DNA of 61,922 bases, counting the filler, from Stramenopiles sp. TOSAG23-2 (taxonomy: Eukaryota), in assembly GCA_900128395.1 (NCBI GenBank). It is 4 parts of 4 records of this genome, joined end to end, with 100 filler letters (N's around TTAATTAATTAA, not from the genome) between each part and the next. Parts side by side here need not be neighbours in the genome. Positions count along the whole stretch, not along the records: positions 15,534 to 30,956 come from LT649709.1; 3 more parts are not named here. One strand, given 5' to 3'. The translations under genes were made by a program, and so were the position numbers. The stretch's first letter is position 1, and the number at the start of each line of letters is the position of its first letter. Below are positions 1 through 61,922 of this stretch, one piece after another. The notes under the pieces were generated by a model, which saw only the letters and a list, made by a program, of their open reading frames with translations, had not been told where the DNA came from and searched no databases.

Positions 1-153
1 TATTGAGAATGCGAATAGTATGGGAATAGCATTGAACACTAATAGAAACTTTTACATATCTATTTTATTGACAAAGAATGTCAGTATTTATATTTATTGA
101 TGTATATATATAGATATGAAAATTTTAAATGTAGATTTATACACACAGACTTT

Positions 154-280
154 ATTATGGTTTGTAACAAGTTGTACAAACTGTCTGGAAATTTTTAGCT
201 TGTTTGGTAGGATTTATTATTTCCTACCAAATGAAACAATAATTTGGAGACAGTTTGAATAACTTTTTACAATACATAAC
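154..280. repeat. Imperfect inverted repeat (59-nt ungapped arms, 9-nt loop)
   Basis: Arm 154-212 aligns without gaps to the reverse complement of 222-280 at about 45/59 positions by hand; core TTTGGTAGGA...TCCTACCAAA. Confidence 0.8.
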
Positions 281-1066
281 CAATTACATTTTCATAATTA
301 ACATCTAATTATACATATATTATTATTAGTAGCAGTATATATATATCTTATAAATAACATTTGCAACTGTTCAATTTTATCTTGTATTATTTAATTTATA
401 AACAGTTGTCTTCAATAAATGGATTTTTATTATTATATATAACATATTAATAATAAAAATCATGATATAAACAATTATCTCATAGAGTATCTAATTTAAA
501 TTAATCATATTCTATAATATATCTGTCTATGTATCTATATATATTTTTGTATATGTGTTTGTATCTGAAATATATGTTGTTTTTCTGAACGTTTATGTTT
601 TCATGGCATTTTAGACGAGAATCCTTAAATATTATTTCATTTTGATAGGTGTCTATACTAATTACAATAAGAACAAAAATAATCCTTTGTAGACTGCCAA
701 GCCTAAGATCCTATTTAAAAAGTGGAAAAACACTAAAAAATATGAAAAAAATAACACTATTCATAATGGATGTTGGCGTTCTGGACCAGAGGTTTTCCTT
801 GTCAGAATACTGGCAAGGAAAATCTCTGGTGTCCAGAGTATGGTGCCATGCTGTGCCAATTTCCAAATTTACGACAAAACAAATTTCCCGTTTTTTTTTG
901 CTAAGCATTCCTCAGCAGGCACATACCATCTGACATCATCATGCATTTTTTATTACAACAACATAATATATATTATACTTCAAGTGGACCTACAACAAAA
1001 GTATCAAATGTAAAGAGAGAAAAAAGGAAAGTGAAAGAAAAGAAAGGAGAATAAGTTATTGCAAAG

Positions 1067-1972
1067 ATGAAATATCATATATTATTCATTATATTAATTG
1101 AATTAACACGGTGCTGCCATGGAAGTATTGCCCAGATATCAAATAAATGGCGCCCTGTTGTAATCATGCATGGAATGAATGGGCACGCGTCCAACTTAGA
1201 GCATTTAAAAGCAACTATTGAAGCAAAATATCCTGGTATCTATGTACATAATTTAAATATATCAAATGGGATGAAAAGTGTACTCCACAATATGCCGTAC
1301 TTGATGGACAAAGTTGTTGATACCATACGTGCAGATCCAAAGTTAAAAAACGGATTCAATTTTTATGGTGAATCACAAGGAGCATTGCAAGCACGAACTT
1401 ATGTGTCAAAATATAATGACCCTCCTGTATATAACTTGGTTTCTATTTGTGGACCGCAAGCTGGTGTTGGTGAATGCCCAGAAATTGTTGCAAAGTGGAA
1501 AAACACATGTGCAGATGCTGGAACCCTATTACAAATATATGACTGGCCTATTTGTGATTTCTGCAGCTACTGGAAAGATAATCGCGCAGAATCGGATTAT
1601 CAAAAAAGATCAAAATGGTTAGCAAAAATTAATAATGAACAAGGAACTTATGGTCATATAAATCAAACATACATAAAAAATATGAGATCTTTAAATAAGT
1701 ATATGGCAACTCGAGCATTGAAAGATAAGATTGTGTTACCTTCTGAAAGTGCACATCACCGTTTTTGGAAATGGGGTGATAAAGATAGAAGCGAAGGTAA
1801 TATTGCACCATTGGAAGATACGGAGGGGTATAAAAATGATTGGCTTGGACTTAAAACATTGAATGAACGTGGAGATTTGATATTAAATGAAATTGATACG
1901 GAACATATTCAGTACAATATGACTTGGTGGCAACAATATGTCTTGCCAATGTTTAACAATAAACTGCCGTAA
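1067..1972 (+). CDS. PPT1: Palmitoyl-protein thioesterase (lysosomal type)
   Basis: Signal peptide; PVVIMHGM, GFNFYGESQG nucleophile elbow, PPVYNLVSICGPQAGV, downstream Asp (KDKIV) and His (TEHI). Confidence 0.9.
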   Translation: MKYHILFIILIELTRCCHGSIAQISNKWRPVVIMHGMNGHASNLEHLKATIEAKYPGIYVHNLNISNGMKSVLHNMPYLMDKVVDTIRADPKLKNGFNFYGESQGALQARTYVSKYNDPPVYNLVSICGPQAGVGECPEIVAKWKNTCADAGTLLQIYDWPICDFCSYWKDNRAESDYQKRSKWLAKINNEQGTYGHINQTYIKNMRSLNKYMATRALKDKIVLPSESAHHRFWKWGDKDRSEGNIAPLEDTEGYKNDWLGLKTLNERGDLILNEIDTEHIQYNMTWWQQYVLPMFNNKLP

Positions 1973-2416
1973 AACACGCACTCTTTTTTATAACTTATAC
2001 TCGTATATAAAGAGGGTATATGTGTGAGAAAAGGGAGTGTCATACGAAGTACGAAGTATATATTACGAATTTCTCCCTGACACTCACATATATTTTTAAA
2101 ATATGTAAAAAGTATATATCATATTCGTTATTTTGTATATATAAATATATATAATATTTAATTAATGCATAATTTATTTTTTAATTTACTCATGATAATT
2201 CCTACTCTCCAGAAAGAATACAATAACTGAGACAAATCTATCTCACTAATATATTATATATATATATATCATATGCATAATGATAAAATATTATATTTTT
2301 TTATAAATAAAATATTGTTTTGAAACACCACGCGCGTAAAAAATACGAAGCGTTGTCGTTGGTAGCAATACACACACCACTTCTCTGCCTTTTTATTCGT
2401 CGCTATCGCCACCACA

Positions 2417-2728
2417 CACACATATTTTTTTACGTTCCATAATCCATACCTCCTCTATTATTATTATTACCATTACTTTTCTTCAAAAGAGGAGCTGCTT
2501 CATTTTTTTTATATCCATTTGCATATCCGGATGGTGATGATAAAACTTTATTACGTATTCTATTATTATCATCACACATATTTTTTTACGTTCCATAATC
2601 CATACCTCCTCTATTATTATTATTACCATTACTTTTCTTCAAAAGAGGAGCTGCTTCATTTTTTTTATATCCATTTGCATATCCGGATGGTGATGATAAA
2701 ACTTTATTACGTATTCTATTATTATCAT
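2417..2728. repeat. Perfect tandem duplication, 156-bp unit (probable assembly artefact)
   Basis: 2417-2572 = 2573-2728; duplicates the 3' end of the permease gene. Confidence 0.9.
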
Positions 2729-4406
2729 TATTATTATTATTAAACATATTTCCATTAAAATGATCTTCCTCCATATCATCAATGCCATCTTCCTGCTCAA
2801 TAATTTCAGGCAATATACGATGACCATCCTCATGGTTTTCTCCTTGTTCTATATTATCCTTGCTTAATAAACGTTTTCGCCTTGGATCATATTCGTATTT
2901 CATTCCACAAAACTGTTTCATAAACAGATAAAATAAAAAACCAAATATCAATCCACCCACGTTCATAATGAAGGATTGTTTTGAATTCATACAACCGCTT
3001 ATCAAAACTAAGCATCCTAAACAGATTGGTATAAATAGTGCCAAAATTACACCAATTTTACCACACGGAACTTTAAATGGTCGATATAAATTATCCTTTG
3101 AAAAACGCAATCTGATAAATGCAAACATTTCCAATAAAGCTGAACCACAACTGAAAAAATTATTAATTGCTAGATTATCTGAGAAATCAAAATATATCAA
3201 ACCTGCAATTAAAATAACGGAAAAAATGATTCCATTTATTGGTGTTTTATATTTTGGATGCAACTTTGCAAATATAGCAGGTGCCATGCCATTGTCTGCC
3301 ATACCATATAATTGCCACGTATCTTCAAACATTTCAGCAATATACATTCCCATGTTACCAACAATACTAGCAAGTAAAACCCACACTGCTAACCACCGTC
3401 CACTTACATTTTGAACAATGCACGACCATGAGCATTCTCCAGGATCTGTTCCCCAATTCATCACGTCTTTTGGATCTGTTGCCATCACTCCAAGTGTTAT
3501 TGGCACAGCGTATGTAAAAAATGCTAATAATAATGCAATTAGCAATGCCAATGGAAATGTACGCCCTGGCCGCACAACTTCCCCTGCAAATGTCGATGCG
3601 CAATCAAAGCCACTTAAATTCCAATATAAAATCGTCACCAAATCACTCCAACTCTGTCCATTTTTGTTTTCATTCCATGTCGTAGGATATCCAGCAGGTG
3701 GTGGTTCCCACATACGACTTGGTTGCAAATGAGGAATGCACATAATGCAAAATATAATAAATGGTGCGATAACGAATAATGTAATCAATTTCATATAATG
3801 ACCAATATTTAATACATGAAATATATTTGGTATCGTAAATATAATTACCAATCCAAGTTTATTGAAGTACCTAAAATAAGGATCATTTGGCAATGGATTA
3901 CCCGGTTCAAAAATCAAACCAACAGCAAGTTGATAAACAAGTCCAGGATAAAGCGCATTATCAATTACACCACTTACCCAGCTCCAATATGATTCTTGAA
4001 ATGCCCAAAATTCACCAAAGGCTTCACCAACCCATAAGGAATAACCGCCATCATCTGGATATGCTGATGATAATTCTGCTGTCACTAATGCAACCGGTAA
4101 AGCCCACAATAAGGGGAAAACTGCTAAGCCAATAATTCCAGGAAGTGGTCCAGCGTCTGATACAACTTCTTCAATACCCCATGGTCCACCGCATACATTA
4201 AAATATGTTATCAATGCCACGGCAGTAATGCCTAAGGTACGTGTTTTGGTTGTCCGTGTTGATAGCCAAGGAGAAGATGGCGGTGCATCCAATGAAATGG
4301 AAGGTGGTGATGAAGAATTTTTTTTTCTATCATTTTCATTTATATAGTTCATATCATTTTCATTCTTATAGTTCATGCCGCTCAAATTTGAGTTGTTAAA
4401 ATCCAT
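2586..4406 (-). CDS. APC-superfamily polyamine/amino-acid permease (RMV1/PUT-like)
   Basis: YFNVCGGPWGIE, AELSSAYPDDGGY, WNLSGFD, RPFKVP motifs; about 12 hydrophobic segments. Confidence 0.88.
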   Translation of the reverse strand: MDFNNSNLSGMNYKNENDMNYINENDRKKNSSSPPSISLDAPPSSPWLSTRTTKTRTLGITAVALITYFNVCGGPWGIEEVVSDAGPLPGIIGLAVFPLLWALPVALVTAELSSAYPDDGGYSLWVGEAFGEFWAFQESYWSWVSGVIDNALYPGLVYQLAVGLIFEPGNPLPNDPYFRYFNKLGLVIIFTIPNIFHVLNIGHYMKLITLFVIAPFIIFCIMCIPHLQPSRMWEPPPAGYPTTWNENKNGQSWSDLVTILYWNLSGFDCASTFAGEVVRPGRTFPLALLIALLLAFFTYAVPITLGVMATDPKDVMNWGTDPGECSWSCIVQNVSGRWLAVWVLLASIVGNMGMYIAEMFEDTWQLYGMADNGMAPAIFAKLHPKYKTPINGIIFSVILIAGLIYFDFSDNLAINNFFSCGSALLEMFAFIRLRFSKDNLYRPFKVPCGKIGVILALFIPICLGCLVLISGCMNSKQSFIMNVGGLIFGFLFYLFMKQFCGMKYEYDPRRKRLLSKDNIEQGENHEDGHRILPEIIEQEDGIDDMEEDHFNGNMFNNNNNDNNRIRNKVLSSPSGYANGYKKNEAAPLLKKSNGNNNNRGGMDYGT

Positions 4407-5123
4407 AATGTGATATATGTATCTTGATTATTACTGCTTTTGCTTTTTATTACTCGTCAAACATGGAGAAAGTTAGAAAATAATTCTATGTTATCGTAGC
4501 ATGTATGTATGTATATATATATTATTTTGCCTTATATATTATTTGTTATATTTTACTATTTATTATAAGCACTATTTTGATGGTTATATTATAATTTTTT
4601 GTCACAATAACTATCTATATCTATATCTATATCAAATTAATATATTCTTTTTTTTCTTTTTTCAAACTTTGTTTTTTTCAAAACTTGTTTAAATATATAT
4701 GTACATGATCATGATTATGTACATATATCTTATATATATAATATATAAAAAGCACACACAAAACACATTTACATACTACATATTTTTTGTTGGGCACTTA
4801 TTATTATATGGCTTACCACCTGGTGGTATGGTATTAGTCGTCTATTATCCAGAATTTTATCTAATGCTATAACATTTATTATGTACATAATATGCTAATA
4901 ATCTTTAATGACCATTATTATACAAAAGTTAAAGTACCTGTGGTACAGTAAGTTTTAGTTTTAAGTTAAAACCTCCTTAAAAATAAAAAATGTAGCTACA
5001 TTTTGTATATATATTTTACTGTAGGGAAAGACTTTGCTACATGCAGTACAACAGACAATATATATATCTTTTCTTTTGTTCACATATATAATCACGCACA
5101 GATAAAGTTGCACTGATTAAAAC

Positions 5124-6422
5124 ATGAATAATTATTCCTATCGTCGTAATAATAATAATAATAACTATGAGATGAAATCGTATAAATCATTTCGAAGACG
5201 ATTATCTGGCTCATTTATGTGTATGGTGATGGGTGGTATTTTATTTTTTTGTGCCCCTGCTTTGTTGTTTTGGAATGAAGGCCGTGCAGTATATCAAGCA
5301 AAAACACTCAAAGAAGCACGTTCAAAAGCCGTTACTGTACCAACATTTGCCTCTTGGAATAATGGAAAGTTGATTCATGTCACTGGTTTTGCAAAACCTG
5401 CTAAAGGTACATCGGTATTATTAGAATCTGATTTACCAACCTCTGTTTCAAACTTAATTAATACTGAATTAAATAAAGTTCAAAATGTTGTTGATGATGA
5501 TCCAGCTGCTAGTGCACCAGATGCAAGCAACAGTAAACCGGCCATAGTATTGAAACGTGAAGTAGAATATTATGAATGGAAAGAGAGCAAAAAAGAAACG
5601 TCGAGGAAAACTGCTGGTGGCGGCGAAGAAACAACGACTACATATTCATATAGCAAAGGGTGGACAAGTAGTCATATTGATAGTAGTAGGTTTCATGAAA
5701 CTAGACATTCAAATTTTCAACCAAAATATAATGATAAAATGAAATGGACCAGTGGAACCGTAGAACTTTATGATCAATACGATAATGATAAATCACTTGG
5801 TTTTAAACTAGATAAATTTTTGCTAGAGACAGCGGGAAACGGTAATATGAAACCGGTAGATATGAATCCAATTACATGGAGACCTGGTCAAGATGATTTA
5901 ATTACTAGCAGTAGTGGTTATAATGAAATTGGTGATCATCGATTTACATGGGAAATTACGAAATCACATGTTGTTTCATTAATAGGGGAGCAACAAGGTG
6001 ATGGTACTATACGTGCTTGGAGATCAAATTATGGAGTTGAATTTCACAAATTAGTAAGTGGAACGAAAACATATGATGAAATTATATCAATAGCCGAAGG
6101 TGAGAATACAATGATGACTTGGTTAATAAGAGCAGGTGGTATTTTTCTTTGGTATGTGTCATTCACTTCGATGGCACAGCCATTAGGTGTCATTGCTGAT
6201 TTAGGGACAATTCCATGTATTGGATTAGAACCTGGAACAATCTTAAATTATATTACTGGTATAGCAGCATTTTTATTAGCGTTGTTATTATCGTTAATTG
6301 TTATTGCATTCGCATGGTTTTGGTATCGACCATTATATTCTTGCGCATTAATTGTTGGTGCATTGGTGACAACATATTTTTTAAATCAAAATGTTAATAA
6401 AAAAAAGAAACGAAACAATTGA
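5124..6422 (+). CDS. TMEM43: TMEM43/LUMA family membrane protein
   Basis: LLFWNEGRAV, NNGKLIHVTG, LKREVEYYEWKE, YSYSKGW, ENTMMTWLIR, AWFWYRP; one N-terminal and three C-terminal TM segments. Confidence 0.88.
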   Translation: MNNYSYRRNNNNNNYEMKSYKSFRRRLSGSFMCMVMGGILFFCAPALLFWNEGRAVYQAKTLKEARSKAVTVPTFASWNNGKLIHVTGFAKPAKGTSVLLESDLPTSVSNLINTELNKVQNVVDDDPAASAPDASNSKPAIVLKREVEYYEWKESKKETSRKTAGGGEETTTTYSYSKGWTSSHIDSSRFHETRHSNFQPKYNDKMKWTSGTVELYDQYDNDKSLGFKLDKFLLETAGNGNMKPVDMNPITWRPGQDDLITSSSGYNEIGDHRFTWEITKSHVVSLIGEQQGDGTIRAWRSNYGVEFHKLVSGTKTYDEIISIAEGENTMMTWLIRAGGIFLWYVSFTSMAQPLGVIADLGTIPCIGLEPGTILNYITGIAAFLLALLLSLIVIAFAWFWYRPLYSCALIVGALVTTYFLNQNVNKKKKRNN

Positions 6423-6689
6423 TTTTTATTTTCAATGTGTATATTATATTTCGTATATATATACGCTCGTACGAGTACATATGATAGTGTGAAAATAGAG
6501 CGAGATACAAATCTCATGTTATTGCTTTTCAGTTATTGTATATTCTTTTGATGAGCATAAGAATTATCATCTTGTGAATAATGTTAAAAAAGATTTTATA
6601 TAATTATTTCCTATTAATTAATAAATATATTTGATTTAAAATATAATATGAGTATGATAAGAGAAAATTTTTATATATTAATAAATCTT

Positions 6690-8903
6690 TTATGCAACTA
6701 CACCATTCATACTTAAATATCTCTCCGCATCCAATGCACTCATTGCACCACTTCCAGCACTTGTAACAGCTTGACGATAAATATGATCAGCAACATCACC
6801 GGCTGCAAAAACACCATCAACTGATGTTTGTGTTGATTCATGATCTGTTATCAAATATCCAGCTTCATTCATCTTTAAATGACCTTCCAAAAATTTTGTA
6901 TTTGGATCATGTCCAATAGCAACAAATGCACCTTCGCATGATATCGATTCTTCCGTTTTCAAATCATCTACAACAGTTTCTACACGTACATTTGTCAATA
7001 CCGTTTTCCCACTTTCTTTATGGACCTTTGAATCAAATGATTTTACGACAGTATTCCATTTAATTTCGATTTTATCATGAGCAAAAACACGTTTTGCTAA
7101 TATTTTAGATGCTCTGAATGTATCTCGTCGATGAATAATGGTAACTTTCGAGGATGTACGTGCTAATACTAATGCATCTTCCATTGCAGTATCGCCTCCA
7201 CCAATAACTACAACTGGCCGATCACGGAAAAGAAAACCATCGCAGGTAGCACAGCTACTGACACCCCCACCACGTAAATCATATTCACCTGGCACACCAA
7301 GCCAGCGACTACTTGCACCAGTTGCTATGATGATACTTTTTGCTTTTACAATGGTACTTTTTGTATCATTTAAAACCAATTCAAATTCTCCTGCTGCATC
7401 TTTCATCGACTTGACTTTAATAATGCTTTCTGGTACCATCCTCGTTTTGAAGAAATTTGCTTGTCGTCGCATGATCGTAATGATTCCTCGCCCAGTCGCA
7501 TCGTAACCGACGACACCTGGATAATTTTCAACATCCACACCTTTTCCCAACAATTGGCCACCAAATGATGGCGCAATGACTAAAGGTTCCAAGCCTGCTC
7601 GTGCAGCATAAACTGCAGCAGATAATCCAGCGGGACCGCCACCAATAATTACAATTTTTTCCATGGGTTTAATTACACTGATATCTTGGAAATACATATC
7701 ATCACCTTCTCGTTCCTCACGTCTTCTTGCTAATTCATCCTCCAACATTATTGCAGGTAATGCAGTAATATCAAATATAACTTGTCCAGTTGATGGATCA
7801 ATCTCACCATATACATTGTTATCATCGTTGCCATCAGTTGTTGTACTTCTTCCACCATTACCAGCATCATCAGCACCAGGATTCTGATGCTCCTTATTCA
7901 CTCGTGCATGTGGTGTGTCCCCAGTGCGTGGAATTGCTTCTGGTGCTTTGTTGTCATATTTTTTTTTTAACATTCGCATTAATTTAGCTGTTTTGCTTTG
8001 ATACTTTGCAGCAATAGTTTTAACAGATTCCAATTTGCTCTCATCCACTTCTTTATAAAAATCTATCAATGCTTGCTCGGTTACTTCCATATCGACATAT
8101 ACACCTTTTTCCTTTGCCTCCACTGCCAATTGTTCAGTAGCTTGTTGCAAACCACGTTGATTGGCACCTGAAAATTCATGCCTCTTCTTTCCATTTAGAT
8201 AAAATTGAAATGTTGGCATTGCATTTACAAAACATGCACGCGATGTTTCATAATTGCGATTTACATCAATTTTTAAAAATACCGCTTGACCTTTCATTTG
8301 CTTTGCAAGTTTTTTGTAAAATGGAGCAATCATTCGACAAGGTCCGCATGAATGACTGAAAAAATCTACCACTACTGGTAGGCCGGTATCATCTTTGTGT
8401 TGCTGCAATGCAGCACGAAATTGATCATGTGTAGTAATTTCTACAACATCACCTTTGGCATATGCTACAGAACCTTTCCCATCATACTCAACATCTCCAC
8501 CAAAATCAGATCCTTGTTCTTCAAAATAATTTTTATAAACATACATAATAAAAATAAATAACATAACTGCATTTTGCCAAGTTGGTTTTGGTAAACTAGA
8601 ACCTTCTGTACCACTTGTATACGTTCTTCTGCTACTACTGTTGTTGTTATTATTATTACTATATGTAGAATGGACAGGCGAACGAGTAGTTGGTGTTGGT
8701 TTTGGTCGTTTCGGACGATTTTTGATATCTGGCATATGTTTCTCTTTTCCAATTGTACGCACGTATAAAGCAATCAGGTCTGATTTTTCAATACATTTGG
8801 AACAATCAATATTTTTTTCTTGAAATTTTTTTTTTAATTCACTAACAGATAATTTATTCGCATCTTGTCGCGCTAATGCAGCAGCAGCAGCGGCGGCAGA
8901 CAT
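6690..8903 (-). CDS. Membrane-anchored fusion: SAP/MANF-C-like CxxC domain, TM, thioredoxin, low-MW thioredoxin reductase
   Basis: KLSVSELKK..CSKCIEKSDL; TM WQNAVMLFIFIMYVY; Trx VVVDFFSHSCGPCRMIAP; TrxR IIGGGPAG, GGVSSCATCDG, VIGGGDTAME, GVFAAGDV, YRQAVTSAGSG. Confidence 0.92.
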   Translation of the reverse strand: MSAAAAAAALARQDANKLSVSELKKKFQEKNIDCSKCIEKSDLIALYVRTIGKEKHMPDIKNRPKRPKPTPTTRSPVHSTYSNNNNNNSSSRRTYTSGTEGSSLPKPTWQNAVMLFIFIMYVYKNYFEEQGSDFGGDVEYDGKGSVAYAKGDVVEITTHDQFRAALQQHKDDTGLPVVVDFFSHSCGPCRMIAPFYKKLAKQMKGQAVFLKIDVNRNYETSRACFVNAMPTFQFYLNGKKRHEFSGANQRGLQQATEQLAVEAKEKGVYVDMEVTEQALIDFYKEVDESKLESVKTIAAKYQSKTAKLMRMLKKKYDNKAPEAIPRTGDTPHARVNKEHQNPGADDAGNGGRSTTTDGNDDNNVYGEIDPSTGQVIFDITALPAIMLEDELARRREEREGDDMYFQDISVIKPMEKIVIIGGGPAGLSAAVYAARAGLEPLVIAPSFGGQLLGKGVDVENYPGVVGYDATGRGIITIMRRQANFFKTRMVPESIIKVKSMKDAAGEFELVLNDTKSTIVKAKSIIIATGASSRWLGVPGEYDLRGGGVSSCATCDGFLFRDRPVVVIGGGDTAMEDALVLARTSSKVTIIHRRDTFRASKILAKRVFAHDKIEIKWNTVVKSFDSKVHKESGKTVLTNVRVETVVDDLKTEESISCEGAFVAIGHDPNTKFLEGHLKMNEAGYLITDHESTQTSVDGVFAAGDVADHIYRQAVTSAGSGAMSALDAERYLSMNGVVA

Positions 8904-9627
8904 ACTATTGTAATATAATTCTTTTCTTTTTTTGATATCTTCTCTATATATAATGTATATATATGTTCCTCAACATCTCTCTCATGCTTAACCTATTCGA
9001 ATGAATTATTAAAGATGTGTTTGTGCGTGTGTTAGATGTGTGGGTGGCGGGGCGCGGAAAGCTGGAAAGCCCGTACTTAAACTGAGCGTGACCGTAGAAT
9101 GTACGCCCTATCATGGGTTGTCACGCAGAGCATTAGCATAGGAATCTAAATCTAAATCATTCGATCCATCAAAAATGATCATCTCTCCACTATATCCCCG
9201 GTACTAAAATTATTAAGGAATATAAATAGATATATACTAACCTCTAGAATGCATCGAAAAGAATTAAATAATGAAATAATATTACAAATTTAGCTATATA
9301 ATCATGATATTTCAATTAGTTTCTATCATAAATTCCTTAATATAATATTTCGACAAAAACCAAGGCAGTGGATAATAATAAAACAGAACCTGATTAGTGC
9401 ATTACAACGTTGAGCCGTATTTTTTTTTATTTAAATTTTTGGATACTCCCATTCTAATTCCATTATAATTACTCACCAATATATATACTAATATCTAATA
9501 TACATATATATAAATATATTATATCAACAAAATGAAAGAGATAAAGAGTAATACATTCAATTTTAGTTTATAATATAGTTGAAGATAAACACACACACAC
9601 ACACACACATACACATATATATAAACA

Positions 9628-9855
9628 ATGAATACAACAAAAGAAAAATTAAACAAAGCCTATAATTCATCCAAGCAACATTTTAATGAACATTTTAAAG
9701 ATCCTTGGTCCACACATAAAAAGAAAATATCAACAGTATGGCTTATAGGCAATGCTTTTCTCTTTCCGTTCTTTATCTCTGCAACATTTGCATGTGGTGC
9801 ATTGGAACAAAATAATTCTGGTCAAGCAGGTTTCGTTTTAATTTGGACATTTCTA
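9628..9855 (+). CDS. 5' fragment of a hypothetical membrane protein, truncated at a probable chimeric junction
   Basis: aaacaATG start and hydrophobic segments; runs head-on into an opposite-strand ORF. Confidence 0.4.
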
Positions 9856-10149
9856 AACAGTGCATATGGTATTGTAGTGGATTTATTCCATTCATATCGT
9901 GATGCAAGTGTTTTACCATCACGATGATTATCTGGCAAGACATCAACCCCATCGACATAATTAACATTTAATTGAACATTTGTTTCCATCACTTCAATTT
10001 TTTCTTTCAATTCATCTAATGAAATAGTTTGATTGGATTCTAATTCTTTAATTATTCTTTGCGCTAATTCAACAGCAGTTGGCCCTTCCTCTTCAAACAT
10101 TGCATCATCATAATATTGTTCCTCGTCCTCCTCATCCATTTCATTCATC
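9845..10149 (-). CDS. 5' fragment of an acidic hypothetical protein, truncated at a probable chimeric junction
   Basis: MMNEMDEEDEEQYYDD... protein-like composition; collides with the + strand fragment near 9850. Confidence 0.4.
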
Positions 10150-11230
10150 ATCTTAGTTGGTTGGTATATGTGTATGTATACATCCTATAGTGCACATGTG
10201 ATGCACACTGATATTTATACAGTATATATATAATATATATTTTCTATGATTGTATATGTACATTTAATTTTGACATTATTTGTATTATAAAATTACCTGA
10301 TACCTGAGAGCCTGAGCTGCTGGTGCATTCCTGGCATTCCCTATGGTAGCTAGAGCTAGAGCTACAGTAGCTCTATATAGCTGGGCACCACCATTTTAGA
10401 GATTATACCTATATACTCCTCTCCACTATTCTAGTAAAAAGTGTAACAGCTATAACCTCTACATTAAATAATATTTCCGTAAACCATTACAATGCTATGT
10501 AGTATAACTCTAGCAGGTAAATACTACAGCCAGGTTTTTGAGGACACCGGACCCTCACCCAAAAAAAAATAAATAAAATGGCTTTCTATTTCGGAGTTCC
10601 CAGAGTCTCAGAGTTTTAATTTTTCTTTTTTTCGATTTTTGGCAATTTCGAGGATTTTATTGGTAAGATATAGCATTGTAAAAAAAAAACGATTGATTTT
10701 TGGCATGCAAAAGTATTCTACGAGTCGTAATTACTACACCTGGTACATTTAATTGGTGAAGCATCGGGAGTTATTATTTATTATTATTTGAAAAACTATT
10801 TTTGGCTCTTTTGGGAATTACGTTGTAAAATAAAAAAATGTTCCATTACACAGCATTGATAAATAAATTTATGGACATTCACCTGTGGCCGCGAAAATTG
10901 AAAAGGAAAAAAAATATTACTAGTACTATGGAAATAGAATGGTGTATCATTTTATAGTTGTATAGCACACATATAACACGGTATCAAGAAAACACCATAT
11001 TAATATATACCCAAAAACATAATGTAGAAAGATAAATTATATGGTAATAAGACACAAATAGAATAAAAACAAAAAACAAGAAACAAAACAAATACGAAAA
11101 AACAAAAAAATATACCAAACAATAAAAACTTATTTATACAAATTAATAATACTAAAAAATAAACAGTGAAACAAGAACGTTTTCATATCTAACACGAATA
11201 AATTGAAAAAAATATTTATACAATTTTAAT

Positions 11231-24416: not shown

Positions 24417-24664
24417 GATTAATTGAGTATACGTGTGATGTTTCTATTAGATTGTTATACCTATATTTATTTGCTTCTAAAGTATATCTTATATATATAT
24501 ATATGAATGTTTAGATAGACATTTATTCAACATAAAAATTTAAACATGATTAATTGAGTATACGTGTGATGTTTCTATTAGATTGTTATACCTATATTTA
24601 TTTGCTTCTAAAGTATATCTTATATATATATATATGAATGTTTAGATAGACATTTATTCAACAT
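24403..24664. repeat. Perfect tandem duplication, 131-bp unit
   Basis: Units start at 24403 and 24534. Confidence 0.88.
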
Positions 24665-24769
24665 ATTTCTAATTTTATTAATTATTAATTACACCATTGT
24701 TGCGTATATTGGCACATTGTTGTTGTGATTATTGTTGTGCTTTGCTGCTTTGCACCTTTGTGCTTTGTG

Positions 24770-24935
24770 CTTTGTTTGTGCCTTCTGGCCTTCCAGCCTT
24801 TTTTCCAGGATTGCTCCAGACACAGATTAAGATTGCTGGATTGCCAGATTGCGGATGCTGTGTCCAGGCTGTCTGTGGGATGTGCGGATGCCAGCTGGCC
24901 AGGATGCCACACAGAGGGATTAGGATGCGGGCCCA
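24770..24935. promoter_or_regulatory. GC-rich island with GATTGC/GGATGC/CCAG repeats; candidate bidirectional promoter
   Basis: Lies between the divergent golgin and nexin starts in otherwise very AT-rich DNA. Confidence 0.4.
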
Positions 24936-25161
24936 AATAATAAATACAAGTACAGTACCTATAATAATACTGTGTAAGCAATCCAGCAATCCTATACCTC
25001 CAGCACAATAAATGTAAATGGTGCAAGGTGCAAGTTTATTATTTATTATATTTATTATTATTATTCTCGTCGATCAAATATATATTGTCGTAAATTCCTC
25101 CAAGGAAATTTATAAAGAAACTGATACAAGACTTGAATTCCTTCATCTATCTATTATAAGC

Positions 25162-25339
25162 TATATATATATTCAACATGGGGGCATTATTGTCGCGGCT
25201 CTGGAAAGAGCATAGTCTCAAAATTATATCTGTATGTATTATATGTGTTGTATATATATATTCAACATGGGGGCATTATTGTCGCGGCTCTGGAAAGAGC
25301 ATAGTCTCAAAATTATATCTGTATGTATTATATGTGTTG
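25162..25339. repeat. Perfect tandem duplication, 89-bp unit, covering the nexin start codon
   Basis: Units start at 25162 and 25251. Confidence 0.88.
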
Positions 25340-28300
25340 CAACGTTAGATCCAAGGAAAATATTATATCATTTAATATCTTCGACACGGAACGTAATATT
25401 ATCTGGTGTTGGTATTGTTGCCGCAGTAGCTATGGTTTTAACTGTGCGCGAAGCATATATTATATTGCAGGAAAACAAACGACAAGAAGAATTATTAGCG
25501 AAGCAGAAAATTGATGATAGAAAAAATGCGAATGTGTTTAAAAATGCACGTGAAAAATTGGATAGAATGATTCGGCGTGGTGGGAAAAAAAGATTATTAT
25601 CTTGTTCATTGTTTTTAAACGATGTTTGTAATATGCCTTCTTCCGTATCTAATCAATTAGGGGAATTAGTTGAATTGTTTGTTCGAGATTTTATATGTAA
25701 TTGGTGGGTTAATATTGGCACAGATTATACATTTGTTGATGATGTACGTTTGACTACTTTAGGGGCTGTTGTAGAAATATCAAGACGAGCAAGCACCGTG
25801 AACGTTCCAGTTTTTTTAGCAACCGATGCATTGGAAGCTTTGCGACATCATATTATATGGTTTAAAGAGTTATCTAGACGAGTAGCTTCAAAGCATTCAG
25901 CTCGGACGGTAATGGGTTCAGTCAACACTACTTTTTTTGAAGATAGAAACCGATTGATAGAAGCCGCTTTAAGAAGTGAAGGTCGAATGCATGTTGCATG
26001 TGAATCAAAAGAAGCTGAATTAGAATATTTACGACATATAACAAATGAAATATTAGCAAGAATTTTAACTAATAAAGATTATGAATGCCCAATGATTCGA
26101 CATTTATTTCGAGAAGCACTAGCGCAAACAGTATTTTTGCCTATTTTTACTAATTTTTCGGAACCAGATTATATGAACTGGATCATTGAAAAGATTTTTG
26201 ACGACACGCCTACGAAAGAAGAAGAAGAAAAAGATACGGAAAATGAAACAAATGTGATAGGAGAGAAAGATCACGTTGATGGAAATAATATAAATGACGA
26301 CCGAAATAAATATAGTAATGTAAAAAATGATGAGAAAATAAGCCAAAGGTATTATGCTGGTGTCATGTCAAATAAGTTAGCGGGAAAATATTTAAGTGGT
26401 ATGCCTGCATGTACATTTTTAATACGAAGAGATGAAATTAATTTAAATACTTACATTATATCCTCAGTTGGATATGTAAATAGTAAAGCTCGAAAAGTGG
26501 AAATGAAAAATAAAGATCATATTATTGGTGAATTTGGCCGTGCACGAACAGTATCTGCACCGGAAATGGTTGCCAACGTGACAGCGAAGCTTTCTGTTTC
26601 TCATTGGTATGTGCGTTTGCATAATAGTATATTCCATTTAATTGGCCAAGATACGATGGAAACAAATAATAATAATAATAACGATTTGCTGGAAAATGTA
26701 TTGTATCGTGGAAATACAATGACTAGTATATTGTACCATATGAAATCCCGCTTTGTTGCCGGGTTGCATTTTGTTGATGGTAAAGCGCCAACATTTGAAA
26801 TTTTACCATGGTCTATCTCGCGGTATTTAGATGTGAATTCGTTACCAATCTGTAAAATTATATTTAAAAAAAACAAAGATTCTGTTGTTGTAGATAACGA
26901 TAGAGAAAATGTTTATGTTGAAATAATGTCTCGTGCTGATATTGTCCGTAGAAAAAGTATTAAAAATGAATCAATGCAGGATGTATTAAATGAAGAATAT
27001 GCGACAGGGGGGAAATTAGATGAGTCTGTTGTCGATGATAATGTCTCGTGCTGATATTGTCCGTAGAAAAAGTATTAAAAATGAATCAATGCAGGATGTA
27101 TTAAATGAAGAATATGCGACAGGGGGGAAATTAGATGAGTCTGTTGTCGATGAAAATCATATAGAGGAACAAAAACGTAGACAAACAATGCAAGATTTTA
27201 GCTTTTTAGGTTTCGCTGGAGATAAAGAGGAAATAGATTTCTTAATTAACAATGCTTCAAAAACAACAACAGCGTCTTCGTCAAGCGCATCAACTCCGAG
27301 CAATTCACCGAAAAAAAATATTAGGAAAAGTAGCACAAACGTTGGTAATGCAAATAATGATAATAATGATAATAATAATGTTGATAATAATACTAGTAAT
27401 ATTGATGCAACGTTTGATGATTCATATTTAGATCGTAAAGCATCGTACTTAAGAGATGTTACAAAACATCTAAATGACGATAGTGTATATGATGATCCAA
27501 ATAATATACAAAAAATAAATGAAAAAAAAAGGAAAGAATTCCGACAACGACTTTTAAATGAACTAGAATTAGCATTGAGTAAAGCTCAGAATGATTATTG
27601 TTCAGGCGATTTAAAAAATGATATGCTTGAAAAACACCATAAAAGTGTACGTAATTTAGTATATGCAATTGAAAATATACTATTATTTGGCTTGAAAAAG
27701 AAAGAACAAAATGATGGAAGTTCGAAACTGTCATATTGGTCATATTTGTCAAGTATATCCAAAATTTCAAGCGATGCTGATTTAGTTGTAGAAATGATTG
27801 GCCAAATGTCAAATATTGAGATACTTACAAAGGATACGTTTTGGGAGGAAAAGAAAACATCTGATCAGGAAAAAGAGGGGACAATCACATCAACACTTAT
27901 GGAGGCAAATGCAGAATACATACAAAATTTAGGTAAAAGTCGTGCCTTTTTAATCGTTGGACTAAATAAAAGTTTATTGACTACAGATTTAACATATTTA
28001 ATGAAAGATAAACCAGCAACTGATCGATATTATGAACCATATTCCATCGTTTCCTCCGCAAAAGACAAAAAGTATTTCATGGCTCAATTAGACATTTTAA
28101 TGACAATGGAATTCAATATAAATATGAATGACGTATGGGATGTTAACAGTGATGATTTAATCAACCAGGAAAAAGCGAAAGTGCTAGCTCGAACCAAGCG
28201 AAATTCACAAGAGCATCGTAAGAAATTACAAGAAGAAATCGAGAAAAATAATAACACAAGATCCGTTTTGCGAAAGTTAAGCGCTGGTAGTAGTAGCAAA

Positions 28301-30166
28301 GTTAAAGATATTGGCCGTAAATTGATGAAATTGAATTTGTTTGGTAACAAACCAATACCCAAAAAACGCGCAAGTAGTACTGGGGATAAAAGCAATAATA
28401 ATAATGATACCAATGAAAAGGATGATGATAGTAATGATAAAGGATTTGAGGAAGAGATCCAAAAATTAAAGGGCAAAGGAAGTGGTAAACAGCGAAAGCA
28501 GCGTATTAATAGTAATAACAGTAGTAATACAAAAAGGAAGAAAAAGAAGAATATTCGGCAAAATAGTTTATGGATCGGGCCAGATGGCCCAGAAGTAGAT
28601 GGAAATAATGTTCCAATTGAAAGCCCAATTAATTCTGATGGAAAAAGACGTAATCGTACTTCAATGTTAACATCAAATGGTCGTGAAAGCATTAATGGTT
28701 TAGGGCAAATAAAATTAGAAGAGATTAATGGACCGTTTTCTATCATTTTACGAGCAGAGGTTACCCATGCTTCATTAGTCGATAGTGAAAAAAAGACATC
28801 CTTTTTTCAAAACAATCAACCACATGTCGAATACCATATTCGAGTGCAATCAACTGTTACGATTGGGGACTATGAATCAGTTGATACGTGGGAAATTACT
28901 CAACGATATCGAGTTTTTTTTCAATTGCACAGAACGTTGAAAAGTACATATAAATTAAGAATCTCCTTGCCACCGAAGCAATTAGCTTTATTTAGTGCTG
29001 AAAAATTTGATCGTCGATTTTTAGAGACAAGACGTGTTGCTTTAAATACATATTTAAATGAAATATTAGCTCATCCAGCAGCTAGTCACTCCAATTATGT
29101 GCTTGCATTTTTAGATGTACCTAATAATGTATCGGAATGGAAGTCTGTTTGGAAAAGGATGAAAGAACGTGATACAGAATCTTTTATTTTTAATTCTAGC
29201 CCTAGAAAGAAACGTTCTGCTCGCTTTGGTGGCGACAATAATAATGGTATTAATAATAATATTAATAATAATAATAATATCTCTACCATCAATGAGATCG
29301 ATGTTGGTAGAAGTAAAAGTCACCATGTGTCATCTACATTTAATACTAATGATAATTATATCAATAATGGAAATAATAATAATGAACGATCAATATCGCT
29401 TAATGCAACTGGAGATAAACACTATACTAATAGTAACAATAACAATGATAATGACAATAATAAAAAGCACGTGGAAAAAAAATTAGCATCAAACAATAAT
29501 CTAAGCAATAAAAAAAATGAAAAAGGAAAGAAATTATTAAATAATAAAATAAACATTAGTAACAAATCTTCCTCCCGTAATAATGTTAAGAATAAAAAGA
29601 AGAAATCGAAAAAACCTACCAGACTAACAACTACCATTGAAATGGCATCTGTTGAACATCATATATTTAATCTTGCAAGAGAAATCTTTGAAATTGATGA
29701 TTTGAGTTTAATGAGGCGTAAATTTGTAAATATCATGCATGGTTTTATGAATATTACAAGCAAAGGTAGTGCATATAATTATTTGAATAATGTCTTGGGA
29801 CATATGGTAGAAACAGAAAAAATAGCAGATACAGTGAAATTATTAAAAGATTATTTATGGCCAAATGGCGAGTGGGATGACGAACCTGTCCCGGAGGATA
29901 CACCAGAAGTAATGTTGGCAAGGCGTGAAAAATCATTAGAACATTTGCGAAATAATGTACCTGAAAGTTTAGAAAATTTGTTCACAAAAAATAAATGCCA
30001 AGATGGAATTAATACGTTGCATGATTTCTTGCAATGTAAAATCCTGGTGAAGAATTTTCTTTATACATTTGTTGATCTACTTTTATTGAAATTATTTGAC
30101 GATATATCAGTTGTTGGTTTGCATCAAGTTAGGAAAAAGAGGAAAGGGATGGAAGTGTTGTTGTGA
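25267..30166 (+). CDS. PXA-family sorting nexin: TM-TM-PXA-SH2-like-RUN-PX-Nexin_C (split by a 115-bp duplication)
   Basis: PXA: VRDFICNWW, ELEYLRHIT, SEPDYMNWII; SH2-like: YYAGVMS..AGKYL..P.CTFLIR; RUN: AIENILLFGLK, GKSRAFLIVGLNK, RYYEPYSI; PX: QRYRVFFQLH, LPPK, FLETRRVALNTYL; Nexin_C: DYLWPNG, LHDFLQCKILVKNFLY. Confidence 0.88.
26923..27152. repeat. Perfect tandem duplication, 115-bp unit, frameshifts the nexin gene
   Basis: Units start at 26923 and 27038. Confidence 0.9.
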
Positions 30167-30275
30167 ATATTTTTTAATTTTTTTTATATTTGATGTACAT
30201 GTATGTTATATTATATATATATAAATATATTTTTTTTAAATTTTTACGAGTATATATCCTCGTATATATATATTA

Positions 30276-30332
30276 TGCAAGTGTCAACGTCAGCAGCAGT
30301 TTCTTTTTACTGAAGACACGTCATTCACTCAA
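30276..30332 (-). ncRNA. Candidate eukaryotic SECIS element (cis-acting 3' UTR RNA structure)
   Basis: Minus strand: gagtga-ATGAC-GTGTCTTCAGT-AAAAAGAAACT-GCTGCTGACGT-TGAC-acttg; AUGA/GA core, 11-nt helix II (9 of 11 paired including GU), unpaired apical AA run; starts about 45 nt after the stop. Confidence 0.75.
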
Positions 30333-30373
30333 TATTCTAGACTAGTTCAAATAATAATCATATATGTACAATT

Positions 30374-30673
30374 TTATAAACTACTTTCCTCTGGTACTAA
30401 AACAAATTGCTGAATTTTAAAAGGCATCCAACAACCTTCAGGATCCGTAGGTATAAATTCGTTTTTACCGGGCTGTTTAATTTCAAAAACATGAAGCCAC
30501 TTGTTGGTTTTTGCTTCACCAATTAGTTTCTTCATATCCACTACTTCTCCACGGAGAGTTGCATTACATTTTGGCCAATTACCATGGGCTGATCTTCCAG
30601 TTGGTGAACGCCAAAACATACCTGATCATCCACCACCTTGTTTCTTCATAATAAATGTTTGATGTTTTGACAT
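30374..30673 (-). CDS. Putative small selenoprotein (99 aa, Sec16 encoded by UGA at 30628-30626)
   Basis: aaaatcATG start, MSKHQTFIMKKQGGG-TGA-SGMFWRSPTG... in frame with the tracked 81-aa ORF; SECIS-like hairpin downstream. Confidence 0.75.
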
Positions 30674-30901
30674 GATTTTAACGTTTAATTTTATTTGATT
30701 TCTTTATTAATTCAATGAATCAAATCTCTTAATGTTTGTTAGCAAATACGATGTGTTTTTATTATGAATGTATTTCGGCATGCTCGTGCATCGACTAAAA
30801 GAACAACAATTGAACAACAACTTCTTTCTTGTATATACTTGTTTATACCAAAATCGTCATCAATCATCATCTTTTTCTGGCATTTTATTACCTTAACATT
30901 G

Positions 30902-30956
30902 TGCATTGATTCATTTTTAATACTTTTTCTACGGACAATATCAGCACGAGACATTA
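30902..30956 (-). repeat. 55-bp inverted copy of 26924-26978 at the contig end (assembly-graph overlap)
   Basis: Exact reverse complement, exactly 55 nt, ending at the linker. Confidence 0.9.
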
Positions 30957-31056
30957 NNNNNNNNNNNNNNNNNNNNNNNNNNNNNNNNNNNNNNNNNNNN
31001 TTAATTAATTAANNNNNNNNNNNNNNNNNNNNNNNNNNNNNNNNNNNNNNNNNNNN
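30957..31056. other. Artificial contig linker
   Basis: N44-TTAATTAATTAA-N44. Confidence 0.98.
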
Positions 31057-31547
31057 ATAAATGCATTCATTTTGTGAATGATGGTTGTTGTTATTGTGGA
31101 TTTACTGTCGTCTACACAACATGTTTTTATGTTATGTATATAGTATATAGTTTCTATTTTACTTTATATATTTTGAAAAATGTTGAAAGACTTTTTTCCT
31201 TTGTTGTTGTTTGTTGTTGCTGTTCCTGGTGTTGTTGCTTGTTGTTGTTGTTGTTTGTTTTTTTTTTTTTTTTCTTCTTCTTTTCTATTTCTTTTCTTTT
31301 TTTCAGTGAGAAAAACCCTAATTAGAACACCTGGAACACAATGTGTACAATACAGGAGGCCAATTGTTAAATTACCACTTAGATGTAATACGATTTACAA
31401 TATTGTATTGTATGAAGCTGTACAAACTATATGCTGAAAATATACGTCAATGCGCTTCTAATGGTGCTTTTTGTACTGATATGCATTATGTTCAGGAATA
31501 TCATTAAACATTTGTTGTATACTTTGATCGAAAGCATTCATGTTTGA

Positions 31548-32417
31548 CCAAGCATATTAAATATAGATGGATACGAAGGAATAGGTCTTGGACCGTATGC
31601 AGGCTTCAAATATTTGCTTCTCTGGGTGTCTTTCTTATTGTTGAGTACCATCATTGTCAACATTCTAATTGCTGTCATTAGCGATGGGTTTGAAATTCAT
31701 AAAGACAAACAACGATTGCGGACCAAAAGCGGAGAAACATTGATTCTGTATGCTTTTCGCCGATTGGTATATCTAATCTTTTTTCAATTATTTTCATGTT
31801 GCAAAAACAACAAAAGACCTTGGATAAAAAAAATTCGCTTCGCATCATCAAAACATGCAAAAATATTGTTGAAATATACCGACGCTCTTCCAGACGGCAT
31901 GGTATTCGATCAGAAATTGCAAACCGAAGTTTTGCGTACAATTATTGGGCAAAGAGATAATGATAGGACTGGCAAAAGGGCAATGCGCATTGTCAGGACA
32001 AAGTCTTTATCAATCAAGAAAATTACCAAAGTAGATGTTGTTAATTCAGACGAAACTGTATCGTATGAAACAACCCATGAATTTTTTTCGCATATACAGT
32101 CCGAAAAATCTTTACGGCTAGTCATTGATACCATATTTGATCTCGCTGATGCAGAAACAGAAAAAAAAGCTTTTGAGACAAAGGATGTTTACAATAAAAT
32201 TTGGGATTTGTACAAGCATACAGACGAAGAAAGAGGAAGAAAAGAAGAATCTAGAGTGCAAGGCAATCATGTGAGGAAGGTGGTAAAGCCAATGGAAGCA
32301 AGGATAAACGTGAAAATGGAGCAAATGAAAAGTGAAATGCAAGAAATGAAAACGAACATGGGTAAAATGGAAATGAAAATGGACCGCATCTTGGCGCTGC
32401 TGACCAAGAAAGCTTAA
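31548..32417 (+). CDS. 3' fragment of a polycystin-2/TRP-like cation channel
   Basis: S6-like SFLLLSTIIVNILIAVISDGF; terminal coiled coil MEQMKSEMQEMKTNMGKMEMKMDRILALL; no start codon, S1-S5 absent. Confidence 0.65.
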   Translation, partial: PSILNIDGYEGIGLGPYAGFKYLLLWVSFLLLSTIIVNILIAVISDGFEIHKDKQRLRTKSGETLILYAFRRLVYLIFFQLFSCCKNNKRPWIKKIRFASSKHAKILLKYTDALPDGMVFDQKLQTEVLRTIIGQRDNDRTGKRAMRIVRTKSLSIKKITKVDVVNSDETVSYETTHEFFSHIQSEKSLRLVIDTIFDLADAETEKKAFETKDVYNKIWDLYKHTDEERGRKEESRVQGNHVRKVVKPMEARINVKMEQMKSEMQEMKTNMGKMEMKMDRILALLTKKA

Positions 32418-32823
32418 CCTGGCAACCTGGCTCGATTAGTTATTTGCCGACGTTCAGCTTATCGACTGCAACAGAAACAAAATATTATTAAACAAAACAA
32501 CATTTAAATTAGAATAATTATTTATATTTTCACTAAATGTTAAGGTTTTTCATCGACCTATTTAGCATATAAATAGCACTTGATTTTATTTATATAATGA
32601 GGAGAGAGGACAATCACCACATAAATATTGAAATACACATAATATCTCTAGATCCAATGGATACATCTATCCACAGAAAAAGCAACGGAATTAGCATAAA
32701 AAACCGAATAGAATAAATGCATCTATATATAGTACGGGGACAAATTGATTTAAATACCGTATAACCAAGAAGAAACGTAAAAAAAGTATAAACAGAGAGA
32801 CTGAGACTAAGAAAAAAAACCAC

Positions 32824-33597
32824 ATGGCAACTATCGCCACATTGAGTAATGACAACATTAACAGAAAGAAAGAAAACAAAATAACCATTAACAAATTATT
32901 AATATCGACCGATGCACCTATGTATGAATATTACGTGGTATTGGATTTTGAAGCCACTTGTTGTGATAAAAATACGATTCCAAAAGGCTCTGTAGAAATC
33001 ATTGAATTTCCTTCTGTATGTATCGATGCAAGGGATAGGTTGAATCCAAAAGTTGTATCAGAGATACAACTGTATGTAAAACCAGTTTTATACCCAAAAT
33101 TAACAAAATTTTGTACTGAACTTACCGGTATAAACCAAGAAACAGTTGATCACGCAGATAATTTTCCTGTTGTATATAAAAAATATATCGATTGGTTACA
33201 GAATGATTGTAAATTCGATGTATATAGCAAGACACCAAATTTTTCTTTTGTTACTTGTGGTGATTGGGATTTAAAAACGGCATTGCCGCAAGAGTTAAGC
33301 TATCCACATCATCAACATTTAACATCAATTCATTGTTTTCGACAATTTGTAAATATAAAAAAAATCTTTACCAAGTTTTATCAAAGAAAAGCACGTGGGA
33401 TGGCGCATATGTTAAACTTGTTAGATATGGAATTAATTGGTAAACACCATTCAGGTATAGATGATTGTAGAAACACGGCAAACATATTGATTAAAATGTT
33501 AAAAGAAGGATCCATGGTCGAAACCACTTTTAATCAAAATAGTACTGGGGGGAAAAATGGTGTAAACACCATCACCATTAATGGTGTATTCTTATAA
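32824..33597 (+). CDS. ERI1-family DEDDh 3'-5' exoribonuclease (ERI3-like)
   Basis: VVLDFEATC, EIIEFP, LTKFCTELTGI, VTCGDWDL, HHSGIDDCRN. Confidence 0.93.
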   Translation: MATIATLSNDNINRKKENKITINKLLISTDAPMYEYYVVLDFEATCCDKNTIPKGSVEIIEFPSVCIDARDRLNPKVVSEIQLYVKPVLYPKLTKFCTELTGINQETVDHADNFPVVYKKYIDWLQNDCKFDVYSKTPNFSFVTCGDWDLKTALPQELSYPHHQHLTSIHCFRQFVNIKKIFTKFYQRKARGMAHMLNLLDMELIGKHHSGIDDCRNTANILIKMLKEGSMVETTFNQNSTGGKNGVNTITINGVFL

Positions 33598-34066
33598 TTC
33601 ATTGCAACTACCGCAGTCCACCAGTACGTGTATTATAATTCTCAAGAGATGTAGTATATATATTATATATATATATATTTATATATTTAATGTCATGTAA
33701 GCAAAAAATCTTTTCCCCTAACATTTTGTAATTTATAATAATATATACGTAATAATTATTATATTTTCTATTATTGAAATTTTACTTATACCATCACATC
33801 ATCATTTATTTATTATTAATATTATTATTAATTTTTGCTAATATTTTATATGATGTGTTGTTAGAGATATAATATATATTTATTATTGCACTCCTCCTCC
33901 TCCAGAGCTCCACAGAAGTATTATTATCATCCATCATAATCATAGCAATAATATATTTATTCCATTGGAACTAGATATATACATATGCATATCACATATT
34001 ATAAAAACAACCCAATCGCTCACATAACCAAAACATCCTTTAACTTTCCAATACACAAACTCATAC

Positions 34067-34272
34067 ATATATATACACACAATTATGGAGGACTTAATAA
34101 TAGAGGACAAATTGATCATGGTACCATATCATAAATCATTTTCTAACATGTTGCGTTCCATTGGTCAATATATATACACACAATTATGGAGGACTTAATA
34201 ATAGAGGACAAATTGATCATGGTACCATATCATAAATCATTTTCTAACATGTTGCGTTCCATTGGTCAATAT
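34067..34272. repeat. Perfect tandem duplication, 101-bp unit, covering the AAA start
   Basis: ATG copies at 34085 and 34186. Confidence 0.88.
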
Positions 34273-36597
34273 TGTGATGTTAATATTGTATATGTTGGTA
34301 AAAAAACTGCTATTAAATATAATTTACAATTTGGAAGTTTTTGCTTTTTAAAACAGGATAATGAGTATTTGACTATTCGTATCTACATAGATCATAGAGT
34401 AGAAGATGGAACAGTTTTGCTGTCAAATTATATTGTAAAAAATATTTTTACAAAACATCAATTTATTGAAATTGTACCACAAAAAAATTATAATTTGAAC
34501 AATAATGAAAAAAACAATTTGATCAAGGTGGTGCGAGAAATCAATGTTACATGTGAAAATATTCCTTCACACAATTATATAGAAAATAAAAATAAAATGT
34601 ACATAGATGTATTCAAACAATATGCCACGGAATATAATGATTGTAAAATACCTGTAATTAACAACAACAACAACAACGATGACGACAACAAAAACAATAG
34701 ATTTATTATTAAAGATGAAAATGTTATTTTTTCCTATGTTGTTGTTGTAAAGAAAATAGATGAAGATGAGGATAAAAATAATAACAACGACCGAGACCCG
34801 TTTCATTATATTCTGGATACTTCATCAACAAAAATCAATTTCATATCAAATACAAAATGCAATGAAACTAGGGAACTTCAATTGAAAAACGACGAAAAAG
34901 ATAATTTAGCGTTTTCAATAAATATAGTTAAATCAATTCAATCTTTAAATACCATTTTTGACAATATGATTCATTTTATAGATATTCATACAAATAAATT
35001 AGCCCCTGCATTTAAAAAATTATTACCACGTTCAATGATTTTGTATGGTTTAAGTGGTTCTGGTCGTACAAGTATATGTAAAGCATTAGTATCTAATTTG
35101 AAAGAATTATATGGGTTAGAAAACATAATTTATTCTTCAATGATGATTTCAGCCACGACATCAAACTCAGCAACAAATAACAATCCATCAAAACAATCTA
35201 TTTTCAATTCAAATAATAATTCATTTTCATTAATCGATATTTACAATAAAATCATCAAAATGGACAAACCTTATGTAATTATTTTGGATCAAATCGATTT
35301 TTTATTAATTAATCGAAACGATGGAGGTATTATCATGAATAATATGACGAAAGAATATAAATATAAACAAACGCTATTGTTGAAAATTATTGATTTTACT
35401 ATTCAATCAAAATCACAATCATTTGTAATTTGTACTGGAAATAGTCGTTTTCAATTAAATCCGGAATTGATTAAACCAGATAGGCTTGGTCGTATTTTTG
35501 AAATTAAAAGACTGGATAATACTGATCGATTCAATGCATTGAAGTTATTTATGACCAAATATACAATTAGTGAGAAAGATCGATCTAATTCTTCTTCCAC
35601 CACACCCGCAACGAGTAATAAAAGCAAAGAAGAATTGTTAAAAGCAATTTCAAGTGAGGCTACTGATGGATTTGCATTGAAGCATTTAGACAACGTCGTC
35701 AAATCTTCATACTTTAAATCGATATCATTATCAGAAGCTGCAAATATGTTAAAACCATTTATTCATCATGATTCTGCCAAAATTCTTGTCCCAACAAATT
35801 CGTTTGAAACAATTGGGGGATATAATATGATAAAACAACGTTTATTGCAGTTAAATCAAAGCAATTCAAATAAAATCAAAATTAAAACGAAACGCGTGAC
35901 TGGAATATTATTACATGGACCTAGTGGATGTGGAAAAACAAAACTAGTGGAAGCATTTGCACATGAAACAAATTCATATTTAATTTTACTACGTGCATCA
36001 GCTTTATTAAGTCCATATCTTGGAGAGAGCGAACGGGCATTAAGGGAAACATTTAAAAATGCATCTATGAGTTCAAAAGCAATTCTTTTTATTGATGAAA
36101 TAGATGCAATTATTCCTTCTAGAAATTTTGATAAAAATTCCAATGGGAACACTTCATCAATTGGAATTGGGGAGCGTTTATTATCTACGTTATTAAATTG
36201 TATGGATGGTTTGATTGAAAATCAAAATGTACTAGTAGTCGCAGCTACTACAAGAATTGAGATGGTTGATCCAGCATTGAGACGACCTGGGCGACTTGGT
36301 ATATGCATTGAAATCCCATTTCCAAATGATGGTGATGTCTCTAAAATATTTCGTCTATATATGAAAAAATATTGTCTTGAAACTATATTAAACAAGTATT
36401 TACAAAATGAAAAGGAAACAATATCGAATTTGGTGAAGAAATATTATAAAAGTCGGGAAAAATTGATGAAACAAAGTGATAACAATGGTAATGGACAAGA
36501 ATTAACAGGGGCAATAATTGAAAGTATTTGTAGAGGTGAAGCTATGAATTTCTTACGGAATAGAATCAGTGAGAGAATGAAAGAGGATGCTTTATGA
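34186..36597 (+). CDS. Two-domain (type II) AAA+ ATPase, CDC48/AFG2/PEX-like, degenerate D1
   Basis: D1 GLSGSGRT/IILDQID; D2 LLHGPSGCGKT, YLGESE, LFIDEID, LLNCMDG, VDPALRRPGRL. Confidence 0.85.
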   Translation: MEDLIIEDKLIMVPYHKSFSNMLRSIGQYCDVNIVYVGKKTAIKYNLQFGSFCFLKQDNEYLTIRIYIDHRVEDGTVLLSNYIVKNIFTKHQFIEIVPQKNYNLNNNEKNNLIKVVREINVTCENIPSHNYIENKNKMYIDVFKQYATEYNDCKIPVINNNNNNDDDNKNNRFIIKDENVIFSYVVVVKKIDEDEDKNNNNDRDPFHYILDTSSTKINFISNTKCNETRELQLKNDEKDNLAFSINIVKSIQSLNTIFDNMIHFIDIHTNKLAPAFKKLLPRSMILYGLSGSGRTSICKALVSNLKELYGLENIIYSSMMISATTSNSATNNNPSKQSIFNSNNNSFSLIDIYNKIIKMDKPYVIILDQIDFLLINRNDGGIIMNNMTKEYKYKQTLLLKIIDFTIQSKSQSFVICTGNSRFQLNPELIKPDRLGRIFEIKRLDNTDRFNALKLFMTKYTISEKDRSNSSSTTPATSNKSKEELLKAISSEATDGFALKHLDNVVKSSYFKSISLSEAANMLKPFIHHDSAKILVPTNSFETIGGYNMIKQRLLQLNQSNSNKIKIKTKRVTGILLHGPSGCGKTKLVEAFAHETNSYLILLRASALLSPYLGESERALRETFKNASMSSKAILFIDEIDAIIPSRNFDKNSNGNTSSIGIGERLLSTLLNCMDGLIENQNVLVVAATTRIEMVDPALRRPGRLGICIEIPFPNDGDVSKIFRLYMKKYCLETILNKYLQNEKETISNLVKKYYKSREKLMKQSDNNGNGQELTGAIIESICRGEAMNFLRNRISERMKEDAL

Positions 36598-36945
36598 AAA
36601 ATTAAAGAAGTGTATTCGTATAGATTTTACAAAATAACAAAGAGATTGTATTTTTTAAATTCATCACACACATACAATGCACACCACAGCACACAGTGCA
36701 TCATTAGAGAGAGAGAGTAAGAGGCATATTAAATACGAGTACGTAAAATTGATATTATATGTAGATTTATGATTAATATAATTTAATAAAAATTTGAAAT
36801 AAAAATAATAATATATATATACTTTCGTATTTTTTTCTGTTTTTATAAAAACCTTTTTTAATTTCGTACGCACGATCGTTTAATTACACACACACATATT
36901 TTATCACACACACATTTTATACACACGGACGCCCGGACGAGGGTT

Positions 36946-39495
36946 TTACTCTAAAAACCCTGTTTTTTTCAATCTATCAGAAACCATACGTTCCTCTACA
37001 TCAGATAAACTTGGTTGTTTTCTAGTATCAATTTTATGATTTATAAGCACCCCATCGTTTTTTGATGCATCATCATCATTTTTTAACTTGAACATAGTAA
37101 TATTTTGTTTTTCTTGACTTGCAGATGCTCGACCTAATGACTTAATATTATTCATCGACATGGAATTACGCATTAAACTGTTTCCATTGTCATTCATCCC
37201 ATTATTAATGAATGATTGCACCCGTGTTGGTGAATGTGTTAATAATTTCTCATGATGTGATAATGGCGTTGCCATAATAGACATTAATCCTCCACGCATA
37301 TTTCTACGTCTTTTATCTACAAACATTTTTATTCTGTCCTGACTTTCTTTCAATAATTTTCTGCTTGAAGCACGTAATACCCATTGGAAATTTAAACACT
37401 CATTTATTGATATCCGCTCGTTTACATCTAGTGTAAGCATTGAACCTACAAGTGTAAGCGAAGAGGAGCTAATTGATCTCCAATCAGACATAACAAATCC
37501 CCATTCTGCATTTATTGTTTTTGTCAATACTAATGTTTTTTGTTGCCCAGCTATTGGTGGGTATCCAACTAACATTAAATACAACACAACACCTAATGAA
37601 TAAATATCACATGCTGGACTATAAAATCGTTTTGAAATCACTTCTGGTGCAACATAACCAGGTGTGCCAACAACAATAGTTCTACCAATTTCTTTTGCAT
37701 GTCGATCAAATTGTCGCAATGTACCAGAAAGACCAAAATCGGCAATTTTTACTATTGGTTTAACATTTTTATCGGCAGACAATTTGAATAATAAATTTTC
37801 AGGTTTTAAATCCCGATGTATAATACCAACATCATGTAATATTTTCAATCCACTTAAAACTCCATGTAAAATATATGCAACATCTTGCTCAGAGTAATTT
37901 ATTGCAGATGCTACATGATCAAATAAATCACCACCACGCAAGACATCAACTACTATATATATTAAGAAGCTATCTTCATACACTTCATGAACTTTAATAA
38001 TGTTTGGATGATCTTTCGTTTCCGTTAATCGTGACATTAAACGCAATAAACGTATTTCATTTTCAACAATTTTTCTAGTCATTTCAGTCGTTAAATGTTT
38101 CTTTCTATTTATAATTTTAGCAGCACATCGCAACCTACTTCGTTTATTTGTACAAGCTCTAACGACACCAAAACGCCCTACGCCAATAATTTCTCCAATT
38201 TTATAATGATCATGTACTGATCCCATGCCAGTCAATGTTGGTCTACTTTCGCACCGTATAATTAAATCAATACTTTGTTGTATTTTATTCATCCATAATT
38301 GTTTCTCTTCCTCAGATGATGCTTGTAAATACCAAATAGGACCAGTTGGTGCTATTTTCCCATCCTCCAGCAATGATTCACTAGTGGCACTACCTGTTGG
38401 ACTAGTTGAACGGTTTGAACTAGATCTTGATATTGTTAATGGATTTATATTGCCAATCATTGCAAGTGGATCACCATTACTATTATCATTATTGGTATTA
38501 TCATTCACATTGTAAGTACTATTACCTTGACTACTATTAGGTCGCTTCGACATAATAATACTATTTACTTCAAATTCTGCATCTGCTAGGCGAACTGGGG
38601 CATCTTCTTTCATCGGTGGTAATGGAACAACTTCAAAACAAAATGGTTTTCCATCTTTATTTGAATCTCTAACAATGGTTCCAGAAGATAATTCTAACGT
38701 TCCACGCGGATTATACGTATTTTCAAGATTATTAATTTGTGATACATCCTTTACATTAATTTCATAATATGATAACATTCGTGCTCGTAATACAACCCAG
38801 CGTTCCACCCAACTTTTCCAAAATCGAAAGCCACGTTTAATTAATCTACCACTACGACGTAATTGGAAAAGTGTTGAAGTGGCTACGCTTAAAGATGTAC
38901 GTTTGTATAATTTATTTCTACTACCACGAATATTATTTGATGGCCGTGGTCTAGATGCACCAGTATTGAAAAATCCTTGTTTTCCCATTTGACTTAAATT
39001 AGGACAAGATGGTGAAAGTAACATTTTATTTGGAGAAGGCATTTTCTTCATCATTCCTCCTGTATTTATTTTTTTTATATTACTATTTTTAGTATTCTTA
39101 TTTGTGGATGAAGATGGTATGAATGTATGCTCGCTTGGATTTGATATTGATGATTTTTTCAAACCTTTTTTATTATTACCCATTACATTAGAAGTAAATG
39201 CTGTATTTGAACTTTTACCAATATTATTTTTATTCTTTTCACTACTGACAAAATTATTACTAAATGTTCCTAGTTTACTATTATTATTATTGCGTTTATC
39301 TAATTTTCCAGACATATGTTTAAACAATGGTCCATCTTCTTCCTCTGAATTCAATGAAGCGGATAGTGAACCACTTGGTGTTAAATCGACAAAAAAATCC
39401 CATTCATTATTATTTGATGGTGGAGATGTTGTATTAAAAGATGCCGTATGGGCTACTGTTTGGTTGGAATCGGTATTTGGTGGTGACGTTTGCAT
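36946..39495 (-). CDS. PH-domain CaMK-family Ser/Thr kinase
   Basis: PH: SGRLIKRG..WKSWVERWVVL..LSYY, FCFEV, WYLQASSEEEKQLWM; kinase: IGVGRFGVV, AAK, HRDLKPEN, DFG, GTPGYVAPE. Confidence 0.92.
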   Translation of the reverse strand: MQTSPPNTDSNQTVAHTASFNTTSPPSNNNEWDFFVDLTPSGSLSASLNSEEEDGPLFKHMSGKLDKRNNNNSKLGTFSNNFVSSEKNKNNIGKSSNTAFTSNVMGNNKKGLKKSSISNPSEHTFIPSSSTNKNTKNSNIKKINTGGMMKKMPSPNKMLLSPSCPNLSQMGKQGFFNTGASRPRPSNNIRGSRNKLYKRTSLSVATSTLFQLRRSGRLIKRGFRFWKSWVERWVVLRARMLSYYEINVKDVSQINNLENTYNPRGTLELSSGTIVRDSNKDGKPFCFEVVPLPPMKEDAPVRLADAEFEVNSIIMSKRPNSSQGNSTYNVNDNTNNDNSNGDPLAMIGNINPLTISRSSSNRSTSPTGSATSESLLEDGKIAPTGPIWYLQASSEEEKQLWMNKIQQSIDLIIRCESRPTLTGMGSVHDHYKIGEIIGVGRFGVVRACTNKRSRLRCAAKIINRKKHLTTEMTRKIVENEIRLLRLMSRLTETKDHPNIIKVHEVYEDSFLIYIVVDVLRGGDLFDHVASAINYSEQDVAYILHGVLSGLKILHDVGIIHRDLKPENLLFKLSADKNVKPIVKIADFGLSGTLRQFDRHAKEIGRTIVVGTPGYVAPEVISKRFYSPACDIYSLGVVLYLMLVGYPPIAGQQKTLVLTKTINAEWGFVMSDWRSISSSSLTLVGSMLTLDVNERISINECLNFQWVLRASSRKLLKESQDRIKMFVDKRRRNMRGGLMSIMATPLSHHEKLLTHSPTRVQSFINNGMNDNGNSLMRNSMSMNNIKSLGRASASQEKQNITMFKLKNDDDASKNDGVLINHKIDTRKQPSLSDVEERMVSDRLKKTGFLE

Positions 39496-40424
39496 TTTTA
39501 TTTTTGTTTGACAAGCACAACAACAATATAATAATCTGTATCTATTTTGTACTTAAATATTAAATATTAATATATATATATATATATCAACACACCAGTT
39601 GAAAAAACAAAACAAAAGGGAGTGGTTGCTTATAACTTTGTAAATACAATCACGTTCTAGATATACAATCTATTTTCTGTTTCATTTGATTTACACTTTG
39701 TCTATATCACATCATCCCGAGGATGAACAACATGTTGTCTTCTTTTATTTTCATTCATGTATTCATTATTTGATGATGATGTTAAAGTAGTAATATAATG
39801 TGGTGGGTATTACTTATAGTATACCTGGTGGTATACAAAACTATTTTGTGAAATTTAATAGAAGGTCAATAGCATTGTTATTATTAATATTGACGGGATT
39901 GAAAAAAGAAAATGGATTTGTGATTGTTGATGGAAGATTCGCACATTCTAATTCGTCGCTAAATATCGTAATCGCAGCAGTGCTGGCCCTATAAGGCTGG
40001 AGTGCTGGAGTTCCCGCCGAGTTCCAGAAACGAAAAAAAATATAATAAAAATGGCGTGTCGTCTATCAATTAGAATCAATACTATACTGTAAATAATGTG
40101 TTTTATGGTAAAACCAATTTTGATAAAATAAAGCACCTTAAAACAAATCGCGATTCAATATTATATCAATACAATACTAAATAATGTTTATTAGTATAAA
40201 AATATTCCATGTTAGCTTAATAGAAACCTTAACACATATTTAAACATCTCATTATTATTATTATTAAAAATTCTATGTCCAATGTGCCAATCAATCAATC
40301 GAAAAGGGATATATATTAATACTGTAGCTAAAAGAAGAAGAAGAAAAAAGAATTTCATATAATTGTATTAAGAATCATAATACGATTTTCGAATTGGTAT
40401 ACATCATATATAAACGTTAGTCAT

Positions 40425-41735
40425 ATGAAAATTGCGGTAATTGGTGCTGGGCCTGCCGGAATATTGCTAGTTGCAGAAGCATATTTACAATGTAAAAAAA
40501 ATAATCAAAATGATACTATTATATATTGGTATGATAAAGAACACTTTTTATCAGGAATGATGGATAAATATCAAGTTCCATCAAATACAAAAATGGACTA
40601 CCTCGATCAAGGGCTTGGTTTTTTCACAGAATCGCCAATAGGACCCTTAGCTAAATTATTTCCTGAAATTCAACAAAGCATTGAAGCAATCAGAGCGAAT
40701 AGCATACCTACGCCTAAAATTATAGAAACATTTGATCCTAGTGAAACTGGATGGCCTCAAATAAAAGATATGCGAGACCACTTTGTATTAATATCAAATA
40801 TTTTGAAAAGTACAAACATAGTAAAATTTAGAAATAGTGAAGTTAAGCAATGTATAAGAAGCAAAACAAATAATTTATGGACTATACGATATTACAATGA
40901 AGATGATGACCATCGTAGTGATGAAAATGTACATTGTATTAACTTTTGTTGTGGAGCAAAGCCAGCTACATTTTTAAATAATAAAATCAATGAATTTACA
41001 AACAATACTGCAAATATTATAAGTATGGAAGATGCTTTATCCTTTGATAAAGTGAAAAACATAGTGAATAAAACAGATCGAATTGCGATTTTAGGCAATT
41101 CGCACAGTTCTGCTTTAGCAATTAAAAATTTCATTGAAGCATCAAATGTTGATCGTGAAAATATTTTTGTATATAGATTATTTCCATTGAAATATGCCAA
41201 ATGGCATGATCAAGGTTCATATATGAATAATTCAACTGGCATTAAAGGTATAGCTACAGCATTTGCTATTAAAGATCGCCAATTAAGTGCTAAACGGTCC
41301 ATCTTTAATAGAGAAGAACATTCGGATAAATTATGGCAGTTGCTAAAGCAAAAACCAACAGACTTTGATCATATTGTACCGCTTGTAGGATTTGAAATCA
41401 ATAAACTTCCTGAAATAATCATAAATGATAATGAAACAATTAATAATAAGGATTTAATTTTCAAAGCAAAGACTACAGAATTGTTTTATAAAGGCACTAG
41501 TATTGGTTTTGAAATGGGTGCTTCAAGACCTGAATATTATACAGACCATCCAAAATTTAAATATCCAATCATTGCATTACGGGGTGGAGAAGAAACAAAA
41601 CGAAAAGGATGGAGTGGCGAATATCCAGTAGGATGGGCATTATTTAGATTGCGAGCAATACAAATTGTTAAAGCCATTTTACGGAATGATAATATAATGA
41701 ATGATAAGGAGGCATCAACAATTGCTAAATTGTGA
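40425..41735 (+). CDS. FAD-dependent oxidoreductase (pyridine nucleotide-disulfide-like fold), probable PTS1
   Basis: KIAVIGAGPAG; second Rossmann-like RIAILGNSHS; C-terminal AKL. Confidence 0.7.
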   Translation: MKIAVIGAGPAGILLVAEAYLQCKKNNQNDTIIYWYDKEHFLSGMMDKYQVPSNTKMDYLDQGLGFFTESPIGPLAKLFPEIQQSIEAIRANSIPTPKIIETFDPSETGWPQIKDMRDHFVLISNILKSTNIVKFRNSEVKQCIRSKTNNLWTIRYYNEDDDHRSDENVHCINFCCGAKPATFLNNKINEFTNNTANIISMEDALSFDKVKNIVNKTDRIAILGNSHSSALAIKNFIEASNVDRENIFVYRLFPLKYAKWHDQGSYMNNSTGIKGIATAFAIKDRQLSAKRSIFNREEHSDKLWQLLKQKPTDFDHIVPLVGFEINKLPEIIINDNETINNKDLIFKAKTTELFYKGTSIGFEMGASRPEYYTDHPKFKYPIIALRGGEETKRKGWSGEYPVGWALFRLRAIQIVKAILRNDNIMNDKEASTIAKL

Positions 41736-44700
41736 AAAGAGCTATGTACTCCATACGGCTCAAAGCTAATTGGACTACAACTTCAACTTCTAAAGTAGGT
41801 GATAAATCTAACGTCCGTTTAAAATATTTCTTTGCCAAACGCAATTCTGCTACTCCTGGAATGGGAGGTAATTCAGAATTCGTGATGCCACCTGCTAATA
41901 TCTCGCCCCTTTCATACATGGTTGCAAGTGAATATGCACCTTGGGTATTTCCATTTGCTGATGATTTACGATAATATTTTGCTGCCATAGTTAAATTTTT
42001 CTCTATGCCACCCATACCATAATAATAATAATCACCCAAACGTAAATCGTGGTTATAATTACCTAGTTTACGTGCTTTCAAATAAAAATGTAAAGCTAAA
42101 CGTTGCAAATTTTCAGTAGAACGTTTATTTTTCGTTATGAAGGCACCACTACTACCAGCAACAGCAGGGATATTATTTTCTTCCTCATTAATTTCTCTCC
42201 CAGCAAGACTCTTATCACTTACATACAATCTATCTAAAATATATGCCGCATTACTTTGCGCAACTTCATAACCCATTTCTGAGCCTTCGAAATATCTAAT
42301 TAATGAACGTTCATAATCTTTAATTAAAAAATTATTAAACCCACGCCTAACGACGTTGCCCCACGAACCGTGGTGTGCTGCAGGTCGAAGGTAATCAACT
42401 GCGATATTACAATGCCGGCCATGACTTTCATCCATCATTGCAATTACACCCATTTTGCAAACAGATGGAAAATGACCAAATTCTTGACCAGCACGTCGAA
42501 ACAGTGCAATAGCTGCTGGGACATCTTTCTCAACGCCTTGTCCTTCGTATAAACAATGTGCTGCGTTGAATAAACTATCACCAGCGTCTCCCTTATCCGC
42601 TGCTCTTTTAAAATATTCATAACCTTTTGTTTGATTTTGTGGAACATCACCACCAACAAAATAAATAAAACCTAATCCATTTAGTGCACGAGTATTATTT
42701 TGTGCTGCAGCTTTTTCATACCATATAATAGCATCAGTAGTATTTTTTTTAACCCCCTCCCCTTTTAACAACATATTTCCAACACCAACTTGACCATGCG
42801 GGTTGTTATGCGGCGCACTTCCTGCCGTGCGATACCACCGGTGTGCTGCTGCTTGATCCCTTGCAAGTCCATGAGCGCCGTAATAATATAGATCTCCCAT
42901 GGCAAGCATAGATGGTACATCGCCTTGCTCTGCTTTTAAAATTTGCAATTCAATCCTTTTATCTTGATCTCCAAGTTCACCTTCTTCTATATGCTCCTCC
43001 GTTTCTAATGTTAATCGATTATGCGAATGAATTTGTTCTTGTCCGCCACTGTGATGCTCCTCCAATGCTTTTTGTGCAACCAAGTCATAATAAAATGCAG
43101 CACTTTCACAATCGGCTTCAATACCAATGCCTTTATGATATCGATGTGCTAACGCTAGTTGAGCTTTAGTATTTCCATGCAAAGCAGCTAAATGGTAGAG
43201 TGATGTTGCATATGTTTCATGATTGCGTTTTAATGCAATTTCAGCACCACCATTTCTAATTTCCGTATTTTCACTACCACCAATACCTAATCCTGATGAA
43301 TGCATTACACCTAATAACCAAAACGCATTTCCACTACCAAGACGCGCCGCTTTAAGTAGTAAACGATATGCTCTCTTCGATGATGCTTCAATCTCGCTTT
43401 TTCCAAATAATTTTCCTGTTACCTGGTCTATGGTATCATCTAAAATGTGAGCGTGGTTAAACAACGCGCCCATGCTCAATTCACTACATTTGCTGTTATC
43501 GTCAGCATGTGCATTAGCTCCATGTAATAATAAAGAGGCGCCTAAATACAATGCCTCTGCATGATTTAATCTACCAGCTGCCTCTAATAAATCGATAGCT
43601 CTAGGTATTTCTTCACATTTACTAATTAATACATTTGCTTCATCGTATAATGTCTTTGCATCTTCATCTACTTCACTTAATGACAATGCCATTGTATTAC
43701 CTAAACTATGAAGATCATCTAATAGATATGTTTCTGTTGTACTAGATGCTTGTATTTGTTGATTATTTAAGCGACTATTAGACGCAGACAAAGGGTTTGA
43801 TTCAATTATTTCTTTTTTATTTTCATCCATAGTTAACGATGATACCACTTTCAATGGAATGGTAGATGAAAATACTTCTTTTTCTTCTTTTGCGTGTCGT
43901 ATATTATCAGAGATATCCTTTTCAACACAATTGTCTTCATGATCACCTTTAATTACATTTGAGCAAATGTTATTATGATCCCCATTTATTTCTTTACCTG
44001 CACTATTAGTGTTGCTATAAAATGTAGTTTTCATAAAATTATTTCTAATTTCTAAATATGACAATTGTCTATTATAAATTTTCAAATCCCCAATCATTGA
44101 TTTGGCACCTTGGAACCAAGGATCTTTACCAATATATAAATGCCCATCATTCGCCAAAACACGTGATTTATATGTCACGTTTACTTGCAACCGATCATTG
44201 AAATATATATAGACCGAATACATATTTTTGTGTTGTTCATTTGAATTTGCATCGCTTTTACTTTCATTGTCATCTTCTGCATTCGCAACTTGATTTGATG
44301 GTGCATCGACAGGATGAGTCATCTTCGAAGGAATAACAATCATCTTGTTATTATGATTAATGTCATTATTTTTGTTTTTAAACGATGTTCGATTATGAAA
44401 CACAAAAGTTAATTGTATCCATTCTCTCAATGGAAGTTCTTTTAGCGAATTTTCTTCGTTATCCATATGGCCTTCCGTACTCATTCGCAAACTTAAATGC
44501 CTCGAATGGGGATTCAACCATACAGACGGTGTACGATGTCCATCATTCGGGTTTGGTCCTTTAAAGAATAATGCGCGATGTTTTCCAGTAGAATCCTCTA
44601 ATAGATAAACCCACATTTGAATTGTCCATGATTTAAATGTTTTGCCTGGTAAAGCATGAGGTGGCAACGTTAGCCCTTGGCCACCATTCATAGATATGAC

Positions 44701-45904
44701 GCCATGAATACTATAATATGGATTCAATTTTCCAAGACGAATAGTGCTATCATCAACATTTTCAGAAAGAACAACTTCATTTTTACAATGTTTTGAAGAC
44801 ACAGACGTATTGCCATATTGAAGTGGAGGCGCATTAGTAATCACAATCGGATCAGCACTTGAATGTAGTGTTACATAAAAAGATCCAGGGTTACTAAAAC
44901 GAACATTTAACATGCCACTTTCAGCATTAGCTATTGATTTATTAAGTTTCGTCCATTTCTCTTTCATTACATCTGACGGAATTTCAATTACTTTTTTCCT
45001 TAAACGTACTGCCAACTTTCCAATTTGTAGTTTTTCCCTTGGTGCACTGCCAGAATGATTAGTAACAACAATTTTTAAAACTTTTTCGTTTATCCAAGTA
45101 CCACTATAATTTTGCCCAATGTTTTCAGAAAATGTCAATACATTATCAATACCACTTTCCGTAGAAACATCCAGCATATCAGTTGGTTGATCAAACGTAA
45201 TAGTTAATGAAGTTGGATTTGCATCAGATATTGCACCGAAATAGCCGGTTGCAAATGCTGATATCACTTTCGGTTCTTTACATAAATCTTCATCTAAACT
45301 ACACCAAACAACTTGTCTGATTTTTGGAGGACCAACCAATTCTTTTTCCTCTTTTACTACTGCTTTTATTTCATCTGTACATAAGCCATACGTTGCAAAA
45401 ACGCTGTTAGATAATAAATTATCATCATGATCATTCTCAATTATTTTATCATTATTTTTATCATTATTTTTTATAATATTTTTGCCTTTCACTATATTTA
45501 AAGTAAGTGGTTCTTTTGAATCTATAGCACAATATTTACGAAAGAGGTAAAAAGGTACATACCACTCAACTGCAATACGATCAAACACACATATATTTTG
45601 ATGGTGATTATCAGTTTTAAACACAACATTATTATCATCATTTTTTATTTTTTGAAATCCAACATATGTTTGTTGAACCTCTGAAAGAACTCCTTTGCAA
45701 ACTAATATAATACTAAAAAGGTACATACCACTCAACTGCAATACGATCAAACACACATATATTTTGATGGTGATTATCAGTTTTAAACACAACATTATTA
45801 TCATCATTTTTTATTTTTTGAAATCCAACATATGTTTGTTGAACCTCTGAAAGAACTCCTTTGCAAACTAATATAATACTAAACATGCAGTAATAGATCT
45901 TCAT
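41725..45904 (-). CDS. SEL1L3-like protein: signal peptide, LamG/ConA-like domain, Sel1 repeats (5' end split by a duplication)
   Basis: True start MKIYYCMFSII at 45904; LamG WTIQMWVYLL, RTPSVWL, LYIGKDPW; Sel1 repeats AQLALAHRYHKGIG, MGDLYYYGAHG, ALNGLGFIY, GYEVAQSNAAYIL, LGDYYYYG. Confidence 0.85.
45548..45883. repeat. Perfect tandem duplication, 166-bp unit, frameshifts the SEL1L3-like 5' end
   Basis: Units start at 45548 and 45714. Confidence 0.9.
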
Positions 45905-46456
45905 GATTTCTTTTTCTTTATATATATATATATAATATGATCGAACAATTCTTTTATATTCCTTATATATATTAATATTCTTTCTTTTTTGTTTTAGTAA
46001 TAGTCATTTATGATATATATTTGTTGTGTAATTTATTTGTTGTAATTATTATTTGTGTTTTTGTATTTTGGGATTCTAATTTTTATTTTAGTTTTATAAT
46101 TGGATTGCCTGGATTGAATTGTTACAATATAGTTTAAGTTATTTTATTATTATTACAGGCACCGTACCGCCACCACCACCACTAACGCCAGACCTGGCAG
46201 AGCCAGACGACTAAGACTGCATAATTTTTTTGACATTTATTTGAGGGCTCACATCACCGTCCTATTTATTTTATACAAAACAATGCACTATCAAGTACAG
46301 AATACCAGGCATCGTATTAAATGCCTTAACACAACAGCTTTTTTTTTTTTTCTGTTTAACCTATACCAAAAAGTCTGTTGTTGTTGTCACATGCTAAATT
46401 AAAATATATTATGTACTATGATATTTAAATAGCTCTCCTCTACTATAGATATAATA

Positions 46457-46556
46457 NNNNNNNNNNNNNNNNNNNNNNNNNNNNNNNNNNNNNNNNNNNN
46501 TTAATTAATTAANNNNNNNNNNNNNNNNNNNNNNNNNNNNNNNNNNNNNNNNNNNN
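46457..46556. other. Artificial contig linker
   Basis: N44-TTAATTAATTAA-N44. Confidence 0.98.
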
Positions 46557-47050
46557 TTTTAGTCATTTCTGTAAATTAATAATTTATTTAAGTACAAATT
46601 TTAATGTATAAATTTGATGCCAGAAATTCTGCTATCCCTAATTTCTGAAAACGTGAAATGTCAAAATTATTTTGCCAATTGATAGGAAAAATAGTATACT
46701 AGTGGAGCCTAAGTTTAAAAAGGTATTTTCAATGTTTTTCCTTTGTTTTCATGTAATGAAATGAAAAATCCATTGTCACAACAATGAAATTCAAGAATTT
46801 AGTTCAAAAATGTTGATTTTAATGAAATTTGATTGAAAATATGCGTAATCATGTCCTCCCACAATGGTAATCAGATGCTATGAAACCCAAAAACCCTGCT
46901 ATCCATCAAAATCAACACAAATTGATGATGAATCAATACACATCCACAGAAAATTAAAAAAAAAACAAAAACATTTTTGAAAAAACAAAACTATATGTTA
47001 GAAATAGAAGAACATGTACAAATAAAGTAACATCAACAACAAGCAATAAG

Positions 47051-48256
47051 ATGGAAAGTAAAACTACAATTAATTTAGAAGATATATTGCCACCAAGTGC
47101 ATATGAAAAATATTCAGATTTAGTCACGGCATTAAGGCGTGGTGCACTAAATGGTAGTTATAATGTTGCACGACAAACTGTTGTATTATTACGTAAAGTT
47201 ATTGGACAAACAAGATGGGAAAATGGTGCCAACTTGATTGATATCATACGTGCAATAGGGCGCGGACTTGTATCCGCACAGCCAGTAGAATTAGCGTTAG
47301 GTAACATTACAAGACGTATTTTATATATTGTGCGCCATGAATATAAAAATATCATACAGGAAGAGGAAGAAGAAGAAGAAAGAAAAAATAATAATAATAA
47401 TAATTCATCTACACCAAGAAAAGCAACATCAAAGTTATCAATTAATACCACATCACCAATAGTTGATAATAATTATAGTACATCGACTAGCGAATCTTTA
47501 AATAACATTTTAAACAAAAATACAGAGACAGATTATACACGAAATTTAGCAGATTTAAGACGAAATGTAATTGAAGGAGTTATAGAATTGATGAATGAGT
47601 TAGATAATTTATATGGACCTATAGCTGAACAAGCGCAAAGACATATCCATTCAGGGGAAATTATTTTTACAATTGGCCGTAGTCGTACTGTATCACATTT
47701 TTTAAAAGCAGCAAATTCAAAGAAAAATTTATCATTTGAAGTCTTAGTTGCAGAAGCTGCACCATCGATGGGTGGCCATATAATGGCAAAAACATTAACA
47801 GAAGCTGAAATACCAACTACGGTTATTAATGATAGTGCAATATTTGCAATGATGGTACGTGTAAATAAAGTAATTATCCCATGTCATGCAGTAATGGCAA
47901 ATGGTGGTTTAATAGCAAATGCAGGTACACATGCTGTATGTATTGCGGCTAAATTATATGAAGTTCCAGTCGTATGTGTTACTGGTTTATATAAATTATC
48001 TCCATTATATCCATATGACCAAGATACATTTAATGTTCAATTATCACCAAGTGGTATTTTACCATTTGAAGATGCAGATACTGCTGATAAAGTAAATGTT
48101 GCAAATCCAAGGTTTGATTACATACCACCTGAATTAGTAAATTTATATGTAACTAATTTTAGTGTAGTACCAAGTTTACGAAGTGGTAGCCACCAACCAT
48201 CGTATATTTATCGTTTATTAAATGAATATTATTGCCCAGAAGATTATGCATTGTGA
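47051..48256 (+). CDS. EIF2B2: Translation initiation factor eIF2B subunit beta
   Basis: GSYNVARQT, AQPVELALGNITRRIL, IAEQAQRHIHSGEII, DSAIFAMMVRVNKVII, YKLSPLYP, NPRFDYIPPELV, PSYIYRLL. Confidence 0.95.
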   Translation: MESKTTINLEDILPPSAYEKYSDLVTALRRGALNGSYNVARQTVVLLRKVIGQTRWENGANLIDIIRAIGRGLVSAQPVELALGNITRRILYIVRHEYKNIIQEEEEEEERKNNNNNNSSTPRKATSKLSINTTSPIVDNNYSTSTSESLNNILNKNTETDYTRNLADLRRNVIEGVIELMNELDNLYGPIAEQAQRHIHSGEIIFTIGRSRTVSHFLKAANSKKNLSFEVLVAEAAPSMGGHIMAKTLTEAEIPTTVINDSAIFAMMVRVNKVIIPCHAVMANGGLIANAGTHAVCIAAKLYEVPVVCVTGLYKLSPLYPYDQDTFNVQLSPSGILPFEDADTADKVNVANPRFDYIPPELVNLYVTNFSVVPSLRSGSHQPSYIYRLLNEYYCPEDYAL

Positions 48257-48515
48257 GGGAACGAGGTGGAGTGGGAGATATTAAGAGAGTGTTGCATTAG
48301 GTGCGTGTGTTGTATTTTTAATAGAAAAAAAAGTGTTTTGTACACATGTTTAAGATTGTTATACTTATAAGTAGAATTAGAATAAGACTATTAATAAATA
48401 CATTTGACACCTATATCTCTAAAAATAAAATTGATTTTATAGATTTTTACAACAATACCTATCTCCCCTCCCATCCCACCCAGACCCAGGGCTCTCTCTC
48501 TCAGCAAATTTCACT

Positions 48516-49019
48516 TCACTTGTTCAACTCAGCATCTTTAGTTTTGGCATCTTCCAACTTTTTCTTTGGAATAGACGCCCCACCTTCAAGCTCCTTCAAC
48601 TTGGCTCTTAATGCAAAAATTTCTGCAGTTGCAGCCTCCTCTGCTTCCTCATCATCATCATCAAACGCCTGTTCTTGTCTAGCCTGCGCCTCCACAATTA
48701 GTGCATTCAATTCATCAATTTTAGCCTGATCAACAGTCGGTTTCGCTTTGTGTTCTATCTCTTTCTGCAACTTTTTGATCTGAACTTTAATGGCCTTTGC
48801 GTTAGCTCTCGCTTCTGTCATTTCATCTTCAGTACCACTTTTACCCACATCTTTTATCTCTTGTTTTGCTACTTTCAAATCTTCTTTCAACTTTGCCAAT
48901 TTTTCGTCATCACTCATTAGCATTTCTGCATTTTTTTTTGGTGATATAAATTTATTTGTGGTGTCACTATTTGTCTCTTCCGTTCCCAATGGGAGACCAA
49001 CATTATATTTCTCCGCCAT
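48516..49019 (-). CDS. 167-aa internally deleted paralog of the adjacent cyclase (N-terminal peptide plus C-terminal helical domain only)
   Basis: Starts MAEKYNVGLPLGTEETNSD..NKFISPK and ends SIPKKKLEDAK.KDA.LNK like the 1634-aa neighbour; intact ORF; diverged at the nucleotide level. Confidence 0.85.
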   Translation of the reverse strand: MAEKYNVGLPLGTEETNSDTTNKFISPKKNAEMLMSDDEKLAKLKEDLKVAKQEIKDVGKSGTEDEMTEARANAKAIKVQIKKLQKEIEHKAKPTVDQAKIDELNALIVEAQARQEQAFDDDDEEAEEAATAEIFALRAKLKELEGGASIPKKKLEDAKTKDAELNK

Positions 49020-49390
49020 TATTTGATTGATATTTAGTCTCAATTTATATAACTTACTATATATTTTATCTCACTTAAATACGAAGAATAGAATATATCT
49101 ATTTGTTTATTTTGTCTTGATTCATTTTTGTTTCAACAATCTATTTTTTATATTGATTGAAGGGGGGTTATACAGAAAATATTCTGGATTTTGTGTTAAT
49201 GATATTTAGTGCTGTGTCCATACTACTAATATTAATAACCACGGGTAATCCTGGTTACTGGTAGCTTCCAAATCCGAAAGATTTTTTGGGTCCGTTGTAT
49301 TTTAAAAAAGGAAATCTATTTTTATACTTATTACTATACAGGTATTATATAATATTATTGCTATATACTGGATGATAAAATTTTTCAATT
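49020..49390 (-). promoter_or_regulatory. Duplicated 5' flank shared with the cyclase gene (54374-54780)
   Basis: Near-identical blocks (e.g. GATATTTAGTGCTGTGTCCATACTACTAATAT, CCACGGGTAATC) with scattered substitutions and indels. Confidence 0.8.
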
Positions 49391-49468
49391 TAAATTTTTC
49401 AATTTATTTTATTTTTATAAATACCAGGTACATCACTCAAAAATTCAATAACCCTTTAGCTGTTATAT

Positions 49469-52400
49469 TCACTTATTCAGTTGCGCATCTTTACTCTTTG
49501 CATCCTCCAATTTCTTCTTCGGTATCGACCCACCAGTTAGTGCCGAAAGTTCTTTCATTAATTCTTTGATTTCAGCTTCAGCTGCTTCCTCAGCTTCGTC
49601 ATCATCATCCATCATTGCTTGTGTTTGTCGAGCAGATGCCTCCTCAATTTTAGCCTTCAAGGCATCAACTTTTGCTGTATCTATCGATCCTTCTTTCTCT
49701 TTCTCTTCAATTGTTTTCTTTAATGCCTTCCTTTCCTTTTTTAAAGTTTTTACTCGAGTTCTAGCTTCTTCCCTAGCAAACTCATCGCCAGCAGCAGTAG
49801 CGGCTTTCAGATCAGTTATTGCTTCCATAATCGATTTTTCAATTTCTGCAAGTTTTTCTTCATCACTCAACGGTATGTCCGTTTCATTAACAGGAACAAA
49901 AGTTAGATCAACAGCTTGTATTTCTCCACTTTTTAGGCCAGTAGCAATTCTTTCAAAATATTCTTGGAACATTATATTTTCAATTGTTTTAAATTTTGAA
50001 GCAGCCTCTTCTACCGCAATAACATCTCCTTTCCATTTTCCTATCACGCCTTTCAAATATAAAACATCGTTTGGGACACAGTCCAATTCGATGGCATGCG
50101 CCAATGCGGCTTCCAGACCTAACAACATATCTCGAAATGGCCTATCTTGCAACACGAGTGTTATTTCAGCTACATAAGCGAAACCAGAACATTTGAATTG
50201 GCCAGGAGACCATCCTGCTACCTTTTCCACCGTTGATCTCCAAGCTGCAAGGGCACTCGTATATAGAGTCACATCCTCACCTGCCTTCAATTTTTTCTTA
50301 TAGATTAGTAATGCTGCATACACTAAAGGAAAATGCATAAAATCTGCATAACCGAAACTGGAGAAGAATGCATATCGAATCGATTTTGTTAAAAAAGTCT
50401 TCTCAAGCATGGATTCTGCAGCCTCCCAGTCACCCGTTATGGCTGCTCCATAAATTAGACTCTTTTCTGCCATCATTCTGTATATACTTGACGGATATTT
50501 CTCTTTTGCGCTTGGAAATAATTTTGCCATTGAAATAACCTCGTTGTAGCTCGATTTGCTAAGTTCGTAATCATTTTTGACCATTGCTAGTTGCGCATAG
50601 CAGCCTTTGTCCATCTGATAATGAAATGCTTTCATGTCCTCTAATGCTTCACTATCTATTTTTATTTTGGACACTTCTTTAAAATAATGAACAAACAATT
50701 TAACATTTCCCATTGTATAGTTGGTAGCAGCTAAATACCACAAATTCCAACTCTGGTGCAATGCATACTTAATGTTTCCTTTAATTAATTCAAAAGAGTA
50801 CGTCAAACGTTCCATACCATCTTGAACACTTTCTGGAGCAATTGCTGTATACCAACCAAATATATAATAAATCGCTTCTGCACGCAGTTGCGGTTTTAAC
50901 TGTTCACAGCTCGAAAGAATTGTTAAACGCCTATAAATTCTCCTAGCTTGACCCGGATCCGTCTGTGCGATTCTACCGAAGCCGGCCTGCCCCCATGCCG
51001 AATGATTGTGGTACCATAATTCGACATTTTTTTGGTTGTACGAAGCAATTAACGAATAGTACCTGAACCAATCAGCATTCATATGAATATCGTCTTCGTT
51101 CAACTTGTAGTCCTCCATGACCATACCCTGTATAGTGTATGCCCGATAAAGCGATTGGCCTCCAAGCGTAAAGGCAATCAAAGTTCTTGCCTGATCAGCA
51201 TAACTTATGTTTCCGTCAACCACTTCACTCGGTATATCATCAAACTCACCATATTTACGTATCATTTTATCAATTGAACCTTGTGTTCTCTTCTGCGGAC
51301 TGAAAGTTTCATCATCCAAGATTTTACATGCTTGCAGCATCATATAGTCTGCAGCATATCTATCTCCAAATGAAAATTTAGCATAACCTAAAAGTGCGGT
51401 CCAATATGCTATACGTTCTTTCCCGACCTGCTTCCCATAAGCAATTGCTTGGCTTAGTGAATTTACACACTCCTTAAACGCTCCTATGTCCAGCGCTTTT
51501 ATTGCAGCATTTTGCAACATATCACAACCACGGTCAACTTCACCACTTCTTAACCAATGATGCGCAAGAACATCCATTTCATATTTGATTGAAGAATTTT
51601 CATACTCTTCTACAATTGCTTTATGTATTTTTCTTCGTTGCGAATCTAACATCAGATTGTAAGCACACTCGGTAATTATTTGATGAGTAAACTTCATCAT
51701 TTTACTAACAGATTCACCGGTGACAGCTACAACTAGGCCTCGCGCAGCTAATGTTTCCAATGTTTTTTGTAGGTGTGCTTCATCCTTTGAAGACAAAAAC
51801 TGTGGAGCGACATTTTGTAAATTTTCTTGACGAAGTTCAAAGCCAAAACATGAGCATATTTTTACTAATACTTTTGCCTCGTCGTCCAGACTATCAATAC
51901 GCTCATGCACAGTATCCATAATAGAATTCGGAAATTTAATTTCATTAATATCTCCCGTAAAATGAATATTTCCAGCATCATCTTTGTTGACTAAATCTCG
52001 TTCTTTCAACCAATTTGTCATGGAAGATAAGTACATAGGAATACCACCAGCTTTTTGATCCATCAAGGCAACAAATTCATCGCTCACTGAAGTTTTTTCA
52101 ACTTCAATTGTTTTCGCGATTAATTCCCTCATAGCCTCGTTCCCCATTGTACCTAATTCAAGGTAAGTGATTGTGCTATTTTCTTTCAATGACGCTAATA
52201 TACGCGAAAATTTTATACGATCGTCATCTTCCAACCACTGGTCTTCCAATTTTTCTTCATTGGCTTTTAAGAGTTCATCTGCACCTCCGTCTTTCTGTTG
52301 AGATATCATGTTTGGTGGCCGTGTTACGATCATTACAATACTTCTTGTAGATAATTGTGGTAATACCATTTGTAACATAATCCATGATTGTGAATCAATC

Positions 52401-54373
52401 CAATGAGCATCTTCAAATACAAATATAGTATTTTCCAAAGATTGAAATATTTTCAAACACACCTGAGCTGCACGAGCTTCCAAACGGCCATGCTCAAGCT
52501 GAGTACCAGTTTCATCACGCTTTGCTAATGTTGGTAATATAATACCAAGTGCATTGATATCATCTTCTTCCAATTGAAAATTAAATTTTAACGCCAGAAC
52601 TTCACCATATGAAGGTGAAGTCGATAAATTAGCAGCAGCTGTTAAAATTTGACCAAATGCAAAATATGGAGTTTGTTTTTCAATAGCAGATCCTGTACCC
52701 ATCAAAAATCGTACATTATCATGTATAGCCTCGCGTTGCAATTGCCATACAATAGCACTTTTACCCATACCTGCTAAACCTTCTAAGATAAATGCACCAC
52801 CTTTTTGCTCATTCACCATAGCTTTGAGACCAGCTCTTAGTACGGTCATTTCTTTTTCCCGACCGACAAACACAGCTTTGTCCAATTCATCTTGATTTTT
52901 ATGACGTACCGCACCAGCTTTTCTACCATATGGACATAATGCACGAAATGTACCATCTTTACCTTTAACTTCAATTGGATTCGACATATCATATCCAATA
53001 TAATTTTGTGTAGCATTATATACACGTTCACTCACTAAAATCTTCCCGACCTCGGCTTTACCCATTAATCTGGCAGCCATATTTGTTTCAGCCCCCATAA
53101 CTACAAAATCATTTCGCGATGGATGACCACAAATACCAGTAAAACATTGTCCCATCGAAATACCAATTTTACAAGGATTGCCAAGAGATGAACACGCAGA
53201 GGAGGCTTCTAAAGCAAATAATACAGATTTCAATGCATCAACCTCTGTAATTCGAGTTATTCCAAAGCATGCGATTAAAGTACAGCCTTTATCTTCAAAA
53301 AGAAAATCTCTCATCTGTCCTTCAAATTTTGCTAATACCGATCGTAGAGCAGAATAAACATCATTTAAATGTGCTTGAATCACACCTTTGGAGGTAACAG
53401 ATTCTTTTGCAAGACTAGGCAGAGATAAAAAAACAATTACTACCCGTCGTTTTTCATTTTCAAATTGTGCATTTCCACCTTTTTCACGAACAATCGGTGG
53501 AATGTATGCACTTAGAATTTCAGGACACATTGAAAGTTCTGCGGTATAGGTATCAATCATACTACCACGTTTGGTCATACGTTTCTCCAATTTTTCTGTA
53601 TCATCCTCATCGACTATGTCACTTGCATTTGTTTCTCTGGTTATATTTGTTCCACCAAAACACTTGACAGTTCCCGCTTTCGCTTTATCTAACAACCCAG
53701 CAGCTATTTTAATTGGTCTCCCAGCAATGACAAACCATCTTTGTTTACTTCTTTCAAATTCAGCACGAGACATAGTGCTTTCATCATTTTTTTTCATTCG
53801 TTGTCTTGCACTATTTGACCTTGGAGAGGAGCCACGCAATTCTTTCAAGTGGATACGTTGAAGCGTTGCTGTCGCGGATAATCCACCATGTAAGTCAAGA
53901 TCAGGATTTGTGTCTTTTATAATCTTTAACATCTCTAAAGAACATTCTTTGCCGCGTTCAAAAGCAGCAGTATCGCCTTCATCTTCGGGGTCAGTCGGAA
54001 GTGCAGAAAATGTACATATTAAACAATCACCAGCAATCTTAACAACCTCTCCCTCATATCTGTGCGTAACATTAACTAATGCGCTAATGGCTTCAGACAT
54101 TTGTGTTGCAAATTTTTCAGCACCCAAAGAATCACCATGTTCTTTTGTTAATTTTTCGCCTAAAGCAGTAAATCCAGATATATCAGCTAACAATAAACTT
54201 GCTTCCACAAGATCTTTCGACGGTGCGTCGGGCAATTTACCGTTGGCTGCCACTTCGAGTCTAACAGATCTTGGAATTAATCCAGCATGTTTTGGCGATA
54301 TAAATTTATTTATTGCGTCACTATTCGTCTCTTCCGTTCCCAATGGGAGACCAACATTATATTTCTCCGCCAT
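49469..54373 (-). CDS. Soluble adenylyl cyclase (ADCY10)-like: two class III cyclase domains, STAND NTPase, helical/TPR-like region, C-terminal helical domain
   Basis: C1 LLADISGFTAL, VKIAGDC; C2 FEDKGC, ETNMAARLM; FVGREKE, Walker A LEGLAGMGKS, Walker B VFEDAHWIDSQSW, GGIPMYL, FTHQIITECAY. Confidence 0.93.
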   Translation of the reverse strand: MAEKYNVGLPLGTEETNSDAINKFISPKHAGLIPRSVRLEVAANGKLPDAPSKDLVEASLLLADISGFTALGEKLTKEHGDSLGAEKFATQMSEAISALVNVTHRYEGEVVKIAGDCLICTFSALPTDPEDEGDTAAFERGKECSLEMLKIIKDTNPDLDLHGGLSATATLQRIHLKELRGSSPRSNSARQRMKKNDESTMSRAEFERSKQRWFVIAGRPIKIAAGLLDKAKAGTVKCFGGTNITRETNASDIVDEDDTEKLEKRMTKRGSMIDTYTAELSMCPEILSAYIPPIVREKGGNAQFENEKRRVVIVFLSLPSLAKESVTSKGVIQAHLNDVYSALRSVLAKFEGQMRDFLFEDKGCTLIACFGITRITEVDALKSVLFALEASSACSSLGNPCKIGISMGQCFTGICGHPSRNDFVVMGAETNMAARLMGKAEVGKILVSERVYNATQNYIGYDMSNPIEVKGKDGTFRALCPYGRKAGAVRHKNQDELDKAVFVGREKEMTVLRAGLKAMVNEQKGGAFILEGLAGMGKSAIVWQLQREAIHDNVRFLMGTGSAIEKQTPYFAFGQILTAAANLSTSPSYGEVLALKFNFQLEEDDINALGIILPTLAKRDETGTQLEHGRLEARAAQVCLKIFQSLENTIFVFEDAHWIDSQSWIMLQMVLPQLSTRSIVMIVTRPPNMISQQKDGGADELLKANEEKLEDQWLEDDDRIKFSRILASLKENSTITYLELGTMGNEAMRELIAKTIEVEKTSVSDEFVALMDQKAGGIPMYLSSMTNWLKERDLVNKDDAGNIHFTGDINEIKFPNSIMDTVHERIDSLDDEAKVLVKICSCFGFELRQENLQNVAPQFLSSKDEAHLQKTLETLAARGLVVAVTGESVSKMMKFTHQIITECAYNLMLDSQRRKIHKAIVEEYENSSIKYEMDVLAHHWLRSGEVDRGCDMLQNAAIKALDIGAFKECVNSLSQAIAYGKQVGKERIAYWTALLGYAKFSFGDRYAADYMMLQACKILDDETFSPQKRTQGSIDKMIRKYGEFDDIPSEVVDGNISYADQARTLIAFTLGGQSLYRAYTIQGMVMEDYKLNEDDIHMNADWFRYYSLIASYNQKNVELWYHNHSAWGQAGFGRIAQTDPGQARRIYRRLTILSSCEQLKPQLRAEAIYYIFGWYTAIAPESVQDGMERLTYSFELIKGNIKYALHQSWNLWYLAATNYTMGNVKLFVHYFKEVSKIKIDSEALEDMKAFHYQMDKGCYAQLAMVKNDYELSKSSYNEVISMAKLFPSAKEKYPSSIYRMMAEKSLIYGAAITGDWEAAESMLEKTFLTKSIRYAFFSSFGYADFMHFPLVYAALLIYKKKLKAGEDVTLYTSALAAWRSTVEKVAGWSPGQFKCSGFAYVAEITLVLQDRPFRDMLLGLEAALAHAIELDCVPNDVLYLKGVIGKWKGDVIAVEEAASKFKTIENIMFQEYFERIATGLKSGEIQAVDLTFVPVNETDIPLSDEEKLAEIEKSIMEAITDLKAATAAGDEFAREEARTRVKTLKKERKALKKTIEEKEKEGSIDTAKVDALKAKIEEASARQTQAMMDDDDEAEEAAEAEIKELMKELSALTGGSIPKKKLEDAKSKDAQLNK

Positions 54374-55309
54374 TATTTACTTAATATTTAGTCTCAATTT
54401 ATATAACTTACTATATATTTTATCTCACTTAAATACGAAGAATAGAATATATCTATTTGTTTATTTTGTCTTGATTCATTAAACAAATCTATTTTTTATA
54501 TTGATTGAAGGGGGGTTATACAGAAACTATTCTGGATTTTTTTGTGTTGATGATATTTAGTGCTGTGTCCATACTACTAATATCCAAAAACCACGGGTAA
54601 TCGCGTCACATCCATCAAAAACTATCACTTAAAGCCGAAAGCACGAAAATGTAAAAGACTTTTTGTGGGTCCGTGTACGCGTATAATTAAAAAAAAAGAC
54701 TTTTATTTTTATACTTATTACTATACTTAGTAAAATATATAAATTCCTATGTATGCTGGTATATTTGATAAAATTTTTATTAAAAAATTTTCCGAGCCGA
54801 TGTGCCGATGTCCTGTGTTCCCGAGTTTTTCGGCTACCAGGGGAATAGAAGGCGGTTTTGACCATTCCTAAAAAAAATAGCCGCAAAGTTCGCCGTAAAG
54901 TTGGAATTAGCAGTACATAGCATGGGCTCTACTTTACCGAAAAGTCCCAACGCCAAAATCAAACTCATCGAACTTTTTCAGGCAACATCCTTAAACCAGG
55001 CCTCAAAATGAAGGAAACGAGCTGGAATTGTCAATATAACTTATGACATACTATTGCACTAATTTCACTAATAGGTACTCATATGACTGTATATAGTATA
55101 GTGTGTTAATGCATCAAACTAAAACACAAAAAAAAGAGGGCTCTAATAAAATAATTTCAATAATAAGCAGCATAGTAGCATAGTGCCATAATAAATAAAA
55201 TGAATAATAATAAATAATAAGCTTCACATAATTAAAAAATAATTACATGTATATTATATGTACAATCAATGAAGGATGCACACGCACCATCTATATCGCC
55301 CGCCACGCT

Positions 55310-55553
55310 TTACAAAACATAAAACACATTTATTAGATACCTGTACATTTATTTATATCGCAACATCTGTTGAATCATCTGTTGAATCATTTCCACTCGT
55401 TCTCTTTGACTCGTTATTGTTTTTTTGCCAATTACAAAACATAAAACACATTTATTAGATACCTGTACATTTATTTATATCGCAACATCTGTTGAATCAT
55501 CTGTTGAATCATTTCCACTCGTTCTCTTTGACTCGTTATTGTTTTTTTGCCAA
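55310..55553. repeat. Perfect tandem duplication, 122-bp unit
   Basis: Units start at 55310 and 55432. Confidence 0.88.
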
Positions 55554-56142
55554 CTGTTGAAAAAATATCAGAGAGGTGAAAAAATTTTATTCGTGAAAAA
55601 ACACACGCACAGGTTAGGATATACGGTCCTTTCTGCTTCCTTCACCGTCTCGTAGCATTTTTTTGACCATGCCTTGAGATTATTATTAAGGCGGGTTGCA
55701 AAATATTTTGTTGTGCGAGAGCCAATTCACGGTTAAGCCATCCCACTCCGGTTTAGGAAACGGGCACGTGCTGGCCCGCTGGTGTGGTCCTCGAGATGAC
55801 GACAAAAAAAAGAAGAGTTGGACGAAAAACAGCAAAAGGTGCAAAGCAGCAAAAAACGAGGAAGAAGGAAAAGGCAAAAACCAAAACTCCAAACAGCTAC
55901 AACAGGCACACACCATTGACTTGGAACAAATTAAATACTTCTTTTTTTGTTGATAAAACTTCAAGCACATAGTGATGTATAGTCTATATATCAACTACCA
56001 CAAATACATATACATGTATTATATATATTAATGACGGATGTATGGATAAACAGATATAACACTTGAACCAACAAGCTGTATATATATATTCTAAATTATT
56101 ATTAATTTATTTTAAACAAAGATATATACGTATAAAATCATC

Positions 56143-57696
56143 ATGAATTATTACATAGCAAATCTTCTAATAATACTAATAACATTCATATCAACAATTA
56201 TATATAGTAATAATGCAGAAGAAATTAAAAATATGAATAAAATATATACACCTATTATTGTAAATGATAAAACGAAGAATACCAATTTTCCAACTCAAAT
56301 ACATTTAGCCTATACTGGTATACCAACAGAAATGATGATATCATACAGCACAAATTATTCAACAAACAATACAATTGCTAAAGTAAGATTACATAGCAAT
56401 CACAATAATGGCAATAATAAAGAATGGACACATACTTTTAATGGAAACTCAAAAATATTCGTAGACGGCGGAGCACGTAAAAACTCTCAATATTTACATA
56501 ATGTAAAAATCACAGGTTTACAATTAGGAACAACATATGATTATATCGTTGGAGATACGAATAATAACAACAACAATGTTTTTTCCCCAATTCAAACATT
56601 TACATCCATGAGATCAAAAGAGAATAAAACAGAAGAAGGAAGACCATGGAGATTTATCTTATTAGCTGATTTAGGATTGGAGAACGATGATACATTAGCA
56701 AATATTACAACCGAAGTTACTACAGCAGCAAAAGACGGAAAACCATTTGATAGTGTTTTACATGCTGGTGACCTTGCATACGATTTCCATTCCAAGGAAG
56801 GCCAAGTTGGCGATGATTTTATGAATGCTATTCAACCAATTAGTTCCATCATACCATATATGGTATGCCCTGGAAATCATGAAAGTAGATATAATTTCTC
56901 TCATTATCGCGCTCGATTTAATATGCCAAACTCCGAAGAAACAGAAAATTTATGGTACAGTTTCGATTTAGGACCTATTCATTTTGTTAGTTATTCCACA
57001 GAAAGTTATTTTGATTATGAAAAAGGTAAAGCGTTAAATAGTACATTAAAAAGACAATACGACTGGTTGAAAAATGATTTAATGATAGCCAATAAACCTG
57101 AAAATAGAAAATTACGACCATGGATTATTGTTCAAGGTCATAGGCCGTTTTATTGCACCAATACCTTTAATGTAAGTGAAGATGGTTGTGGTCCAGAGCA
57201 AGAGACGTCACGACATGGTAGTTACAAACCAAATGCACCTTACGTTTATGCAATTGAGCCATTGATGTTTCAATACGGTGTAGATTTATTTATTGCTGGC
57301 CATGTACATGATTATACAAGATATTGGCCAGTTTATAATTTAACAGTACAAAATGGTACCGATGATCCATTGAATCCATATCATAATCCATCTGCAACGA
57401 CATATTTAACTATTGGTGCAGCTGGAAACCATGAAATGCATCTACACGATCAATGCATTAAAAATCAAGGATGTGTGTATCCAACTGGTACAAGTTATAG
57501 TGGCCCACCATCACCATTTGCAGCATGTACAGCTGGAACATCCCCGGAATGCATTGATTTTAATTATGGTAGAATGACTGTTTATAATGATACGCATTTA
57601 TATTGGAGTCAATATAGCAGTACTCAAAATAAAGTAGTTGATGAAATGTGGCTCATACAAGAACATCATGGTAGTTTTGGCAATGTGAACGTTTAA
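56143..57696 (+). CDS. Purple acid phosphatase (ACP7/PAPL-like), secreted or lysosomal
   Basis: Signal peptide; PTQIHLA N-domain; metal motifs ADLG, GDLAYD, PGNHE, QGHRP, AGHVHDY. Confidence 0.94.
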   Translation: MNYYIANLLIILITFISTIIYSNNAEEIKNMNKIYTPIIVNDKTKNTNFPTQIHLAYTGIPTEMMISYSTNYSTNNTIAKVRLHSNHNNGNNKEWTHTFNGNSKIFVDGGARKNSQYLHNVKITGLQLGTTYDYIVGDTNNNNNNVFSPIQTFTSMRSKENKTEEGRPWRFILLADLGLENDDTLANITTEVTTAAKDGKPFDSVLHAGDLAYDFHSKEGQVGDDFMNAIQPISSIIPYMVCPGNHESRYNFSHYRARFNMPNSEETENLWYSFDLGPIHFVSYSTESYFDYEKGKALNSTLKRQYDWLKNDLMIANKPENRKLRPWIIVQGHRPFYCTNTFNVSEDGCGPEQETSRHGSYKPNAPYVYAIEPLMFQYGVDLFIAGHVHDYTRYWPVYNLTVQNGTDDPLNPYHNPSATTYLTIGAAGNHEMHLHDQCIKNQGCVYPTGTSYSGPPSPFAACTAGTSPECIDFNYGRMTVYNDTHLYWSQYSSTQNKVVDEMWLIQEHHGSFGNVNV

Positions 57697-57864
57697 GAGA
57701 GTGTGAGAATTGTAAATATACTGTGTACATATATGAAAAAAAATGCGCTGCTGTAATTATTAAAAATATATAATAAAAACAACACACTTTTCTAGACACA
57801 CACCCGGATATCAAAATATATTTTTTTTAAAAGAAAAGCATTGTGTCATTAATTATTATAATAC

Positions 57865-58126
57865 GTTCTCACAGCTTACCCATTTGCCTAGATGTATTTT
57901 GTTTGTTCACTGTCATTCTGTCGAAAACACATGTACATGTATAAATATAATACAAGGCGCAAAATCATCATCATCGCCGCTAAAAAAATTTATATGTTCT
58001 CACAGCTTACCCATTTGCCTAGATGTATTTTGTTTGTTCACTGTCATTCTGTCGAAAACACATGTACATGTATAAATATAATACAAGGCGCAAAATCATC
58101 ATCATCGCCGCTAAAAAAATTTATAT
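57865..58126. repeat. Perfect tandem duplication, 131-bp unit
   Basis: Units start at 57865 and 57996. Confidence 0.88.
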
Positions 58127-58176
58127 AAAAAGCCATTATTATTATTAATTATAAATATGTGACTTAATAAAAATTT

Positions 58177-58464
58177 AATAATAAATGTAAATACTACAAA
58201 CAGAAAATAGAGATATAGACATTTAATATATCAAAGGATATATATAACATATTGTGTGATATTGTAGAAATCAAAAGATAAGTCTTAAGAAGAAGTACAA
58301 CATAATTAAATAGCCATTTGAATAATAAATGTAAATACTACAAACAGAAAATAGAGATATAGACATTTAATATATCAAAGGATATATATAACATATTGTG
58401 TGATATTGTAGAAATCAAAAGATAAGTCTTAAGAAGAAGTACAACATAATTAAATAGCCATTTG
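58177..58464. repeat. Perfect tandem duplication, 144-bp unit
   Basis: 58177-58320 = 58321-58464. Confidence 0.9.
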
Positions 58465-58508
58465 TAATTTAACATAATAATAGATATAATAATAAAAAAA
58501 AATAAACA

Positions 58509-59309
58509 ATGAAATCATTACATATTATAATAAGAAATTTAACATTTTTTGTATTGTTTCACATATTAATAAATGAAGAAAATAATATAATTAAATATGT
58601 AAAATGTAAACAACAAAAACGCATGACTTCTCGTCAAAAATTATTTCATGCTATTAGTTCAGCCAATTATAAAGAAGTGAGAAAACTTGTTAAGAATGAT
58701 TTAATAGATTTGAATAGTAAAAATGATTATGAAGAGACACCTTTACATATTTCTGCATTATCTAATAAACAAGCAAATGGTAAAATATTGAAATTTTTGT
58801 TGAAAGAAGGTGCAGATCCAAATGCACAAACAGAATTTAAATATCAAGGTCATAGCATTCTTGTTCGGAGAACCCCGTTGCATTGGTATGCTCATAGTTG
58901 TGATCATATGGGAATACGTATATTACTATTACATGGTGCAGATGAACGAATGAAAACTGAAGAAGGTGATTCATCTATTGCTATTGTTGAAAAAATTATT
59001 GAACATGAAAAAGAGATAATACCACCATGTGAATTGAGTTTGAAATATTTAAAAATATCACAAAATCATCGTAGAAAACGCAATAAAATGAAATTAAAAC
59101 TTGAAGATTTTCCAGAGGCATTGGAGGAGGAAGATGTTAAATCATCATCAACCAATGAAGAGGAAGAAGAAATTGTAAACAATCATGAAAATAATGAAAA
59201 TAATATTGATGGACAAGAAGCAGCAGAAAATGAAATGAAACGTTTACAAGCATTAATGGCTGAACAATTTAATAATAATAATGAACAAGGTGGTGGCGGT
59301 GATTTGTAG
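58509..59309 (+). CDS. Ankyrin-repeat protein with signal peptide/anchor and acidic tail ending GDL
   Basis: ETPLHISA...LLKEGADPN, RTPLHWYA...LLLHGAD. Confidence 0.85.
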   Translation: MKSLHIIIRNLTFFVLFHILINEENNIIKYVKCKQQKRMTSRQKLFHAISSANYKEVRKLVKNDLIDLNSKNDYEETPLHISALSNKQANGKILKFLLKEGADPNAQTEFKYQGHSILVRRTPLHWYAHSCDHMGIRILLLHGADERMKTEEGDSSIAIVEKIIEHEKEIIPPCELSLKYLKISQNHRRKRNKMKLKLEDFPEALEEEDVKSSSTNEEEEEIVNNHENNENNIDGQEAAENEMKRLQALMAEQFNNNNEQGGGGDL

Positions 59310-59955
59310 CCGCCTTCTATATACAATACCGGTAGTGTGCTTGAAATAAAGTTTACAAGCATTAATGGCTGAACAATTTAATAATAATAATGAAGATGGT
59401 GATTTGTAATTTGTAGAGCCGGTCCTTAGGAATACGCTCGGTATTAAAACAAGAAAAAAGGTGTAGAAAAAATATTTCTCTTCCTCGTATATAATATATA
59501 TAAAAAATATGTAAAAACATTATGCGTTTATAAATATACATGATATTTAATAATCAAATTAATTTCTCTTCGCTTTTTACTCCTCACCTTCCTTTACCTG
59601 GACTGATTTCTAGAATCGCAACAATCCTCGTTGGTAATAACCACAATATATCCAATAGACAATGAAACTGTAAATGCAGAGAGATGAATTGGAAACATTA
59701 CCATTTTCTATAAAGATTATTGATACAGATTTTAAACCTATTGATAAATTTAATGAATGGATACACAAAAAGATTTGAATATCATGAATGCATATTTCGA
59801 GGAGAAAGAAGGGAAATGATTCTCTTTAAAAAGTTTATATTTTTTTAATATATAAAAAAAAATACGCGCGTACAATTTTATATACGCGGTTTGTATTATA
59901 TTCGTAAAATATTCATTTTAAATGTGTGTGTGTAATTTTTTAATCTCATGAATGT

Positions 59956-61308
59956 TCAAAAACAAGGAACAGGGCTTGAGTTTTTATATGTTCCATGTAC
60001 ATTCATGCAACTGTAACCGGTACTTGTACTACCTTCTAAACGAACGTTAACCATTTGAATACCATTGCATGGTTGTGGACCCATACATTTAATATGGCCA
60101 GGATTCAATGTTACTGTCCCAGTAACATTTTCAATGAGAACTGAAGATGCAGAAGCTCCAACAATACGAGTTAAGTGATTTTCATTAATAACATTCGTAT
60201 GCATATCACCAGTATTACTTACATAATCTACATTGCCTTGTTGGAAAAAATTAATAGCAATGCCTATTCTCACATCTTTCAGGTTTAAATTTGTAAACTG
60301 TATGTTTCTTGCAGTGCCAATGAAAGGAGATAAAGATTTAATAGCAAGTCCTGAAGATGTATTTTGTAATGTGATTTCATCAAATGTAACATTGTCAATA
60401 TCACCAGCAAAGAACCTTCCATGTGGCCCCCCTCCAGATGGTCCAGCATGATTTGATGCAGGCCAAATGACTGCTACAGGGGGATTGCCACACGTACATG
60501 TAACATTATGAACAAAAACATTACGCGATGGTGGAAAAATAGGTACACAATCATCGCCATTACGAACAAATGAATGTTCAACTATGATATTTTCACCTTG
60601 TAAATTAAATCCATCAGTATTAGGTGATTCATCGTATCCACACCCAGTTGTAATAACTTTCACGTTATGAAATTTTATTTCGTTTAACCCTCGGCCTGCA
60701 ATTGTCCAAAACGGCGAATCTTTGAATGTAACGCCAGAGATATCTACATTTTCAACAGCGCCATATTTTGTTATACTTTTCACTCCTAAATATAAAAGTT
60801 GTGGCCGACAATTATGCCAATAATTTCCATGACTTGTATTATTTTTCAATGGCCACCATCTCCAACCTTGCCCGTCTATAATTCCATTCCCGCTTATTAT
60901 TATATTATTTAGTGGGGGGATACCATATAACAAAGCTTCTTTTTGTGGAACAAGGATTGTTTCATTAGCTGTGTAATCTGATTCGGAACATTTTTTATTG
61001 GTTGAATTTGGCCAAGTTGCAATGTCACGCCACGCTGCAAGGTTGCCATCAATTTGAAGATGTCTATTTGATATAATTTCAACTGGACGAAGCAAAAAAG
61101 TATGGTGGGCACGAAATATTACTTTGAGACAAGTTTTCAATGCAGATTGTATTGCAACAGTATCGTCTGTTTTATTATCTCCAACAGCACCAAAATCATC
61201 AATTAAATCACAAACAGGTTTTGGTATTAAAAGTGCAACTCTAGTTTCTATTTCGAAAGTTAATAGTATAATTACTAATATTATTATTATTGTTATTATT
61301 GAATTCAT
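59956..61308 (-). CDS. Glycoside hydrolase family 28 (polygalacturonase-like), secreted
   Basis: Signal peptide; DDFGAVGDNKTDDTVAIQ, GIIDGQG..WW, DSPFW, SPNTDG, GDDC, AIKS; ATG at 61308. Confidence 0.88.
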   Translation of the reverse strand: MNSIITIIIILVIILLTFEIETRVALLIPKPVCDLIDDFGAVGDNKTDDTVAIQSALKTCLKVIFRAHHTFLLRPVEIISNRHLQIDGNLAAWRDIATWPNSTNKKCSESDYTANETILVPQKEALLYGIPPLNNIIISGNGIIDGQGWRWWPLKNNTSHGNYWHNCRPQLLYLGVKSITKYGAVENVDISGVTFKDSPFWTIAGRGLNEIKFHNVKVITTGCGYDESPNTDGFNLQGENIIVEHSFVRNGDDCVPIFPPSRNVFVHNVTCTCGNPPVAVIWPASNHAGPSGGGPHGRFFAGDIDNVTFDEITLQNTSSGLAIKSLSPFIGTARNIQFTNLNLKDVRIGIAINFFQQGNVDYVSNTGDMHTNVINENHLTRIVGASASSVLIENVTGTVTLNPGHIKCMGPQPCNGIQMVNVRLEGSTSTGYSCMNVHGTYKNSSPVPCF

Positions 61309-61548
61309 TGTAATCAATAATCACATAAAAAAAAACCTAAATTGACACAAGATATACAACAATATATTAAGTGTTGGTAAAAATATATTTTAATTTTTTA
61401 CAATGGTGAAGTTGTACATCTAATTAAGTAATCCATCACAAAAACAATTTCATTTGTGACATTTTCACACATTCCCATCTCAGAAAAACCGGGTCATATA
61501 TTAAGATAATCTACTCGTATTTAAATTTATTTTTTTTATATCCAAATT

Positions 61549-61922
61549 TTACATTGCAGGAGCAGCAACTTTGTCACAATCTTTGTTCTTGTTTTGACAA
61601 CCCGTAATTAATTTGTGATAACCCTTGATTCTTTTATCTAGTTCTTTTTGGGCATCGTTGTGTGGATTTTTTTCCTTTCGTTTCCTATTTAAATTATCAA
61701 GCAAAGGTATGCGTTTCTTCTGCTCTACTTTAACTTCATCCCAAAAGGCATTTGACAATTTTTTTCTATCTTTCGCATCATTCTGTGCAGTTTTTAATTC
61801 TTCGTTTTTAGCTTTTACCTTATCCCAAAGTTCTTTATCCTCGTCTCTATCTTTTTTGTTTTCTTCCAACGTTTCTTTCTTTTCCTCATTTGCTTCTTTT
61901 AAAAGAGCTTGCCATTTCTCAT
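61549..61922 (-). CDS. 3' part of a charged coiled-coil protein running off the window
   Basis: Frame is open to the window end (EKWQALLKEANEEKEETLEENKK...). Confidence 0.6.
   Translation of the reverse strand, partial: EKWQALLKEANEEKKETLEENKKDRDEDKELWDKVKAKNEELKTAQNDAKDRKKLSNAFWDEVKVEQKKRIPLLDNLNRKRKEKNPHNDAQKELDKRIKGYHKLITGCQNKNKDCDKVAAPAM

Follow-up and report, generated by a model that had tools for sequence, protein, structure and literature searches.

A predicted selenoprotein of an unnamed family with a putative SH3-like barrel in Stramenopiles sp. TOSAG23-2

A gene located on the minus strand of a 61,922-nucleotide stretch of Stramenopiles sp. TOSAG23-2 DNA (hereafter the window) is very likely a real, expressed eukaryotic gene encoding a predicted selenoprotein of an unnamed, SH3-like family, for which a role linked to MsrB is suggested. 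The predicted product is 99 residues in length, and a single in-frame TGA at codon 16 (30626..30628, minus strand) is in all likelihood read as selenocysteine (Sec). This codon is retained in 7/7 confirmed loci, while cysteine occupies the aligned position in 43/44 full-length homologues, and a SECIS-like hairpin is found in the 3′UTR.

An 81-amino acid ORF (30374..30619, minus strand) forms the 3′ part of a longer reading frame, which includes 18 more codons upstream across one TGA. This layout of an 81-amino acid ORF joined through a single TGA to an upstream ATG, giving 99 residues, was reproduced as quoted in the original prediction. The coding sequence (30374..30673, minus strand) consists of a single exon, which begins with an ATG at 30673-30671 and ends with a TAA at 30376-30374, and the predicted Sec context is G-G-G-U-S-G-M-F-W-R, with U at position 16. 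The ATG of codon 19 (30617..30619, minus strand) is considered the false start of the 81-amino acid ORF in public gene calls. In-frame stops occur ten codons 5′ of the ATG at 30673-30671, and no ATG was seen, reading by eye, in the covered 5′ part of the transcript (30729-30674), while two AUGs (codons 1 and 9) lie in frame ahead of codon 19. Translation would be expected to begin at 30673, where the first AUG of the observed transcripts lies, and to yield the 99-residue protein.

Part of the 651-nt stretch around the gene is listed for twenty public runs, six of which are RNA libraries. Contigs from four RNA runs, each belonging to a different study (poly-A or cDNA metatranscriptomes), were mapped to the stretch and cover positions 30274-30682 (X15), 30345-30664 (X16), 30367-30729 (X17), and 30249-30388 together with 30336-30710 (X18). 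The combined cover (30249..30729, minus strand) extends from the 5′UTR to past the hairpin and includes the ATG, TGA, stop and hairpin, with the contigs being colinear with the DNA and free of joints. Positions 30150-30248 and 30730-30800 have no RNA-contig cover and were not taken as transcript ends; RNA contigs alone prove neither transcription nor transcript ends. The RNA contigs differ from the window at positions 30361, 30366, 30374 (where TAA becomes TAG), 30389, 30476 and 30554, and by a 5-nt deletion at 30269, while no difference is found in the TGA or in positions 30284-30324 in the four runs. As local duplications and N runs occur in its vicinity, the TGA could be considered an assembly or sequencing error, or the gene a pseudogene. 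The same TGA is, however, present in an independent metagenome contig with 99% identity (L001), in five further lineages and in the RNA contigs of the four studies, so that its presence in independent DNA and RNA contigs clearly argues against an assembly error and refutes the read error that had been named as a possible objection. Furthermore, the reading frame is otherwise intact and conserved, and the probability of an error or a pseudogene is negligible.

Related loci in which the TGA is retained were identified by a scan of metagenome contigs, where 209 pattern matches yielded seven confirmed loci (L001-L007) with 41-99% identity, L001 being 99% identical to the window. As L005 and L006 are near-identical, the seven loci represent six independent lineages, and the range of coding GC content across the loci (0.37-0.59) likewise indicates that several lineages are involved. 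In 7/7 loci, the frame contains a single TGA, always at this codon, as determined from tblastn alignments running through the stop and from reading of the DNA. The peptide 5′ of the TGA is conserved as F-[IV]-M-K-K-Q-G-G-G, F-A-M-N-K-K-G-G-G or M-K-F-x-K-L-G-G-[GS], while the Gly codons beside the invariant TGA vary synonymously (GGT/GGG/GGA/GGC). Among the loci read, the TGA site is never TGT, TGC or TGG. As had been anticipated, orthologs thus share the codon position of the TGA, and the sequence is conserved to either side of it. L007 contains an intron ~150 nt in length further down, the other loci being intronless.

Public catalogues agree with a further reading, in which the TGA is a true stop, an 81-residue protein beginning with the ATG at 30619 is the product, and the frame further upstream is non-coding or a short uORF. 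A word-index protein search identified eight relatives (55-99% identity), of which 7/8 start at [MV]FWR, while the remaining relative (P0007) begins further downstream at MDMKKL. The starts at [MV]FWR can be ascribed to gene callers, which stop at the TGA. However, codon 19 reads ATC (Ile) in L004-L006, and P0083, a database protein, has Val here; there is therefore no downstream start at this codon in three lineages (L004, L005/L006 and P0083); the prospect that homologues genuinely start at MFWR, raised as a potential objection to the original prediction, is not borne out. The true-stop reading is further contradicted by the protein-level conservation of the upstream residues, which shows synonymous changes, by Cys homologues that are continuous through the site, by the assignment of residues 5-11 to the first strand of the predicted barrel, and by the two in-frame AUGs at codons 1 and 9, which precede codon 19 on the transcript. 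As such, a true stop is considered highly improbable.

The occurrence of UGA at the invariant Cys column of homologues is the classic Sec/Cys pattern. The extent of the family was determined by an exhaustive HMMER search using the 99-residue sequence, with C in place of U, as query, which identified 61 proteins at E ≤0.001. Alignment A2 (50 rows) comprises 44 of the 61 homologues, the window protein, four translated loci and P0083. Most of the 17/61 proteins outside this alignment are N-terminally truncated, beginning at or after FWR, while P0061, P0056 and P0062 were also left out; P0061 is a repeat protein and P0056 looks chimeric. The TGA column contains Cys in 43/44 full-length non-Sec homologues and His in one (P0065). 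This agrees with the expectation that Cys would be aligned to the TGA in more distant homologues. Outside the alignment, P0041, P0056 and P0059 also carry the Cys motif, while P0042, a doubtful gene model, has Phe at the Sec/Cys site. Furthermore, the Cys homologues P0025, from a diatom, and P0022 align straight across the window TGA (tblastn; E ~4e-12). The best-conserved stretch of the family is G-C-[TS]-G-[ML]-F-W-R, and the nearly invariant family Cys in this stretch (G-C-[TS]-G-M-F-W-R), in a loop after strand 1, would have been replaced by Sec in the clade to which the window protein belongs. C81, the second Cys in the window protein, is found in 6/6 Sec-type rows vs 11/44 others. A Met-Gly N-terminus is found in 16/50 aligned proteins, and in our reading several of these carry a candidate N-myristoylation pattern.

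None of the 30 clusters that were looked up has a functional name, the named ones being 'hypothetical' or 'uncharacterized' and derived from Leptocylindrus danicus, Ochromonadaceae sp. and MMETSP transcripts. One cluster also contains an unrelated 931-residue protein (P0105). No relatives of the Sec clade were found in viral and prokaryotic genome collections, and the family is apparently restricted to eukaryotes.

The window consists of AT-rich eukaryotic nuclear DNA (GC ~0.27-0.39). The convergent neighbour of the selenoprotein gene (27020-30166, plus strand) encodes a RUN-PX-Nexin_C protein and ends in TGA, 42 residues past the last domain. Other genes in the window encode proteins with PXA, GRIP, PH plus kinase, AAA and Sel1 domains, and thioredoxin fused to thioredoxin reductase is also encoded. 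Local duplications and N runs are found near the selenoprotein gene. Neither an MsrB-like gene nor a second copy of the selenoprotein gene is present in the window, no tRNA gene was found in its 62 kb, and no Rfam family reaches the gathering score across the whole window. Among 28 long window ORFs (at least 180 codons), twelve end in TGA, thirteen in TAA and three in TAG, and since the RUN-PX-Nexin_C gene is one of those ending in TGA, this codon can be regarded as an ordinary stop here. This upholds the argument that TGA is a normal stop elsewhere in the window and that recoding, rather than a change of the genetic code, is involved. A variant nuclear code that assigns TGA to Cys, as in euplotids, or to Trp would be in line with the homologues that have Cys at the site and with three public gene calls (P0083, P0090 and P0101) in which W is printed at the site. 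Against such a code stand the 12/28 long ORFs, including the RUN-PX-Nexin_C neighbour, which end in TGA, and the origin of the loci from several lineages (coding GC 0.37-0.59). Furthermore, in ORFs from the window and from L001-L006 the remaining Cys codons are TGT or TGC in 11/11 cases and the Trp codons are TGG in 28/28 cases, so that TGA is used for neither, while the TGA site is itself never TGT, TGC or TGG. A variant code is thus also highly improbable, and the reading of the TGA as Sec is preferred.

Eukaryotic SECIS elements are recognised by an AUGA/GA core, a helix II of ~9-12 pairs and unpaired A's in the apical loop or a bulge. The 3′UTR of the window gene contains a SECIS-like stem-loop (30270..30335, minus strand), which comprises helix I, a 5′ AUGA (30321..30324, minus strand), helix II, an A-rich apical loop with an unpaired A run (AAAAGAAAC; 30299..30307, minus strand) and a 3′ GA within UGAC (30284..30285, minus strand). 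In the 3′UTR, ATGAC is followed by 11 nt and AAAAA, which forms part of an A-rich nonamer, and then by two copies of TGAC. The ATGA had been placed about 45 nt after the TAA; it does lie downstream of the stop, at a measured distance of 49 nt. With the second TGAC (TGA 30286-30284) as 3′ core, helix II has 10 standard pairs in 12 positions, three of the ten pairs being G-U wobbles, and includes a 2x2 mismatch. The 11-bp helix of the original prediction is therefore roughly, but not exactly, recovered, and with the second TGAC only. The first TGAC was rejected as 3′ core, as it gives a poor helix.

The SECIS layout is obtained in all six independent 3′UTRs when the fold is constrained only at the core, and the AUGA is followed by C or U, and the GA by C, in all six independent loci. 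A uniform hairpin test was applied with our own script, for which an AUGA, a GA 30-135 nt further on and at least 9 pairs among the 12 ungapped positions within the core were required. Exactly one site, 34-112 nt past the stop, is present in 5/6 independent 3′UTRs, while L004 fails the test, its hairpin forming only with a bulge and a very long upper stem. Among the controls, the same test is passed by 9-84/300 dinucleotide shuffles per UTR and by 38/365 window tiles (about 10%). Under a looser, earlier criterion, 3/6 lineages pass and the background is 0.126 per 300 nt. Long upper stems occur in L002 and L004. The 5′ arms are similar between the window, L002, L003 and L007, and the 3′ arms follow via compensatory changes, such as C-G to U-A and A-U to C-G between loci. 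Neither L001 nor the two RNA runs reaching this far differ from the window in the hairpin, while the flanks do vary. As the TGA is kept in 7/7 loci and the hairpin in 5/6 3′UTRs, the feature is considered more than a chance occurrence.

A match to a SECIS model had been expected from the original prediction. However, at E ≤10 the Rfam SECIS families gave none for the region, for 96 nt around the hairpin, for 116 nt of L003 or for the seven loci, in a search where the sensitivity of the model to protist SECIS elements is without a control. In addition, the free fold of the window 3′UTR does not exceed shuffles in stability (z +0.84). Both results count against the Sec reading. The absence of a covariance-model match and the thermodynamic weakness of the window hairpin would fit UGA readthrough without Sec machinery, with Cys, Trp or Arg inserted and the hairpin being either incidental or a readthrough stimulator. 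Readthrough stimulators usually adjoin the stop codon, however, and the hairpin is located 300 nt from the UGA. Moreover, the AUGA...GA core and A-rich loop are found at SECIS spacing in 5/6 lineages, with AUGA[C/U]...GAC in six, and the site coincides with the invariant Cys of the family. Readthrough of this kind is thus very unlikely, and Sec insertion at codon 16 remains the favoured interpretation.

The window protein could not be assigned to a sequence class. No Pfam family matches it at E ≤10, including PF01625 (PMSR), PF01641 (SelR) and the SH3 sequence models, and among ten homologues no relevant Pfam family, for SH3 or otherwise, was found. In a sequence search of the PDB, the family profile yields one chance-level match only (E 0.39). 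There is no CxxU/UxxC motif, the nearest Cys being 20 residues from U; the absence of this motif and of any known family, as initially proposed, is thereby confirmed at the level of motif and Pfam family. The AF2 model derived with alignment A2 (pLDDT: 89.7; pTM: 0.81) contains five strands (residues 5-11, 39-46, 58-66, 82-84 and 90-94) and one short helix. Strand 1, located upstream of the TGA, forms part of the predicted barrel, and the modelled position of Sec is in the long loop that follows it. No structure was retrieved by Foldseek at E ≤0.001. Comparison by VIA-align against 48,161 chains gave a best Z of 5.5 for 4krt_B (rmsd 2.8; 66 aligned residues), with seven chains at a Z of 5 or higher. 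The listed neighbours are almost all SH3 or SH3b domains (Z: 4.2-5.5; rmsd: 2.2-4.0 Å; 54-81 aligned residues), in a Z range which the tool calls common, and none among them is thioredoxin-like. Similarly, the ESM Atlas returns for the Cys homologue P0025 only weak SH3 leads (0.86-0.87) besides the unnamed clusters of P0025 itself. These weak but consistent pointers suggest that the modelled protein may adopt a small SH3-like β-barrel, without a thioredoxin fold. The best structural neighbours are thus almost all SH3/SH3b proteins even though there is no match to their sequence models, and the Sec-carrying loop is much longer than the SH3 RT loop. We know of no redox-active SH3 family.

A functional lead is provided by P0022 (280 residues), in which an MsrB-like domain is followed at the C-terminus by the Cys form of the SH3-like domain. 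A search with this protein identified 12 more fusions (264-298 residues), which cover 91-99% of P0022. The 13 fusion proteins are 52-100% identical, one being a UniRef entry of Aplanochytrium stocchinoi, and two of the fusion genes are located on contigs of 140 and 190 kb. These fusions are Cys forms derived from other lineages than the window gene. The Cys of R-Y-C-I-N in the MsrB-like part and the Cys of C-T-G in the SH3-like domain are invariant in 13/13 fusions, while G-W-P-S-F is preceded by His, vs Cys in the aligned Bacillus MsrB. When compared against the PDB, the profile of the 13 fusions matches MsrB chains only (5/5; E 3.4e-4 to 8.7e-3), and a single fusion sequence scores 15.1 bits against Pfam SelR, under the cut-off of 24.9. 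MsrB-like proteins without the fusion form a large family, to which one source gives the name MsrB. The model of the fusion protein is poor (pLDDT: 61; pTM: 0.44) and lacks readable domain contacts. A search for fused forms with the A2 profile covered proteins of 491-2000 residues only, where none were found, and is uninformative.

On the basis of the fusion to an MsrB-like domain, a role in methionine-sulfoxide or thiol redox chemistry is thought most likely for the SH3-like domain, as a tentative assignment. The Sec may act as a redox-active nucleophile, as in other selenoproteins, and the MsrB-like domain would keep its catalytic Cys without the usual resolving Cys site. The SH3-like protein could then serve as a resolving or recycling partner of an MsrB-like enzyme, or be a reductase in its own right. 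A Sec or Cys that recycles a one-Cys MsrB-like enzyme, or reduces the sulfoxide itself, would explain the recurrent fusion. MsrA and MsrB occur fused in bacteria; here, 13 proteins join the Cys form to an MsrB-like domain. As in MsrA and MsrB, a single catalytic Cys would be replaceable by Sec, and the Phe-Trp within three residues after the Cys/Sec is presumably a loose resemblance to the MsrA active-site motif. The folds of MsrA and MsrB are, however, unlike the predicted all-β, SH3-like window protein, which does not match PMSR or SelR. The most far-reaching interpretation, in which the protein would be the first SH3-like-barrel selenoprotein without a thioredoxin-type fold and take part in methionine-sulfoxide repair in marine protists, is speculative and, taken as a whole, rather unlikely.

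In common with SECIS-dependent selenoprotein genes, the window gene has a single in-frame UGA at the conserved Cys of homologues and a 3′UTR AUGA...GA stem-loop with unpaired A's, and known selenoprotein genes are likewise truncated in public gene calls. To our knowledge, a new selenoprotein family is rarely found in eukaryotes, and the known families are nearly all thioredoxin-like. Unlike SelW/T/H/M, Sep15 and GPx, the window protein has no CxxU/UxxC motif, belongs to no Pfam family and has a predicted SH3-like barrel. The family motif strings retrieved no paper in a full-text literature search, and topic literature searches returned no paper describing such a family. Similarly, no matching family is named in the accessible parts of PMC7539508, PMC2375036, PMC6627142 and PMC3753652. 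The family is probably new to the selenoprotein catalogue.

A marine organism is shared with the protist and algal selenoproteomes, as far as these are described in the accessible parts of PMC2375036 (Lobanov et al. 2007) and PMC7539508 (Jiang et al. 2020). In the former, three selenoproteins of Ostreococcus are given as 'Hypothetical protein 1-3', one hypothetical protein of O. tauri has the only ATGA-type SECIS of the species, long upper stems are reported as common there, and long 'mini-stems' occur in the SECIS elements of Ostreococcus and Dictyostelium, while the accessible part of the latter includes 'Hypo' among 42 algal selenoprotein families. Judging from these partial descriptions, the Ostreococcus proteins and 'Hypo' are likewise small, marine algal and of unknown function, and the GC-rich L004, with its AUGA core and greatly extended upper stem, resembles the O. 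tauri ATGA-type SECIS and the long upper stems. The comparison with 'Hypo' and Ostreococcus 1-3 was made by published description, in the parts accessible, and there is an appreciable, if minor, chance that the family is already among the Ostreococcus hypothetical proteins or 'Hypo'. Whatever the listing of the family, the fold class, the Cys family and the MsrB-like fusion are absent from the published descriptions examined, within the parts accessible.

In the public catalogues, the gene is entered only as an 81-residue fragment or with the UGA translated as Trp, and these entries show that marine gene atlases lose or miscode selenoproteins. The poly-A metatranscriptomes of several marine studies carry the gene, which is thus probably in use in the sea. 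A Sec/Cys family with a different predicted fold would mark an unrecognised redox-active site across unnamed protist proteins, and the fusion to the MsrB-like domain represents a concrete, testable lead to its function.

In public gene catalogues, the full-length calls P0083, P0090 and P0101 of orthologues of the selenoprotein (99 residues, 30374-30673, minus strand) have tryptophan printed at the UGA codon, presumably as a result of gene calling under a code in which TGA specifies Trp. P0101 furthermore translates through an intron in its metagenome locus, L007. This GT...AG intron, of approximately 150 nt, is located at about 460-610, immediately ahead of the D-P-x-G-C-W stretch, whereas the window gene and five other orthologue loci are intronless. 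In a close relative, P0003 (86% amino acid identity), the ten residues R-G-E-V-V-D-M-K-K-L are missing from the central part of the chain, and this gap may reflect an allele with a deletion or a variant produced by assembly or splicing. SECIS-like elements with a very long upper part are found in two of the metagenome loci, namely L002 (2381-2485), where 68 nt separate the arms of helix II, and L004 (712-828), where the rod spans approximately 111 nt.

Three pairs of 44-N runs, with 12 bases between the members of each pair, occur in the window at 15434-15533, 30957-31056 and 46457-46556, with successive pairs approximately 15.5 kb apart. Their appearance suggests masking or joints in a scaffold, and their positions are those of the non-genomic fillers placed between the joined records. 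On the upstream side of the selenoprotein transcript, one pair is only approximately 230 nt away. An ORF adjoining this pair (30739-30954, minus strand) is an inverted copy of the N-terminus (27020-27100, plus strand) of the convergent RUN-PX gene, which encodes a 1048-residue product, and the end (26990-27054) of the PXA ORF (25216-27054, plus strand) copies residues ~25-45 of the same gene. These repeats of its N-terminal part look like a local duplication or chimeric assembly joints.

The window also harbors a 759-residue thioredoxin and thioredoxin reductase ORF (6693-8969, minus strand), with a reductase part of the low-molecular-weight type (Pyr_redox_2; e-value: 1e-47), and its product is a fusion resembling NTRC.

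No precomputed Pfam domain is assigned to the MsrB-like proteins P0122-P0228. Judging from a single alignment, they seem to have neither the zinc CxxC pairs nor the resolving Cys that is usually present. They constitute a large, highly conserved family (155-220 residues; ~60-73% identity), present in diatoms, other stramenopiles and one red alga.
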